Assembly: GCA_026026165.1 (NCBI GenBank)
Contig: JAPEUD010000043.1
Location: 1 to 64,000, forward strand
Source of the DNA: Sarea resinae
Taxonomy: Eukaryota
Direction of reading: 5' to 3'
Length of the DNA stretch: 64,000 nucleotides
Position 1 is the first letter of the stretch; each line of letters starts with the position of its first letter. This document shows, piece by piece, positions 1 through 64,000 of the stretch. The position numbers were made by a program, and so were the translations under genes. The notes beneath the pieces were generated by a model. That model was not told where the DNA came from. It searched no databases and saw only the letters and a list, made by a program, of their open reading frames with translations.

Positions 1-126
1 CCCTAACCCTAACCCTAACCCTAACCCTAACCCTAACCCTAACCCTAACCCTAACCCTAACCCTAACCCTAACCCTAACCCTAACCCTAACCCTAACCCT
101 AACCCTAACCCTAACCCTAACCCTAA
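1..126 (+). repeat. Telomeric repeat array (CCCTAA)21
   Basis: 21 perfect CCCTAA units from base 1; canonical filamentous-ascomycete telomere (TTAGGG on the minus strand). Confidence 0.99.
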
Positions 127-2758
127 AATTTGTAAATCCTAGGAAGACTTAGAGGTTATAATAGGTCTTAGAGGCTAGCCACTCTTTTATAGTGTCTACC
201 TAGCTCTTCTCTATTGCGATACTATTAGTCCTAATAATAAATCCTAAGAAATTAACTTTCTACACTTTAAAGATATATTTTAAGGGCTTTATATATAGGC
301 TATAGGTTGATAGCTGTTTAAGGACCTAGTGTATATACTTCTTATACTTATTAGGTGAATTAGAGTATATAAGAATGTTATCTAGATAGATAACACAGCA
401 GATATTAACTAGGCCTTATAATATATAATTAATATAGCTCTAAAATGTAGCAAGTGTATTAGCTAATCTAAAGAGCATAACCTTATATTTAAACTAGTTG
501 TAATAAGTGCAGAACGCTGTCTTATACTTATCGCCTTTATAGATCCTTATATAGTAGTAGGTATCCTTTAGGTCTAGTTTTAAAAAAACTTTAGCACTGC
601 TTATTTAGTCTATAAGCTTAGAAATAAGAGGTAATAGGTATTAATTCTTAATAGTAACCTTATTTAACGCTTAGTAGTTAATATAAAGTTATAAGCTACT
701 ATTCTTTTTAGGCACAAATAAGATTAGCGCACTAATAGAGCTTATAAAGAGAGTGATCTACCTCTTTACTAAGCTGTTATCTAGGTAGGTCTGTAGAATA
801 CCTAATTCTTTCTAGGATAATAGATATATAAGACTATAGAGAGAGTCTTTACTCTCTAACTTAATAGTATAGTTAGCTAGACTATGCTTAGAAAGTTAGC
901 TAGCTTTCTCTTTACTAAAGATAGAAGCAAATTCTTTATACTATTTAGGTATCTTATTACTAGCGCTAACCTAGTAAAGCTTTACTACCTCTATAGGTTT
1001 AGGCACTACTATAATCTCTTAGTAGTTTAGCTAACGTTTTTTCTAATGTTCTTTACTAAGCCTAGGCTTATCTATAGGCTTAATATAGCTAAATTTACCT
1101 TCTAACTAATATATATTATAGTAGTATAAGAATAGCTATAGATACCTAAGTAAGAATAGAGGACTATTAAAGTTATAGGTAAAGAACTAGCACTACACTA
1201 TCTTCTTTATACTATTACTATTAGCAACTTGTATTTCTAATTAGTATTAGCTGTAAATCACTACTTATAAGCTATTTACTATTACTACACTAGGTAGCTG
1301 CCTAAGCTTAGCCTTAGAGATCCTATACTCTTTAATCTATAATTATAAAACTAGAGAAGCTTCTACTCTTAAATTAATTAAGGTAGTGCTATTTGCTGTA
1401 CTACTAGAGGTGTAAATAGTTAGCAATGTCTCTAATCTTAGAGTTAGAGCTCTTTAAGATTCTTCTACACTAAGATAGTAAATAGTGTAGGGTTCTAGCT
1501 CTAGTTATAAAGCTAGTGTAGGCCTATTATTGCGTTTATTCTTATAAGTAGAAGTAAAGTAGCTCTCTTAGCTATAGTTTAGACAAAGGTTACCTTCTTA
1601 CCTATAGTAATACTCTTTATTAAAGAGCTATTAAGGCTACTATATAGTCTTATTACCTTTATTATTTTTAGGCTAAGCAGAAGTTTTTTATTCTTATAGA
1701 GGTAGGCTTTTACCCTTATATTTAGTAGGATTAAACTTTTATTTAGTTCCTTATTTATTCTAGCTCTTTTCTTTCTCTACACTATTACTATGCTATTGCT
1801 TATTATCTAGCTTAGATAGATTAGGGTTCTTATTCTTATTCTTTTTATTGCTTATATAAAGGAGTTTCTCTACCTAATTTGCTAACACTATAGCAGCGCT
1901 CTACTTTTATAGTATAGGTAGAGTTTAAAGCAGTTCCTAGTAAATTTCACTTTAGATCTTAGTATAGAATAAGTTGTATTGCTGCTTTTTAAGAATGTCT
2001 TATCTTTCTAGCACTTCTAGTTTAATCTGTTCTAAGAAAGCTGTAAAGCTATTAATACTCTAGTGCAGCGCCTGTGTAGCGTTATAGTATAGCTATAATA
2101 TTAAACTACTTTAATTTACTAGATCTTCTACTTAGTCTAGTAAGAATAAGATAAATTTATCCTAGGTATAGATATCTTTCTTAGTAGATTCTTTAACCTA
2201 GTGCTATACTAGCGCTAGTTTGTCTTTTAAGTACTATATAGTATATAGCACCTTTGCTATATTATTACTTTTATCTATAATAGTACTTAGTTAGAACGCT
2301 ATCTTATAGGATTAGATAAATTTATTATACTCTTTAATTATCTTACTTATAAATAGCTTTAGAGCTTAGATTTTAGTCTAGTTAGTAATATAAGGTGCTA
2401 GTATAGCAGCTATAAGGCTTTATCCTAGCTATAATACTTATATAAGTGCTTATAGTTATTATTCTATATAGAACTAAGCTATCTCTCTTTAAAGTTAATA
2501 ATATTAAGCTTACTACTCTTTAGCGTTATACTCTTACTATATTTAGTCTAGTAATTAATTAGTAATCTAGTTAGAGATAGGCTTTTTAACTTTACTTTCT
2601 ACTTAGCTTACTACTATCTTACTATTATCTCTATTAGCTTCTTTACTTAGTAGAGTATTAAGAGCCTTTATAGTATTATATATATTTATTATTACTATCT
2701 TACTTAGTCTACTACTATATTAGTAGAGCGTTTAGAATTATTAGACTACTTTCTAAAC
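127..2758 (-). mobile_element. Ty3/Gypsy LTR retrotransposon relic, gag-pol body, truncated by the telomere at the end of RT
   Basis: Minus-strand translation gives gag LYYNATQALH*SINSFTAFLEQ (~2090-2025); zinc knuckle CLNYS*ESYFTSTY = CLNCGQEGHFASTC (1585-1544); protease TLINLRVEASLV = ALIDSGAEASLV (~1385-1350), in frame with the knuckle; RT KGDKYKTAFCTYYN*FKYKVMLFRLANTLATF*SYIN and VIYLDNILIYS (YLDD motif), then L*VFLGFTNF ending at the telomere. Confidence 0.93.
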
Positions 2759-3299
2759 TAGGCTATCTACTTAGGTTTAGGTACTTAGCCTAAATTAAGG
2801 TTTAGGCGGGTTAGCCTGCCTGATTACATAATCAGGTTAGGTTTAGGCAGGCTTAATTAGCTGTAGGGCCTACAGCCTACCTATTAGGTATATACAGGTT
2901 GATTAATAAGATAAAGAGTAGATTAATAAGATAAGATTATTAAAAGGTAATATATAGAGGTAATATCTAGAGAGTAAATGCGATAAAACTATAGGAATTG
3001 TAGAATAAGAATAATAGTATAATAATACACTCTATATGTTTAGTTTATAGTGCCCTACATAATCTACACTATATAAAAACTACTAAATCATCCTCTAAAC
3101 CTTTATAATGTAGTATGTTTTACTAGAACTAATTCTACTCTAACAGAGATAAATATATGCTGTAGCATATACAAAGCAAACTACTACAAGTGTAACTATT
3201 CACGCAATTAAGAAGGAAATAGACTAGTTCTAGAAGAGAGCCTCTATGCCTTTAACCTAACAAATAAATTATCTACAGTTAAACGCAGGCGCTTTCTTT

Positions 3300-6023
3300 A
3301 AGACAATATAGATTAAGCGTTATTATACCTAGAGCGTTAAAGCAAAGACTGCTGCTATAAAGCAGGTTTATCTAGCTGCACTATAGGTAGAGGTAGAAGT
3401 AGTAAAGAGTGCTTATCACTAGAAAACCTATACAGGTCTGTGTTATCCTATATCGCAGGCCTACTATTAATTAAGGTTGGCTTATTATTATCACTAATAA
3501 CAAGTAAATAATCATTAAATTCAGCTGATAGCGTGTGTTAATAATTAGTGTCCTTAGAAATACTGTTAGATTTATCTTTACCTATATAGAAGCAGAGTTT
3601 ATCGCGATTAAAGTGCTTTACAACTATAGTGTTCTAAACTGTTTCTGCTAAAAAGCGACTTTAACAAAAGGTAATAAGGTCTTATACCTTATTAAAAGTC
3701 TGTTTAACACTAACAGCAGCTCTAGGTATAGTAAGAATGTCTTTTACTATTTGTTTAAGCAAGGGCTAGTAGTGTGATCGCTAGAACTAGTAGAATGTCA
3801 GCACCTACACATAGAAATGTTACCTAAAAGTGTTACCTGCAAAGGATCCTTATAATCTATAGCTGGCGAAGATAGATACTAACTAACTAGATCTGTAATA
3901 AAGCGATGTTGTTTCTAAAGCGTCTTAGCCTATGCAAGTGAATTAACATCTAATGCTGATATAGAGAGTGCAGCAACATCTAAGGAGGTAACTTTAGTTC
4001 TTACATAATGCAACTAATAATAGTCCTTAAATTCGCGCTAGTACTTTCGCAAATATTTATAGCCCTAGTTATTAGACTTCTTAGCTATTAGCAAAACATT
4101 CCTAGAGGATAAGGTAAAGGTAACAGATTTAGGTAACATACTTTATATAGATTAAGCCTTGTTAAGGGATTAAGGATGCATGCTAAATTAAACATTCTCC
4201 TCTGTACTCCTTTAGTATCTTAGTAGTACTTAGAGAGCTTAGTCTTTGCTGCTTCTATAGCAGAAGTAAGCTCTTGTTTCTAAGGTGTCTGCTTAAGCCG
4301 TATCTTGTTTAGATGCTTCTCTAAGTGCTTAAAAATCTGAGAGTATACAAACTAGGTCTTGTAGATAGTTACGCCTTTAGTCTAAGACACAGCTCTTGTC
4401 TAATCATTAAATAGCTTTAGTAAGACAATTAGATAGCGAATATAGTCCTAACTAGTAGGAGAGACACGAGTTCTGCGTATAGCAGGACTAGTTTCGCTAA
4501 TAAGAAACATCTAAAGGGCATCTCGCAGCTGCTAGGCCTGCTTCAGCATATTATATATTAAGTTCTATTGAGTTTTAACATCTTAGATTATATTAACTAG
4601 CGTTAGCTGCAGATTACAAAAGCGTGTAGTTTGCTGTAATAAAGCAGCAATATAGATAGCAAGTGCATAAATCTAGAAACTTTAGAGGTAGTAATAGACA
4701 AGGGTTGTTAGCACTTACCTTTTACAACGTGCTGCTAAAAGAGTCTTTAGAAGGAAGCTGCTAAAGCAGCTCTTAGTCTGTATCTAACTAGGTATCTTAT
4801 ATAGACTTGTTTAAAGCAGTAATTTTTAGGCACTTATTAAAAGCCACGACTGCAAGCTGAATGACATACATAAGGCAAGGCACACAAGCAACCTTATAAT
4901 CCTATACAATCTAATAGTGATTAGCAAGTAGACTTATTAGCTCTTAACGCATTGTGTTGTTATTACCTGCGTTATCTGTTGTCACAGCTAGTATACAATC
5001 CTACAATGTAATGTTACCTAAAAGCGTTACTATAAACATTAAAGACAAACCTAAATGTTAAAACACTAAAGTCGATTAAGTAGTAACGTAGCTATGTTAC
5101 AACTAGAGTGCTCTCTAGTTATCTTTTTAAACCCTAGGAGGACTTCCTAGTAATTCTAGTCTTTGTTAATAAAATACCCTATTATAGAAAGAAAGGATAT
5201 CTTATTTAGACTTTGCTATACATCTAGTGCGATAGAAATTTTGGTTTCTAGGCCTAGTCTCTATAGGATCCTTAGTAAGATCTCTGTATATCGATTATAA
5301 ATGTTATTATAAACCTATTATCGCCTTAGAATTCAAAGGCCTAGCTAGTAAAGAAGGAAGCATTGTTTAAACTAGTGGTTTTCTATAATCTGCTATAGAA
5401 GATTTGCTAATAGAATTATCTTAAGGAGAAGGCGTTACTAGCTTAACTAAGAGAATAGCTCTAAGGTTTAGAGAGTCTTTAGTGCTAAAGCATGTTGCTA
5501 GCATTAAGGATAGAGGTATTAGTTAAGAGATCTATTACATATAGCGATATCTTACTATAGTCTAAAGAGCCTTAAGTGTGTGTATTGTGCCTGCTATAAG
5601 AGACTAAGCACACTCTAGAGAGCTATAGTGCTGTTTTATTGCAGAAGTGCCTGTCCTCTTAAGACTAGAATGCTCTTACTAACGTCTGTATTATTAACAC
5701 ATTACCTCTAGGCAGCTAGTTGCAACATTAGCAACCTAGTAGAAGAGAGACTAGGTTGTGCTTTTCCGCGTCCTAGAATCCTATTAAGGGCTTCTATATT
5801 AACCTATATCTGTATAAGCAGTCTGCTACCACTAGAAGATAAAAGTATTATGATATAATTGCTGCTAAATAACTATTCGCTGTGTAGGATCTCTTTGTAA
5901 CACCTCTAGAACATAGTGAATCAAAGCTAAAGTAATAGTTATAGGTTTAGACTTAATAGCTGTAGACCTTTATGTACTATCCCTAAGTTCCTTATAGTCT
6001 AATGTTTCAAACGAATTAGACAT
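3300..6023 (-). pseudogene. hAT transposase, RIP-inactivated, several introns; 3' end approximate
   Basis: ATG at 6023 (acaATGt). N-terminal SLFY*VANVATSCLEVMC; ANLL*QIIENH*F; ISIALDV*QSLNKISFLSIIGYFINKD (first catalytic Asp region, ~5240-5160); I*DVKTQ*NLIYNML = QDVKTRWNSTYDML (~4590-4545); dimerization domain KDILTIPRAAVSVKQTFNKV*DLITFC*SRFLAETV (~3750-3640). Confidence 0.92.
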
Positions 6024-6349
6024 TGTAAAGGAGAAATTTATAGCGATAAGAAAGTGCAGAAGGCCTTAGAACATATAGCAGAGTAAAGAGGTAGGAAGTG
6101 CCCTTAACTAGAGAAGTATTTGCTTAAATGTTGATATTAAAGGTTGCTAGGTTTAGCATAACTAAACAAACACAGCAAAGAGACTATAAAGAGAGTAATA
6201 CAATACAGCTATCTACTAGAGTTATTAGGAGAGAGTTTATACAGCTAAAATTTAATTAAGAGAATGTGCATTCCTAACGTGATTAATATACACAATGTTA
6301 CTAGTAAGTGTTACCTTTTTAGTAAACTAAATTCTAGAGAAAAAGTGAA

Positions 6350-8300
6350 AATCCACCCCTAGGCAGACATAGACTAATAAAGAAAAGCCACTTAGCTATA
6401 ACTGCCTCTCTACTTATCGCTATCCCTAGCAGCACTAGAACTAGAGTCCTTCTCTTTAGCATTATTAGTAGAGTTATCCTCACTCTCCTCTATATTAATA
6501 GGAACATTCTTAGCTGTTGTTAGTAGAGCCTCCTCTATAGCAGATCTAGCAATAGCAGGGTCCTCTCCTTTAGGAATATCCTCTAGCTAAGTTTTCTCTC
6601 CTATAGTTAGCAGCACAAAGTCTTCCTTATCACTTAAGATTAGGTTAATATCCTTATCAGATAATAGAAACACTTCTGCTTCTAAATTGCTAAACCTAGT
6701 AAAATTAGTCCTAGCCTCTGTATCACTATTAGAGAGGGTTGCACAGTCTTTAACCTGCTCTACAAACTCTAACATTACCTCCTTTAGATTAAGATCACTA
6801 GCTTCTACTAGATTATTATAGCTATAGCGGTAGATATCTCTCTTATAGCAGCAGACTACTTTTAGCAAGCGACTTCTAATGCGTTTGCCCTATGCTCTAA
6901 ATAACAAGTCAGGCTTATCTAAATTTTGTCCTTGCTAAACTAATTAGATAAATGCTGCAAAGAAACGTTACCTAAAAGTGTTACCTTAGGATCGGCACCA
7001 CTATTAGGTTAGCTATCTCTATTGTCTTTAAGTAGCAAGATATTAACAACATCCTTAACTATCTACTTGTTATCCTTAGCCTTTGCTTTCTCTGCCTTAA
7101 TAGCCTTTTACTGCTGTATAGTAACCTACTTAGCAGACTAGTAGAGGAAAAAGCGTCGTTCTATTAATTTGTCTATTTTAGGGTCTATAACAGTCTCTTT
7201 AAAGTCTTATCGTTGTGCTGTTATTATACTAGCGTAATTATTCTCGCGACAGAGTTTGCCTCTTAAGGTGGATTTTGCTTTCCTATCTACTCTATCTGCT
7301 TTTTTTAGTGTCTTCTTAAACTTAGTATCGCTGAGTTTACTATCTAGCTCTAACTCTAATGCTTTAGACTTTGCTTCCTTAAGCTACGCTCTAGCAATCT
7401 GTTGTTGTTTGCTGTAGAGAACTATCCTAAGCCTTATCTTACTAGTATAATGTCTTTGTAGGCAGGCTTTTACACGTTCTACTAGGCTAGCTATCTCTAG
7501 GTCAAATGTTCTCTTAGGATAAGAGGAAGTTGTAGGGGTTGCACTATAAGTTGCACTAATATTAGTCACTAGCAAACAATATTACCTAAATGTGTTACCT
7601 TAGACATCTCTTCCTAAGAGTAGAAGAGTCTAAGCTCTCTAGCTTATTATTAAGGTTAATCTCCTTCTGCTTCTGTCCTTTAGATATAGTCCTATTACTT
7701 TATTAGCTTTGTGTTTAGAAGTGTTACTAGGATATGTTACTACTTCTACTTCTTATAAGCCTTTCCTACTTTGTCTAAAAACTTTGCTTTTCTAACCTTG
7801 TCTAAGAAATTTGCTTTTGTCTTCTTAACAACAAAGACTATCTTAACTTTATTGCTGCTGTTATCACTAGAGTAGCACTATCAGCAGATATCTACAGAAT
7901 GTGTTACCTAAATGCGTTACCTAGCCTTACTATCTGTCTTCTTATTACTACTTCTTTTCTAACTGCTGCTACTATACAGAGAATTGTTTATAACTCTATC
8001 CTTAAGATCTATAGGCAGTTAGTTATTGTCTTTATATTCTTCTATATCTAGACTTAGCGCAGTTGTGCTAGATTTAGCTTTCTTAAGCTTTTGCTGTTTC
8101 CTAAACTAATGTAAGCCTTTTGTAGTACTATTATTACCTTAATGTGTTACCCTTAGCTCTAAGCTGCTAGTAGGCTATGATTTCTAGGAAGAAGTAAGTT
8201 TCACCTTACTTTTATCTCACTTAGAAGTCTAGAACTCACCTCTTCTTTATAATAACAGTTTTCTCTATAGCTGCCTTATTTTAAGAGAAGCTTGTAGGAG
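6350..8300 (-). pseudogene. Unidentified multi-exon cargo gene relic inside the hAT element
   Basis: Coding-like minus-strand frames broken by TAA/TAG, e.g. KETVIDPKIDKLIERRFFLY and RIRSRLLKVVCCYKRDIYRY, including ORFs 6587-6868 and 7384-7575. Intron-like segments end in ttgcag/gctag/ctgtag. No family recognised; boundaries approximate. Confidence 0.5.
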
Positions 8301-8391
8301 ATGTAAGTGATTTAGAGAGTAATTAGCTAGCTATCTTATCACTTTCTACTGCCTAAACAGTTAGAGAGTTAATAGGATTAATGAAATTAAT

Positions 8392-8848
8392 GAAATCTTA
8401 ATAATGTTAATAACAGAAGTAATAAAATTAGAGAGAAAGAGCAACCCTCCTACTATAAGAGAAGGTTGCTAATAATGTAGGTAGTAAGGTTAAATTACGT
8501 GGTGGATTTAGGCACGCAAGATTTAGGCAGAAGGTACGTACCTTATTAAACAGTTAATAACATTCACTGCAAGGTACATACCTTATTAAACAGTTAATAA
8601 CATTCACTGCAAGGTACATACCTTATTAACTAGCTAATAACACTAACTAAGGTATATACCTTGCAGTAAATATTTACCTTAATATTATATAGGTCTACTA
8701 CTTAATTTAACCTTACTACCTATATTATTAGCAACCTTCTCCTATAGCAAGAGGATTGCTCTCTCTTATTAACTTTGTCACTTCTATTATTAAACTAATA
8801 AGACTTAATAAACTTTATCACTTCTGTTATTAGTATTATTAAGATTTC
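8392..8848. repeat. Inverted repeat (arms ~8392-8509 and ~8691-8848) enclosing a 40-bp tandem repeat (8531-~8670)
   Basis: gagcaaccctcctactataagagaaggttgctaataatgtaggtagtaaggttaaatt is mirrored at 8691-8766, and 8392-8430 is mirrored at 8808-8848. The centre has two near-identical copies of aaggtacRtaccttattaaacagttaataacattcactgc plus a degenerate third. Confidence 0.9.
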
Positions 8849-9128
8849 TCTCTTAGTGCTCTTTAAGTTTTAAGGTTAAGGTGAGTTTTAGAACTACTAC
8901 TTAATAGTAACACATTTAGGTAACATTTAAGACTGCAAAGGCACTCAGCTAATTATTCCTAACTACAGACAACTCTCTAGATTCTTTCTTTAATACTAAC
9001 TAAAGATTCTCCTTTAGCACTCTCTACACTACACTCTTACTCTCTTAACATAATTATAGTCACTAATACAGTAAGTTATTCTTTCCTACCTCTACTAGTA
9101 ACACTTAATAGTAACATTTTACTAGACA

Positions 9129-9861
9129 ATAGCTTGTACTAAGCGTACTACCTGCAAGACTGTCCCTAGTACTAGTAGGAAAGGAAAAGGAAAAGGTAAG
9201 GGAATATCTGCTGCTAAGGCTTATTGTGTTACTAGTAGCAAATCCCTACGCAAGAACTTAGCTAGTATAGCAGCATGCAAAGGTTGTCTTGCTACTAGAC
9301 AACGCTTCACTACTAGCACATATGCTAAACGCTAAAAGGCCTACAAAGATGCTATAAAAGCATAGGTTTATAAGGATACTGCCTTTTATAGTTGTAGTAA
9401 GGTTTATAGTGTGCCTAAACTAATCTAACTCTGTTGCACTTGTCTAGGCAGTAAGTCTTAGTCTCTAAACTCTAAGGGTAACACATTATAGTAACATTTA
9501 AACACTATAGCATCTGCACTCTATAAAATCAAGAGATTGCAAAAATCTATTAATTTAGTCATTCTAAAGCTCTCTTTCTAGCGCCTAGTCTGCAAGGTTA
9601 TATCTTATCACTGCTACCTCCTTAGAGAGCTCTGTTTTTAGTTATTAGCTATATATGCCTTGCAAGAAGCCACTAAGGCTTTTATAGTTAGGTTCTTTAA
9701 AAGTGAGTTTTTCTATCTCTTCTTCTATTCTATACTTAATTTTTCTAGATGTGCTTTAGGCCTGCATTTATTAGAACTGTGTGACTATTAATTACAAAGA
9801 CACTTAGTTTATTAAGGCTTTAATAAAGGGCTTTAGTATCTAGATCTCTAGTGACACATAG
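9129..9861 (+). pseudogene. Histone H3-like variant gene, RIP-inactivated, carried by the hAT element
   Basis: Exon 1 (9129-9450) IACTKRTTCK...TSSKSLRKNLASIAACKGCLATR...CCTCLG = MARTKRTARK...TGGKSPRKNLASxAARKGRPATG...RRTRPG. Intron 9451-9510. Exon 2 TSALYKIKRLQKSINLVILKLSF*RLVCKV...LCF*LLAIYALQEATKAFIVRFFK matches H3 [28 protein letters not shown]...LRFQSSAVMALQEA. Intron 9703-9748. Exon 3 ACIY*NCVTINYKDT*F matches AIHAKRVTIMPKDIQL. 3' end approximate. Confidence 0.9.
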
Positions 9862-9909
9862 GTTAAGTTTCTATAGCATTAGCTCTAAGGTTTTACTAGT
9901 CCTAGTAGC

Positions 9910-9957
9910 GCAATTAGGGATGCAATTAGGGATGCAGTTAGGGATACAATTAGGGCT
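9910..9957 (+). repeat. 12-bp minisatellite (GCAATTAGGGAT) x4
   Basis: Units gcaattagggat, gcaattagggat, gcagttagggat, acaattagggct downstream of the H3-like gene. Confidence 0.85.
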
Positions 9958-10307
9958 TCTCTAGTCTTCTAGTCACAGGTCATAGGAAGTTATAAGAGGC
10001 TTATAGTTTTTCTCTGCCTTTTAGCATTTTTAGTCTTTACTTTACTTAGTCTACAATAAAGACTTAATAGACTTAGTAACATATATAGGTAATATTTGTA
10101 GAGTAATAGCGGCTTTTTAATGCTCTGTAAAACATGCCCTACAATCTATGCTATTTTAGCTACTATCTTTATGTCATGTGATAGGTACCTACACCTACCT
10201 ACTAGGTCTTATCAGGTAGGTTGATTAGGGCATAGGTACTTAATACCTATACCTAGGCAGGTTCTTCTACCTCTACCTACCTAGTAGGTACCTAAGTAGA
10301 CACTCTA

Positions 10308-10960
10308 TTCTAAACTTCTAGCTATAGTAGAGTAGGTAAGAATAGTATAATTAAATAGGCTAGTGTATTATAGCATGCTATTATTACTCTAGCAATATAG
10401 AACTAATACTATAGATATAGATATTACTAGTAGGCACTAACTTTATAATTGCACTAAATACTAGCTCTAATAGCTAGCGCCTCTATTAATCTATATAACT
10501 AATAACCTTACTTAGCTTACCTAAACATTACTAAACTACACTAGGTAGTTACTTTATACTACACTAAGCTATATATAGCATAACTATTAGTAGTAGCTCT
10601 TATAATAAAATAAGAAATATAAGCGATTAGAGAGAAAATAAAACAAGAAATATAAGTAAAAAACTTATAGAATTAGCTTCTTTACACTTATACTAGTGTA
10701 TCTTATTACTTATAACAAATAATTATATAATAATGTAATAGATCTTTAGAGTTATTAAATTATAATAGAACTTATTATAAAATTATCTCTATATAATATG
10801 TGGTTATAGAGTTATTATAGTTAGAAAACCCTAACTAACTATAAAAACTTCTAATTCTAACCTATATCCTATGTATATTATTGTCTTAGGCAGGCTATTA
10901 AATAGATAAGGTATTAAAACAAGGAGATAGTTATATTAGATAGTTAAACTTATAGTAACA
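10308..10960 (-). mobile_element. Probable 5' part of the Gypsy element (gag start, leader, possible LTR ~10734-10960)
   Basis: Continues the host sequence beyond the right TSD and is as heavily mutated as 127-2758. A TG...CA bounded segment (TGTAATA at 10734, GTAACA ending 10960) lies near the RIP boundary. No partner LTR is available to confirm it. Confidence 0.5.
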
Positions 10961-11379
10961 CAGATAAAGCAATTGTATCTGATAACTCTATAGATAATTA
11001 GAATGCATGATTGAAAAATCCGTACTCTTTATAGAATCTAACCTATTTATAGGGTTCTTTAGGCCTATATATCGCCGGCTATCTCGTCAAAAATGGGTTG
11101 CTAGTGCAGAGCATCATTCTCGTGGTCGTTATCATCATTGTATCAGCTGTATCGTCAAAAATAATATCCTTTGCCCATGCGACGACGCTCATAATATTCG
11201 CTTTTATCATATGGCTCAATGCAACTCCTCCCCTCTTCCACTCTGAGCCGAATCGAGCATTTCCTCCCTCTCCGGCCATACCATCTCTCCTATCCGTTCA
11301 TGATTCATCATTCGGATATGCAGAGTTCGATGAGAGTCACCGAGTGACTTAACGACCGCGCTTTAAATCCGCCGAACCC

Positions 11380-13160
11380 TCACAACGAATCAGCCGACCA
11401 CTTACCCTTGGCTCGAATCCGTCTTCCGTAGATATAAAAGAGGAACGGAATCGGGATCATTGCCGCAGCGAAAAAGCCCAGAACGCTCGAGGCCCATCCG
11501 ATGCCCATATGATGAAACATGGGAGTAGCGAAGAGAGGGAAGACGCCACCCAAGATGCTCCTTAAGAAGGTATTGGCAGCGATGGCACTTGCTGCGTATC
11601 TCAGGAAGACGTCGACGAGGTAGTTGAGCGCAGCTTGGAAGATTGTCGTGAAGCCTAAGCCCATACAAGCCGCTCCAATGCAGCTTGCTATCCATGGGAT
11701 ATCTTTGTCCGAGGTCCAGCCGAAGATAAATAGGCCACCACTGAAAAATACGGAGCCGATCATCATTGGTGGTAAGCGTGCTTCAGGGACAGGACGGCCG
11801 TTGTTCGCTTTCAATCGGCTAATGTAGAAGCCTTGGTTCAAGATGTTGACCACCGCGCCGAAGAGGATGCCACTGCCGAGAAAATGGTCAGATTGATGGA
11901 TTCGGGCGAATTTGGGGGGGGGGGGCTTACATTAATAGAGCCAGAAATGGAAGAGAGCCAACAAGCGGATTCCAGCCACGATGTTCCTGAAATACTATAG
12001 GAAATGAGGCCAGGTTCAGGTAAACGATACCATAAACGAATGAGGCATACAGGGCGACTAGGAAACAGATAGGAGTCAAGAGCATCTGAAACGGCCTGAC
12101 CAGGTATTTGGTTGCGAGCTCTCTGAGACTGACATCCCATTCTTCGTGTCTGGCATGGAGAGCCCAGTTGCCGGATTCATGGCGGAGTCGACGAGCTTTG
12201 TAGACCAGGAGTACTGGTGGATAGCTCTCATCCAGAATCAGGACGTCGAGAATCAATATGAAGAACATCCAGATTGCCGTCAGCTAAGCAAATAAGCAAA
12301 TGCACCAAGGATGACAGCCTTCACGTACGTATTCGGTCCACCTCCACCGCAGATAGCTTTGCACTACGGCGCCTCCAATGATGGGCCCCAGACACGGTCC
12401 AACGACGACGGCTAATGCGTAAAAGACAATGGCAACGCCACGTTGCTCTGGCGCCCAGATGTCACCCATCACACCACCTGTATTGGTGACCGGCGCAGAG
12501 GCGAATAGGCCCGCAAAAAAGCGAGTCAACAACACCGTCTGAATATCCTTGGCCGTCGCGGTGCCGATGGAGAAGACGGCGCCGATAAAGTATGGCGTCA
12601 AGACGGCCGGTTTCCGCCCATAGACCTCAGAAAGTGGCGCCCAGAGGAGCGTGCCAAGTCCGAATCCAAAGAGGAGGAACGTCAGACCCAATGTGGAAAC
12701 CTCCTGCCCAACATGGAAATGATCAGATATTTGCGGAATGCCTGGCGAGTAGCTACTCTCGGTCAGCGGGGATGAATTGTCATTGAGATGGGTCATACAT
12801 TGCACTGGCCAATGTCGCCCCCATGGTGGTCATCCCATACAACGCCGTCGTAATGCACTTCTTCCCAAGGGACCAATTTAGCGGATGATAAAGATCATCC
12901 TTGCCGTCAAAGTCAACAATGGCATCTCCACCGGTCTTGCTGCGCGTCAACGGGTGTGTGAACCGGCGCGGCACATCAGGCCTGCTTCTCAAGCGAGAGA
13001 GCACAGATGATGTCGTCCGTTTATTGATGGCCCTGCCCGTACTGCTGGCGGTATCGGATTTTTCGAGGTCGTGGTCTTTGCTGTTGTCGGTTTCGCTGCT
13101 TGGATCAAGGGCCGGTGGCGACCTAATCTTGCCCTCGGTTTGTGCTGAAGATTCGGCCAT
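11380..13160 (-). CDS. MFS DHA1-family multidrug/polyamine transporter (spliced)
   Basis: Starts MAESSAQ. Motifs VDFDGKDDLYHPLNWSLGKK, WAPLSEVYGRKP, LTRFFAGLFASAP, DESYPPVLL, PEARLPPM and YAASAIAANTFLRS; about three GT-AG introns. Confidence 0.93.
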
Positions 13161-13803
13161 TGTGCACAAATGATTGCGCACTTCGATGCAATTTAACAGC
13201 TTGTCAACAAATTGAATCCATTGTATGAGCACCAAATCTCATCTATCGGAGATGACAGCGGCATTTTATAGATTGTGAGTGAGGTCATTGATTATCGGAC
13301 ATAAGTCATCGGCGACCGAGTAGGCCTCGGCCGACGCGAGCAGGACCCTTGTACGAAGTACGTACATAGTACGTCCCGGTCTGACATCGCTTATCAGATC
13401 GCCGTGTTCAGGGTCTCTTTCTCTTCGATGCAGTAAGATATGAGCTCGATATACCCAATGATTCTACAGCAAACCGAATTGCCAATACGTGTTTGGTTTC
13501 CTCGGGGGACGGTAAAAGACTACGCTATGCATACATGTATATTATGAAATAGGGAATGAGTCAGAAGACAGCAGTAGCCATGATTGCTTCTCCACAGCAC
13601 CTCACCCCTCTCCTTTCTCATTCCTCGTAGCCCCCTGAGAAGATCGATCGATCGGTTAATCATTCAAGCAAGCAAACAGACCACTTTTCAAACATCGTAC
13701 TTCAAGTTCACCTGTATTACCCTCATCGTTTGGGGCGTTCCCAGCCTAGCCCAGCCCAGCCCCGACCCGTCCCTTTACCATCAATCTTTCAACGGGTACC
13801 AAA

Positions 13804-16800
13804 TCACACACTCTGTCCTCTTTTCTCCCTCTCATCCTTGCCCCGCCTCGTCTCCCGCTCCACCAATTTGACAGCATCCGTCATGGCATCACCGCCGACC
13901 CTCCAGCTCCTCAATAAGATGCCCTTGCGATCCAATATTTGCTTCGCACGTACCCATCTCCTCTTCCAGAGCTCCTCTTTCTTGTTGATTGGCTGCTGCT
14001 GCTGCTGTTGTTGCGGATAATTCGCCGACCGGCTGTCAGATTCGTAGTTGCTTCCGTTCCACGTGTTGCTGATGGTGCTAGAAGCGTATTGGGCTGCTTC
14101 GGCCGGATAGGAAGTAAGGGGCTTTCTTGGAGGTGGCGGAGGAGGTTTAGAAGAGCCATCGTCGGACACGGCAGAAAGGGAATCGCGCGAGGAACGCCGC
14201 GAGGATAGACGGGAAGTTCGGCGCGAGGCGTCCTGATCCTGAGATTGGGTCCCATACCAGTACGACGACGCGGATGGCATACTATTATAGGCCGAGGCTA
14301 CTTTCTGGCGCACACTGGACCTGTAGCCCTGCCGCTCGGCACTATTCTCATTGCCTAGTTGCGAAAAATCTCCTGATTGTGCCGAGGACACTTGAGTTTC
14401 ATCTTCGCCGATTTCCAAAGGACGAGAGCTATTTCGAGGCTTTGGTGGGGGCGGTGGAACCTTTTTGGCTGGTGGTTTCAAATCATCCGCGGATGACGAA
14501 CTGCCAGGACTTCTCAATGCCAGTGGCTTTGCTGGCGGCGGTGGCGGGCGAGATTTTCCTTTGGCAGCCAATGATCCCGCGGCATCTTGCCTGTGGCGTG
14601 ATTCAAATCCGATGTCCGTCATGGACCGCGAGTCCAGTGGTACCCTTCTTGGCGGAGAGGGAAAAGACGGATCATCCTCGTCGAGATCTATAAGCTTTCC
14701 CATCGCCGGCTGTGTTTCCGTAGACGTTGTTGCAGCGGACTTCATAGACGGTCGCGGAGGTAAGACAGGTTTTCGTTGGGGTGATCGCCGAAGGGGCTCA
14801 ACTCGCTGTGGCGGTTCTACCCCGACCACCGAAGAGCTCCTCCCATCCCGAAGCCCGCTGGAAAGATCGACATTGCTGAGTGAAGCAGGCGAAGAATCGA
14901 AGAATCCCTTGGATGGTGGCGTCGTCACATCCCTGATAAAGATACCAATGATTCTTCCAGGATGTGCAAGAGCAGTGTCGGTATATACCTCAAGGTCCGC
15001 TTCTCCGCTATCGCCCACGAGGATAAACTTCCTTTGGGGAAAATCTGCGAGTAACTTTTCCAGCGTGCCCTTCTTCCTTTCAGCTACAGGCTCAAATATG
15101 CCCTGTAACATTCCGCTATATTGTTTCAGATGGTACGACCCTGAAGGCAAGCCGGCCATGGCAAAGAAAGTGCTAATGACGGGATAGAGCTGCCATGGAG
15201 CATTGGAGACATAATGCATTTGAACACCCATACTAGAAAGTGTTTGATACCACTCTTTAACTCCGTCAACGGTCAAGTCCTTGAGATCTCGGACAAAGGT
15301 ATTGCGAAACATCTCTCGAGCGCCCCCACCAATCGCGGAATGCTTGATCGTATCATCGATGTCACTTATCAGACTAACGCCAGTCGGTTCGATGATTCTG
15401 ACCTCAGCGGTAGCTGATAGATTCTCCGACGCGAGAACTCTGACGCTCGTGGGCACAAAATCCAAAGCGGCTCGTATGTTGAAATGGCCGCTATCATTCG
15501 TCACGATCGTTCGGGATCTCGATGTCTCGTCATCAAAGAAGAAGACTGTAATCGGCGTGGCAGCTAGCGGCGTCGTCATGAAAGGCTTCAGTCTTGCCAT
15601 CAGATGGGCATTAGCAATGCCCAGCTCTGCGGGGTTCATTGTTGTTGACGGTCCCCACGAGGTTGCCTTGGATAGATATCCTGGTGCCGGTTCTTTCTCC
15701 GGGTTGGAATTCAAGGACGAGTCCGTCAGAGGGTGTATGATATGTCCAGGTTGAGGTGATTGTGAAGATTGCCTTCGTCTCGCTCCAAGATCCGAGTCTG
15801 ATGGGTCCTCACTGTACCCTCCACGGCCAGCAACATCAGCCTCTCCCTCGCCCCTTTTCATGATCTCTTCCGCTTCCTTTGAGACCAGATCCTCGTCTCG
15901 CCTGGCAGTCCTCGAGCGCTCCCTGGTCGGGCTCGTGGGCCGACTACTCGTAGGGCTAGCGGGGCCACTGGGAGGCCTCGATGAGGATGGCGCAGGAATT
16001 CCACTCAATTGCCTTGCCAGTCCAATCAACAGTCGGTTCCTCCGGGTCATCGGGCCCCGCTGCGGAGAATATATCCATCCACGAACATCCACATCGACAA
16101 TGGCACTATCATCCTCGTATTTTTCCCACTCTCTCCGCCAAAACTCCGCGTCGCCCGCACCAGAAGTATCTCTCGAGTCCCGTCCGGAACCAGCATCCTC
16201 CTGTATAGTTCCTGGCTCTGCTCTTGGTTTCTTCTTCACGTGTCTCCTGGCATAGCTAGGAAACAAGACCATTTCCTCATCGCCACTCCTGACAATATCC
16301 ACATCAGGGAAGGCACCCGGTATTCCAGCCCCATTCTCGTCGACCTCAGGATCTCTTTGGCCTCGCGGTGCCAGATATGACTGCTGATAAGACTGGCGTA
16401 GCTCGTTGGCCGCCTTCAAGTATCCAGCCAGTTTTCGTCGCCGGGCTCCTCGTTCTCTCTGCTCGGGCGGAGGACTGCCCCCCCTCTCCGACAAACCAGA
16501 CGCAGACATTCCAGACATTGGTAATTTCAATCTCTGCCGTCTCGAGACAACATGATGAGACTGTGACTGTGACTCGGCAACGACCTTTTGGCTTCTTCCC
16601 CTTAGTAGCGCAAGGATTCCGACCCCAGCAGCTCGTCTCTGTCGACGACGATGTTGTCCGTCGAGAAGATAACGATAGATGCGCGAATGCGCGCGTTGTC
16701 GATAGAAAGGCAAGGTCTCGTGTCTAAAGTCAAAAAGCCCGGAACGGGCACGTCGATGGGTCGCCGGGAACAGGTATCGCAGCAGCGAGGACTTATTATG

Positions 16801-16845
16801 AGAACGAACGAATGGCTTTCGAGGTAAGCCGCCGGGAGGAGCCAC
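13804..16845 (-). CDS. APP1: App1-type phosphatidate phosphatase (actin patch protein); starts at GTG 16845 or first ATG 16518
   Basis: Single long ORF with LISDIDDTIK (DxDxT), MHYVSNAPWQLYP, FILVGDSGEADLEVY and a proline-rich C-terminus. Confidence 0.9.
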   Translation of the reverse strand: MAPPGGLPRKPFVRSHNKSSLLRYLFPATHRRARSGLFDFRHETLPFYRQRAHSRIYRYLLDGQHRRRQRRAAGVGILALLRGRSQKVVAESQSQSHHVVSRRQRLKLPMSGMSASGLSERGGSPPPEQRERGARRRKLAGYLKAANELRQSYQQSYLAPRGQRDPEVDENGAGIPGAFPDVDIVRSGDEEMVLFPSYARRHVKKKPRAEPGTIQEDAGSGRDSRDTSGAGDAEFWRREWEKYEDDSAIVDVDVRGWIYSPQRGPMTRRNRLLIGLARQLSGIPAPSSSRPPSGPASPTSSRPTSPTRERSRTARRDEDLVSKEAEEIMKRGEGEADVAGRGGYSEDPSDSDLGARRRQSSQSPQPGHIIHPLTDSSLNSNPEKEPAPGYLSKATSWGPSTTMNPAELGIANAHLMARLKPFMTTPLAATPITVFFFDDETSRSRTIVTNDSGHFNIRAALDFVPTSVRVLASENLSATAEVRIIEPTGVSLISDIDDTIKHSAIGGGAREMFRNTFVRDLKDLTVDGVKEWYQTLSSMGVQMHYVSNAPWQLYPVISTFFAMAGLPSGSYHLKQYSGMLQGIFEPVAERKKGTLEKLLADFPQRKFILVGDSGEADLEVYTDTALAHPGRIIGIFIRDVTTPPSKGFFDSSPASLSNVDLSSGLRDGRSSSVVGVEPPQRVEPLRRSPQRKPVLPPRPSMKSAATTSTETQPAMGKLIDLDEDDPSFPSPPRRVPLDSRSMTDIGFESRHRQDAAGSLAAKGKSRPPPPPAKPLALRSPGSSSSADDLKPPAKKVPPPPPKPRNSSRPLEIGEDETQVSSAQSGDFSQLGNENSAERQGYRSSVRQKVASAYNSMPSASSYWYGTQSQDQDASRRTSRLSSRRSSRDSLSAVSDDGSSKPPPPPPRKPLTSYPAEAAQYASSTISNTWNGSNYESDSRSANYPQQQQQQQPINKKEELWKRRWVRAKQILDRKGILLRSWRVGGDAMTDAVKLVERETRRGKDEREKRGQSV

Positions 16846-17386
16846 TTTTGGCGACTACGAGGGCGTAGCACTCGTGGCTGATGATGCCGTCGTCTCGAGC
16901 GTCGAGTGTCAGTTGAACCGGTCAGCCTCACTTGAGCCGATCAGGTCTGATCAAGATCGATCGAATCGGGCGCGCCGAAGCTGAAGAAATTGATGTTGAG
17001 TGGCGTGGATGCAAGTGAAGTCATAGTAATAGGTTATGATGTCGCGTGGGAAAGTTGGGCAGGGCAGCAGCCGGCCGGGGTTCTAGCCGCGTAACGCCCG
17101 GTCGGCACACGAAAATGACGAGCATGGAGTCACTAAACAAGGTCAGAAGCGACAGGCGACCTTGACTGTTCCTGTGGCCAAAAGCCATACAATAGCTACT
17201 CTCACCACGATTGAATGCACCATTCTTACGTCAAATGAGCTAAATGAGCCAAAGCATCTTCTTCATGTGTGATCAATTTAAATTTCATACGATCAGCGCC
17301 AAAGACAAATGATCAAAGAACCCTCATGATCGTGTCATAGTCATAAATACATAGAAGCCAATCAAACGCCAAGGTCCAGAACACGC

Positions 17387-19045
17387 TTAAACAGGGGCAT
17401 CCGCAAGACGAATGGAGACCGTCTTGGTTTGAGTATAGTTGTCCAGAGCAGCCTCACCAAGTTCACGACCAATACCAGACTCCTTGTATCCACCGAATGG
17501 AAGCTGGTGGTGAAGAGTGTTGTAGGTGTTGACCCAGACGGTACCGGCGCGAAGAGCATTTGATACCCGTATGGCGGTGTTGAGATTGCTCGTGTGGACA
17601 GCTGATGCCAGACCGTATGTCGTCGAGTTACCGACGTGGATAGCGTCTTCCTCGGTCTTGAATTTGGAGATGGCGCAGACAGGGCCGAAGATCTCCTCTT
17701 GCATGATGGTCATGTCCTCTGAAACATCGGCGAAGATGGTAGGCTGGATGAAGTATCCCTCCTTGCCGTGACGCTCACCACCAGTGACGAGAGTGGCACC
17801 TTCCTTCTTTCCTGTTTCGATGTAACTAGAAGACATTAGTGTTGTCCAGGTGCGTTCGATACTGAAGACTTACCCCATGATACGGTCGAATTGCAGCTGA
17901 GAGACTTGAGGTCCTTGGAAGGTATCGGAGTGGAAGGGGTCGCCAACAACGTTCTGGAGCGCACGCTCCTTGAATCGTTGAATGAACTTGTCGTAAATAC
18001 CCTCTTGAACGTAGATTCGAGAACCAGCGCAGCAGCATTGGCCGTGATTGAAAAAGATACCGAAGTTGACCCAGGCAATGGCGTTATCGATGTCGGCGTC
18101 GTTGAAAACAATGTTCGGGCTCTTGCCACCAAGCTCGAGTGTGACCTTCTTCAGGTTGGAAGAAGCGGCAGCCTTCATGATGTTACGGCCGACCGGAGTA
18201 GAACCAGTAAATGCAACCTTGTCAATGTCCATGTGAGCGGCGATGGCGGCACCGGCAATTTTACCGAATCCAGAGATGACGTTGATGACGCCCGGAGGGA
18301 AACCAGCCTCCTTGATGTATTTGGCTGCGCACAGAGCGGACAGAGGAGTCTGCTCGGCGGTCTTAAGGACAACGGTATTACCACATGCGACGGCAGGACC
18401 AATTTTCCACGCCCACATCAGAAGAGGGAAGTTCCAGGGAATGATTTGACCGCAAACACCAATCTAGCAGATGTCAGTAAGGTGGCATTTCGGAAGCAGC
18501 AAAGCTGGACTGACCGGCTCCTTCTTCGTGTAGTTGAAGTATTCCGAGGTGGTGTCGATGACCTTGCCCTCGATCTTGTCGGCCCAGCCGCCATAGTATC
18601 TCAAGCAGCCAGCAGCCATGGAGACATCGTTCTTCGCCAGTGAGATGGCCTTGCCATTGTCGAGCGACTCGATGCCGGCCAAGGTGTCGATGTTCTTCTC
18701 GAAGAGGTCGGCGAGCTTGACTAGTAGTCTGCCACGGTTCTCGGGGGTGAAGGTTCGCCACTCGCCCTCAAAGGCTTTTCGGGCTGCAGAGACGGCGATG
18801 TCGACATCCTTCTCAGTGGCCTCGTGCACGGAGACGATGACCTTCTCGGTCGATGGGTTGATGACCTCAAAGGTCTGCTTGTCAACACCTTCGACGAACT
18901 CGTTGTTGATGAACCTGTCGGTGGCAAAAGTCAATGACTGATCGAGTGAGGCAATTCAAAGCCAGTGCAATCAAGTGTCGACTTACAGTCCGGTCGGCTG
19001 CTCGTAGTTCCCGGTGTGGGGAGTATGCAGGTCTTGGAGAACCAT
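17387..19045 (-). CDS. aldA: NAD-dependent aldehyde dehydrogenase (spliced)
   Basis: [72 protein letters not shown] and [15 protein letters not shown]; three introns. Confidence 0.96.
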
Positions 19046-21904
19046 CTTGATGGAAATGAGGTGACTGATGAAAGACGGAGACGAGTTGAAGAGAATGACT
19101 TTTTAGGAGGAAATGGATGAGATGAGATGAGAGAAGTAGGATAGAGAGTATCGAGCCACAAAGCAAATGGAGGGGTCTAGGGTTGAAGTATTTGTATTCC
19201 TGCCATCATCATTACGAGCAGGGCGGTTCTCCGCATTCCGAGGCGCGACCACTTGCTGCTACGACAGCGTCCGCGTGCCTGCTAGGTACTATCTCCCCTT
19301 AGTAAATCATGATTAAATCATCATCATCATAGCAACTCCACCGTCTGCTAGGATACACCGCGACTAGAGGTATCTCTAGTACCCCATAGGTACTAGAGAG
19401 TCCCCCGCGCATGCAGTCCATGGATGGCCCCATATCGGCATCGGAGAAACGGGCGGCGTCCCCCACGACGGAGTGAGACTGGCTCCACTCGAGGCCACCC
19501 CAGGTACGCAGAAGTACCGGAAGGCAGCGCTCACCACCACCCACATCGTTACTCAACCGAGCCAGCTGCCAATCCGCGACCGCAAAACGTTCCTCCGCTC
19601 TCCGCGATTGACAGCGCTAATGCCCATCTGGGTGGTAGGCCATGTGGCCCAAGTCTCGCCCAAGTCTCAACAAGTCTCCACAAGTCCCTCCATCTCTTCC
19701 CCCAGCCCCGCCAAGTCCATCCAGTGAGATTCACCTCCACTCAGACCTACTACGCTTCGCCCTAAGGGCAGAGCTAATGAGGGGTTCGTATCTCTTGCCC
19801 CGCCTTCACACAGACCTTCACAGCAGAGCAAAGGCATCTCAGGCGTCGAAAGCGTCTAGACGCCGTCGACCAGCTCTGTCAATTCGCCCAATCCCTTGGT
19901 CGTCCAGGCAGCCAAGCCGCCAGCCAAGCCCATTGCAAGTAGGCCCCTTAGCTAGGTCGCAGGTTAGTACTCATTGTAGTGGTAGTAGCCCCATGTGTGT
20001 ACGGAGTACCCCGTACGTATGGACGCAGCCGGTCGAAAATCTGTTGAGGGGCGTGCCAAGAGCAGATTCTCCTCGTCGATCAAAGAGCGAGGCTCGGCAC
20101 TTGTACTCTGTACGTAGTACGTTACATCAGGCAGTCCTCTATCTCCCTCGACTATCGCCGACCCTCTCACTATTCAAAATCCCTTTCCCGTCCAGCTTCT
20201 AGACCACCACCTCCCGAGTCCATACGGCTCGGCATGGACGCCGATCCATCTGGTCGGTCATCGGATAAAGTCGACCCCCTTTCATCATAGCCACAGGCTA
20301 TGCTCTGACAGGCACATCCCAGGCCCATCCCAGACACACTCATGCACCGCAGACCAGTCGAGTGTCCCGAGGTAAAGACTTCGGGCACGAGGAAACACTC
20401 ATCGACGAGTAAAAAGGCGCGAATGCACCAAGTATCCCAGAGTAGAGAGGCATGTACTAGGCTGTACTTCCATAGTAGAGAAAGAGAGAGAGAGAGAAGA
20501 GAGGGAGGGAGGGAGATCTGTCATCGCACAGATGGAAAATCCGCAAAGACCGCTTTACACACCCCGCAATCGACTAAGAAGGCCTCCTCCACCCACTGCC
20601 TCAAAAGGAGAAAGGGGCAAGCAACTTCCCCCATACATACCCCATACTCCGAGCAATTCGCCCAATCCAACTCTATCCATGGATCCACTGTCTACCTCTC
20701 CATAGTAAGCAATGTACCAAAGTACCTCGATGTCATAGCCACCCGGAGACAAGCATCTCCGTATCCGACCCTCCATGGTCCCGTAGGTTCCACTCCTCCA
20801 CATCAATTCCGATGTCATGGATGTCCCTTCCACTTCACCACTCCACCACTCCACCACTCCACCACTCCGTCCAATTCGGTGCAGCTCCCGTCCGGGGTAA
20901 GGTACGAATACACAGTACATAGGCGTATGGGGCCCCGGGGGGGAGGAGGAAGAGGACGGGGAGGAGCAGCAGGGATCGGAACGAGGTATGCAGACGGGAT
21001 GATCTTACGCTCACACTCACATTCATACTCCGTACAAACGGCCATCCGTTCGTTCGCTCGTTTGCTCGTTTGTCTACAGTACACAAAGTATTCGTTCGTT
21101 GTGTTGCGTTGGTGGCAAGATCCCCACCATCTCGTTTCATTGATTCCCGTTCGCGTTCCTCTTTCCCTTCGTCTTCACGTTCGCGTTCGCGTTCGCCTCC
21201 CTCTCCATACTCATTCCATTCGCTTATTCGTCTCTCCCAAGCAAAGGACGGGACTATCGGAAAGAAGCGGACAGGATAGCACAGGTATTCGAAGAACAAT
21301 GTGCTGATGACGATGATGACGATGATGATCCTCCAACTTCTTCCCCGCCCTTTGAAGCCCATTCAATCCTCTCCCCATGATTGTCCCGCAACTGCACGCA
21401 TTCCCCTCGTCCCCTCATTATTATTTCTTCCCCACAATAAGCTAGCTAGTCAGCTTTGGCACTCTGCTCGTACCGTTTTAACCCGGGGTCGAGTGGAAGG
21501 CTGGAAGCAAATGCAAACCCCGGCATCGTCGTGAAGAGAATCATCTGATCGAACTCGTGCCCTGAGAGACCCTGGAAATACAACAGGACAGCAGTCGAGA
21601 CCTTCGGGTATCAAGTAAGTACTGAGAATTAGGAATATGTTGTGCGTAGTAAGTGGGCATGCTGGCCCCGGAATTTCTAAGCGTATCCTAGATCACCTAC
21701 CCCGGAGTACGGCCGGCGAATCTGCGGCCGATACTGCGGGCTTGCTGATCAATTGCCTAGCGGAATCTCGGAGTCGTTCGACTTGGATTAGATATGAAAG
21801 TCATTGCTCTTGGGATATACTCTAGCTCTCGCTCGCTCTGTCATCGATTCATGATAATGAAACAAGAGGGAAAATTCAAACAGTCTCGACCAAAAGCTGA
21901 ACGA

Positions 21905-24231
21905 TCAAAAACCACCAGCGCCCCTAACTCTCTGCACAGCACCGACGACACCCTTGGCCCACGAGAACTTGCCCGGATCGACCCCGATAGCACCGTCAGC
22001 CTGTTTACCATTCGAATCAAGCCAAACGGCCTGTTCACGATCAACCGCGCCATAAAGTCCGGTATTCTGGTTCCTGCGGATAGCCTCCGTCCAGGCAGCA
22101 CATATTGTCATCGAATCAATCAAGACGTTGACTTCTTGTGAATGATACCACGATTGCGTGTCTTGGTTGCCATTACCTTGAATGCCAATATGGCCGTCGA
22201 CAATCATCAATTTGACTGCATAGAGTGTCAGCTCGGTTGCGAAGAAGGTGAAAGGTTGCCTGACTGTGACAGCTGCGCTTCTTGAACTTGTTATGGATAG
22301 GATGATCTTGATCCTTAGCTACGTAATTGTAGATATTAAGTCGTTGCTTCTCCTCCTCATTGAGAGCCTTGAGGAGTTTGTTGGCGATCATTTCGTTGTG
22401 TCCGCCTTGGAAGGGTAGGAGTTCGCCCTGGAGCCGTATAAGCATATGATCAACGAGACCACCACACACAACGCACCGAATCATTATACCCAAGACACAC
22501 ATAATACGTAACCTCGACCCCCCGACGCACAGCTGCTAGAAGCTCCGGAAGCAATGGCTCGGCGTTTAGATCTGGTGTCTGGATGAAGACTTTCTCTTTC
22601 GCATTGCGAATGGCAGATAGCCATGCTTCGTTCTGAGGCACGTGTACTGACGAGTGATTTGGAGCTTCTCTGGTATCAGTCAATCGATCCTATATGGATA
22701 GTGGATAAGCTCACCTCCCCAGGGCTTTCGGCAGACCATTGCAATTGGAAAGGGTTCGTGCACAGGGTGTGGGATAAGTGGGGTCATCTCATCATCTTGG
22801 GCACATTCAGGAGCGGATCCCTTGGTGTCTTTCTGAATTGTAGTGTCTGTGGTTTTCGAATTAGCCGCTGCTACGGAACAATGCAACATGATCGATGAAC
22901 GTACTGAGATGCCGAGTCACCGCGTTCATCTTCGTCTCATCGCCGCGGGGCTGAAGGACCGAGACAGCCCTGGTAACTTCCGAGGCAATGTCTAGATCAT
23001 AATGAGGGTCTTTTTCAGTATGTTCAGGTAGTTGTTGCTGACGACCATCTGCGGCCACCTCGCCTAAGCTGCGGGCATCTTTGTTTTCGGTTTGCGCCGT
23101 GGGGTACGCTCTCTCGCTCAGTCCTGGAATGGTAGTGCCTTCGAGTCCTTGCGTTGGGTTGTTTTGAGGGGCACGTCTCAAATGGTCGCGCAGAAGCCCA
23201 TTTTGATCGAAAAGCTCTTTGAACGAGGCCTCGCCGAAACTCGGTAGACCACCAACAGCAGCTGGTGTGTTGTGGCTTGGAAGCGGTGGGTCCAAAGCAT
23301 TGTGCCAAGAAATCAAAGACATGTCGTAGAATGAGTCCACAATGGGGCCTTCGAGATGTGACATCATCTCAAAATTGTCGTTGTCCTGGATATTGTTGCT
23401 GCTCAAAATCGCGATTTTGCGATCTACCACCATATACTTGGAATGAAACGTCCCAAAGATAGGACGGTGGTAGTTCACGACCTGCATATCGATATTCGGC
23501 AATTCCTCTGGTGGAGGAAGCTGAACGTTCTTTCCAACATACTCTGCCGGCGAAACGGGCTGGTGGTTATCGAGAACCTAGAAGAGCAAGTCAATATGAG
23601 AAATGCTGATTTGATGCCTTTCGACGTCTGACCTGCTTCGCATTTCCACGGTCATACATGATCTTCACGATGACCTTCTGCCCTCTCTCCCCGGCACGTC
23701 TCGATAGCTCCCTCAACGAATTGGTGATGAGTAGAGATGCATCCGATGCCTGCCAGTAATTCGTCGCGAGGAAGACTTCCCTTTGCGCACGGGCAATGAC
23801 ATTGGACATGTGACGGCAGATATCCGGCAATGGAGCGACGATGGACAGCGGGATAACTCCAGAGCTGCCAATGAGAGGCGGCGAGGTCACTCCAACCATG
23901 GGATCATGTTCGAGCGTACAGAGAACGTCGTGAAAGATCTAATCGACAGCGTTAGAGAGCATTCTCGACACATTTCGATCGGGTAACCTGCGCGAAGGAA
24001 CAGCTCGCTGGGCCGAGTGCTTCCCCACTTGCCGCATTCAAAGGCTCGCTGGAGGTCCTCTTCGGTGACGGGCTTTCTGTTGTGGAATGGGTTCTCTGTG
24101 GCGATGCTGATGGCGGAATCGCCATACAGTCTCTTCACCACAGAAGCGGGAGATTGAGTGGGATCTCTCGCCAACTCAGAGCTGACGGTAACATCACTTC
24201 GACAGAGATCGTAGACCTTCTGAGACACCAT
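21905..24231 (-). CDS. Phospholipase D/nuclease superfamily protein with two HKD motifs (spliced)
   Basis: GTFHSKYMVVDRKIAILSSNNIQD and CH/xKLMIVDGHIGIQGNGNQDTQSWYHSQE; about five introns; likely start MVSQKVYDL. Confidence 0.88.
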
Positions 24232-24925
24232 CTTAGGTCGTTTGACTTTCCAAAGGTGCGGTTGCGTATGGTAGTGGTTGAGGGAATATGCAGCGAGGGT
24301 GAGGATGATGGTGATGATGGCGAGAATGAAAGAAACTGGATCGTTGAGGAGTGTTTCCTTCCTGTCCATCATTACGTACGTCCGAGGATAGGGTAAGGTG
24401 AGGTAGGGGCATGGCAACGCAATGGAATGGGTTAGAGCGGGATCGAGGAAAGCTTGTTCTCTTCCGTAGCCATATCAGGCTCCAGCTGCTCGCAGGCGAA
24501 GGGTTTCAGCATCAATCCATCAATCCATCAATCCATGCGAGGTGATTGTGAGTATCGCCGGGCATGATTCTCGAGACGCCTACCCACAGTGACTTCCCGT
24601 CAGTGACGCAACAAAACAAGCTTCTCGTCGTCTCGCCAAACCGGGGAACAAGCTTTCTTAGTCTCACGCCTACGTCATTCGATCGACGATGGATGGATCA
24701 GGTACCTGCCGTACCTACCTCGGAAATACCCTCCCAACCAATCCTCGGAGATCCATGGACGGGAAAGAATGATGAGGGCAATCTAGAAGGATGTCAACAC
24801 TGTAGATCTGGTAGATCGACCTTCGAAAAACATGATGTGATAGTTGCACTACGGTCGCTCATTAATCGTACATCGCCATCGTCCAGCGACGCGCATTGAT
24901 TTCCCACGATATAGAATAGCCCCGA

Positions 24926-27314
24926 TTAGTCCGACTCGGCATAGCTGATCTTTTTCGCTCGCGAACTTTTCCTTGCCCCGCCGCGTGCTACACTTACAGG
25001 GACAGCCAATTCCACATCGGAAATCGGTGCTGGAGCCTCCGAATCTTCTTCGTCCGACGTGGATGGGGTTGGCACACTCTTCAATACCCGTTTCTTGCGC
25101 GCAGCTTTCTTGACAGTCGCTTTGGCTTTCTTGATCGGAGGTGTGGTCTCCTTCACGGCCTGTCCCACTCCGGGTGGGGACTTGGCGGCAATCTTACGCT
25201 TTTTGACAGGCGTCGTCTTTAGGGTTTCCTTGCCATCATCGCCAGTCTTCTTTTTCACTACCCTCTTCACCGGTCTCAGCCATTCCTCCATTCCCGGAGG
25301 CCAGTAGACTCGACCTTCGGGACCGCCCATTCCCACATCCTCTTCTGGAACAACACTGGGTCCAGCCTGTGCGAGCTCTTCTTCTATGTGCTCGGCTGCT
25401 TCGACTTCGACTTCCTCTGCATTTACCTTCTTGGACCTCTTCTTCGGCGTGGTCTTCTTGGGCACTTTGACCGGTTTGTTGTCGTCATTCCGTACGTGTG
25501 GTATGATATCGCTGAACGAGTTCCATCCGGGTAATCTAAAAGTCCTCATGAGCTCAAAGACTGCCTGCTCTTTATCTTTTGCTTCTATCATGAGATCCAT
25601 AGTGGGATCACAGGGCGGCAAGGTTGCCACTCGTGGATTGTGCTTCCTTCGCTGACGACCAGTAATAGCACTCGGAGTCGGTTCTGAATAGTGCATTTTT
25701 TGTGTGATTCGCTTTCTGGTCCACGTTTCTGATATCTCGTCGTACAACGGAATGAGATCCATCGTGCCCTCGCGCACCTTCTCCGCATCAAAGATGATAT
25801 TGTGGTGATGGTAGTCCAAGACCATGGGAATATTAAGTTCCTTGCAGATTGGGAGGAGGTCATGGACCGACCAGCTCACGTCGTCATTCTCCAACACTAG
25901 CCGATTTTTGATATTCTGGCTGAGGCCCTTGTAGTTCTCACGAAAGCGGTTCAAGGTTGCTTCCTTGTCCCCAAAGACCCCTCCCATGTGTAGGATCATG
26001 ACAGCATCTCGGTCTTGTTGCGGTGGAAGCTTCAGCAGACTCAGCATTTCGGCATGGTATTCTAGGTCCCTGATGGCATTCCTGATGACTTCTTTTCGGG
26101 GAGAACCGAGTTGAGTAAACTAGACGAACAATTAGGTTCGCTTCTCATATCTCCGTCATGAGCATCCATACCTGACCCGGATGAGTCGAGACTCTGTGGC
26201 CAAGCTCGGCAACAACCTTCCCGGTTTCTTTCAATACTTCCGCCGCGAATGGTTCTAGTTTGTAGCCATACTCCTCGTGACTGGCAAACGGAAACATCTC
26301 ACTGCTAAGTCGTAGAAACTTGATCCCGTATCGATCATTCCATTTCAGCATTTTGATGATGTCCCTCGCATTGGCCAGCCCAATGTTTTCAACATAGGCT
26401 TGACCTCTTGAAATGCTTGCCGGCTGCTCCTTGTCCGGCCTATTCTTGATCGCATGTTCGGGTTGGTTTGGGTCCTTGAGGGGATGGCGATGTTCGAGAA
26501 TAGATGCGATCCGACATGTTCGAGAGCTGAAGACGGGAGGATTCGAGTACCGAAGATATGTGCAGAGGCATGCCTTTGCAAATCAGTAGATGAGCTCAAG
26601 GTACTAAAAGTTGCCACTTACGTATCCCAATCGACCATTCCAAGGTAGTGGGAGAAAATCGCTATGAACGGGAGGAGGTCTGGTCAGGGCCTCCCTAACT
26701 TCCTCCTCGTCGACATCATCTAGGCCCTCGGCTTCCGGATCAACTATTTCCGTATCTATATCATCCGACTTTGATTTTGTCGGAGACGTTGACGACCTGT
26801 TAGAAGCTCGCGGTTTTCCCTTTGCGGCCTTCTTGCCCTTCAATGGCTTGTTTTCCTTTTCAATTTCGGATAAATCTGACAGTGAAGAATCCGAGCTCAA
26901 GTCTGGCATTCGGAAATCGCTAGAAGGCATGATGTTGTCCTGGGTAGTCGCGTCGATGGCGCCAGCTGCCGCCAACGTCTGTGGATCCAAAAGGGCGCCA
27001 CTTTGGCCGTGGAGTGTGGAATCGAAATCCGGTTCGGTGGCATTATGGTCAGTCGTCAATCGCGTTGGCGCGCGCTTGATTGTTCTCTTCGCCTTGAGAC
27101 CAGGTATCTCAAGCTGCAACGGTATAGCAGGTAAATCATTCCGCGATGTTGTGGTCGCAGTTGCTGCTGAAGAACGCTTCCTCTTCACCATGATTTCCCA
27201 TGCAGAATGTCCAGGGCGAGAGAACGAAGCCAAAAGGATTGGTCGCAATGGCGGTGGCGAAAGACTAGTCCGGAATGCAGGAACAGCGCCACGCGCCCGG
27301 AGACGGGCAAGCAT
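24926..27314 (-). CDS. uve1: UV-damage endonuclease (UVDE), spliced; alternative downstream ATG at 27191
   Basis: LPLPWNGRLGY, FLRLSSEMFPFASH, HRVSTHPGQ, MILHMGG, RLVLENDD, VLDYHHH, QKMHYSE and DLMIEAKDKEQA. Confidence 0.93.
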
Positions 27315-30306
27315 TCGGAATGGAGTTGGAGCGCATGGGATAAAGCACGTCAGGGACGACGAAAGTGCCGAATAAGGAGTTGCAAACGACCTGCAAGATG
27401 CGCATTCAAGCAAGCTGCGGGATGAAAATGACAATAATCAATAGCTTAGGTGGCTGAGTTCTCTAGGTGTAATCTTCACCAAAGGAGCCGGCAAAGGAAC
27501 AGAGGCTGAGGCTGAGGCGCATCCGTCGCAGCCATCGCATCGATTCCTTAGAGTGAGATCGGATCTCGCTCAGGGACGCGCTAAATGCACTGGCGTCATG
27601 AAAGCATCCAGAGATCACTCGCTTGTTCTCCCAGGTCGATGATTAGGAGAAAGGCATCGAACAGACTCACGCAGAGATACCTCAAGTCATGGAATCATGG
27701 AGAAGCTGTCTACTACGTACTCCGGAGTAGTTATTGAGATGCATACCTGTATATCTCATTTGATATAGAGAAGAAAGAGGCTACCTTTGGCATGGGAAAG
27801 TGCTTTCCTGAGTCTTCGGGACGTGAAAAGGGAGCGCCGGCTTTTGCCACACTGACGGCGAGAAGAAAGAGCCCGCGGCAGGATCGAAATGGATTACATG
27901 GATTACATAATCCAGATTTATCTTCATCGTCAACCATCATCATCCCATGACATCCTACCTTTTACCTATCTCATCTCATCTCATCTTATCTGCTTGATCA
28001 CCACTACTGGGCAATCAAAATGGCCGCATTAGATAATCAGCCAAGCGACGGATGCCGTCCAGCTGTTCTGTCCTTTTCGGTTCGGTTCTGTTCTGCTGGG
28101 CTGTGATCGAGAAATGGCGGTGGCACCACGCGAAAAGCAATAATTCTCGCAAGGAACCCTGTGCCTTGTGCCCTCCCTGTGCCCAGTGCCTGTGCCCTGT
28201 GCGTGAAATAATCCGCAACGGCGACCGCTACATTCCATTACCCATGTAGGGTTGCTCGGATGAGCTGCCGTACTGTTGTCCAGGTTACCTTGGCTAGGTC
28301 CCTGCTGTGAAGACTCATTCATGGATACTGAGAGTGAAACAAAACGATATTGTGATGATCCGGCACGTACCCGATCAAAGGGGGGTCGGGATGCCTTGAA
28401 CATCCTGAATATCCGTATACTCGGCACCGCAGGCATCGCAATCTTCTTTGCGATCTCCTTTCGGCGCAGTCTTCGATTGCTGGTAACGGCGATCGACGAT
28501 GATGGGTCGGTGCTACTTGTCTGGTACTCGGCACACTCGGCCGCCACCTTGCCGTGTAGGGAAGTGCTCGAGGTCATACCACAATCATGAGGTGCGCAGA
28601 GGTCATTATTGATTGCAACTGCAACAGAGTAAAAGTAGTACTGGCCGTTCTGGTTCTTTTTTTCCTCCAATGGCTTCTGACTTGTTCGATGATCCCGGCA
28701 AGCATTACGATGATCCATCCCACGTCTCATCGATGCCTGCGATGGAACTGGAGCGACTTGGATGGCCCGTCGTTATTCTCGCTATCCTTGCGCACGCAAG
28801 CCTCGCGCTCGCCCGAAGGATCAACTAATGTACTACTGGTACCGTTGCTGTTCCGGGCGGCCGAAAGCACGGAGGGCTCCAAAGACGGCAAATGTTTGGC
28901 CAAAGCTACTGATGAAGGTGATGGATGACTTAATGAGATGCGCCGGATCCTGGAAGTAAGATGGAAGGTTGCATGGAAGGCTCATTGCCCCGCATTTTGG
29001 ACTGTCGATGGCTTCGAGGATGTGCGGCAAGAGTGACTACTGCTGCGTGCCCCGCAGTGCAAGTACAGCCGATGTATCTTCGTGGTACCGTGGTCAAGAG
29101 GCAGAGGGATGAAAATAGAAGGAATTAGTCGAACCATGCTCTACTATGAGGACTCGGAGTATGAAGTACACGAAGACACCTCCACGGATCCATGCAAGCC
29201 ACGGCGGAAGAAAGAGCGAGCGAGTGAGCGAGTGAAGATCCAAATGTGTAGGGGACCGTTGGAAGCGAAAGCAAAAGAAGGGGAACCAGCATGGCCACAA
29301 GACGAAATAGCACCACGGTCTCCTGCCCTCTTGCCCTCTGCGACAATAATAATATGCCGCACACGTGGTGCTGTTGTGTTGTGTTGTGTTGTGAGGGTCG
29401 GTGGCAGCGAGGGTGAGTCGGTGGCCGGCAGGTGCGCGAGTATCTCGTACTCCGTACGTAGGGCGATCCGAGAGACAGGCAGAGATAGGCATGGGGGCTC
29501 GACTAAGGCCTGATCGATCACTCAATCTCAGAATATGCCTCGTTTCTCGTTTACCGCTGGGGGGCGTAGAGATTAGGACGCCAGGTACTGCGCGGTAGCG
29601 CTTGGCCGCGGGACGGTACTCGGTACCTGTACTTGGGCCGCTCTCGAAGTCTCGCTGCCCACGAGTGCTGGCCATGTCCTGGTGGCGTCCGTGCCAGCGG
29701 ATGACCGGCCCAGGTCTTGCCATCGGAGTAGCCTCGACGGATCCGTGACGCCAGCTGTACTTGGACCAGAATACTCTAATCCGCGTGGCTTCCGGCGTGA
29801 TGGCGTCGAGGACGGTTCGCTGGGCTGCCGACTCTCCCACTCTTGCACCTCCCAAACTCTCTCTTACTCGTTCGCCCACTGAGTCGCGGCGGATTCTTGT
29901 CATTGTCGCACCTGCACCGTAGCTCACAGCTCATACTATCGCTCATAGCACATTCTGGGTCCACCTAGAAGTGGGGTTATCATCATGTCCTGCACAACAA
30001 ACTTCCCTTCCAGACTGCCGTCGCTCCTGTCCCTTTCCCACCTGGCTCGATGCTCCTGCCTCCGTGCGAGCGGCAACGCTAAATATAAGGTGAATGCCTC
30101 CAGCTCGTACGATCCAGCCTGACATTCCACCCTAAGCAATCAACTCTCAAGCCTCTTATATCACTACCGTACCTTGCTTACCCTCCCACTAACCTACCAG
30201 TCTTATAAGATAGACCTTGACCCCCTTCCTACCATCATCTCTTCATAGCTCCATCCATCCATCCATCCAACCAAACATCAGAACCTTCCATCAGTCATCC
30301 ATCATC

Positions 30307-31521
30307 ATGGCACCACAAATCCCAGAGAAGCAGTGGGCCCAAGTCCTCGAGAAGGACGGCGGTGAGCTGGTCTTCAAGGAGGTTCCCGTCCCCAAGCCCG
30401 GCCCAGATGAGGTTCTCGTCAACGTCAAGTACACCGGTGTCTGCCATACCGATCTCCACGCCCTCCAGGGCGATTGGCCATTGGACCGCAAGCTACCCTT
30501 GATTGGCGGCCACGAAGGTGCCGGTCCCGTTGTTGCTCGCGGTGAGCTCGTCAACGATGTTGAGATCGGTGAGCACGTTGGAATCAAGGTATGTGACTGT
30601 TCAATCAATTTATTGGATGAAGCTAAACCCCTCATCAGTGGCTCGCTGGATCCTGTTTGTCTTGCAGTTACTGCCAAGCTGCCGATGAACCTCTCTGCCC
30701 AAAGGCAACCCTCTCTGGCTACACCGTCGACGGATCCTTCCAGCAATACGCCATTGGCAAGGCCGCCCATGTTGCCCGAATCCCCAAGGAGATTCCCCTA
30801 GACGCCATCGCACCCATCCTGTGCGCCGGTATCACCGTCTACAAGGGACTGAAGGAATCCGGTGCAAAGCCCGGTGAGATCGTCGCTATCGTCGGTGCCG
30901 GTGGTGGGCTCGGGTCTCTGGCCATCCAATACGCCAAGGCCATGGGTCTGTCGGTCATTGCCATTGATGGTGGTGACGAGAAGGGTGCCATGTGCGCCAA
31001 GCTCGGTGCCCAATCCTACATTGACTTCACCAAGACCAAGGATCTCGTTGCCGACGTCCAAGCCGCAACTCCTGATGGCACAGGTCCCCACGCCGTTATC
31101 CTGTTGGCTGTCTCCGAGAAGCCATTCCAACAAGCTGCCGATGTATGTTTCCTTGTTCCGTATCCGATGACTTCGTGCTAATCTCTAGCAGTACGTCCGA
31201 TCGCGCGGCACCGTCGTCTGTATCGGTCTCCCGGCTGGTGCACGTCTCTCAGCACCAGTCTTCAACACCGTCGTCAAGATGATCCGCATCCAAGGTTCAT
31301 ACGTCGGCAACCGCAAGGACACGGCCGAGGCTATCGAGTTCTACCGTCGTGGTCTCATCAACGCTCCATACAAGGTCGCTGGCCTTAGCGAGCTGCCCAA
31401 GATTTTCGGTAAGTTTATACCACGATGTGTCGATTGCGACGATCAAGACTAATGAAGCTCGACAGACCTCATGAAGGCCGGACAGATCGCCGGCCGATAC
31501 GTCCTCGACACTAGCAAGTAG
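30307..31521 (+). CDS. adh1: Zn-dependent alcohol dehydrogenase I (AlcA/Adh1 type), three introns
   Basis: [15 protein letters not shown], structural Zn cysteines ([10 protein letters not shown]...C), [22 protein letters not shown] and terminal GRYVLDTSK*. Confidence 0.95.
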
Positions 31522-32404
31522 ATTGTCAGTACATACCGAATGCAAAAAGCAAGCTAGTACATTGGACGATATTCGGGGACTGTTGATAGGTTTGATCATT
31601 TTTAAAGGTGTCGAAGCTCTTTGGTCGAAGTTTGCTGTGGTGGCATTTACCTCTACCTTTACCCTTGCGTGATGGCCGGACAAGAGAAAAGTCCGTTTTA
31701 ATGTGATTTACGAACGTATGAAAAGGAATTAAATCCATGTCGATTAAGATGATGAACTTTCCGTCCAAACTAATTGTGATCTTTGTTTGACTTTTCGCAC
31801 TCGCAGATCGATTCTGATTGTTTGTTAGTCTCACACTCATCGTTTCTGGCAACTACGTAGTAGTTGTGACATACAGGATTCCGGAGCATATCTGCCATGA
31901 TTCTACTGTGATATGATATGATGACCCTATAACAGGACAGGAATTCGAAGGCCAGCACCACTTAGTGGTTCGGCAAGTCAGTCAGTCAGTAAGCCGACCG
32001 GCCAGTCATCTGATACATCAATCTGTCAATCGATATGTTCATCAATCAATCGCTCAACCACTTAATCAGCCACTTGATCAAAACAAACAATCAACCCAGA
32101 TCCTCCTACCCGCATCTAGGAATGCAAATGCATCATGCGAATGCGCTAGCCAGCCAGCCAACCAGCCAGCCAGCAAGCTAGGGAGTCAGGCATGGAGTTC
32201 CTGTGCGGTCTGATTGCTCCAGCTGCTGGATAAATCAGTAGGTAGATGGACTTGATGGCTATCCTGGTTCATAATATTGACGATGATGATGGCAGTGATG
32301 ATGATAATGGCGATGATGACGGTGATGACGCTGCTGACAATAACGACGACAACGGCGACAACGGCGACAACGGCGACGACAAAGGCAAAAGGGAGGGAAA
32401 TGGA

Positions 32405-32440
32405 GAAGAAGAAGAAGAAGAAGAAGAAGAAGAAGAAGAA
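32405..32440 (+). repeat. (GAA)12 microsatellite within a low-complexity tract
   Basis: 12 perfect GAA units, preceded by GAT/GAC/AAC triplet repeats. Confidence 0.95.
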
Positions 32441-34218
32441 TATGAGGAGGGAGGAGAAGGAAGGCAGCTACAGTCAAGCTCGAGGAAGAAGAAGTCTACA
32501 TTGAAAAGCACACGGAAGAAGGGAAAATTAGCTGATCAGCTAACAACAGAATCTAAACAGTACAGAGAAAAAGAGGTAGAGGGAAAGATGTAGAAGAGAA
32601 AGTGAGAGAGTGTGTATATCAAGAGACTAAGGAAGGGTATATCTAAACAACAGATTTAGGTGACACTACACTCCACTACTCGCCCCGCCGTGCCCCGCCC
32701 CGTCTCGATTTAGTCTGATCTGACCCGACCCGGCCCGCCACGACCGACCCGGCCTTGACCTGATCCGGCGCCCGACATGATCCAGTCAGCTCCGGCCCTC
32801 TCGAGAGCCCTTCATGAGGATGAACAGATCAGGCCTAGACGGGCAATCAGACTCGCATTGCTCGCTCACTAAGAAAGCACAGAGATCTATCTGTTTTAAT
32901 GACTTCGATATGGGACTCGTTATGGTTTGATTCAGGGAGGACAAGAGAGAACTGGAGAGTCCGGAAGTCGCTAGAGGAGAATGAATAGTGGGTGTAGAAT
33001 AGTGTAGAGAGGAGAAGAGAGGAAGAGAGGAAAGAGAGGAGAAAAGGGAGAGAGAAACAGAAAAGAATACGTGGGGAAAAAACAAAAGAGTAAAGACATC
33101 GAAGAAAATAGAGAAGAAGAGGAGAATTACAGCCGCCTTTCTTTAATCAATCACAGACGTTTTCAATGATGAGGTAGGATGAACAGCGTCGAGATAGCTC
33201 TTCCTATACCGTGTGCCTCAGATCTTGATTCATTGACCAGACTAGAGCTATTGCTTAGTTGTGATGCCGGGTAAGGTGGGTATTCATTCAAACGCACCTT
33301 CAGTACCTCTGCGCAGAGTACAGCAAGTCCCTAATGATTGTCTAGTACAGGCAATAACTTGCACTCGCCCATAATAATCGACATAGCTGAGGTAGGTAAG
33401 TAGCTATCCCGCGAAACTAGCACTCCCGTCTATCATCAGTCGGGAAATGATAATAAGTAGTCGGAAAAAAGAAGTTTCTTCGGGGACGCTCCCTTTCAGA
33501 ATTCGGAATATACGACAACTTTTCTCTTCCCCACCCGTACCGTACGTAGTACTGCCGTTGTTGTTGTTGTTGTTGCTGCCGCTGGCGCCGAACAAGGCAC
33601 TTCGGCGGGTAGCTATCGATAGATAGATAGATGGCCCAAAGCATACCAGCACGGCAGCGAGAAAAACATGAAACAGAGGGTTAGGTGAGGTGAGGGGTTA
33701 AGGGAGCCCGGGCAGTCATGGCTGATGCCTAATATCTAAGCGCCGTGGCCCGTCATGCGACCTACTCTAATGCCACCCCATGTCTTGGTCCATTGGACTG
33801 GATGGCAGGCGGGGTAGTAGGAAGGAAGGTTGGTAGGTAGTCAAGGCTGAGTGGCTTATTGATCTTGACTTTTGATATCGCGGCGGTGGTGGTGGTGGTG
33901 TCGGGTTGTTTCGAGATGCCGGAGATGCTGAGAATGGTGGTTGGTAGCTATTGGGTGCCAGGTATCCACGATAGTTTAGTTGGGGATAAAGTCAATAATA
34001 ATGGTGGTAGGTCCCGAGTAAGAAGCGCCAGGGCCAGAGTTGAGTCGAGTCGATAGCGCGCCGGCCCCAGGGCCGAGTAGATAGGTACCTCCTTAGATAG
34101 AAGCCAGTCCAGCCTCGAAGGTGACGTGCAGGGAAGGCGGAAAGGAGGGAGGGAGGGAGGGAGGGAGGGATAGTGATGCACAGGCGTCTGTCTACTTCTT
34201 ACCTTGCTACCTACCGAT

Positions 34219-34269
<51 letters not shown>
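34219..34269 (+). repeat. (CTGC)n microsatellite, about 12-13 units
   Basis: Perfect CTGC run. Confidence 0.95.
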
Positions 34270-34272
<3 letters not shown>

Positions 34273-35752
34273 GCCCCTGCCCTACTTGCCCACTTTGACC
34301 TACCCCGCGCGCGCGTGCGTACGTGTGGGCCACAGTGACTCTTCAAATTCCTGTCCCTCTCCTGCACACTACAATGTCTGTGATCTGATCTGTGATTGTG
34401 ATAGTGACGGCGTCTGTCTGAGACAAGAACAACTCAGTAGCCAACAACACCACCAACAAGTACAACAAAGACGCCAGTCAACGCGACAGGGCCCTTTCTC
34501 TCCCCTCCCTTGTAGATTGGGCTCAGCGCCCGGGGCAGTCCACTCTAGGGTAGAGGATTGAGTGAGTGTGGCAGTAGAGGGGTAAAAGACGGATAGAGAT
34601 GGGGTAGCTAGCTGCTACCTGCATACCTTACCGCAGTAACCACACCCATCCTACTACAGGGATCGCGATCATAGAGGGGTAAATCTGCCATTCCCGTCAT
34701 ACTCTACCTATCCGATTGAGCCTCGGGGCGGCTATATGGGTGACCCCTCGATAGAACAATCGGCATGTTTCCTATTTTCGGTGGAGTGTTGCGCCCATTA
34801 CTTTTGGATGCTGGTGCTGGATGGATGCTTCATGGAGATGCGATGGGATGGGATGGGATGGGATGGCTATCCTATCTACCCGCTCACTGATATTCTGCCG
34901 TAGAGTACCTATCTTCGTACCGTACCAGGCCGGATTGGGGACCGACAGGGCTGCATATTCGAAGCGATTCCTCTCGGGAAGAGGTCGAGCGAGGAGGCAT
35001 CATCGCCAAAGGAGGTCCGTGATGTAAAGGTGGGATCAGGGATTGGCCCCTCCCTCCCTCTCCCTCCCAAAGGTACCTTAACATGTAGTCTGTCGGCGTG
35101 ATAATAAGGCAGCATTGATGCATCATGTGGTGATCGACGATCGACGATGCATAGGTACAATACCTCATCCCGCAGCATCCAAGAAAGGAATGTTCAGGAC
35201 ATCAATCTAGCCGGCGAATTGGCTACATCCTCACCTTCAGTTAGGAGCCGGTAAAAGAAGATTGTAGTAATATCAAATAAATAGTTTAAAAAGCCCTTGA
35301 GGGCAGAAATGCTCTATTATTACATTATACCCATGATTTCCAAATACCTCGATCAACTTTTTCTATAACCGTCCTGTCCTTTCGTCGAGATTGAAAATGC
35401 TTATGCAGAGAAAGAAATAAGAAATGCCAAACTGAAAAGCCACCCACCCAATGCTGTCTGATGAATGTCTGAACCCCGTGATGAGAATGTTTTGATGGTA
35501 CAATCTTTTTCTATCATTCCCTTCCATGATGTTGCCCAACGAGAGAGAAACCGAACAAGAGAGCAAGCACCGCTGCACCGCATCGCGCAAATTGGTATCT
35601 TAAAAGACGAGCGCCGTAAGCATAGTGTCGTACTAGATAGAAATGAAAAATCAAAACTCCAGAGCCAATGCAAAAGCACAAGCTGGAAATATGTGCGAGA
35701 ATAGGAAGGTGTTGAAGATGTTCACCCGTGGGTCGAACCGATGACAAGTCAA

Positions 35753-36979
35753 CTAAGCAGTCGGCTGCCGCAAGATCTCTTCGCAGTTCGCATCAAACCG
35801 CATGCTCCACAACCGCATCCCGGTCATCAACTTTTCTGTCTTCTCCAATTCCCGGTCCCGTCCGAACATGGAGTCGACAAACTCGCATCCGCTGTTCTTT
35901 CCCATTGAAACTTTTTTGGTGTCCACACCATGCTCCTTCTTGGCTGCCCTCCACATGTATGACTCGCAAGCCTTAAGGAGCTTCCCAAATCTCTCCCAGA
36001 GTCGTTCGCCACTCTCTAGGAAATCCTCTACCATCTCTTTGTTCTCGGCCTTGCGGATCCGCGTCATGCATTCCTCGGCCCGCTTAACCTTGCCGGCAAG
36101 TTGAATGAGGAGAAGCCAGAGATCGCCTGCGACGTCTGACATGGGAGTGGCTGGACCATGATGGAAGACGGTCCAGTCGTAGATCCACTTGCCCAGGGAG
36201 TTTGCGTCAAAGACACTTCCCAGTAGCATAATCGGTTCCTCCGTTGGATCCCAGTTTTTGTATGAATAGCCGGCAGGAATACCGGCTCTGATCGCGTCGG
36301 CCTCGGTGGCTTTGGGGGCAGGCTTTGCTGGTGGCGGTTTGGCCGACGACTTGGAGGCAGACGACGTAGGACGCGTAGAGGCGGCGGATCCGGGACGTGT
36401 TGAGTATGAGGAACGACGCGTTCTGGAGCCGCGGTAGCTGGCTGGTCCAGGCTCGTAGACTGGAATCTGTTGGTGAAAGCCGTGATTAGCACGACTGAAT
36501 CTGAAATGCGGTGGCGGTCGGTCGCGGAAGACAAAGTCTTCATCATCGTCATCCGAAAACTCCGGGCAACACGCGCAACGTTCACCACCAACACTGACAC
36601 CGACACTCCGAACAAAGTATCGCCGAGGCTGACCTCGCAACTTTTCTGAAGAACTTACATAGTCAGGAGTGCGCGGTGTACGCGGTGGCATGGAATACTC
36701 CGGCCCTGGCGTGTAGTAGCCAGGCGAAGAGTACGGTTGTGGTGTCTGCCATCCCATCCTGGGCGATGCGTATCCAAAGCCGCTGGGCTCTTGGCTCGAC
36801 CTGCGCGCGTGTCTGGTCTTCGGCGAGAGACGAGGCGAAGGTGTCGGGCTATGGATCGAGTATCGCGGAGAGTAGTAGGATTGGGATGGGGCCGGCGAGG
36901 GCGACATTGGTGGTGTCGTATTGTAGTCGTAAATAAACGGTGGCGGGACCGAATACGAAGGTGGTGGTGGAGAGAACAT
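35753..36979 (-). CDS. Conserved fungal hypothetical protein (often annotated vegetative cell wall protein gp1-like)
   Basis: Pro/Ser-rich N-terminus followed by IPAGYSYKNWDPTEEPIMLLGSVFDANSLGKWIYDWTV...MRLWSMRFDANCEEIL. A short in-frame intron is possible. Confidence 0.8.
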   Translation of the reverse strand: MFSPPPPSYSVPPPFIYDYNTTPPMSPSPAPSQSYYSPRYSIHSPTPSPRLSPKTRHARRSSQEPSGFGYASPRMGWQTPQPYSSPGYYTPGPEYSMPPRTPRTPDYVSSSEKLRGQPRRYFVRSVGVSVGGERCACCPEFSDDDDEDFVFRDRPPPHFRFSRANHGFHQQIPVYEPGPASYRGSRTRRSSYSTRPGSAASTRPTSSASKSSAKPPPAKPAPKATEADAIRAGIPAGYSYKNWDPTEEPIMLLGSVFDANSLGKWIYDWTVFHHGPATPMSDVAGDLWLLLIQLAGKVKRAEECMTRIRKAENKEMVEDFLESGERLWERFGKLLKACESYMWRAAKKEHGVDTKKVSMGKNSGCEFVDSMFGRDRELEKTEKLMTGMRLWSMRFDANCEEILRQPTA

Positions 36980-39900
36980 GTTGGGCGAAGTCGAGCGCGC
37001 CAGCCGACGCTTCGACCTTTTAAATAGGGAAAATTAAGAAATTCTTGTTTGCCTTATATTCGAGGCGCGATATTTGCTGAGGGGCGACCAGCCCGTCACC
37101 GTGGAGCGTGGTTGTGCTGAGAGAAGAGGAAGGAGGGAGGACTCTGGCTCTGTCTCTCACACATTCGGTCGGTCGTCGAAGTGGCGACTAAAGGTGTCAA
37201 GTTAACCTGAATAGGATCGACGAGAGATCCTAATCGAAGCGCGTAGCAGGAGTAGATTTTGATATGTGGATTTTGAGGCTTGGTAATACAGGCCGATGAG
37301 GTTGAAGAGCAAGCAACAGCAGGAGGAGAGGTTCGGGTGTGGGTGGGGAGGCGTTCGGTTTTTATGTGTGGTACCGACTTGATCCACCTTTTTGGCTGTG
37401 TTCGCTGCCAACAGGGACATGAAAACAAGAACAGGGGGGATGGGGGGGCGGACATGGGTGGAGGTTGGGCGGTTGGTAATAATCATGTTCGGGCCAAGTA
37501 TACGACGTCGGCGTGTCTGTACCTCCAGACTATCTGACTGGCCTCTCTCTACCTCGCGAGCAGACGTCTAGTACGGCTGTGACTGTTTTCTTGTTTGTGC
37601 GTGCGTCAATTTGCTTTGCTCGTCGCAGTAAGAGTCATATCCCTGGGCGGTTCAATAATAGAGTGCAAAGTGGAAGATATCGAATTTGTGGTTACCCACT
37701 TAGCGGTTGGGAGTGGAAATTGGCCTCTGTGATGGTCTCCTGTGCCGGCCGCTTGAGAAAGGGAGAGAAGGGAAAAGGCCAGGATGGGTCAGGATGGGCC
37801 ATGATGGATGCCCAAGCGAGATTGAACCCAAGGAGAAAACGACGAGGAAGAAGCACGATGATGGGATGATTGCCGGCCCTAAGGTGCCTAGAGCGTTAGG
37901 CAGAGATAGGCTGTCCAGCACGTCCAGGACGTCCTTTGTACCCAAGCCTGTACCTAAACCTGCAGCTCCGTCGTATCGGGGAGTCTGCGAGTCTGGGACG
38001 AACCAGCGCTAGAATGACGGCCCGCGGCCGACCCAAAGATCGAAAATGCAGGCCGAGAGAACACGCTCAGAACGGTCACCGACCGACAAAAGAGGACGAG
38101 GAAGGAGAAGAATAAGAATACAAGACATCGACAGATCCTACCGCGCAGTATCTCCATCTGCTCTCGTTCTGAACCTATTTCCGACATCCCCTCTGCTTCC
38201 AAGCACGACGTCTTGGATTCTCTCTCTACGAAGCACATCCTCGGTACATTTGATCCTCCTACATACATAGTAGTACGCCACTGGCACGAGCCGCGTCTTC
38301 TCTTTTTTCCTTTCTTCTTTCCTCGTTCTTCTCTTTCCTTCCCCTCCAGGCCATAGCGGCGATGACACTAGAGTCTAGGTCGAGTCAGATACTCGAGTAG
38401 TGGCATACCTGGCATTACACACGAGATGAGCAGATGGGACAGAGATGCATGTCCCGCCATGTCCCGCTACCTGGCATCCCTGCCCCAGGCCACCCTACGA
38501 CGGAGTACAGAGTACGCATGCCGCTGGCTGCTGCGGTACGAAGCTACCTCGACAGCCATCCTTTCCATTCCCAGGTAAGGAAGCTCCGACACGCTGGATG
38601 ATCAACGTGCCGACCGTCGCTTTGTCTTCACTTGACTCCTGTCCGACCGTCTCAGTAGTACGAACAGCCGCAGTGAGGTAGGTTGCCAGCCATTCCTCAA
38701 GTCTCGCACAAGATCATCCGCTGTATCATCATATCATTTTCGTACGTCGTGTCTCTGCTCCATCGATCATGACAGCTCTGACTGTACTCCTGTCGGGCCA
38801 GCCCAACCCACCAGTTCATGTACGAGATCAGCCATACATACACAATACACAAGATGCACGCCATACATGAGATGCATCAATGAGATAGAAAGTGGTGGTG
38901 GTATGTGCGAAGTAGCCATTGATCCAACCTACAACCAAGTAGGTCCGGACCGAATCCCGTCGCAAAGACGGGACACGCAGCCCGCCACGATGCGACAGCA
39001 CATCCAGCACACCTTCAGCTATCTGACCCAAGCATGTGAGCAGCTCCACTTCTTCTCATATTCCATTCTTCCGTCTTCTTTCCTTCTTCCTCTGGTCAGT
39101 CAAAGGCACGGCTGAGCTTAGCTGGCCGTATACCTACATCGTATCACATCTATCGTATTTGTCGTACTTCTTTCTCTCCCTTGGCACCAGCAGTCGAATC
39201 GTCCATGCACTCTGCTCCTTCGAGCAGGGACTGCCTATCATTCTGCATCGATCCATACTTGCACATCATCCCAGCTTTAGCTCGATCACATAAAGCCCTT
39301 TCGGGCAAACCATCACCGTTAGAGTATCACAGTTTCATTGAACGCGGCTGTTGTGTGCCATCTGGGATGCGTCTCTCCGAGGCTCTGGTCCGGACCAGGT
39401 TTACATCAGGCCTTAGCATCCATTAGGGTCAAACTGCGAATGATAGACGACCACTGCTGCGGATCTGGCCCGCGTCAGGCCCCCTGTAAGATTAGGAGCG
39501 ACACTCGCTACTTCTACGGTCAGCTCGCTGTCAGTCCCGCCGAGCCTCGCCGCCTACCTAGGTACCTAGGAACCTACCTGCCACCCACCTCCCTAGGTAT
39601 CCGTCACTTCGTACTCTCCTGGAATTCCATCCATGCCATCCATGTCTCAGACTCGGCCAACTTCAACACGGGCCCGTAGTAACTTTGTTTGATAAGGTGA
39701 AAATTTTCACCTCCCTTCCTTGGCCCCGCTATAAGGGAAGATATTATTACCATTCCACGCTCCATTTACGCGTGTCTGCTACACCGCAAGTTGGGGGCAC
39801 ATCAGGAAACTAATGTCGTTGTTTCTGTGTGCGCAGCGCGGCAGCAGTCACTGGTGCAGTGGTGCGGTGGTGAGCAAAATAGGAGTCATATTCAGTCCGT

Positions 39901-42900
39901 GTTGAGCGAATTGGCATGCAAAGGAGTGGGAAGGGCGCATCTGGTCGCGGCTTGGTGCAACTTGATACATCGATTCGCTGGGCGCACTCGGGCCAGCGCA
40001 CGTTGTCGATGCACACAGTATGTACACGCACGGTAAGGCAGGGGTCTTTGGCCCTTGCGTCTGCCGGCACCGCTTCTGATTGATGTGTTATTATTGCGTC
40101 GCACCAAGGCCGCCCACCGCCGCGCCCTTTATCCTAGAAGAAGATGCTGCTCAGCCTGCTGAGCGTGCTAAACAGGCATCAGACCAGCTTAGGGTTAGCT
40201 GTCATTGGTCTCGCACTTCATGCACGAACGCGGAAGCTGGCGCATGGAGGGGCTTGCATAAGGCACTCGAGAGGATGATACCGACTGGGTTATGACTACA
40301 ACTACGACTACGACGACGACCGCTGCGGTAAGTACTACGTCGTAGTACGAATCACCAATCTGGACTTTGCACTGGGGTACGGAGTACTTCCACCATCTGC
40401 CATTTAAGCACTACATGCTTCACGTCACAAGCAAGTCTCCAGCAGTCTCAAGCAAGCACATCCTTCATGATTGGGCGCGTCGGACGAACTCGTACAAAAG
40501 GGCACCCACCACGGATGCAATGATAGCGCTTCCGTCTCGTTAGGGCAACTACCAGAACTCTAGACTCTTGACCTTTTCTAAGCAGATGCTTCGAAGCAGG
40601 TACTATGGTAGAGTAGTGCAGACGCATGCTCATAATCGTTTCATCTTGGTCTTCGTGTTGTTGCTGTTGTCGCCGTCGCCATCTTTGTTTTGTTGTTCTA
40701 GGCTTGTTATTTTCCCCGTTGCCGAGATGACGATGTCATTTCTGGTTGTCTTTGGGCATCAATAATTTCGGACCCCAGCAATCCTTACCTTACAACGCGC
40801 CATGCACCAGATTATTTCGCGCGCATTCCGCTTTTTCGGAGACGATGTCGATATCTACTATGGACGATGCGTCACACGCTGCATGACAGCATCCAGTGTT
40901 TTGTTTCCCGTCTTGTTTCGTCCAGACAGAGCAATATCCCTCGTGAAGTATGCGCTTCCCACACAACCACTGAACCCGACGGACCTAATTTTACAGATAC
41001 CCGATTACATGTCACCGAGCACATGCTCCTTGCAACGTCTGATTAGGCTTCCGATTGCATAATCCTATAGCAACAAGCTTTTCCCAGTCTTGGTCAATCA
41101 TCGACACCGGTGAGCAGTGAGCGAGCTTACGCGGTGACTCACAGCCCCCATGGTCACGTGGCCAATGAGATGTTGATATCAACTTGCCACTGCGGCGGCA
41201 AAACAATAATGGCTATGCCTCTGGACGAGTTGGTGTTCGACATGTGCTAGCTTTGTAATGACTGGGTGATCGCCATTACAGCGCTTACCTTGAAACCAAA
41301 TCCAAGCACTGGTCATGATGATCAGCTGTCTAATTTAGTTGACGTTCAATAGGCGCTGTGAGTCTACCTGAGAAAATCGAAAGCAAAGTCGAAGAGCCAA
41401 TATCAATTGCCCCCTCTCAATCAATTTCAGAGCGCTACATGCAAGCGCTGGGCTTTTGTCTTCTAACCCAACGGACTCGCAAGTCTTGCCTCGAACAGAT
41501 CCCCTCAAATCTCTCCTCTAGATTCAAGTCAGCTCGAAAGGCTGACGTCAACCCTCTGCTCCTCGCGACAGCAGTCATCATGAGTTGATATTCAGAAAGG
41601 CGATTGGATACTATGCATACTCCTATCCAGGAGCGGCGTTCGAGTGAGACCGTGTAAGTATGCTTGCATGCGGTATCGTGGCTGGCGATACTGTCTGCTA
41701 CCTAATTACTGTGTTGGCGTCACAGCACGGCCGATATGGAACCTCACCCCCAAACCCGCTGGCATATGGAGTGGCCTCTTGCTTCCCGACGGAGACAATG
41801 ATGATATGGAGACGGGATGTTTCCCCCTGAGAGTGAGTCACTGAGTCACGGTCGAGTTTTCGGCGAATGCGTCATCACTCTGCCAATCAACCGCGGCGGC
41901 GACAAGAGAGGGGCTATGTCTCAATCCCTCCGAAGTATCCGGCATGTGATTGCTTCGCGGCCGCACTTTTTAGCGATGGAAGATTGAGATTAGTTACTCG
42001 TCAGGCCGACTTGATGGACGATCATTCAAGCCCGTATCTAAATCACGGTTGCTCTGTCACGATAGCATGACCGCGAATGAATATCAAGACGGCAGTTTCG
42101 AGCCTTGTTTCCTAAGCCTTTACGACGGTGGCCCCATTCTTATCTCTGGGAGGCATAGCACGACGATATCTGGCCCCTGAGTCTGAGTCTGGGCCCTGAG
42201 TCAACGTTTCGACAACGTCACAATCAACATTTCTGGCCCATGCTCGAGTTCTTCAAGGGTGAGATATGCAAATCACAGCTGGAACCAGGTTACAATGCTA
42301 GCCAGACGCTTGAGCTTTACGTGAGGGTCGAGCAGTTGAACTCGCCGCATAATCCACAAGTACAGTACATGCGAACGCCTGCTGCCTTGCCGTGGCGGCA
42401 CTTGTTCTCTACTCTTCTGCCCGTTACTACTCTAGTCGACTGAAGGGAAAGCAAATGGTCGACCGGCAGCGAATAGGTAAATAGACGAATAGATGTACAA
42501 CCCTTCGATGATTTTCATGTTGAAATATATCCTTTAAACTTTGATTCAGCGATTGGCTTTAAATCAGTAGCTTCTGTATTACAAATGCGTCTGGATAGAC
42601 ATAGCATGCCCGTGAATCATTTCTTTCCACTCTTCTGTATATGCACTGAAGCTCAAGCAGCCCTTCAAGTCTCGGACTTCAGATTCCATGCTATCGAATG
42701 TTACACTGCGATTTATGAACAATAGTGTAGTAATTGGTAGAGAAAGGACTGAGAGCGTCTCCCTTGATTCCGTTTGGCTGAAATTTAGCACCCTGATTCT
42801 GCCGGAATATATTAATGTTTAAGAAGTTCAAAAAACCAAATGGCTGCCTGTGATCATGCTTGAATCTGTGTCAAGAGTCAGCAATTCTGAACCCAAGGAG

Positions 42901-43399
42901 CCTTAACATACCATCCTCTTCTACCTGAATTGAATTGATTTTATATATATTGTAGTTATCGCCTAGGTGAGTCCTATCAACATGCTTCTTAGGGGGACTA
43001 AGATCGCTAGAGTTGGATGTGGGTACAAACAGTCAGGGGCGGATTCGCTGAGTAATCATGCTGACAAGACGGTTGATTACTCTATCGATAGAGCGATATG
43101 CAAGCTCGATGTTGTCATTGTTTGCTTTCACCCCTCAACAGCCATACTCTCCCTCCAACTCGAACTCTTCTCCGCATTCTGGATTTCTCATCACTGCGAA
43201 GTCAATTGACAAGTTGCAAATAATTTGGTTCCATCCATTTGATCTGCATCTTATAGCTTGCCTCGTCCTCCCATCACTCCTCTATATCTGTTTAGTTACA
43301 TCGTTTGGATTTTTCTACTCTTTCGGTATTCCTTTTCATTACCGACAAGTTCTATCTGCCTTCATCCTCGAAACTAAATACACTGATAAAGTCCACACG

Positions 43400-44454
43400 A
43401 TGACTTCCAAAACCTTCGCCATCGTCGCAGGAGTAGGTCCAGGCACAGGTTCGCGGCCCCATCAATTGGATCACCCGCTTCAAACAGCCCCTCCATTCAT
43501 CAGTGGCTAACCCACCCTCTCCCTCGGCTCATAGGTGCCTCGGTGGCCCGCCGCTTCGCTGCCGCCTACCCAGTTGTGCTTCTGGCCCGAAACGCAGAGA
43601 ACTATGACCCCTTGGTGAAAGAGATCAACAGCTCCGGCGGCAAAGCCATAGGCATTAGCACGGACGTCGCGGACCTGAAGAGCGTGACGAGCGCATTCGA
43701 GCAGATTGCCAACGGGTTCGGGAAGGATGCTGGATTAGCGGCGGCAGTGTTCAATGTCGGCGGCCGGTTCATCCGCAAACCGTTCCTGGAACTGACGCTC
43801 GACGAGTTCGAGTCCGGCTTCGATGCCAATGGGTGCGTTTGTCTTCATTCTCGCGGTGTGGCGTTCTACATGAGTGAGAGGGCGGAAGGCTCGGTCGTAT
43901 CTGCAGCTAACACGCACACAGCCGCGGCGCCTACCTCTTCTCCCGCGCCACGCTCCCGCTACTCTTGAAATCAACCGATCTGCCACACCCGCCTACGCTC
44001 ATCTTCACCGGCGCCACGGCGTCACTCAAGGGCTCAGCCGGCTGCGCGTCATTTTCCACGGGCAAGTTTGCTCTGCGGTCACTTGCGCAGAGCTTGGGTA
44101 GAGAATTTGGTCCCAAGGGTGTGCACGTAGCGCATGCTATCATCGACGGCGTGATCGATATTCCCAGGACCAAGGAGTGGGTTGTCGGGCCCGAGCCAGA
44201 CAATAAGATCAGTGCTGATGCTGTGAGTCTTTTCTTCTCTTCAAGTTCGCGTACATGTGCCCCTTTCCTCATTCGTCTTCACCTTGCTTCTCCCATTTGA
44301 TGCCTTTCTTTGTCTATGTCGGAAAAGCATGTTTTCTAATCCCTGTTGGGCGCCGTGCTGGTAGATCGCCGACGTCTACTGGAATCTGCATGTTCAGCCC
44401 CGCACGACTTTCACGCACGAAATCGATGTGCGCCCTTACGTCGAGAAGTGGTAG
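43400..44454 (+). CDS. Short-chain dehydrogenase/reductase (spliced)
   Basis: AIVAGVGPGTG, AAAVFNVG, LIFTGATAS, FSTGKFALRSLAQSLGREFGPKGVHVAH and terminal EIDVRPYVEKW*; three introns. Confidence 0.9.
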
Positions 44455-45398
44455 GTCGACGCAAGTCCGAGGACAGGGAAAGCTGTTATGTTCTTGGAGT
44501 AGTTGGTACAGAGGGGGAAGGACAACAGGGAGCTGTATTTCAGCGGCAACTGAGTCGATATCTCAATGCCTCGATGAGAGCGACTCGCGAACTGCTCAAT
44601 GGAGCCTTGGTGGCTGCATGGGCATCGAAGGTACGTGTGGTCGGCCGAGCGAATTATATAGCAATAAATATTGAATACTACTATGATGTTACGATATAAC
44701 AAGAGGAACAGATCGACCAATGTGGAGAATATAAAGTTCTGCTGTCAAGGAGATTGATTGATATGGGTTCTACCCAGTCTTCGTGCTTGCCGTGAATGGC
44801 CTTCATTCGATAAAATGGACGATTCCCAGCTCGTCTATGACCTACCTTACTATCCCACAAATTGAGTGAAAAGCTACTGTACTGTCTGCCCGTCTGGTTG
44901 TCTGTCTTCTCCACAGGATGTTTTATGGCTATATTGGTATTGCAGACTACGATCTGTCCCTCACCATCAAACCGCCCTTCTCAATTTCTCCGCCACGAGG
45001 GGCTGAGAGGACAGTCTGCAGGTGAGGGTGGGAGGTTCGATCTGCGCCAGTTGTTTACCTCGACAACCACTTTGTTTGCTCCGACGGTGCGGGGGTTGGC
45101 GAGGTGATAATACTGGCGCGTATTGGGAAAGAGGGATTGAAGTTGGAGATGGGTAAGAGTGTCAGTAGTGGTACCTCGTAGAATTCGTTCATGACACAAA
45201 TCCATGACCTTTTCACTCAACAAGTCCATTCATGACGGATTGGTGTTATGCATTCATTGTAGGCTGAAAGACATGCCAGAACCCCACCACGTAGAGCCCA
45301 TCGAAGAAGCAAACACACCGGACAAGACAGCCGGAGCCGGTTTTCGCCTCACGTAATCCACAACCTATCGTCGCCTCCACGTCTACCAAAGAAAACAC

Positions 45399-46079
45399 CT
45401 ATGCACTCTCCTTCTTGCTCTTGGTAATCTCCCGGCCCTTGGCGATGCGCTCCAGAATATTCTCGCGATCCTTGTCGAGCTTCATCTTGGTTACGACGAC
45501 CTTGGACGGGTGGATGCCGATCGGGACGGATTGGCCGTTGGACTTCTCGCGCGACACTCGCTCGATGTGCACGATGTATTTGAGACGGTAGACCGATGTT
45601 ACTTTTCCCTCACGACCCTTGTTCGATCCGCGGGTGATGAGAACCTCATCGTCCTTTCGGATGGGGATTGATCGGACCTGTAGATAGCTGGTATGTCAAT
45701 TCTGCTCTTCCTGTTTCTCTGTGCCTTCATTGCCCCGCGCTCATCGTCGTGGTGTCTTCTTTCTCCTCTTCCGCTCCCTCTCCTCCGCAAAATCGAAGGT
45801 TCCATACGGGACTGAATGGGGGGTTTCGTACGTTGTGCTTTTCCCTTAGTTCCTTGCTCAGAGGCGCGCTCATGATAGTCCGGCGCACGCTCGAGGGAGC
45901 GCTGAAATGCGCCTTGCGGGACTTTCTCCGCGAGGAGTGGAGGGCTGCGTGGTCACACATGGTCAGTCTTTTTGATTCCGTCGCAGGAGGCATATCTTCG
46001 AGAGGGTACAAAGGGAAACAGCAAGTCGATATGGATTGAAGATCGAGGAATTACACGTACAAGTGTTAATCTTCGTCAT
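45399..46079 (-). CDS. RPL26: 60S ribosomal protein L26 (uL24), two introns
   Basis: [56 protein letters not shown]...[18 protein letters not shown]. Confidence 0.96.
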
Positions 46080-46820
46080 GGCGATGGGATTCTTGGCTGT
46101 CCTTCCCGTTTGTCGAAGTGGGTTGTCGATTGTCGATTGTCGGTGATAGTCTTGACGCCCTGGTTGAAAGTTGAAGGAGGACTGCGCAAATTCGCGAGTC
46201 TGTGTGGGTCACGTGGGACTGAAAGCGAGAGAGATTCAGACCCTAAGCGAACCGCGTCTTTGGCGGTGTTGTCGTCCTGTACGAGTCCGCTTATCGAGGT
46301 CACGAGAAAATGAGTGTTTGCGTAAGGTGTTGTAAAGTCACCGTAGGTAGGTACGTACTTCGACCTTCCTACAACAACTTACCTGCCGGGAACATCTGCA
46401 CTATCTCCGCGTCGCGCTGATGATTGATTGATTGGGCACAGAAAGTGGTCTCGCGTCCTACGTCCAGCTTCATATTCACTTATTCTATCCACAGATTGCG
46501 CTTCCGCGATCAATCCTGGAAACGTCTCGCTTCCTCCCGGAGTTTCTCAGGATGCCTTCTACGAACTACTTACCTTCTGAGTATTTTCGAGACAGAGCCG
46601 TGGTGGGTAGATTCAGAGCTTGACCTAATATCGAATCCACTTGTCCCTGATCGTCAAAACCACGGTTTGGAAATTGACCTGAGACTGGCAAGTTCAACTA
46701 CCAATTCAACTCTACTCCAGCGCATGGTCGAGTACAACAAGCAAGGGCAATGCTGACCCCAGGGTCATAGAAACTCGCCGGTCCAACCCTCAGTTGCGGC
46801 TGTAGAGCGCAGCTTTCAGA

Positions 46821-49800
46821 ATGTCTTCTGATGAGTTCAATTCACGATACTACCCTCAAACCAACGGAAGACCGTCGGCGCAGTCAAACCAAGCCTCATA
46901 CGCGCCGGATCCCAGTCGGACATTTGGGTACTTTGATGCGCCCGCAAATGGCTCAATAGCAAATTCGGGAGCTCATTATAACGGCCAGGTGAATGGTGGA
47001 CAGGTGAAGGGGGGGCAATTGAGTCGAGACGTACCGCCGTATGATAATGCCTGGTACTATGGCTCGACGCCGTCTCTCTCGAATACTCGCGATCTGTCCA
47101 CCAGCTGGTTGCCCGACGCTTCGAATGTTTTTAGTAATGCGAGTCTGCGTTCAAATCGACCCTCGCATCTGGACACCTCAGGCCTAGAGACTCTAGTGCA
47201 CATGTCGGAACTGGAGGCATCTGGCGCGAATGTCACGAGCTATGCATCAAGGCCAAATGTTCCCGCAACATCCACGTCACTGGGACAAAGCCCTCTAGAT
47301 ATAAGGCGGCAAAATGCAGGCTATATTTCACCCTATCACCTCAATAATCCACCCATTTCTGACATGCACCGGATTCGGAATCTGTGGAGCGACACCGACA
47401 ACGGCGACAGCAATAACGTTGGCAGCAATGTGGGCAACAACGTCATGCCTACCACAGCATCGCAGTCTACCAGTCGATATCAGAGCTCCCAGGACTCCCA
47501 GATCCGAGATACCACAAGCTACCTCTCTCCGGCGCCTCCAAATGGAGCGTTGCGCTTTTCTAGCTCTCAGCATGGGATTGCCGATCAACCAGATAGATCG
47601 TCTAGACTGAACAGCGTGGGCTTTTCGCCGTCGACCTCGCAGCACCAAAGTCGTCCATCTCCTTTCACCAACTCTTCACAGCAGTCAGGGCATGAGGGGT
47701 CGCTTCCAACAAGACAAGAATATGGGAGATCGCCTTTGGTAACACAACACTCACCTCAGACGCACTCATCGAACCATACCAGACCGGCTTCCTCGTCATT
47801 CAGCGCGCCCACTCACCAGCCTTATCCTCAACGAACGGGAGCAGGCAGTGGCTTAGCACAATCTCACGGCTCTCTTCAGAGCAAATCCACACCTCAACGT
47901 TCCGACAGTCACCAAGCTCAACAGCAGTTCATGAAACCCTCACCCATTCAGCGGCCGGTAACTGAGCCATCACCGTCTCCGCAGCAATTGGCCATCTCTG
48001 CTCCTCAGCTGCCAAAGGCCAAGCCAGCTTCTCAGCCCTCCAAGGCCGCTCCAAAGCCTAAAGCTAGCAACAATGCTCGCAAACCGTTCCAGATGATTCC
48101 AGGCCCGGCCATTGCGAACCAAAGCGCTCCGTCACATCAGAGAGACTTCGTTGCTCAGCCAAATCAGGATCAGCGAAAAGTGAACCCGTCGCCAAAACCA
48201 AGAAAGTCGAATGCCGTTCCGACGGTGACACAAGACCAATCCATTCCAATGCTTGCGAACAGTTCTCTCCCTCCCGAACCATACAGCCCGGCGCCACCCA
48301 CGGTGACTAAGCCTGAGCAATTCAAGAAGAGTGCGCCGACTCAACAGGATCATAATCACAGCGCCGCACCGCAGGCAAACAATGCTGCTCAGAGAACACT
48401 GAACAGAGAGCAGCAGATGCCACAGGCAAGGCAGACTCAAGAGTCCCCCTCGCGCAACTATGAAGCAAGGGCAGGTAATGGAAATAATGCAAGACCGGGC
48501 ACAGCTGGTCAATCTAGTGTGTCTTCTCATACTCTCGAGAATCAAGATGATGACTCGGAGATGAGTATGGAGGCGCAAATGCGAACTATGATAGAGAAAA
48601 TGCGTCAGTATCAAGCCAAGGATCCAATGAAGTTTCTACACGTTTGGGAGCAAGTAAAGAAGGTAAGAAAACTCCTTCACCGCCGCCCAATTAGCTCTCT
48701 TTCATGATCATCCCATTCCCTTTTACGCGAGATCGTTTGGTGAAGAGTCCTCAACGCAATGTGAATGAATATTCACTTTTGCCATCACTTGTACTGTTCT
48801 TTTGCCCACCATGATGTTTTCTTCAAACTAACTATTTCCTTGACACAGGGTACCTCGCTAAATGGGCCAGCTCTGGAAGGAAATCAAGCACCTAAATCTA
48901 TTGAATGGAATGCGAATATGGCACAGTCAAGCAGTCCCGCCCCGGAAAACCGCCCTCCTGCATCTAAAGACCCTCCGATGCAGCCATCACATCGTTCAAA
49001 TACTCAGAGAGTAGAGTCTCCCACTCTTCCAGGTACAGTAGGAGAAGCTCGTTCTACGCGCAAGCCAGAGACAGCCATGGCTCAACCCGTCAATCTCCCT
49101 TCCCAAGTATCGCGTCCTGTGGCTCCGCATGCTACGGTTCCTTCGGCCGTGGCACGTCCCGAGCGACCGCGTGCTGAGCCACTCTATGCCAAGGAAACCG
49201 GACGACCTTCAAGTCAAGGCACAAAATGGCCGCCCACATACAAAAAGCTGCTTGCTAATACTGCAGCGGGTGTGCTTAACGCTGCTCCAGAAAATGCTGG
49301 CAAATACATCTCGGGAGCGAGAGTTGAGGAGCTTCTAGATCAGAATCCTAATTACCCTCAGCTCTGCGATAGTTTGGAGCGCGCTGGATTCACTGTTAGA
49401 CGGGCCGCTTTTGCGCGCGTGCTATTAGATGCTGTACCCGATCCAGCTACCACTCCCAGCGAGTCTACGGGATCGACTCAGTCTACTTTGCATGTCGCTC
49501 CTACAGCCAATGCGCGGCAGGAAGGTCGTCCGCCTCAACTGACATCACAAACTCATCAATCGCAGCCGACTCCCACGCGTCGTTCTTTCAACCTTCTCTC
49601 ACCCGGGCCCTCTCCGTCTCCTCCACCCTCAATGGCTGCCATGTTGCCAGGGCTAGCTAATCACGGATCTAATGGACTGATGCGAGAGCGATCAAGCATC
49701 GAGCATGCTAGGGAAAACTCTTCACCGCCAGTAGAGATCTCCCGTGATCAGACAAGGCTTGTCGAGTCTGGTGTGGTCGGCCAAAGAGCGAACCTCAATC

Positions 49801-52273
49801 CACAATCCCAGCCGCGCCAATTGCAGGTCCCCAGTGGCGCCTTCCATGCCCCAGTGAATCGATCACATCAGATTAATTCGGCTCCAGCGGCGAATGTGAC
49901 CTGGCAACGGTCACATCAGAGTACGCCGCGTCAGGAAATATTCCTAGGAGTGCAGCGCCCGATCAAGGATTCGCCCGCTTCCAAGATCCCCGGAAGGCAG
50001 ACAATGCCCTCTGCGTCATCCAGACAGTCCGCAACTCCTTCTACGATCTCGAAAGAACAAGCGGCGCGCAAACGGGCGTTTGATGATATCGTGGATCTTA
50101 CCCAAGACGCGTCGGACGACGAGGATGCTGCATATGCCGTCAAGAGGCCTCACCTCGCTTATCAGCCCCAGGTAAACAAAGACGTACCTTTCGCTTCAGG
50201 GCAGAAGAGCATGGATCGTCATGCGACAGCGACAGCGACTGCGACAGCTACACATCCACCACCACGCCCTTCGGTGAACGCTTTGGCGAACGCTTCGGCG
50301 AACGCTTCGGCGCGTCCTTCGGCGACTCCTTCGGCGAACATATCACAGCGCAATACGCCGTCTGCTTCTGTTCCCATCGCTGTCAACTATCACAACCCAC
50401 TCAAAGATTACGACGTCATTCGGCCTCTGGACAAGAGGCTCGCTCTTCGAAAGGCCGCCTACGACCCAGATACCATTGCGCGCGATGTGCTTATCGCAAC
50501 AGGCAGGCATCCAAACGAGAGAGCGCTGAACGATCATCTCTTGCCTCTGAAGCGGAACTTCACCCTGGTGAACAACGCCTCCGATCTGAGTACATTCAAT
50601 TGGGACCTCGTCGATCCGGCCACTCCTGCTGCAAATCAGCATATTGCTTCCGCGTTCAACGAGGACACTGTCGCGCGTAACCAAACCGATGACATGACCG
50701 CGTTGGACGCGAATACGGTAGCGACCCCGCGTCGTCCATCACCCATGCGCATTGCTCATAACGCGGATGAATTCGAGAATTTAGTCGACAGTAAGTTTTC
50801 AAATTTCGAATTTGCTCTGTTCATCAGCTGATTGTAATTGACAGTGACACAAACACTCCAAAAGCCACAGTCTGTGGGAAGCACACCTCGTAAGAGAGGA
50901 AGGCCGCCAAAGAGCAGCCATTCCGGTTCAGGAACTCCCACTTCCACTGCTGGGAACGACCCGAGACCTGAAGAAATCATGAACCAGGGCCTTGCAAGTG
51001 GTATCGGCAACCTGCCGCCGCCCCCACACGTGTCAGAGTTGAGCACCCCCAAACGGCGAGGGCGACCGCCTAAAGTCCGTGATTCTGGATCTGCCTCTGG
51101 GAATGAGTCTGGAAATGGAAGCAGTGCTAGCTCCGCTCCATCAGGCCAGCAAAATATGCCTCGGAAACGAGGACGTCCTGTTGGTTCCGGTGGGAAGAGC
51201 TCTTCCGGCAAGCTATCTAGGACATCAAGCAATGTGCAAGCTTCGATGCCTAATCGTTCACATAGTCAAACAGACCTCACACCTTCGCGACCGAGCGGGC
51301 TCAGACACACAACATTCCCTTCTGACAATGTAGCTGTCGTCATCGAAAGTCATCGGAACGACGAGTCTTCGAATTCCCAAAGGGCTACTAAAGCCACCAG
51401 GCAGCGCTCATCTCGCCGCTCAGAGCCTACATATCGAGTTTACAACTGCCAGTGGAAAGAATGCAAGGCGGAGCTACATAACCTCGAGACTTTGCGAAAG
51501 CACGTCAAGAAGGCACATTGCACTAGAGCTGTTCATGGAGGCATTCCTTGCTGGTGGGCAGGGTGTGGCCGTAGAAAGGAGAATGAAGATCGCTACAAGA
51601 TGAAGGGCAAGTCCGAATATCACGCTCTTGATTTTAGCACCGAGGAAGCGTGGGATGAGCACATGAACAAAGAGCATCTTGGGCGTCTGTCGTGGGATTT
51701 TGGTGACGGACCTTCTGCGGGCATCAAAGGTAAGCGGAGCAAATCTTCGTCTGTATGCATTTCCGTTCCATTCCGCCCCATTCCCTCTTTCGTTCCGTTT
51801 TGTCTGATCTTGTCTCGTTTCGTCTGATCTTATCATGTCTTGTCTTGTTTTTCATTCACAGCTGACATTCACGCCTCCCTTATCAAGATGATGATTCCGA
51901 AACCGAACACCTAAGCGACAATACAGGTCACCGCCTCACTCGACGTGCCTCCGCCTCTTCCTTGGCCACCACCGGCGGCCGTGGCGGCGGCCGCGACGAC
52001 GACGATGCCACAGGTAATCCCATCCCCCCGGGTTCAATGCCCAACGCGGCGTTCAATCGCCTCCATGGAAACAAGACGCCCTTTGAGAAGATGAAGGAGG
52101 TGGAGCGTACGGTCATTGAGAAGAAGAAGGCCGCTGGGCCAGGAATTGACAAGCAGGGTTCTAGCCTACGCACATGGGCGAGGATCCGTGCTTTTGTGGA
52201 GGATGATACGTACATGGAGGCCGGCGCGGACGAGAGTCTCAGTGATGATGGAGAACGAATGGATGTCGACTAG
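46821..52273 (+). CDS. Large low-complexity nuclear protein with AT-hooks and a C2H2-like zinc finger; exons about 46821-48662, 48849-50791, 50844-51729, 51888-52273
   Basis: Consecutive long ORFs joined by GT-AG introns; AT-hooks RKRGRPPK, KRRGRPPK, RKRGRP; YNCQWKECKAELHNLETLRKHVKKAH; block YDPDTIARDVLIATGRHP. Confidence 0.8.
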
Positions 52274-53662
52274 GGCAGACATTGCTGTGTTGCGTTGCGT
52301 TGCGCTACGTTCCATCGCATTGCTTGACCTGGCATACGAGCCTACCTACCTACCTACCTACCTAACCTAGCTAAGTAACGTGGATGACGATGCTGGCGAT
52401 GGGCGATGGGCGATGGATCTGAAATCTGGAAAGTGCGGCCGAGCGGAAAAAACCTGGCTGGTAGCATTGGCGCTGGCGACAATAGCGGTTTATTTGGTGC
52501 GGGTTTCCGCTTCTATTGAATCTCCTGAAGGCAGAAAGGAAGCCTGGACGTTGGGCGGGCAGATAAACAGACAATTTAGTTGCTAGCTCACGGGGATCTG
52601 GCTTCGAACCTGCCTACTTACTCCTTGCCCAGTAGATGGAAGATAACAATAAAATACATAATCGAATCATGAAGAAGGGATCTATATGTCCCTATCTTGC
52701 AAGCATTGCGTCTAAGCCTTCAAGGGTATCTTTCTTTCCATTCTCTCTATTTCTTTCTCTGTTGGAATCATCAGAGATCTATCCTCATGAATCCGAATCC
52801 ATCCACTTCCACCTCCACCTTCACACCTCGAACTATTAGCAGACAGAGTTCCGAACAGGTGACATCGTGACTCCGTCAGGCTTGTGCATGAACACAGGTA
52901 TACTCCGTTTCGATTGCAGCAGCAAAATACGAAAGGGCCTCACTCACTCACTCACTTACCCATCTTATACGTTGTCCCACTGGAGCCCTGGTCAGCTAGC
53001 TGGCTCGTGAGGCCGTCATAGATGACGATGGAGCAGCCAAAAAGGGTTATGCTTGGTTCTCTCTTTTCGTCGATGCGTTTCGTTGGGCTCGAAATAGACA
53101 GATAGATAGAGAGGGATGATAGACGGATGGAAGGATGATATGATAGACGGGATGGTGAGGACCTTTAAGCAGCAAACAAGCCCCACAAGGGGCGGTGGAC
53201 GAACGCACAATGCATCCTCTGGCTCATTCAATTCCCTATTTCATTCCCGAGTATGAGGAGGAGCGCGCTTTGCGTGCGTCAACAGGACTAATACTACTAA
53301 AGGAGTCTCTTATCTGCATTGACCGGACGACTCTGCCATGATGTATGGAAAAAGGAACCGCTAAATATGAGTTGATCTGTGACGATCGAGGAAAGACCAT
53401 AAATGCGGAGTAAAGAAAGAAAAAAGAAAGAAGAATGAGGCGTGCCAAAATTTTGGTAGAAGATATCAAAGTCTCTGTGCTGAGATCCGTCTGTCTGTCC
53501 GCCTGACTGTCACCTGTTCGTTTCGCATTCATGATCATCGCTGTTCTGTATGTCTAACCAACATGTTTGCTGGCTGGCTGGGAAACCCCTGGTGGTCGCT
53601 TCTTTTTTTGTTGATCGATGCGGCTAAGGAGCAGGAGGAGAAGGCTTTGGCAATGCTTGGCT

Positions 53663-55137
53663 TCACTCGCCATCGTCCTCGGCCTCGACCCCGTTGGATT
53701 GCTCGGGGGTGCCACCGCTATCGGCAGCGGCAGCACTGGAACTAGCAGCACCAGCACCACCCCCACCAACGCCCCTAATCCTCTCCTCCTCTTTCCTCTC
53801 CTTGGCAGCCTCAGTCTCTCTCCTCAACGCCTCAAGATTCCACGCGTCATCAGCATTGTCCTCAGCCTCGTCCTCGTCTTCATCATCCCCGTTATCATCA
53901 TCCTCACTACTCTCATCCTCGCTGTCGCTACCCCACTCGCCAGCCTCGAACATGGCTCTGCCCGTCGCCTCCTTGGCTTTCCGAGCTTCATCTTCGGCCG
54001 CCTTTTTGTCTAGCCGCTCTTTCTTCCATTTGGCGAATGACTCCGGCGTTACGGGTGTCAGGGTGCCCGTGAGCTTGTGTCGCTCAGACTCAAGGAAGTC
54101 TTCTAGCGTCAATGTTTTCAGCGGCGATTTATCCATGAGCGCTTTCTCAGCCGCGCGCTGTTCTTTTGTTTTGAGCACGAATCTGCGTATCAATAGGATT
54201 AGAAAAATGTGTTCCCCGGAAAATGTAGCCGGATGTTGAGAAAAGGGATAAGACACTTACCCAGGAGGCAAACTATGTTTGTACATGCATTTATCGCCGC
54301 CGTTCGGACATGTCCAGAACCAGCCGTATTTGCCGTTCTCGACGGCCTCGATAAAAAACTTGCATACTTTATCCGTCGTCGTCTTCGGGTTGCCCTGTTT
54401 TGACAGCACCACCTTCCGCAGTTTCTCTTCATCCCAGTCGTCCATGGTGTCTTCTTTCTTGTCCTTTTCGGGCTCTTCGCCCTCGCGCGTATCCGTATAG
54501 AGAGACTTCTTCTCGCCTTTGCGCTCGATGGAGAGGTCGTGCGAAAATTTACATCTTTTACCTGAATTACGCATGCAGATTAGCTTCAATCCTTGGTATT
54601 GAATCCCTTCAAATAGGCATCCAAGTAGACTATATGGTCGGCCTTACCCTTTTCACAATTGCCCTTCTTATAGAACACACAGACCACCGTCTTTGGATCA
54701 ACGCCAAATGGCACTTTCTGGACCTGCACGGGCTTGAAGAGGTCTGCCGTTTCCCGCTTCGCGGCCTCTGCCGCCGCCTTTTCCTTCTCGCGCTGCTGCT
54801 TCTCCGCCTGTCTTCGCTTCTCGTCGGGGCTACCACCCGCTGCGGCTTGTTTCTTTAACATCTCTATCTGCCTCTGAGCCGCCCCTCCTTTTTTCTGTCG
54901 GATTTGTTAGGCTGACTGTGCATCGAAGGATTGTGTACGGTGTGATTCTAGGGGCGTTGCCGCAAAAACCCTTGGGGGAAGTTACTGACATTTTTCATAC
55001 CAAAAGTCTAGATGAAGGAAGCCCAGTTAGTCAGGGGTATGGCATCATTTGGGGGGCAATCAGATGTCTACCTTATCCGCGACATTAGTCTTCGAGGAGC
55101 TCTTGGCCTTGGGCTGCTGATCTTTCTTTGGCGGCAT
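53663..55137 (-). CDS. TMA46: Translation machinery-associated protein 46 (ZC3H15/DFRP1), spliced
   Basis: [71 protein letters not shown] and [14 protein letters not shown]. Confidence 0.94.
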
Positions 55138-55728
55138 CTTGAATGATGATGACCTTGAGGTCTCTCTCTTAGGCCTCGGTGGCGCACTTTCCGCAACGGA
55201 CTCGAGGGTCCACTATACTGGACAAGGCTTTCAACAATAGCCGTGAAGCCCAAGATGCGCAGCAAATTGTTGTGAAAATGATACGGAGATATTGACGGCG
55301 TAAGGGAATCGTAGGTCGTAAGGCTGAAGTCACCCGCTTCTTCGCTTTCTTTCGCACTGTGACGGGTGGAAATGGAATTGTGAATGTTCCTGGTGTCTTG
55401 GTGGGGGTGCGGTGTCTGGATGACTAAGCATTCGGCGGTGTCTCTGATCGTACTGAAGGAGCCTTTCTCCATACGTAAGCTACAAGTCAAGCTGGAACCG
55501 TGAATCTGAACAGCAGCTGTGAGAAAGACGCCAGGGACAAGTCCAAGTGAAGCTCTATTGGAATCCGATTTCGAAGAATTGACACCACTGCGCTCCACTG
55601 TGAGAATTGCATCTCAATCTCCGCATTTCAATTGGCCTGCTAAACGTTCGTGCAGCTCCAAGTCCACAACAACATCAAGCAACCACCATAACACCACACA
55701 CCCAGAAAGTCTCCCAACCTCGCCCGAT

Positions 55729-55905
55729 ATGATATCAGACAACGACCTCAATTCGCTCGCCATCTTCCTCGGCGCTATAGCCATGCTTCTCATCGTCCTC
55801 TATCACTTCCTCGAGATCAACGCCAAGGACGAGCCGCTATCGCAGGAGAGGAAGGCAGACACCATTCCGCCGGCGCAAAGTGCTGGCAAGGCGTCTTCGC
55901 GGTAA
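55729..55905 (+). CDS. OST4: Oligosaccharyltransferase subunit 4
   Basis: MISDNDLNSLAIFLGAIAMLLIVLYHFLEIN matches the Ost4 single-TM signature. Confidence 0.9.
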   Translation: MISDNDLNSLAIFLGAIAMLLIVLYHFLEINAKDEPLSQERKADTIPPAQSAGKASSR

Positions 55906-56605
55906 TATGGTGCCAAAATTCAGGAATACAGACGCAGGAGGATTTGTAACTGTGGGGATATATGAAAGTGTCATCATGCGGCATCGGCCGGGCCGAAAAG
56001 GAGGCAAGGAACGGACATGGTTTTGATGACCCTAGAACTGCATGGCGACGCATTCCGGGTTAGGGCTGGCCGAAGGCACGATACAGGGTTTCATGTTAAC
56101 TTCGGAGCATAAAGGATCAGGTTTTGCGTGGGGCAGAATGTTACCCAATTCTCTGTCAAATATCTTCATTTTCTTCAATTCCATCGGATCATGAACCGCG
56201 TATATGGCTCATTTGTTAAACAAGCTTGGTGACAAGGCCCAGAGTATATTACCTACGCGACTTTCGGACGGAATTATGGCTTTGCCTTTGAGGTTTCTAT
56301 CTTCGCTACCAGCATATCAGATGGACAGAACACATCATTTGTCGAACAGAGAATGTCTGTAGTGAACTTTTCTTCTTTCTTCACGCTATCATATGCCTCA
56401 TTATAGAGCAGACTAGTCAATCGACGGTTTCTCATCAACAACATCACGCAGCTGGGAGGTCCGTGCAGCAGCCCGACGAAAAACTGTAATGCATGATAAA
56501 TCGTAGATCGTCCATTGCCCGCCGTATCCAGCCCGCTTTTTGTCCGTCCCGCCCTCAATCCTGGTGCACCATCGATATCGATCGGCTAAGGCAGGGAGTA
56601 CGCAT

Positions 56606-57625
56606 TCACGAGATCTCCTCGATCTTAGGCGGTGCCGCCTTCTCCTCGCCCTTGCCCGCCTTCTCTGCGTCGCCCTCCTCTTCTAGTTCGGGCATATCTT
56701 CTTCCTGTCGTTGTGTTAGCTATATTGTGGATCCCAGTAGGTGGTTTGATGTAAAACATACATCTGAGCCCTCGCCGCCCATGGCTCCCAGATCTGGCAT
56801 ACCGGCCATCTGGCCCAACTGGCTTAGGTCCATACCGCCCATGTCACCCATTCCAGGCATGCCACCCATGCCGCCCATTCCGGGCATGCCTCCAGCACCA
56901 GCGCCAAGCTTCGAGAAATCGATGCCGCCGAGGCCGCCGTCACCGCCAGGACCGCCAGGACCGCCGGCACCGCCGAACTGGTTCATGTCCTCTTCTGGCA
57001 CGGTGTCTTGCTCATCTTCATCAACCCACTAAACATTTGAGATTTATGGATCAGCGTGTTGTTCTAGCTTGTACTTGCCGCCCAACTTTGCACTACTAAC
57101 GCAATGTAACATCAAACAGCATAACACAGATAGTACATACCTTGTCGAAATCCGTCTTCAAGAAATGCACCTTCTTCGACTCCTTGAGCAGGCGCGGCCA
57201 GTACGACTCACGCAATTCTTTCTTCCGCAGTACTAGCTCTACCCATCGACTCGTATGGTTCGTCTTGCTGTTCTCGACATCAATCTCGTCGTAGAACTCT
57301 AGCTCAAGGTAGAACTCGGTTTTGCGGGTGCTTGATGTGCCCGAGAAAGTCAGCCCGGTAGGTTTCAAGTCAAGCTTCATAGCCGACGCAGGGACGTCGG
57401 GTGCAGTGATGGTCAGGTAAACATAGTTCTTCTCGGCATCAGTGGAGGAGGAGCGCTGTGCCCACAGGACTGCGGGGAGTTAGCGATCAAACCAAAGTAA
57501 ATGTTCGTTGATATGGAGTGTGGGGAACAGGAAAGCGGTGCAATTGAGCCAGGGACCGGTTTTCAAATGTCATCACCATAACAATGAGGAGGCATACCTT
57601 CTGGGGTGGTCTTGGTCGCAGACAT
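56606..57625 (-). CDS. SBA1: Hsp90 co-chaperone p23 (Sba1/Wos2), three introns
   Basis: TPE/VLWAQRSS, YWPRLLKESKKVHFLKTDFDK/WVDEDEQD, GM-rich tail and terminal KIEEIS*. Confidence 0.94.
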
Positions 57626-59492
57626 ATTGGCAATTCGAGTGTGCAAATGATTGGAGATATTGTGCGACGATTGTCGTGCAAGCAAGGCAGCAAGTCTGGA
57701 GAATATTACCATGGAATACATAAGAAGACGGGAGGCACTGCTTAGCGATGACACGTGACACAAGAGGCCGCTGCATCGTCATCGCCACGATCTTCACCTT
57801 CTGGATACCTTCATCCCATCTGTCGCTCACTTCTTCTCGTATTCCACACAGCTCACCTGAGATCCTGAGATTAAGACCCTTTCCTCTGGTCCACTTAATG
57901 CTGATGATGATGCCGAGGCTGCAGTAGCGCCGAGCAAAATGAATGTTTGTGCGGGCCTTAAGTCAAGGATCCACAACAAGTACGACATGGACCTGAGCAT
58001 TAGCTGTCCGCTTTCATGGTGAAAGATTCGCTCCTAGCGGCCGGCTGCAAGTGAAGAATAGAAGGTGTTGTCTCCAGGTTTACCACCTGATTCCCAGTCA
58101 TGGCTGCGGGTGTGGAGAGGCAATCTCTGGCTATCAACGAATAATAAAGTGTGGCTAATCCTTCAGTCGGCATTATAGCCAAAAGACTTCGATCCTCACC
58201 ACTTTCTTATAGGAGAAACGAAGATTTAGCAATATACTCGGAAGCGAATAGATTGAATCGATCGAGCAGTCTCCTCTCGATACATACTTCGCGAGCAAAA
58301 AAATTCTATAGTGCTCAGGATATCAATCATACCTCCAACAGCGCGACGCCGAAGATACCGAGACGCAATCAATACGCCTAGAGAAATAAGGAACCACAAC
58401 AGGATTGAAAACTCTGCGAAGAGAATGAGGAGGAATAGGAGAGCAGCAATCAAATAGAGAGAGAAGCTCCTTAATATTTCGAGGCACAAGGACTAAGATG
58501 TCAATCAACAGGACTAGACCAATATGAATGTGCAAGCAGACAAAAGGAGGCGCGAAGGATTGGAGGCGATAAGAGTGCAGCAAGCCCTGTGGGGGTAGGA
58601 GAGCTTATTGGTATATTGTCAAAGGCAGGAGAAATAGCTGCCATTCGACAGGACTTGCCAGAATTGAAGCGGAGGTGGAATAGAGATGGATGTCAATGGC
58701 CACGCCGAACACTATGCCATCCCATGTTCATCCGGCCTTAGGGTAGCTGAAACGGAGAGGAATGACTATGCGAAGTATTTCTTGGAATGTGTTGACTGCA
58801 ACCTGCTCTGCGCAAGACGCTGCGGGCGCGTTGTAATGCGCCGGAAAAGCTTAGAATCTCAGGACAGTCCTTCAGTCTGACCCGTTTGGGGAGTTGAATG
58901 GAAAGGAAGAGCATTGTCCCCTAGCTATATCCTGTGCTTTCCTACTTGCTTTTCACGAATTCCGATCATATCTTCCTTTACACGCACATACCTTGTAAAG
59001 TAAATCACCTAAAAGCTCAAAAAATTCATAACGCGCGTTTCTAGTATCTAATCAATCGCTTCAGCATTTACAATACTGATTTCATATTGATGTGATGGAT
59101 GGACAAGAACAGAAGGAGAAGAGAAGAAAAGTTTGTCACGCCTTCCACTTTGGCCATGCCGATGGGCTCCAGCTGCAAGCGACTTGCTGAGGAAATGTTA
59201 GATACTTCGTTGTCTGTGCTGTTCTGCGGAAAATCAAGGTACCGATTACCGCGCTGCCCGTACCGCTTCGTACCCATTGCCCCGCTGTATGATGCTCGTC
59301 CACAATGTCTGTATCCGTACTAGACACGTTTGGCAATCAAAGTAGTCCGAGGCGGCTCAAACCATCACATTATTGATCTCCGGATTATCCATGCACGCAA
59401 AAGAATATATCAGGCCGCCTTGACCGTTGCGCGATCCACTGGCCATCCTCAGAGGAGGACCAAGATCCTCTTCTCAATATCGTAAAAGCACC

Positions 59493-60224
59493 ATGGAGTC
59501 CATCAAAGCAATATTCTGGAAGCCTGACCCGGCAACACAAGTCCGTCTCCGCTCCTCCCATTTGCGTCATCGGCGATGTGGATCTGATGCTTGATAGATG
59601 CGGAAATGTAATAATTTAATTCGCGCCAACACTCGCAAACTTGACCGCGATATCCAACAGCTTCGCGCAGTTGAGTCTAAGACGAAAAGCCTCATCCTGC
59701 AAGCGTCCCGTCGGGCCCAACGCAACCCATCCCAGGCCAAGCAGGCGAACACAGAAACACGACTATTCGCGAGAGAACTCATCCGGACCCGCAAACAGAG
59801 TGCTCGACTGGCAACGAGCAAGGCGCAGCTCCAGAGCGTACAGATGCAGGTCAATGAAGCCTTCTCTGTCCGCAAGATCGAAGGAAGCCTCAAGGCATCG
59901 ACGGGAATCATGAGGGACGTCAACACTTTAGTACGATTGCCAGAACTTACGGGGACGATGAGGGAGTTGAGTCAAGAGTTGGTCAGGGCTGGGATCATCG
60001 AGGAAATGGTGGGGGATTCACTGCCGGACGAGGAGCTGCTGGACGGCGAGGATGAGGAGGCCGAGACGGAAGTGGACAAAGTCCTAGGAGAAATACTGCA
60101 GGGAAAGCTACGCAAGGTCGAACAGGAGGTGCCGACGGTTCCAGCGCCAGTCGAAGAAGACGAAGAGGAGCAGGAGGAGATGCTGGATCAGATGAGGGGC
60201 CGCTTAGAGGCTTTGAAGAGCTAG
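59493..60224 (+). CDS. VPS24: ESCRT-III subunit Vps24/CHMP3, one intron
   Basis: MESIKAIFWKPDPATQ/MRKCNNLIRANTRKLDRDI...AQLQSVQMQV...MRGRLEALKS*. Confidence 0.93.
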
Positions 60225-61169
60225 TCGTCCGTTCATTGATCTCTGATACCTTAGACTATACATACCCGGCCGATTACTACAATGTTCTCGTTCATTAATG
60301 AGAGGATATATAGTGTGGGCGAGCGTTTGGGAGGGGCGGAGGAGTATATCGTGGGTTCTACGGCGTTGTTTGGAATGGATACCGAGAGCACCATCAGGGC
60401 AGTACGATTTATAGTCATAGTACGGCTTTTCCAAGATAATATATATTGTGCCGTCTTCAATATCCTAAGCCTGGAGAATACGAGCAATACTTTTACAACC
60501 GTCAGAAGGGATGAAATATTCATATGCTAACCACTTAGGCACCAGCTGTGATCCATGGGATGATCAAGGCGCGCCCACACCGGGAAGCTGCACAAGTGGT
60601 CGGCACGGACGTCCCTTCGCATAGCTCCCGGATCTGAGATGACACACCAACTGGAAGGCTCCCCCTTCCATCTTCTCAGCCTGCCTTCGCCTCTCCGATT
60701 CATTCTCTCTCATCGCGTTTCACTCATTCACCATCACCAACCACCGCATATATCATCCATTCATCCATCAGTCAAAGACAAGCCATCATCATCACTCCTT
60801 CACTCTCATCGACGAAGATCAATAAGTTGCTTCATCTTCGACCCGATCGTGCCAACTCCGTGTCAAGACATTCTTCTCCCACGGACTGTTCCCTTCAATA
60901 GCCGCCCTCCTATACGCTCCTCAGCCTCAACAGCCACTGATAGCGCATCCAACGATTCGCCAATAAGTCCTATCGAGAGCTTCAAGAGTTGCTTCTCACT
61001 TTGATTCCTCTCTCAAACTTCGCTGCCTGCCACACAGCAATAATTCTTACACCTCGAGCAAATTAGCACTCGCCTTACTATTTCTCATCCAGCTCGACTG
61101 CGCCGACTCCCCATCTCATCAGCAATCAACACAACTGCGCTTTTTCGAAGCTTACCAACACTCTTCAAA

Positions 61170-63276
61170 ATGTCTGGAAAACTCGACCAATCTCTTGACC
61201 AGATCGTCAAGACTAACCGCTCGAGCGCCCGCAATACTCGTCGCGGTCGCCCAGCCGCCAAAGGTGCGAAAGCTGCCGCCGCACCTGCAGGCGGTATCAA
61301 GAAGCATGGAAAGGCCTCTAGGCCTAGTGGGAAGGTGGTCGTCCCAACTGCACCCGCGGTTAAGGTTTCTGGTGACAGGGTCGAAAAGATAGTTGTCAGC
61401 AACTTGGTAAGCTAACTATGTCGAATTTCAATGCATGCCATTCTAATGTTGTTGAAGCCCTTCGATGTCACCGAAGATCAGATTCAGGTACGTTGAACGA
61501 TGAGGCTGGTCAAGCCTTTGGCTTAATTCGCCATCTCTTTTACGGTCGAACCACGCGCGATTTCGTCGATGGCTCTCGGGGAGTTAGGCACCAACGTTCC
61601 TTCGCGTTCATGTAATCGAGAGCTCACAGAGACCGGACTCTCATCGGTTTCAACTGCTCGCATGACACTTTGTGGCAGCAGAAATGCTCGCTCTGTCGTG
61701 TTTGATGCAGAAATCGAGCAGTAGAGTCTGCGTCTGCGTCTTGCGTGAAGATATGCCTTGTGAAAAATGGCTGCCTGGCAAGCAGTCCATGCAGGCTTCC
61801 GCAGATTGCATTTGTGACGGCACTCTTGGGGTATCATGTATGGGCCTATCTACATGTTTCAGGTCACCCAGTCGTCAAATTTGGTGTTTTCAATGCATCA
61901 GCGAGCGCAGCAGTGAGAGCAGCAGCAGCAGAAGCAGAAGCAACGATACAGCTTGAACCTTTCACAGGGACTTCGCTCGAGTGGACCTCATTCTTGGCGC
62001 GATCATTGGATTCCGACATTGTCCTTTATGTCTCTCGCTCTCGAGTGTGACTAAGTATCAGGATGGTCGAGTCTTGGCAATTTGGCATCCCATATCGAGT
62101 CTGTCTGGTCTTGCGGATGGGGACCAATTCGCCTTGGGCCGCCTTATCTGATAGTTTTGCGGCATCTTCATCGTGGCATAACTCGAGGGAACTTACATCC
62201 TGATCTCGCTCGGAGGATTCCTGGGTTAAGGGGCCAGGTGATTCTGTCCCTTCTCACGGTCATCCATATATTGGGCGCGAGGGCAGTGATCTGAAGGCTA
62301 GGCGGATACAGTCAAGAGCAGGCTTGCTCGTGAGAGATGGCGGCTGGTTTGCGATGGATACGGAGATTGAGCTGCTTTCACCAATTGGGACTCCCTCCTT
62401 GGAATGTTCGCTAATCGCGCGTTACTAACCTCGCTGCTCGCTCGCTGATGTCGGAAGATATACTCGGACGCTGCTCGCTTGGTGTGACTGAACCTAAATA
62501 TGTTTTACGTGGTTCTCCAGCTCGACTTGTTGGCTTTAGCCTTTGCGCGGTTATGGAGTTGCTTCGGTCCAACTAGGAAAGACGAATGAACTGACAAGAA
62601 CAACCCTTTCTACTTATAGACATACCTTTCACAGACTTTGGGCCCCGTATCCAAGGCCACTATGGTCAATCCCGGTTCAGCCTTTATCACCTTCCGCCGA
62701 CCTGGTGTCAGCGCTCAAGAAGCCGCAAAGATTAATGAGCTCTTTGTCGACAAGCGAAAGCTGAAGGTAAATTTCAGAAAATACATGTGCTTGAATGAAC
62801 ACTAAATTTCCCCAGGTCGAGCTCGTAAGCACCATTCCGAAGGAGCATGTTAAGCCCTTGGGAGAGCGTATTGTGTAAGTGATGACAATGACCTCAAACC
62901 GATCAAGCTGCTGATAAGAAGAAACAGCTCGAAATCAAATGCTTCTGCGCCAAAATCTGCCGCTGCCGCTAAGCCTGCCACGACTAACAATACCGCTACC
63001 CGCGGAGGTCGTGGTGCTCGTGGGCGTGGACGTGGCCGTCGTGGGCGCGACTCTACTGCTCGTGCGAAGCCCAAGACTGCCGAGGAGCTTGATGCCGAGA
63101 TGGCTGATTATTTCGAGACTGGCGTCACTGGAGCTGAAGGTGCCCCTGCCGCTACCAACGGAGCTGCGCAACCCGCTGTGACGAATGGTGGTGACACCGG
63201 CATGGATGACGAGATTCTGGTAGGCCATCATCTGGAGAATCGTCGTGTTAGGCGCATGCTGATAGGTCCTTAGTGA
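61170..63276 (+). CDS. YRA1: mRNA export adaptor Yra1 (ALY/REF), five introns including one of ~1.13 kb
   Basis: REF-N MSGKLDQSLDQIV; RRM KIVVSNL/PFDVTEDQIQ/TYLSQTLGPV...FVDKRKLKVELV; RG-rich region; REF-C KPKTAEELDAEMADYF. The stop TGA follows the last intron directly. Confidence 0.92.
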
Positions 63277-64000
63277 ATCCGTACAAGTCCGCCCGATTGT
63301 CTGAAAAATGGCATTTGTGGAACGGCGTCTTTCCAAGATGGATGGCATGATCCGTGACTTTTTTTCCTCCGGGGGTCTTATGCCTCAAGTCTTTTCCTTG
63401 TGATGTACTTTAATTGCCTACTAGTTGAGCTCTTTCATGTTTTCGTCTTTAGGGTGCGACGGGTTGTTCTATCCTACTTATGTCCTCCGACGGCTTGGTA
63501 TCGTTACAAAGGGTTTGAAGATTGGCGGTGGATGGTCGGACAGTATGCTCCGGGCTATTGAGGTCTCAGAATGAGTTAATGGATGCGAAGGCCGAGGCTT
63601 TCGTAGCCTAGGTTGCTATCAAGAAGGATTTCCTACTACCTACTTAGTATGCTAGCATGCAATGATCAATTTACCTCAGCTGAGACGATGTGTTACCCAC
63701 CTCATTCGTGTTCTTGTAAGCTGAGTTGATCCCCCAAGATTCAGGTGATGGTGCATGTGCAAAGTATATATGATACGAGGCGAAGACGGAGGGGAGTCAG
63801 AAGTCACGAGCCATACTCTCTCTCCAGAAGCATCAGGAGTGTCTTTTCCTTGCTCTCTCCCACCCTTCTGCCCTCCCCCTTGATCATCCGTCGCAAGTTA
63901 GCTGAGGTGGGTAAGGTAAGTATCTTGGGTACCGTAATCATTACTCTAGAAGACGCTCACGGCATATGTCTGCAGCCACTACAATAAGCTACGGAGGTAA

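Follow-up and report, generated by a model that had tools for sequence, protein, structure and literature searches.

Histone H3-like genes in fungal hAT transposons

In Pyrenophora tritici-repentis, a hAT element encodes a transposase, a protein from a central open reading frame (ORF), and a histone H3-like protein (H3L; PTRG_00559 in a figure legend) (Manning 2013, PMC3538342). As described there, the element is multicopy and ~5.6 kb long, with a 2.3-kb recombinant form, and its copies are nearly identical, free of RIP, and expressed (ESTs). The description of an in-frame chimeric short form suggests a central ORF that precedes the transposase and has the same orientation. RIP-killed hAT-H3 elements have been reported in Mycosphaerellaceae (Pseudocercospora, Cercospora, and Sphaerulina; Dhillon 2019, PMC6710886). 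In the account given in that paper, they are ~9.5 kb long, are restricted to AT-rich blocks with all copies RIP-inactivated, and have H3 as their only recognized gene, in one or two copies that lack introns and are interpreted as a captured transcript. The relevant passages of both papers treat the H3 copies as passively transduplicated cargo, and both cite the Pack-MULEs, plant DNA transposons that transduplicate mostly gene fragments and are mostly non-autonomous. Fungal DNA transposons that encode TET/JBP dioxygenases are also described (PMC12730594).

The element described here lies in a 64,000-nt window, the whole stretch of DNA that was analyzed; all coordinates are positions in this window and not in the element. 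It is a 7,549-bp hAT transposon (2759-10307), dead after mutation by RIP, and probably derives from a multicopy autonomous element with a transposase, a central protein, and a long-resident, divergent H3L. As the theme of a hAT element with H3-like cargo is already in print, at least in the parts of the two reports cited above (PMC3538342 and PMC6710886), this is a new example and not a new phenomenon. The Pyrenophora precedent, which the sequence-only reading had pointed to, is real and, as described (PMC3538342), closer than had been claimed, since it includes the transposase, the central ORF, and H3L together. No new question is opened, a chromatin-altering role for such histones having been raised already in 2013. 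The present copy displays the complete unit at base resolution and offers concrete features: a loop 1 with three additional residues, a long tail, a putative palindromic divergent promoter region, and an intron motif.

With the Pyrenophora element, as published, it shares the three-gene layout between TIRs, the multicopy state, and an H3L with N-tail insertions that is neither H3 nor CenH3 (PMC3538342); this likeness rests on the published layout and description, not on sequence alignment. The present element is larger (7.5 kb) and, in contrast to the RIP-free Pyrenophora copies, heavily RIP-mutated and dead; the 14 joints listed for it include no short recombinant form. With the Mycosphaerellaceae elements, as far as they are described (PMC6710886), it shares the hAT affiliation, an 8-bp TSD, an H3-like sequence, and TTAGG-type short repeats near the termini. 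However, it has a single H3L with two coding-region introns, which does not fit an intronless retrocopy. The Mycosphaerellaceae termini, TAGACCCC... and TAGAGGTTAG..., have only their first 3 to 5 bases in common with it, and in the passages shown, the starts of the Czm, Peu, and Pfi consensus sequences, compared by eye, are not alike past that point. The word GGTAACA, part of the intron motif described below, has a count of 0 in the 45-kb Mycosphaerellaceae consensus file, as far as that file is displayed and with line breaks that may hide a few. Because the element is distinct from the Mycosphaerellaceae consensus and has the Pyrenophora layout, the repeated pairing of hAT transposases with a complete divergent H3 is harder to dismiss as chance capture. 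Like Pack-MULEs, as portrayed in the two papers, it has host-type coding sequence between TIRs, amplified with the element, but it is of the autonomous type and carries a complete spliced extra gene. The TET/JBP transposons (PMC12730594), going by their description, likewise bring their own chromatin-related gene; their transposase superfamily and cargo differ, and no homology is claimed.

Element boundaries and insertion site

2751-2758, unstranded: left copy of the TSD, TTCTAAAC (8-bp duplication and empty-site joint)
2759-2776, + strand: left TIR, TAGGCTATCTACTTAGGT (compared with the reverse complement of the right end)
2774-2850, + strand: left subterminal short repeats GGTTTAGG at 2774, 2799, and 2840 (word count)
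10290-10307, - strand: right TIR, reverse complement TAGAGTGTCTACTTAGGT (pairs with the left TIR)
10308-10315, unstranded: right copy of the TSD, TTCTAAAC (8-bp duplication and empty-site joint)

The element ends in 18-bp TIRs, with the exact 8-bp TSD immediately outside. The outermost 18 bases of each end, TAGGCTATCTACTTAGGT and TAGAGTGTCTACTTAGGT, agree at 15 positions and differ by two transitions and one transversion. The consensus of hAT ends is YARNG; both TIRs start with TAG, a YAG-type end, and the 8-bp TSD, seen on both sides and in the empty-site contig, has the length typical of the hAT superfamily. Both ends are fixed to the base by contigs from this organism that have an uninterrupted empty site. 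In run X1, a DNA sequencing run that may come from the sample behind the window assembly, one contig connects 2752 directly with 10310; the 7,557 bases left out equal the 7,549 bp of the element plus 8. In two more contigs, 2744 and 10314 are connected through 12 letters; read by eye, these contigs have 14 bases over the site and differ from the window at 5 of them, all by transitions. The insertion, 2.6 kb from a telomere of the ascomycete host, is into a RIP-mutated retroelement.

The short repeat GGTTTAGG is found three times in the first 150 bp and never in the 7,249-bp element interior; outside, it occurs once in the 2,632-bp left RIPed flank, not at all in the 643-bp right one, and once in 53 kb of host DNA. 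Its copies are candidate transposase-binding sites. The words TAGGTA and TTAGGT, also considered as end-enriched, are equally common in the RIPed flanks, so only GGTTTAGG was kept as an end repeat.

Transposase gene

3592-6023, - strand: hAT transposase, several exons, RIP-inactivated, 3' end approximate (homology and tblastn)
6023-6021, - strand: candidate ATG of the transposase (sequence)
3798-3592, - strand: conserved C-terminal dimerisation region (sequence)

With stops rendered as X, the translated minus strand has one match among 8,000 candidates scored, the Penicillium hAT-type protein P0001 (E = 6.5e-20). P0001 contains the Dimer_Tnp_hAT domain (Pfam ID PF05699; E = 4.7e-14), and a tblastn search of the element with P0001 aligns pieces at 5245-5090, 5057-4800, 4672-4223, and 3765-3676, the last of which covers the hAT dimerisation domain. 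The C-terminal dimerisation domain of the hAT family is recognized here through P0001, whereas the window's own C terminus matches PF05699 directly but weakly (E = 0.0097; 16.1 bits, cut-off 21.4). Of the 392 codons in the four transposase exons tested, 27 are stops, exclusively TAA or TAG.

Central gene and palindromic spacer

6410-8190, - strand: central gene, several exons, 5' end approximate (stop density by frame)
7566-6982 and 6952-6413, - strand: best-kept exons of the central gene (stop density)
6412-6410, - strand: stop codon of the central gene (sequence)
8392-8848, unstranded: palindromic spacer, with the central gene and the H3-like gene divergent on either side (repeat analysis)

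The central gene represents genuine coding remains: in the two exons, of 194 and 179 codons, a single frame has just 7 and 4 stops, respectively, compared with 19 to 38 in the remaining frames. It finds nothing in Pfam, and its exons have no match below an E value of 0.4 among the PDB sequences. A word-indexed homologue search with exon D gave 781 candidates, none of which scored, and so returned no Pyrenophora protein, and a 99-residue stop-free piece reached a best score of 0.84 in the ESM Atlas, which is the chance level. An AlphaFold2 model of exon D, computed without an alignment, has a mean pLDDT of 36.9 and is unusable.

Between its arms of ~115 to 155 nt, the spacer has a tandem repeat with a 40-bp period and 3.3 copies (8531-8662); the inverted repeats listed for it include 100-nt arms with 84% complementarity and 38-nt arms with 89%. 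Given its position between divergent genes, it may serve as a bidirectional promoter. A search of positions 1 to 11000 of the window against Rfam returned one miRNA match at chance level (27.4 bits against a gathering score of 120).

Structure of the H3-like gene

9129-9861, + strand: H3L gene, 3 exons, 208 codons (exon model and histone homology)
9129-9450, 9511-9702, and 9749-9861, + strand: H3L exons (exon model)
9451-9510 (60 nt) and 9703-9748 (46 nt), + strand: H3L introns (exon model)
8881-9125, + strand: presumed H3L 5' untranslated region (UTR) with two motif-bearing introns (splice signals)
8881 to ~8931 or 8940 and 9071-9125, + strand: presumed 5' UTR introns (GTGAGT/GTAAGT donors, TAG/AAG acceptors)
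9910-9955, + strand: beyond the H3L stop codon, 3.8 copies of the 12-bp tandem unit GCAATTAGGGAT

The H3L gene is complete, with a start, three exons, and an H3-type C terminus. Its exon model, 208 codons without a frameshift, has 9 internal stops, each a TAA or TAG, and begins with ATA, consistent with a RIP-changed ATG. The N terminus of the protein begins as in H3, and the tail is ~65 residues longer than that of H3. The introns in 8881-9125 are predicted UTR introns, judging from their splice signals; one of them (9069-9119) and the coding-region intron at 9449-9499 share 75% identity over 51 nt. Each unit of the downstream tandem repeat GCAATTAGGGAT includes the telomere hexamer TTAGGG.

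The sequence-only reading had proposed one mobile unit, enclosed by TIRs and an exact 8-bp TSD, with a hAT transposase, a spliced H3-like gene, and between them a gene without a recognizable family. All of these parts were recovered: the unit by the pairing of the TIRs, the TSD, and the empty-site contigs; the transposase by the P0001 match, tblastn, and PF05699; the middle gene by its stop density and by empty Pfam, PDB, and homologue searches; and the histone gene by the exon model at 9129-9861, with the right TIR lying beyond it.

A 19-nt intron motif

2947-10093, both strands: range of the 19-nt motif, consensus GTAACAC-W-TTTAGGTAACA (pattern count)
2947, 4120, 8907, 9098, 9478, and 10076, + strand: starts of motif copies (pattern count)
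3819-3836, 5013-5030, 6297-6314, 6967-6984, 7581-7598, 7723-7740, 7903-7920, and 8133-8150, - strand: motif copies

The pattern GTAAY-N8-GTAAY has 14 matches, against 0.24 expected; none of 100 shuffles reaches 14, the maximum being 2. All 14 copies lie inside the element and none in the 56 kb of the window outside it; within this window, a reading as genome-wide introner-like elements finds no support. Most copies are found in the 3' part of an intron, in the sense orientation of the gene that contains it. Three H3L introns carry the motif, as do introns of the transposase and central genes, and one further copy lies downstream at 10076. A reading of the sites as 30-nt mini-introns starting from GTAACA was dropped because four introns have ordinary donors 20 to 27 nt upstream of the motif: GTAAGT, GTGAGT, or GTTTGT at the three motif-bearing H3L introns (51 to 60 nt) and at 5001-5050 (50 nt). 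At several other motif sites the donor cannot be placed, and the intron bounds are approximate.

Twenty metagenome loci with the 19-nt motif, 17 with one GTAAY-N8-GTAAY match and 3 with two, were rejected as chance matches. They have no tblastn match to proteins P0001-P0022, and blastn aligns a 21- to 25-nt stretch of the motif alone. A metagenome scan with P0015 as the query gave 180 pattern matches, none of them confirmed.

Copy number and RIP

Over positions 1500-12000 of the window, 3,877 contig pieces are at least 80% alike, and 2,425 of these are less than 99% alike. Among family copies, 788 places of change were listed, of which 725 are transitions. Summed contig depth is 6,177 to 16,144 over the element bins and 332 to 378 on unique flank; this sum is not a copy number and has no power to show H3L in every copy. 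The look-alike contigs cover 30 of 30 bins, and every look-alike sequence in the contig data is RIP-affected. The TpA/ApT ratio is 1.87 in the element versus 0.63 in the host part of the window, and (CpA+TpG)/(ApC+GpT) is 0.71 versus 1.27. RIP inactivated the element; the present copy is dead, and none of its parts is functional. The well-supported exons contain 47 in-frame stops in 972 codons (13 TAA, 34 TAG, and no TGA). The wrong frames have 12 TGA among 226 stops, so that only ~2.5 TGA would be expected among the 47, which makes the argument from stop type weak. The multicopy state, which had been predicted from RIP, agrees with the contig pieces, their depth, and the transitions among copies. 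The claim that RIP-generated stops mask the ORFs is likewise supported by the stops in the transposase and H3-like genes and by the RIP indices. In annotation, H3-like matches in AT-rich RIP blocks of ascomycete genomes can be transposon cargo and are not necessarily host histone pseudogenes.

The hAT element might have had two genes only, with the H3-like block (~8850-10100) inserted into it later and separately or joined to it by chimeric assembly. The higher depth at 8520-9221 (14,058 and 16,144, versus 6,177 to 9,545 in neighboring bins) and the large palindrome adjoining the block would fit this explanation, which is nevertheless very unlikely: the repeats listed include no TIR/TSD pair around the block, none of the 14 joints listed skips or removes it, the right TIR that pairs with the left one lies beyond it, and the motif of the transposase and central-gene introns recurs in three H3L introns and at 10076. 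The same joints and the coverage of all 30 bins bear on a loss of the H3 segment from other copies, of which they give no sign. None of the outcomes that the sequence-only reading had listed as refuting appeared.

Divergence of H3L and its relation to CenH3

Exon 2 of H3L matches the Pfam Histone family with an E value of 1.3e-5 (25.9 bits; cut-off 26.4), and a six-frame Pfam scan of the whole element, in 2,500-residue reads, gave a sub-threshold Histone match only (E = 0.0015). In the PDB, exon 2 matches 159 H3/CenH3 sequences at E values of 0.001 or lower; yeast Cse4 leads with E = 3.4e-7 over 59 residues aligned without gaps, and H3 follows at ~1e-6. A phmmer search of 1.84 billion representatives gave 21 matches at E values of 0.001 or lower, the top ones being tandem-fused canonical H3 gene models of animals and plants; no H3L-specific relative and no Pyrenophora protein was among them. 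As the best stretch lies within query residues 110 to 190 in 20 of the 21, the H3L tail has no relative in this set. A word-indexed homologue search with H3L gave 41 candidates, none of which scored.

Within the fold, H3L is identical to canonical H3 at 32 of 77 positions, to the CenH3-like protein P0020 at 39 of 90, and to the Talaromyces stipitatus H3-like protein P0015 (EED23423.1) at 38 of 89 (42 to 43%). Reversing every TpA to CpA or TpG raises these values at most to 44/77 (57%), 49/90, and 49/89, so the divergence is older than RIP. Canonical H3 is nearly invariant, and even the RIP-reversed H3L falls short of it. The gene had been described from its sequence as strongly diverged and still spliceable, in line with the fold identities, the RIP-reversal ceiling, and the exon model. 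H3L is probably not a fresh capture. If the element took up a gene that already encoded an H3 variant or CenH3, the divergence could, however, be older than the capture.

H3L resembles CenH3 (Cse4, CENP-A) in its loop 1, which is three residues longer than that of H3 and aligns to Cse4 without gaps, and in its long, divergent N-terminal tail, which cannot be aligned; it also shares an EAT.AF motif with P0020. Unlike CenH3, it is multicopy transposon cargo with an H3-type N-terminal start, and it is no closer to CenH3-like proteins than to H3 (43% versus 42%). CenH3 lacks the alpha-1 glutamine of H3; the corresponding H3L position reads TAG, which fits CAG, a glutamine codon. The long loop 1 and the best PDB match to Cse4 could also point to a host gene for an H3 or CenH3 variant, flanked by chance by unrelated repeats and mutated by RIP leakage. 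This is extremely improbable. The entire 7.5-kb unit recurs in the organism, and paralogous sites lack exactly this unit; the E-value edge of Cse4 over H3 is small. Moreover, the centromeric histone gene is essential and single-copy, so 9 stops would not be tolerable.

Origin and possible role of H3L

The published passages on both known cases (PMC3538342 and PMC6710886) favor passive transduplication, in which a host H3-type gene, canonical or variant, would be neutral cargo, never of use and drifting until RIP. For the present element this is possible, if rather unlikely. It agrees with the RIP-affected state of every look-alike sequence and with an N-terminal tail without relatives in the phmmer set. 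On the other hand, at least 43% of the fold residues differ from canonical H3 beyond the effect of RIP, yet the gene has no frameshift and only RIP-type stops; it is complete from start to C terminus; its introns bear the element's own motif; and the three-gene layout recurs in Pyrenophora, as described (PMC3538342). Drift after capture of an already divergent gene would fit all four of these points.

Under the preferred reading of a long-resident H3L in an autonomous hAT element, the ancestral active element would have encoded three proteins, the transposase, the central protein, and a divergent histone H3 variant, with H3L transcribed divergently from the central gene across the palindromic spacer. 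H3L would have resided in the element for long, its spliced ORF staying intact up to the onset of RIP, rather than having been copied recently from host H3. A favored but unproven function is that, in the active element, H3L replaced H3 in nucleosomes on or near element copies and thereby altered chromatin; the repeated TTTAGGTAAC-type motif, which overlaps the short repeats near both ends, would then act as an internal cis-site. Selection on H3L as an element-encoded chromatin factor (anti-silencing or targeting), as proposed by the sequence-only reading, is likewise unproven, with indirect support from a divergence too strong for RIP, from the completeness of the gene, and from the motif that its introns share with the element.

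A broader scenario, unlikely when taken as a whole, is that of one old ascomycete hAT lineage, rather than a series of separate chance captures, in which the H3 variant with CenH3-like traits and the central protein were selected parts, building special nucleosomes on the element or its targets that would act against silencing or steer insertion into AT-rich, telomere- or centromere-like havens. In it, the TTTAGGTAAC intron motif would mark the DNA or RNA of the element in cis.

Structure and ends of the element

The structure of the hAT DNA transposon at 2759–10307 is confirmed. Fungal hAT transposons that carry H3 are already known as a class, and membership in it, as a RIP-killed copy, explains the element well. 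As proposed in the sequence-only reading, the transposase, a central gene without an assigned function and a spliced histone H3-like gene (H3L) lie inside one mobile unit: three genes are read between its ends, and the unit moved whole.

Features of the element
2751–2758 and 10308–10315: target-site duplication, 8-mer TTCTAAAC (sequence reading)
~6023–3592, − strand: hAT transposase (match to the Penicillium angulare hAT-type protein P0001)
~8190–6410, − strand: central gene, two long exons with low stop density
9129–9450, 9511–9702 and 9749–9861, + strand: H3L, exon model of 208 codons

The ends placed at 2759 and 10307 proved right. The 8-bp duplication is exact, and the first 18 bases of the inverted repeats at the two ends show 15 identities, 2 transitions and 1 transversion. 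The strongest evidence comes from empty sites in the Logan contigs of X1, the sole public run found with the window DNA (share of words, 0.79). X1 is possibly the sample behind the window assembly; a within-genome count of copies is no weaker for that. One X1 contig joins 2752 straight to 10310, skipping 7,557 bases, a length equal to the 7,549-bp element together with a single 8-bp repeat. In two further contigs, 2744 is linked to 10314 through 12 intervening letters; 5 of their 14 site bases differ from the window, all by transitions, and the 8-mer is present once. These contigs represent paralogues of the flanking retroelement that lack the insertion. Therefore, 2759–10307 moved as a single piece, producing the 8-bp duplication.

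Copy number and RIP

The unit is multicopy, as had been expected. At 80% likeness or more, 3,877 X1 contig pieces align to positions 1500–12000 (1,452 at ≥99%, 1,201 at 95 to 99%, 939 at 90 to 95% and 285 at <90%), covering all 30 bins. Transitions account for 725 of the 788 changes among them (A>G, 180; G>A, 184; C>T, 190; T>C, 171) and transversions for 63. Summed contig depth is 6,177 to 16,144 in the element bins versus 332 to 378 in three unique bins at 10977–12000; since summed depth, as the tool states, is not copy number, the claim is limited to “many diverged copies.” Family copies without the H3 segment would have spoken against the proposal, and none of the 14 listed joints in X1 contigs removes this segment. 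Besides the empty-site skips, the joints comprise a single skip of 86 bp within the right flank; all others are internal and omit 41 to 478 bases, for example 3755–4234, 4298–4545, 5981–6114, 7518–7607, 7793–7866 and 8928–9091.

The proposed filling of the genes with RIP-type stops is likewise borne out. Over 972 codons, supported exons of all three genes contain 47 in-frame stops without a single TGA; this absence agrees with RIP but is statistically weak because only ~2.5 TGA are expected. TpA/ApT is 1.87 in the element versus 0.63 in the host part, and (CpA+TpG)/(ApC+GpT) is 0.71 versus 1.27. By customary index thresholds, the AT-rich part has a dinucleotide bias of the RIP type.

Genomic setting

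GC content is 0.27 to 0.36 at positions 1–11000 and 0.45 to 0.58 over the remaining window. A tandem-repeat scan identifies 1–126 as telomere repeat (21 perfect CCCTAA copies); because the window begins at the telomere, the element is subtelomeric, 2.6 kb inside. The left flank encodes, on the − strand, a reverse transcriptase with RIP damage (RVT_1, E=2.4e-15). The insertion target (127–2750 and 10316–~10950) is a RIP-mutated retroelement, itself multicopy, with a summed X1 contig depth of 6,449 to 42,343 in these flanks. Immediately inward of the AT-rich block lie ordinary host genes, among them an APP1-type phosphatidate phosphatase (13804–16845, E=5.4e-50), whose closest Atlas clusters are from Ascomycota, and a UvdE UV-endonuclease exon (24926–26047, E=1.3e-51).

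Transposase and central gene

Read with X at stops, the transposase matches P0001 (875 residues; E=6.5e-20, 25% identity), one match among 8,000 candidates scored in the homologue search. P0001 contains a hAT dimerisation domain (E=4.7e-14), which is weak in the C terminus of the element's own transposase (E=0.0097). In tblastn, P0001 yields four collinear pieces, at 5245–5090, 5057–4800, 4672–4223 and 3765–3676.

The two long exons of the central gene, with 7 stops in 194 codons and 4 in 179 (19 to 38 in other frames), are clearly former coding sequence. Pfam, PDB, homologue and Atlas searches return no relative or domain for it, and a single-sequence fold is likewise uninformative. Two look-alike contigs carry, relative to the window copy, an in-frame 27-nt insertion (9 codons) at 6559 in its last exon. 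The divergent central gene and H3L are separated by a palindrome of 457 bp, which includes 3.3 copies of a 40-bp tandem repeat.

Histone H3-like gene

H3L begins with an H3-type start, whose first codon, ATA, fits an ATG altered by RIP; each of the 9 internal stops is TAA or TAG. The histone fold is preceded by a tail that exceeds the H3 tail by ~65 residues, and the first coding intron is placed exactly where the H3 alignment resumes (...G|T-x-A-L...). Exon 2 matches the Pfam Histone family (E=1.3e-5). Among solved structures, a PDB sequence search places it closest to yeast Cse4 (E=3.4e-7), followed by canonical H3 chains (~1e-6 to 8e-6); the Cse4 alignment is gapless over 59 residues because loop 1 of H3L exceeds that of H3 by three residues. 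The top phmmer matches are canonical H3 gene models, tandem-fused; phmmer finds no relative of the tail, the best stretch falling within query residues 110–190 in 20 of 21 matches.

Fold identity is 32/77 to canonical H3, 39/90 to a CenH3-like protein (P0020) and 38/89 to a Talaromyces H3-like protein (P0015), and so is the same for all three. With RIP reversed, each T before A being allowed as C and each A after T as G, the maxima are 44/77, 49/90 and 49/89, respectively; therefore, at least ~43% of the fold was already unlike the near-invariant H3 before RIP. H3L is a variant of long-standing divergence and probably no recent copy of host H3. The suggestion in the sequence-only reading that it was selected as an element-encoded chromatin factor may hold: the idea is unrefuted and has some indirect evidence in its favour. 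P0015, a 187-aa Talaromyces stipitatus protein (EED23423.1) whose annotation is putative centromeric histone H3, has KSIELVIPKL at the place of KSINLVILKL in H3L and an ARTK stretch within its tail; it may be another transposon-type H3L. A 12-bp tandem repeat with TTAGGG lies downstream of H3L.

Relation to known elements

In Manning et al. 2013 (PMC3538342), the Pyrenophora tritici-repentis element has 10 long and 16 short copies, and its H3-like protein, with N-terminal tail insertions, fits neither H3 nor CenH3. Its layout matches that of the present element, and in layout it is the closest among known H3-carrying hAT elements. Dhillon et al. 2019 (PMC6710886) describe hAT elements of ~9.5 kb in six Mycosphaerellaceae; these carry one H3 copy or two, without introns, and RIP has inactivated all of them. 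Compared by eye, their consensus starts share only the first 3 to 5 bases with the present element, which at the DNA level is therefore a separate family. A full-text search of literature outside subscription journals found no further descriptions of such elements.

A repeated 19-nt motif

The element contains a 19-nt motif with the consensus GTAACAC-W-TTTAGGTAACA. The pattern GTAAY-N8-GTAAY has 14 matches in the 64-kb window (0.24 expected; none of 100 shuffles reaches 14), all inside the element. Twelve are sense with respect to the surrounding gene, 7 to 15 nt upstream of YAG or AAG, at open-frame changes; within an intron, the copy at 4120 runs antisense. Homology identifies two sites as intronic: 5001–5050 in the transposase, from reading the flanking exons against P0001, and 9451–9510 in H3L. 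Two H3L introns share 75% identity over 51 nt; the introns at 4694–4739 and 9703–9748 lack the motif. The motif includes TTTAGGTA, overlapping short repeats near the element ends: the left 150 bp contain three copies of GGTTTAGG, and the right end has TAGGTA repeats. This overlap favours the view of the motif copies as putative internal protein-binding sites, which only non-coding parts would tolerate.

At 2945–2977, 188 bp from the left end, 2.5 copies of AGGTAATATATAG form a tandem repeat of 13-bp units; this is a degenerate, antisense-placed motif copy outside any gene. One look-alike contig lacks 162 bases at 8928–9091, between two motif copies of the H3L leader, a loss that fits recombination between them.

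Follow-up and report, generated by a model that had tools for sequence, protein, structure and literature searches.

The window (the whole stretch of DNA that was analysed, 64,000 nt) contains a degraded transposon in which a preliminary description had noticed a short direct repeat, GGTAAC-N7-GGTAAC, lying mostly in the introns of the element's genes. The question raised by this locus is what such a repeat is for. The preliminary description took it to be a site for an element-encoded protein, an interpretation that our analysis supports in part. No description of the motif was found in the publications searched.

The element is a RIP-degraded hAT-type DNA transposon of 7,549 bp (2759..10307), recognized by its target-site duplication, its terminal inverted repeats (TIRs), and its RIP indices. 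The duplications are identical 8-bp copies of TTCTAAAC (2751..2758 and 10308..10315), and the TIRs (2759..2775, plus strand; 10291..10307, minus strand) agree at 14 of 17 positions; of their three differences, two are transitions. The TpA/ApT index is 1.87 in the element vs. 0.63 in the host, and (CpA+TpG)/(ApC+GpT) is 0.71 vs. 1.27. An empty flank was also seen, since contigs of run X1 connect ~2744-2752 directly to ~10310-10315.

Three genes are encoded in the element. The reading-frame model of the hAT transposase pseudogene (3538..6023, minus strand, ~765 codons) has a weak match to Pfam Dimer_Tnp_hAT, 57 in-frame stops, all TAA or TAG, and one 1-nt frame break at 5330; it contains blocks such as ..TTDNAGNN.. 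that we take to be hAT blocks. The central ORF (6410..8111, minus strand, ~500 codons in 5 exons) is an orphan in which no start codon was recognised. In its spliced model, 14 of the 501 codons are TAA/TAG stops, whereas the two other frames have 50 and 99; its sole relative among 1.84 billion representatives searched is a 121-aa protein (85% identity), and it has no Pfam match or recognisable domain. The histone H3-like gene (9129..9843, plus strand, 3 exons) is RIP-degraded as well, its 3' end is approximate in the reading-frame model, and its match to Pfam Histone (E 1.8e-4, 22.2 bits) is below the cutoff of 26.4. Between the divergent genes there is a central inverted repeat (8407..8793; arms 8407-8506 and 8694-8793, 84% complementary) that encloses three tandem units of 40 nt (8531-8650) in which AAGGTAYRTACCTT palindromes occur. 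A repeat distinct from the motif, AGGTAC, has 10 of its 10 copies at the termini and centre of the element.

An exact search for RGTAAY-N7-RGTAAY on both strands of the window returned 14 matches, eight on the minus strand and six on the plus strand, all of them inside the element. By chance, 0.09 would be expected in the whole window (100 dinucleotide shuffles) and 0.072 in the AT-rich element alone, where the maximum was 2 and none of 1000 shuffles reached 14. The motif had been seen by eye only between the TIRs, and the pattern search agrees, with zero copies in the other 56 kb. Neither the remaining RIP-type DNA of the window (3,375 nt) nor the ~53 kb of host DNA and host genes holds a single copy. 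The 13 copies known before were all recovered, together with a RIP-worn one at 2946 that had been missed; the sites reported on the minus strand are real, but their starts (e.g., 3817) had been placed 2 nt too low since a trailing AT was counted.

The fixed 13-bp period already noted is the sole spacing, same-strand half-site pairs numbering 14 at 13 nt and 0 or 1 at any other distance up to 40 nt. Solitary half-sites are almost absent (of 15 exact GGTAAC words inside the element, 14 are paired), and the spacer is conserved in addition to the half-sites, forming a block of ~24 nt, wGGTAACAC-wTTTA-GGTAACATTt. An A at unit position 1 is preceded by T in 9/9 cases and a T at unit position 6 is followed by A in 5/5; these letters are RIP products of GGTAAC. 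The motif before RIP was probably GGTAACAC-WTTTA-GGTAACATT, i.e., a ~24-bp cis element of two tandem 13-bp units. Copies occur at ~1 per 550 bp, strung along the entire element body and not concentrated at its ends: just 2 of the 14 are <250 bp from an end, and the other 12 are >850 bp from either. Gene bodies (8 in 4.9 kb) and the remaining non-coding DNA (6 in 2.6 kb) have similar numbers of copies per kb, as fits a need for sites along the DNA.

The intron assignments given here are predictions from reading-frame models. On these models, eight copies lie in eight of the ten introns that interrupt coding sequences, four in leader or central non-coding DNA, two in subterminal positions, and none in exons, which bears out the predominance in introns previously described. 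With 8 copies in 489 nt, the CDS introns are 7-fold richer in the motif than the rest of the non-coding DNA, which has 6 in 2,627 nt (hand binomial ~5e-4, partly circular since five intron starts were placed at the motif). The orientation is sense in 11 of the 12 intron and leader copies (hand binomial ~0.006).

In five introns (five or six in all) the first unit of a minus-strand copy provides the donor GT, and the spliced frames are open except for RIP-type stops. One is a 50-nt transposase intron (3787-3836, ..DPLQ / FWRSH..; copy 3819..3837), which has a GCTGAC branch-like site further 3' and whose downstream exon resembles positions 31-78 of the Pfam Dimer_Tnp_hAT profile (E 0.018, below cutoff). 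The remaining four belong to the central ORF: intron 1 (7867-7920, 54 nt; copy 7903..7921), intron 2 (7692-7740, 49 nt; copy 7723..7741), intron 3 (7556 or 7544 to 7598, 43 or 55 nt; copy 7581..7599), and intron 4 (6935-6984, 50 nt; copy 6967..6985). In three other introns one unit is located 10-15 nt upstream of the acceptor, and no better candidate for the branch-site consensus, CTRAY, was seen. These are a 50-nt transposase intron with a separate donor, GTTTGT (5001-5050), which carries the minus-strand copy 5013..5031 in its 3' half; a 55-nt leader intron (9071-9125, GTAAGT..CTAG; copy 9097..9115, plus strand) directly 5' of the degraded start codon of the H3-like gene; and intron 2 of that gene (9451-9510, 60 nt, phase 1, before ..SALYKIKRLQKS; copy 9477..9495, plus strand). 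The last two are 75% alike over 51 nt, with the motif at the identical offset 27-45. Of the donors previously assigned, the one at 3819 stands, but the copy at 5013 is in the 3' half of its intron; conversely, a position just before the acceptor holds for 9097 and 9477 and not for 6967, 7581, and 7903, where the first unit is the donor.

The plus-strand copy at 4119..4137 is antisense in a 40/41-nt minus-strand transposase intron (4101-4141, donor GTATGT) whose reading frame is 1 nt off in this element copy. It had correctly been singled out as an exception to the rule that orientation follows transcription, but it is not the only one: 2946..2964 (plus strand; left subterminal, 187 bp from the end, GGTAAT twice, fully RIP-worn) is also antisense to the adjacent transposase. 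The right subterminal copy (10075..10093, plus strand) lies downstream of the H3-like gene and 214 bp from the right end; it points in the same absolute direction as 2946, with no mirror symmetry between the two. Of the leader copies, 8133..8151 (minus strand, central-ORF leader, possibly a 5'UTR intron) is the mirror partner of 8906..8924 (plus strand, H3-like gene leader, possibly a 5'UTR intron after GTGAGT at ~8881), and 6297..6315 (minus strand) is in the spacer or leader from the central-ORF stop (6410-6412) to the transposase ATG (6023), its intron status being uncertain.

A metagenome contig (L013) contains a related H3-like gene, with an exon 37% identical to that of the window (24/65, E 3e-9); it was retrieved via the motif itself, and relatives devoid of it would have escaped the search. 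In the orthologous phase-1 intron this contig carries GGTAACGCATTTAGGTAACG, which agrees with the window copies in sequence, spacer, and 13-nt period but is inverted relative to the gene when compared with copy 9477. This intron has 112 nt in L013 vs. 60 nt in the window, differs in sequence outside the motif block, and has a separate GTAAGT donor and a TCTAAC branch-like site. A second L013 copy (1316-1334), missed by the search pattern, is downstream of the gene like 10075. Both copies fit a prolonged co-evolution between the H3-like cargo and the motif, in line with the earlier suggestion. An intact relative protein (P0005), 35% identical to the H3-like protein of the window, starts with VLPKCVTL, which resembles LPKCVTF, the read-through of the inverted L013 motif. 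Intron 3 of the H3-like gene has no motif either in the window or in L013. Another RIP-like metagenome contig (L005) has two inverted copies enclosed in a longer inverted repeat, possibly the end of a transposon. We assign the motif to a single hAT lineage whose members have three genes.

Our preferred reading, still tentative, is that the motif forms an array of double-stranded DNA sites for a sequence-specific protein linked to the element, placed in small introns where the DNA codes. The orientation flip in the L013 intron favours a motif that is read on double-stranded DNA, and in the window 4119 and 2946 are antisense too. The distinct AGGTAC repeat at the termini and centre also counts for DNA sites. 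The 7-fold intron excess, the sense bias, and the use as donor suit a role in the RNA at least equally; the intron link, with 8 of the 14 copies falling within 489 nt, and the donors leave room for such a role. The motif could then be a splicing element, a possibility that we regard as rather unlikely, in which the GGUAAC units act as a weak 5' splice site and, 13 nt downstream, a U1-like or branch-like site. It might aid the recognition of very short introns, offer frame-shifting alternative donors 13 nt apart that would make expression self-limiting, or be recognized by an element-encoded RNA-binding protein. Besides the sense orientation, a splicing element accounts for the presence of the motif in 8/10 CDS introns, for the donors at 3819, 6967, 7581, 7723, and 7903 with their open frames, and for the units at 5013, 9097, and 9477, which are where a branch site is expected. 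It does not account for the inverted motif of the L013 intron, where a canonical donor and a branch-like site are present apart from the motif, for the inverted 4119, or for 2946 and 10075, which are outside gene bodies. The introns 4673-4718 and 9703-9748 manage without the motif, and a YAG within 15 nt downstream (11/14 copies) is not above the RIP background of 0.57 per site (P = 0.08). In addition, fungal donors have a G at +5 and GTAACA does not; therefore, it looks as if the introns had been shaped around the motif, not the motif adapted to splicing.

Five introns of 43-55 nt that begin with the same 24 nt could instead be the relic of a donor-bearing module that spread within the element in the manner of introners or through duplication of introns and no longer has a function. 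The resemblance between the 9097 and 9477 introns would agree with this, as would the occurrence of the motif in introns in both orientations, since introners can be spliced either way. Introners are families of similar short introns that carry splice signals in the repeated unit, are spread over host genes, and are similar along their whole length. Here the similarity does not extend past the 24-nt block into the flanks, which are unrelated, six copies are outside CDS introns, and the copies are confined to one transposon, with none in ~53 kb of host genes. Moreover, the block is near letter-perfect in a relative with 35-37% identity in the H3-like protein, whereas the rest of the intron has diverged, and we consider a relic improbable. 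Slightly more improbable still is a transposase-binding site that serves transposition. The subterminal repeats of Ac/Ds-type hAT elements are short, are bound by the element's own protein, and cluster no more than a few hundred bp from either end. The element has one copy of the motif ~190-215 bp inside each end, AGGTA is common to the unit and the AGGTAC repeats, and the L005 copies are in a possible transposon end. However, although both belong to the hAT superfamily, here 12/14 copies are internal (>850 bp from both ends) and intronic, the two subterminal ones are not mirror-symmetric, the termini own a distinct repeat, and the 7-mer TTAGGTA that the motif shares with the TIR is no more frequent in the element (1.3 per kb) than in other RIP DNA (1.5).

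For the array of DNA sites, the protein that reads them would more probably be encoded by the element, the candidates being the central ORF, the long N-terminal tail of the H3-like protein, and the transposase N-terminus, although it could be a host factor. Searches of the central ORF and the H3-like tail revealed no DNA-binding domain. The role of the motif would be to mark or control the chromatin or expression of the element, e.g., by self-recognition, VANC-like anti-silencing, or targeting of the H3-like histone; this is likely because the copies span the whole body and not the ends, and the assembly of a transposition complex is less likely. In coding DNA the motif would survive solely if spliced out, and its start, G|GTAAC, would be usable as a weak 5' splice site; because the unit doubles in this way, the tiny introns of 43-60 nt were likely built around it. 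The binding of the motif, its binder, and its effect are only inferred.

The VANDAL21/VANC21 study (Hosaka et al., 2017, PMC5735166) describes, in an Arabidopsis MULE, a motif array that is alike in layout only: a short family-specific motif, rare elsewhere, a product of tandem duplication, bound by a protein, and concentrated in non-coding parts of the element, among them upstream regions and the introns of its own genes, with one orientation prevailing. That 9-bp motif forms high-density expanding tandem arrays, and VANC21, whose binding was proven by ChIP-seq and EMSA, acts on DNA methylation. In contrast, the element described here is a fungal hAT with no VANC homologue, and its motif forms isolated two-unit sites ~550 bp apart, several of which double as splice donors. 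The fixed two-unit sites, when compared with the expanding arrays, count against DNA sites.

Elements with this architecture and transduplicated cargo have already been published in two reports. The H3L-carrying hAT of Pyrenophora tritici-repentis has three genes, ~5.6 kb, near-identical copies that are not RIPed, and ESTs with introns (Manning et al., 2013, PMC3538342), whereas the present element is 7.5 kb long and RIP-dead; the main text of that report, as available, has 0 matches to GGTAAC, GTTACC, "direct repeat", or "subterminal" and mentions no motif or binding site. In six consensus sequences of the Mycosphaerellaceae H3-hAT (~45 kb, supplement 2 of PMC6710886) the dual motif was not found, in a search that could overlook words broken across two lines; GTAACAC occurs 0 times, GTGTTAC, GTAACGC, and GCGTTAC once each, and GGTAAC and GTTACC four times each. 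Its absence from these sequences also counts against DNA sites. According to the same report (Dhillon et al., 2019, PMC6710886), these elements have ~9.5 kb, an 8-bp target-site duplication, TIRs of ~18-20 bp, and hundreds of RIP-inactivated copies in AT-rich blocks, and each carries H3-like sequence in one or two copies, which are reported to be retrocopies devoid of introns, whereas the H3-like gene of the present element has introns of its own.

The pattern RGTAAY-N7-RGTAAY, in which two units (half-site GGTAAC) follow each other with a 13-nt period, has 14 matches in the window, all of them within 2946-10093, with 0.09 expected by chance from whole-window shuffles and 0.072 (maximum 2) from 1000 dinucleotide shuffles confined to the AT-rich element. 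The preliminary description had reported 13 copies, all of which were confirmed, and a RIP-worn 14th copy was added at 2946. It had also seen no copy outside the TIRs and had regarded an equal frequency in host introns or unrelated RIPed repeats as an observation that would speak against its reading; the pattern scan of the remaining 56 kb of the window, i.e., 3,375 nt of neighbouring RIP DNA and ~53 kb of host DNA, found 0 copies. When half-sites on the same strand were paired over distances of up to 40 nt, the spacing of 13 nt occurred 14 times and each other spacing 0 or 1 times, and 14 of the 15 exact GGTAAC words of the element are paired. Alignment of the copies delimits a conserved block of ~24 nt, spacer included; there are always exactly two units per site, and neighbouring sites are 142-1,284 bp apart. 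Every A at the first position of a unit (9/9) is preceded by T and every T at the sixth position (5/5) is followed by A, and since these are the contexts of RIP products, the form before RIP would be GGTAACA-N6-GGTAACA. As an observation, the motif is solid. Rfam 15 gave no match at the motif copies, its sole hit being a sub-threshold one in the central palindrome (27 bits vs. a gathering value of 120). A likeness of the motif to the TIR through the word TTAGGTA was considered and dropped, since this word is not enriched.

The copies lie in a hAT-type transposon of 7,549 bp (2759-10307), delimited by an 8-bp TSD, TTCTAAAC, identical on both sides (2751-2758 and 10308-10315), and by 17-bp TIRs that agree at 14 of 17 positions, with transitions accounting for two of the three mismatches. 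The window begins at a chromosome end, as indicated by 21 CCCTAA telomere repeats at 1-126, and the element is found 2.6 kb from it, nested within another RIP-degraded repeat (127-2758 and 10316-11050). This host repeat occurs uninserted in contigs of X1, the only DNA sequencing run listed as containing the element and perhaps its source sample, where element-free flank joints connect 2744-2752 to 10310-10315. The composition of the window changes from a block of 30-38% GC, up to ~11 kb, to host DNA of ~52% GC, and the AT-rich block bears the RIP signature, with TpA/ApT of 1.87-1.98 vs. 0.63 in host DNA and (CpA+TpG)/(ApC+GpT) of 0.32-0.71 vs. 1.27. This copy of the element is RIP-dead. Just past the RIP block, an apparent minus-strand host membrane-transporter gene contains a run of ~13 G (11906-11919), which could reflect a homopolymer within an intron or an error of the assembly.

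In X1, 3,041 contig pieces match the element with at least 80% likeness and differ from it almost solely by transitions, which indicates that the family is multi-copy and RIPed; the sequencing runs X2 and X3 yielded next to no matching pieces. The X1 pieces have 662 variable places, and among the 40 listed none falls in a motif copy, which is uninformative with ~1.4 expected. Structural variants were also seen in X1, namely an insertion of 27 nt (9 codons) in the central ORF, after 6559, present in less-RIPed and more-RIPed versions; an 88-nt deletion (7519-7606) that takes out intron 3 with its motif and the exon edges; a contig that joins 8928 to 9091, between neighbouring motif copies, with only 24 nt on one side; and a further place of variation at 7757-7901.

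Three genes were recognised in the element. The transposase gene (3538-6023, minus strand) was delimited by frame models and by a weak match of its last exon to the Pfam Dimer_Tnp_hAT domain, below the cutoff (E 0.018, 15.2 bits vs. 21.4), and it contains what we take, by eye, to be hAT sequence blocks. Whole-frame Pfam scans found no transposase domain, and a protein word search with a fragment of it found no word-sharing relatives. The central ORF (6410-8111, minus strand) has a spliced frame model of 501 codons that contains 14 stops, exclusively of the RIP-produced types TAA and TAG, vs. 50 and 99 stops in the other frames, and its exons showed no Pfam domain. Its last exon (6413-6775) is unusually well preserved, with 2 stops in 174 codons, and shares 85% identity with a hypothetical protein of 121 aa (KAI9832628.1) annotated in a Sarea resinae MAG; this protein was the single match of the exon among 1.84 billion protein representatives. 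The origin of this relative makes Sareomycetes the likely taxonomic neighbourhood of the element, a class other than the Dothideomycetes, from which H3-carrying hATs have been described. The third gene, on the plus strand (9129 to ~9843), is histone H3-like (Pfam Histone, E 1.8e-4, below the cutoff), and it diverges from the central ORF at the central inverted repeat.

The introns of these genes were deduced from reading frames (three-frame reading and spliced models) and not from RNA. On this basis, eight of the ten CDS-interrupting introns (489 nt in total, as delimited by the frames) hold one motif copy each, and the frame models place 0 copies in 4,433 nt of exons and 6 in the remaining 2,627 nt of non-coding DNA. 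The previous statement that the copies sit mostly in introns therefore holds, with 8 of 14 in CDS introns and 0 exonic according to frame models rather than RNA. The placement just before an acceptor cannot serve as evidence, since a YAG within 15 nt downstream was found at 11 of 14 copies vs. 57% of the positions in RIP DNA (P = 0.08). In all four introns of the central ORF (54, 49, 43 (or 55), and 50 nt), the first unit (..AG|GTAACAC..) contributes its positions 2-3 as the donor GT, and farther 3' there is a CTRAY branch-like site. The last transposase intron (3787-3836, minus strand) is built in the same way, with its donor GT from the first unit and a CTRAY branch-like site farther 3'; it splits ..DPLQ from FWRSH.., with which the weak dimerisation-domain match starts, and these residues presumably belong to a conserved hAT block. 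Three introns (5001-5050, 9071-9125, and 9451-9510) have a separate donor first and the motif 20-27 nt in. The copy at 4119 is inverted and lies in a transposase intron of 40/41 nt, where the reading frame of this degraded element is one base out, and two inferred introns (4673-4718 and 9703-9748) have no motif.

The JGI metagenome contigs were scanned with a 20-nt form of the motif, which gave 14 loci. Twelve of them are single matches on ORF-dense, prokaryote-like contigs, which we attribute to chance; as a control, 596 Gb of bacterial and archaeal genomes were scanned and yielded nine single matches. The sole demonstrable relative among the loci is L013, a RIP-like contig of 1,365 bp that encodes an H3-like protein; because the motif itself served as the query, the scan would overlook any relatives that lack it. 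Its similarity to exon 2 of the H3-like gene of the window is 35% over 97 aa by tblastn and 24/65 (E 3e-9) by BLASTP, and the exon of the window is 37% identical to L013 and 35% to P0005, an intact JGI H3-like protein of 136 aa that is 68% identical to the L013 exon; protein divergence is also inflated by RIP. The H3-like genes of the window and L013 share the position and phase of one intron, ahead of ..AL.KI...QK, and have a second common intron, after ..FFK, that is motif-free in both. In L013, the first of these introns is 112 nt long, has its own GTAAGT donor and a TCTAAC branch-like site, and carries GGTAACGCATTTAGGTAACG on the strand opposite to the gene. A second copy in L013 (1316-1334), outside the search pattern, is located downstream of the gene in sense orientation, like the copy at 10075 in the window. 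The N-terminus of P0005, VLPKCVTLDNTLLSNT, is a read-through of the intron that holds the inverted motif, and the same frame in L013 reads LPKCVTFNNTLLSNT, whose LPKCVT is encoded by the inverted motif. Judging from the peptide, the inverted copy probably exists in an un-RIPed relative too. Upstream of the histone fold of L013, and in the same frame, two ~30-aa tandem repeats (..ISKV.KACN.PY..SD.ETEIGRQR..) with an Asn run between them are found at 22-486. This region is absent from the H3-like gene of the window and gave no Pfam match and no usable ESM Atlas match; it could be a DNA-binding N-terminal extension.

A second repeat, AGGTAC, is confined to the termini and the central region of the element, where all ten GGTAC words are AGGTAC (2779, 8531-8674, and 10183-10288). 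The central copies make up four AAGGTAYRTACCTT palindromes in 40-nt tandem units between the divergent genes, and those at the right end make up TAGGTACCTA palindromes. AGGTAC is a distinct second candidate binding site, either for the transposase or in a bidirectional promoter.

We tentatively consider the motif to be a double-stranded DNA site for a sequence-specific protein, a reading to which we give somewhat less than an even chance. The block has remained near letter-perfect, with its spacer and period, while intron and protein diverged, which makes neutral descent unlikely. Moreover, the same intron carries the motif in opposite orientations in two lineages, the copy at 4119 is inverted, and extragenic copies are present in both subterminal regions, all of which argues for recognition as double-stranded DNA, and copies are about as dense in gene bodies (8 per 4.9 kb) as in the rest of the non-coding DNA (6 per 2.6 kb), which suggests that sites are wanted all along the element. 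In coding DNA, sites would survive solely inside small introns, and a unit (G|GTAAC) could itself supply a weak donor, rendering such insertions spliceable. The main rival is a splicing role at the RNA level, which we regard as unlikely but of some weight: sense orientation is seen in 11 of the 12 copies located in introns or leaders (hand binomial ~0.006), five or six copies supply the donor, a unit occupies the expected branch-point place in three introns, and the density of copies in CDS introns is 7-fold that of other non-coding DNA (hand binomial ~5e-4, partly circular). Nevertheless, inverted and extragenic copies exist, some introns of the element are motif-free, and the GTAACA donor departs from the fungal splice-donor consensus.

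That the motif is a relic of introner-like intron propagation appears improbable, because the block was conserved while the surrounding intron and protein diverged; introner-like elements share similarity over the whole intron and spread in host genes, whereas the likeness here covers ~24 nt and ~53 kb of host DNA contain 0 copies. A site for the transposition complex is about as improbable. The subterminal transposase-binding repeats of hATs cluster at the ends, whereas just two of the 14 motif copies come within 250 bp of an element end, and binding by the transposase or at a promoter would, from the arrangement of AGGTAC, be expected at that repeat rather than at the motif.

For a protein-bound DNA site, the closest worked-out parallel would be VANC21 and VANDAL21, with a resemblance in layout only. 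VANC21 binds, in vivo and in vitro, a 9-bp target found in the introns and upstream regions of VANDAL21 and "arrayed in the same orientation" (PMC5735166). The element shares with VANC-type arrays a family-specific motif that is concentrated in non-coding DNA and rare elsewhere, but those arrays are high-density, tandem, and expanding or contracting, whereas the sites of the element are fixed two-unit pairs. Pfam scans detected neither a VANC homologue nor a DNA-binding domain in the element proteins.

The type of element is already known. It shares with the H3L-carrying hATs of the Manning 2013 type a transposase, a central ORF, and an H3-like gene inside one pair of TIRs, an architecture published for Pyrenophora tritici-repentis (PMC3538342), and H3-carrying hATs have been described in six Mycosphaerellaceae (PMC6710886). 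A word search of the six Mycosphaerellaceae consensus elements (~45 kb), which may miss words split between lines, did not find the motif: GTAACAC occurs 0 times, GTGTTAC, GTAACGC, and GCGTTAC once each, and GGTAAC and GTTACC four times each. Word searches of the main texts of both papers found no mention of the motif, although the PDF supplements of PMC3538342 may hold intron or EST detail, and a full-text literature search gave nothing relevant among the matches listed, judged by title or start of the abstract; thus, we found no published description of the motif.

The H3-like genes of fungal hATs have so far been read as accidental captures ("transduplication"). The H3-like gene of this element has its own introns at conserved positions, one of which keeps the 24-bp motif across relatives whose proteins are only ~35% identical, and the same motif fills introns of both other genes. 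Such private introns, conserved together with a cis motif, make the gene look like an old and integrated part of the element, and suggest that the motif and all three genes together make up a single functional unit of long standing. Should an element protein dock at the motif, the latter would be an entry point to self-recognition or silencing resistance in fungal DNA transposons and would explain the purpose of a transposon-borne histone; if it is a splicing device, this would be an unusual transposon case with non-consensus GTAACA donors throughout. A more elaborate proposal, rather unlikely as a whole, is a self-recognition system of a fungal hAT composed of its own H3 variant, an orphan partner protein, and a conserved 2 x 13-bp DNA tag per ~550 bp, placed in mini-introns that exist to house it, by which the element would build or protect its own chromatin. 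If true, this would be a fungal counterpart of plant VANC anti-silencing, with introns created to carry protein-binding sites.

Another of the metagenome contigs, L005, is RIP-like, has no ORF of at least 100 aa, and shows no protein similarity to the element of the window. It has two dual-motif copies in inverted arrangement, ~270 bp apart (1722-2175), set within a longer, CCGTAAC-rich inverted repeat, and more single GGTAACRC sites at 115-232. The inverted repeat could represent one end of a different transposon in which this site is also used.

Follow-up and report, generated by a model that had tools for sequence, protein, structure and literature searches.

The window analysed in the present study (the whole stretch of 64,000 nucleotides) begins at its 5' end in telomere repeat (CCCTAA, about 126 nt). 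An AT-rich block of 11 kb follows, with a G+C content of about 30-35%; the other 53 kb have about 50-55% G+C. RIP-type indices in the 11-kb block were 1.6-2.0 for TA/AT and 0.3-0.8 for (CA+TG)/(AC+GT); the gene-rich comparison region at 12-64 kb gave 0.63 and 1.26. The marks of a RIP-mutated repeat, namely TpA excess, CpA/TpG depletion and transition divergence, were all found, with TA/AT of 1.87-2.04 and (CA+TG)/(AC+GT) of 0.71-0.83. When six frames of positions 1-11400 were searched against Pfam with stops read as X, two families were recovered, Histone and RVT_1. The features that bear on the setting and on the transposon that occupies most of this block are as follows.

about 233-715, minus strand: reverse-transcriptase remnant (RVT_1; Pfam E=1.4e-14)
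2751-2758, no strand: left target-site duplication TTCTAAAC, identical at 8 of 8 positions to 10308-10315
2759-10307, no strand: class II element (hAT-type) of 7,549 bp, mutated by RIP and present in many copies in the likely source genome, delimited by the target-site duplication and terminal inverted repeats
2759-2776, plus strand: left terminal inverted repeat TAGGCTATCTACTTAGGT
about 3400-6900 (approximate), minus strand: transposase gene remnant with many stops and several short introns, hAT-like motifs by eye
4142-4177, minus strand: hAT-like motif ILNPLTRLNLYK, by eye in X-read frames
4965-4988, minus strand: hAT-like motif AVTTDNAG, by eye in X-read frames
5234-5260 and 5102-5122, minus strand: hAT-like motif ISIALD..LLGFKK.., by eye in X-read frames
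6125-6151, minus strand: BED-finger-like motif PSNL.YQHL, by eye in X-read frames
10290-10307, minus strand: right terminal inverted repeat, reverse complement TAGAGTGTCTACTTAGGT
10308-10315, no strand: right target-site duplication TTCTAAAC

The signature of hAT elements is an 8-bp target-site duplication together with short terminal inverted repeats (TIRs). Both were found here, since the duplication is 8 bp long and the TIRs of 18 nt fall within the range of about 10-25 bp expected for this type. The two TIRs both begin with TAG and are identical at 15 of 18 positions, and two of the three mismatches are transitions. The TA/AT index of the element as a whole is 1.87, compared with 0.63 at 12-64 kb. 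In addition, the minus-strand stretches from about 6900 down to 3400 contain motifs which we take, by eye, to be those of a hAT transposase. Such a transposase has an RNase-H-like core and, at its C-terminus, a hAT dimerisation domain. The homology tools did not detect this gene: the Pfam search of positions 1-11400 gave no transposase besides the two families named above, nine minus-strand pieces gave no family at E<=10, a word-indexed protein search with a transposase piece gave no match, and a PDB phmmer search with the transposase region gave chance matches only. The hAT assignment therefore rests on the length of the target-site duplication, the TIRs and the motifs recognised by eye.

Contigs of the likely source genome covered positions 130-11500 at >=80% identity with 4,670 pieces; two further sequencing runs yielded just 5 and 3 pieces. 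Among the listed kinds of difference between copies, 820 of 888 (92%) were transitions. Summed contig depth, which is not a copy number, was 6,800-34,000 over 130-10770 and 9,700-15,500 over the H3-like gene described below, and it fell to 332 in the unique bin 11150-11500. Furthermore, five rows of contig alignment link positions 2743-2752 directly to 10310-10315 and skip 7,557-7,569 bp, so that other copies of the surrounding repeat exist without these 7.56 kb. Many copies of the element exist and diverge from one another mainly by transitions, and the transposase of the copy in the window is broken too.

Between the TIRs of this element, at 9129-9843, lies the H3-like gene (H3L), with the following parts.

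9071-9125, plus strand: putative intron in the 5' UTR of H3L (GTAAGT..CTAG, 55 nt), proposed from sequence
9129-9843, plus strand: H3-like gene (H3L), three exons, about 202 codons
9129-9450, plus strand: exon 1, which holds the entire N-terminal tail; its start codon is ATA, and three stops lie in frame
9162-9230, plus strand: tail insertion 1, 23 codons, GK-rich and stop-free, a gap after K9/S10 in the RIP-aware alignment
9300-9410, plus strand: tail insertion 2, some 36-39 codons long and containing two stops (TAA/TAG), a gap after G33 in the RIP-aware alignment
9451-9510, plus strand: intron 1, GTAAGT..TATAG, 60 nt, phase 1, after PG
9511-9702, plus strand: exon 2, histone fold from alpha-N to alpha-2, with two in-frame stops and a loop 1 of H3 length plus 3 codons
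9703-9748, plus strand: intron 2, GTGAGT..TCTAG, 46 nt, phase 1; the frame runs on into exon 3
9749-9843, plus strand: exon 3, in which the histone fold ends (..RVTI..KD..), with three in-frame stops and the terminal TAG at 9841-9843

Splicing of intron 1 joins GGC and A|CA and gives P-G-T-S-A-L, which fits P43-G44-T45 of H3. The putative 5'-UTR intron and the 5' part of intron 1 are 75% identical over 51 nt. As a separate observation, the two GTAAGT introns have an internal motif in common, and intron 2 is without it. The histone fold of exon 2 was recovered by Pfam PF00125 at 9510-9701 with E=0.0025, which is under the curated cut-off, and among 1.84 billion representatives phmmer found H3 matches as low as E=2.8e-17. 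Exon 3 could not be aligned with H3 by BLASTP. We looked for a second H3-like fold in 130-11000 and rejected the idea of a second H3-like copy within the element, as the block contains one such fold.

When the spliced gene was aligned end to end with canonical H3 in a RIP-aware manner, 133 positions were compared, of which 50 were identical, 41 could be reached by transition reversal and 42 were incompatible. A single copy does not fix the residues that preceded RIP. The tail accounts for two gaps of this alignment (23 and 39 codons) and loop 1 for a third (3 codons). Across the three exons there is no frameshift, and the eight premature stops in the gene copy are without exception TAA or TAG, each reachable from CAA, CAG or TGG. 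With its ATG changed to ATA and these eight stops, the copy at 9129-9843 is dead, yet every one of its defects is of the RIP kind. Its homology to H3 and its gene structure are established.

The sequence-only reading had described exon 1 as a remodelled H3 tail, and our analysis bears this out. Translation of 9129-9461 gave IACTKRTTCKT, then VPSTSRKGKGKGKGISAAKAYCV, then TSSKSLRKNLASIAACKGCLATR, then 36-37 residues including two stops, and finally VPKLI-stop-LCCTCLG, as had been noted. Codon 1 is ATA, from which ATG is reachable by transition reversal, and the codons of R2, R8, R26 and R42 are TGT or TGC, from which CGT or CGC is reachable. The lysines K4, K9, K14, K18 and K27 were said to be kept, and all five codons are indeed AAG or AAA. 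K23 was said to be lost; its codon is ATA, whose reachable set is A, I, M, T and V and does not include K. The replacement of S28 by G was likewise confirmed, because its codon GGT gives G only. The loss claimed for K36 stands in part: the codon in question is CCT and gives P only, but GVPKP can be aligned with the canonical GVKKP in two ways, so that the lysine lost is either K36 or K37.

The likeness of this tail to H3 was assessed against residues 1-46 of canonical H3 (P0007), with 600 random 321-nt segments from the same AT-rich block as decoys. The raw translation of exon 1 reached a local score of 40, and none of the 600 decoys reached this score (16.3 +/- 3.3, maximum 28). After reversal in TpA context, the tail scored 76 against 39.2 +/- 9.1 for the decoys (maximum 67), and again 0 of 600 reached it. 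Fully permissive reversal, which makes a weak test, gave 104 against 81 +/- 8, a score reached by 1 of 400 decoys and by none of 300 codon shuffles. General search tools did not recover the tail: with the raw tail as query, BLASTP against an H3 produced no alignment at E<=100, and phmmer against the PDB recovered no histone at E<=10.

Two large insertions of about 23 and 36 residues had been described in the tail, and both are present in frame, with 23 and 36-39 codons. The sequence-only reading had raised the question of whether they were introns, in particular with a donor GGTAAG near 9195, and whether they were conserved among homologous elements. If one or both were unrecognised introns, the mature tail would be near the canonical length. 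Insertion 1 does start with GT, but 11 GT..AG pairs lie within reach of it and only one of them keeps the frame. This lone pair, from the donor GTCCCT at 9162 to 9218 (57 nt), would leave an insertion of four residues; its donor is poor, and donor and purine-rich body differ from the three good introns of the gene, which are T-rich and begin with GTAAGT or GTGAGT. The remaining 10 pairs shift the frame, including both that start from the GGTAAG at 9196, and this donor was rejected because its excisions of 40 or 43 nt are frameshifting. At insertion 2, none of the eight GT..AG pairs is in frame. The insertions do not behave as introns, and we consider the intron explanation improbable. As for conservation, no indel or joint was listed inside 9129-9843 among the copies in the likely source genome, which indicates that the tail architecture is older than the amplification. 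Together with the high summed depth over the gene, this also indicates that the H3-like gene was amplified with the element. Stops number 0 of 23 codons in frame and 0 of 22 in frame 2 for insertion 1, and 2 of 37 in frame and 1 of 36 in frame 2 for insertion 2. The insertions are likely coding, and stop density does not separate the frames.

The first insertion had also been likened to the tail of H4, and this claim fared unevenly when insertion 1 was compared with 2,000 order-shuffles of the quoted H4-tail string. In the raw state the likeness is compositional, as 307 of the 2,000 shuffles were as good, but after permissive reversal it became order-specific (3 of 2,000). The segment is of low complexity, and the resemblance, which was singled out post hoc, can be called suggestive. 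Insertion 2 found no match by phmmer, either against the 1.84 billion representatives or against the PDB.

H3L shares with canonical H3 the tail skeleton ARTK..ARK..TGGK.PRK..AARK..PATG..PGT and the histone fold, and 91 of 133 positions are identical or reachable. It differs from canonical H3 (136 residues) in being about 66 codons longer, in 42 truly different positions of 133, in three length differences including a longer loop 1, and in the replacement of K23, S28 and one of K36/K37. With about 202 codons and 42 of 133 positions incompatible after transition reversal, H3L does not belong to canonical H3. It resembles fungal CenH3 (P0020, L076) in the longer loop 1 and in the alpha-2 stretch ALQEATEAF(L/I)V. 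CenH3 tails, however, are without the K4/K9/K27 skeleton of H3, and H3L does not belong to CenH3 either, since its loop 1 has 3 additional codons but its tail is significantly H3-like.

At E<=0.001, HMMER recovered 37 matches among 1.84 billion representatives. The best are canonical H3, with about 43% identity confined to exon 2, and the tail insertions occur in none of the 37. Cluster look-ups named one non-canonical match, an extra H3 of Talaromyces stipitatus. The non-canonical matches, which include this Talaromyces protein and CenH3-like proteins, resemble H3L in their extended loop 1 and in ALQEATEAF(L/I)V. Their raw identity is 40-51%, and the likeness is not decisive. A word-indexed protein search with the X-read H3L gave no match, because RIP destroys exact words of five residues. 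A metagenome scan with P0035, the nearest of these proteins, recovered 80 loci, among which tblastn with the exons of the window found no match to the tail and, for exon 2, at best 48% identity; the best P0035-like loci resemble CenH3-type genes by eye.

This likeness is what might speak for a RIP-mutated duplicate of the host H3 or CenH3 that lies in the repeat-rich subtelomere by chance, outside any transposon. The longer loop 1 and the alpha-2 stretch are common to the fungal CenH3-like P0020 and P0035, and the P0035-like locus L076 looks CenH3-type by eye, with a non-H3 tail and an intron elsewhere. Such an origin is nevertheless very improbable. The gene stands between matching TIRs with an 8-bp duplication, the host repeat occurs in other copies uninterrupted by these 7.5 kb, and the gene region is covered many-fold by diverged contigs; its tail, moreover, is H3-like and not CenH3-like. 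In our judgement it is highly probable that 9129-9450 is exon 1 of an H3L gene riding in a 7.5-kb hAT-type transposon, which is nested in another repeat within a RIP-mutated subtelomeric block.

Within this transposon the gene could have been a decaying passenger, that is, a host H3 locus captured as DNA, whose changes in tail and fold reflect functionless neutral drift. According to the accessible part of Manning et al. (PMC3538342), the H3Ls of Pyrenophora tritici-repentis (Ptr) 'may have undergone drift', and the 42 of 133 positions that stay incompatible with canonical H3, the second insertion without any match and the stop density that fails to separate frames would all suit such a history. 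Long neutral drift is expected to produce frameshifts, but here the length differences (23, 36-39 and 3 codons) are all multiples of three and no frameshift is found. The coding introns also keep consensus splice sites, and the premature stops all derive from CAA, CAG or TGG. We regard drift as a possible explanation, though a rather unlikely one. Because the three or four length changes come in multiples of three, the splice sites are intact and the stops are RIP-type, H3L would appear to have been kept as a protein-coding gene before RIP.

The ancestral product of this gene was probably a variant of H3 that could pair with H4, as far as can be judged from its sequence. Its tail would have been longer and richer in lysine, with the K4, K9 and K27 contexts kept and with K23, S28 and one of K36/K37 gone. 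Whether such a protein acted as an active chromatin tool, by offering extra acetylatable lysines or as a decoy titrating the methyltransferases of K9, K27 and K36, is doubtful. The five kept lysine codons and the ARK(S/T) contexts, the true replacement of K23, S28 and one of K36/K37, the H4-like residue order of insertion 1 after transition reversal and the indirect support for coding constraint are consistent with such a role. The raw H4 likeness, however, is not significant and was chosen after the fact, the copy is dead, and no intact relative with such a tail was found in the 37 matches from 1.84 billion representatives or in the 80 metagenome loci. Today, the sole contribution of the copy would be telomere-adjacent, AT-rich and presumably heterochromatic DNA, and it has no present function beyond that of subtelomeric repeat DNA.

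A more far-reaching proposal, which we put forward as speculation with little confidence, is that the link between hAT elements and intron-bearing H3L is old and has been maintained by selection across classes of Pezizomycotina, namely Dothideomycetes and a lineage close to the lichen-forming classes, and is no series of accidental captures. Under this proposal, the element would carry a histone variant of its own. The tail of this variant would retain the K4/K9/K27 contexts, be without K23, S28 and K36/K37, and have acquired a GK/AK(H)R segment like the H4 tail; the variant would then alter the chromatin marks of the element or compete for silencing enzymes. For the testing of such ideas, the tail anatomy provides a concrete object.

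The lineage of the host was approached through one further gene of the window.

13804-16518: APP1 orthologue, 904 residues

Its best named relatives are from Candelina, Pleopsidium, Pycnora, Acarospora and Candelaria (53-56% identity); behind these come other Lecanoromycetes, Geoglossum and Xylona. Among the 120 APP1 matches listed, none bears the name of a Dothideomycete. In the literature searched, transposon-borne H3-like genes are reported in print only from Dothideomycetes.

hAT transposons with H3-like genes have already been published, including tail insertions in 2013 and killing by RIP in 2019, as stated in the accessible parts of the two papers. In the first of these, Manning et al. 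(2013, PMC3538342) described, in the portion available, a hAT element of about 5.6 kb from Pyrenophora tritici-repentis together with a 2.3-kb derivative. The same portion reports 26 near-identical intact copies of the H3L, all with N-terminal tail insertions, and existing ESTs, and it states that this H3L fits neither canonical H3 nor CenH3. The element of the present study is like the Ptr element, so far as that portion describes it, in being a multi-copy DNA transposon with hAT features, an H3-like gene besides the transposase and tail insertions. It is unlike the intact Ptr element of about 5.6 kb in its length of 7.5 kb and in having every frame broken by RIP-type transitions.

In the second study, Dhillon et al. 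(2019, PMC6710886) reported, in the part of the text available, hAT elements of about 9.5 kb from six Mycosphaerellaceae, with H3-like copies of which every one is killed by RIP. These elements have an 8-bp target-site duplication, TIRs of 18-20 bp and H3-like sequences in AT-rich blocks, sometimes with two H3-like copies, and for P. fijiensis the authors infer a captured intronless retrocopy. Within that part of PMC6710886, the words 'tail' and 'lysine' have 0 occurrences each. The present element agrees with this description in its hAT type, its 8-bp duplication, its 18-nt TIRs, its AT-rich setting and its RIP-killed H3-like gene; it differs from the elements of about 9.5 kb in its length of 7.5 kb and in having one H3-like copy here. 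In a short-motif look-up, 10-14-nt motifs of the element at 2759-10307 gave no match in the consensus file of the six Mycosphaerellaceae elements. We would therefore liken it to the published H3L-hAT families by layout and description. In the available Cercospora zeae-maydis consensus, GTAAGT..TAG stretches can be recognised by eye where the two coding introns of our gene lie, with matching codon positions and phases, and its tail appears, again by eye, to be without the long insertions.

What is new here is the lineage of the host, whose nearest named relatives are lichen-forming, and the detailed anatomy of the tail. A case from a new lineage, with Cercospora-like intron positions (by eye) and a recognisable tail, makes a long-lived and possibly selected partnership between hAT elements and H3L more plausible. 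The Mycosphaerellaceae are Dothideomycetes, whereas the host of the present element, as judged from one APP1 orthologue, stands nearest to the lichen-forming Candelariomycetes and Lecanoromycetes.

The short introns of the hAT-type transposon seem to share an internal sequence, since a bipartite 19-nt motif (GTAACAC-N-TTTAGGTAACA) is spaced between their GT donor, which lies about 20-27 nt upstream of it, and a YAG 8-15 nt downstream. The motif occurs 10 times against 0.02 expected, all 10 copies (10/10) falling within the transposon, and two further, looser copies were found in the introns of the H3-like gene. The orientation of the motif is mostly that of the neighbouring gene, as seen in the 12 sites that span 2947-10094.

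Positions of the 19-nt motif in the transposon
2947, 4120, 8907, 9098, 9478 and 10076, plus strand
3818, 5012, 6966, 7580, 7902 and 8132, minus strand

In addition, a pair of introns in the H3-like gene show 75% identity across 51 nt. Short introns with a common internal sequence are reminiscent of introner-like elements.

Upstream of the transposase remnant, three putative introns bear the motif at 7580, 7902 and 8132, and these suggest further coding sequence in 7000-8400 on the minus strand, which would belong either to an additional gene or to a transposase with an extended 5' portion. A Pfam search of minus-strand pieces matched no family in this region. A large imperfect palindrome in 8392-8848 separates the minus-strand genes from the H3-like gene; it might be a small element nested there, or a promoter region that the two sides share.

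Components of the palindrome region
8407-8506 and 8694-8793, palindrome arms, 100 nt each, 84% complementary
8531-8650, three tandem repeats of 40 nt, enclosed by the arms

The window is opened by the telomere repeat (CCCTAA)n at 1-126, and a retrotransposon remnant directly adjoining it is part of the repeat that received the insertion of the hAT-type element. The first ordinary genes are found about 3 kb past the AT-rich block.

Features outside the transposon
233-715, minus strand, RIP-mutated retrotransposon remnant (RVT_1)
13804-16518, minus strand, APP1-type phosphatidate phosphatase (PF09949, E=4.6e-50)
24926-26047, minus strand, UvdE UV-endonuclease fragment (PF03851, E=1.3e-51)

The summed contig depth, a measure not to be equated with copy number, was 9,700-15,500 at the end of the element carrying the H3-like gene (8490-10390) and lower, 6,800-9,700, in its middle (5830-8489). 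The deeper end would fit shorter derivatives retaining the H3-like gene, and these would parallel the 2.3-kb derivative keeping such a gene that is reported for the Pyrenophora element in PMC3538342. As described there, the 'central ORF' of that element is comparable to the putative coding region at 7000-8400. In Cercospora zeae-maydis, the consensus Czm_cons, published in supplement 2 of PMC6710886, contains, judged by eye, GTAAGT..TAG interruptions inside the H3-like region which match the introns here in position. Such apparent interruptions sit uneasily with the intronless retrocopy that PMC6710886 infers for P. fijiensis.
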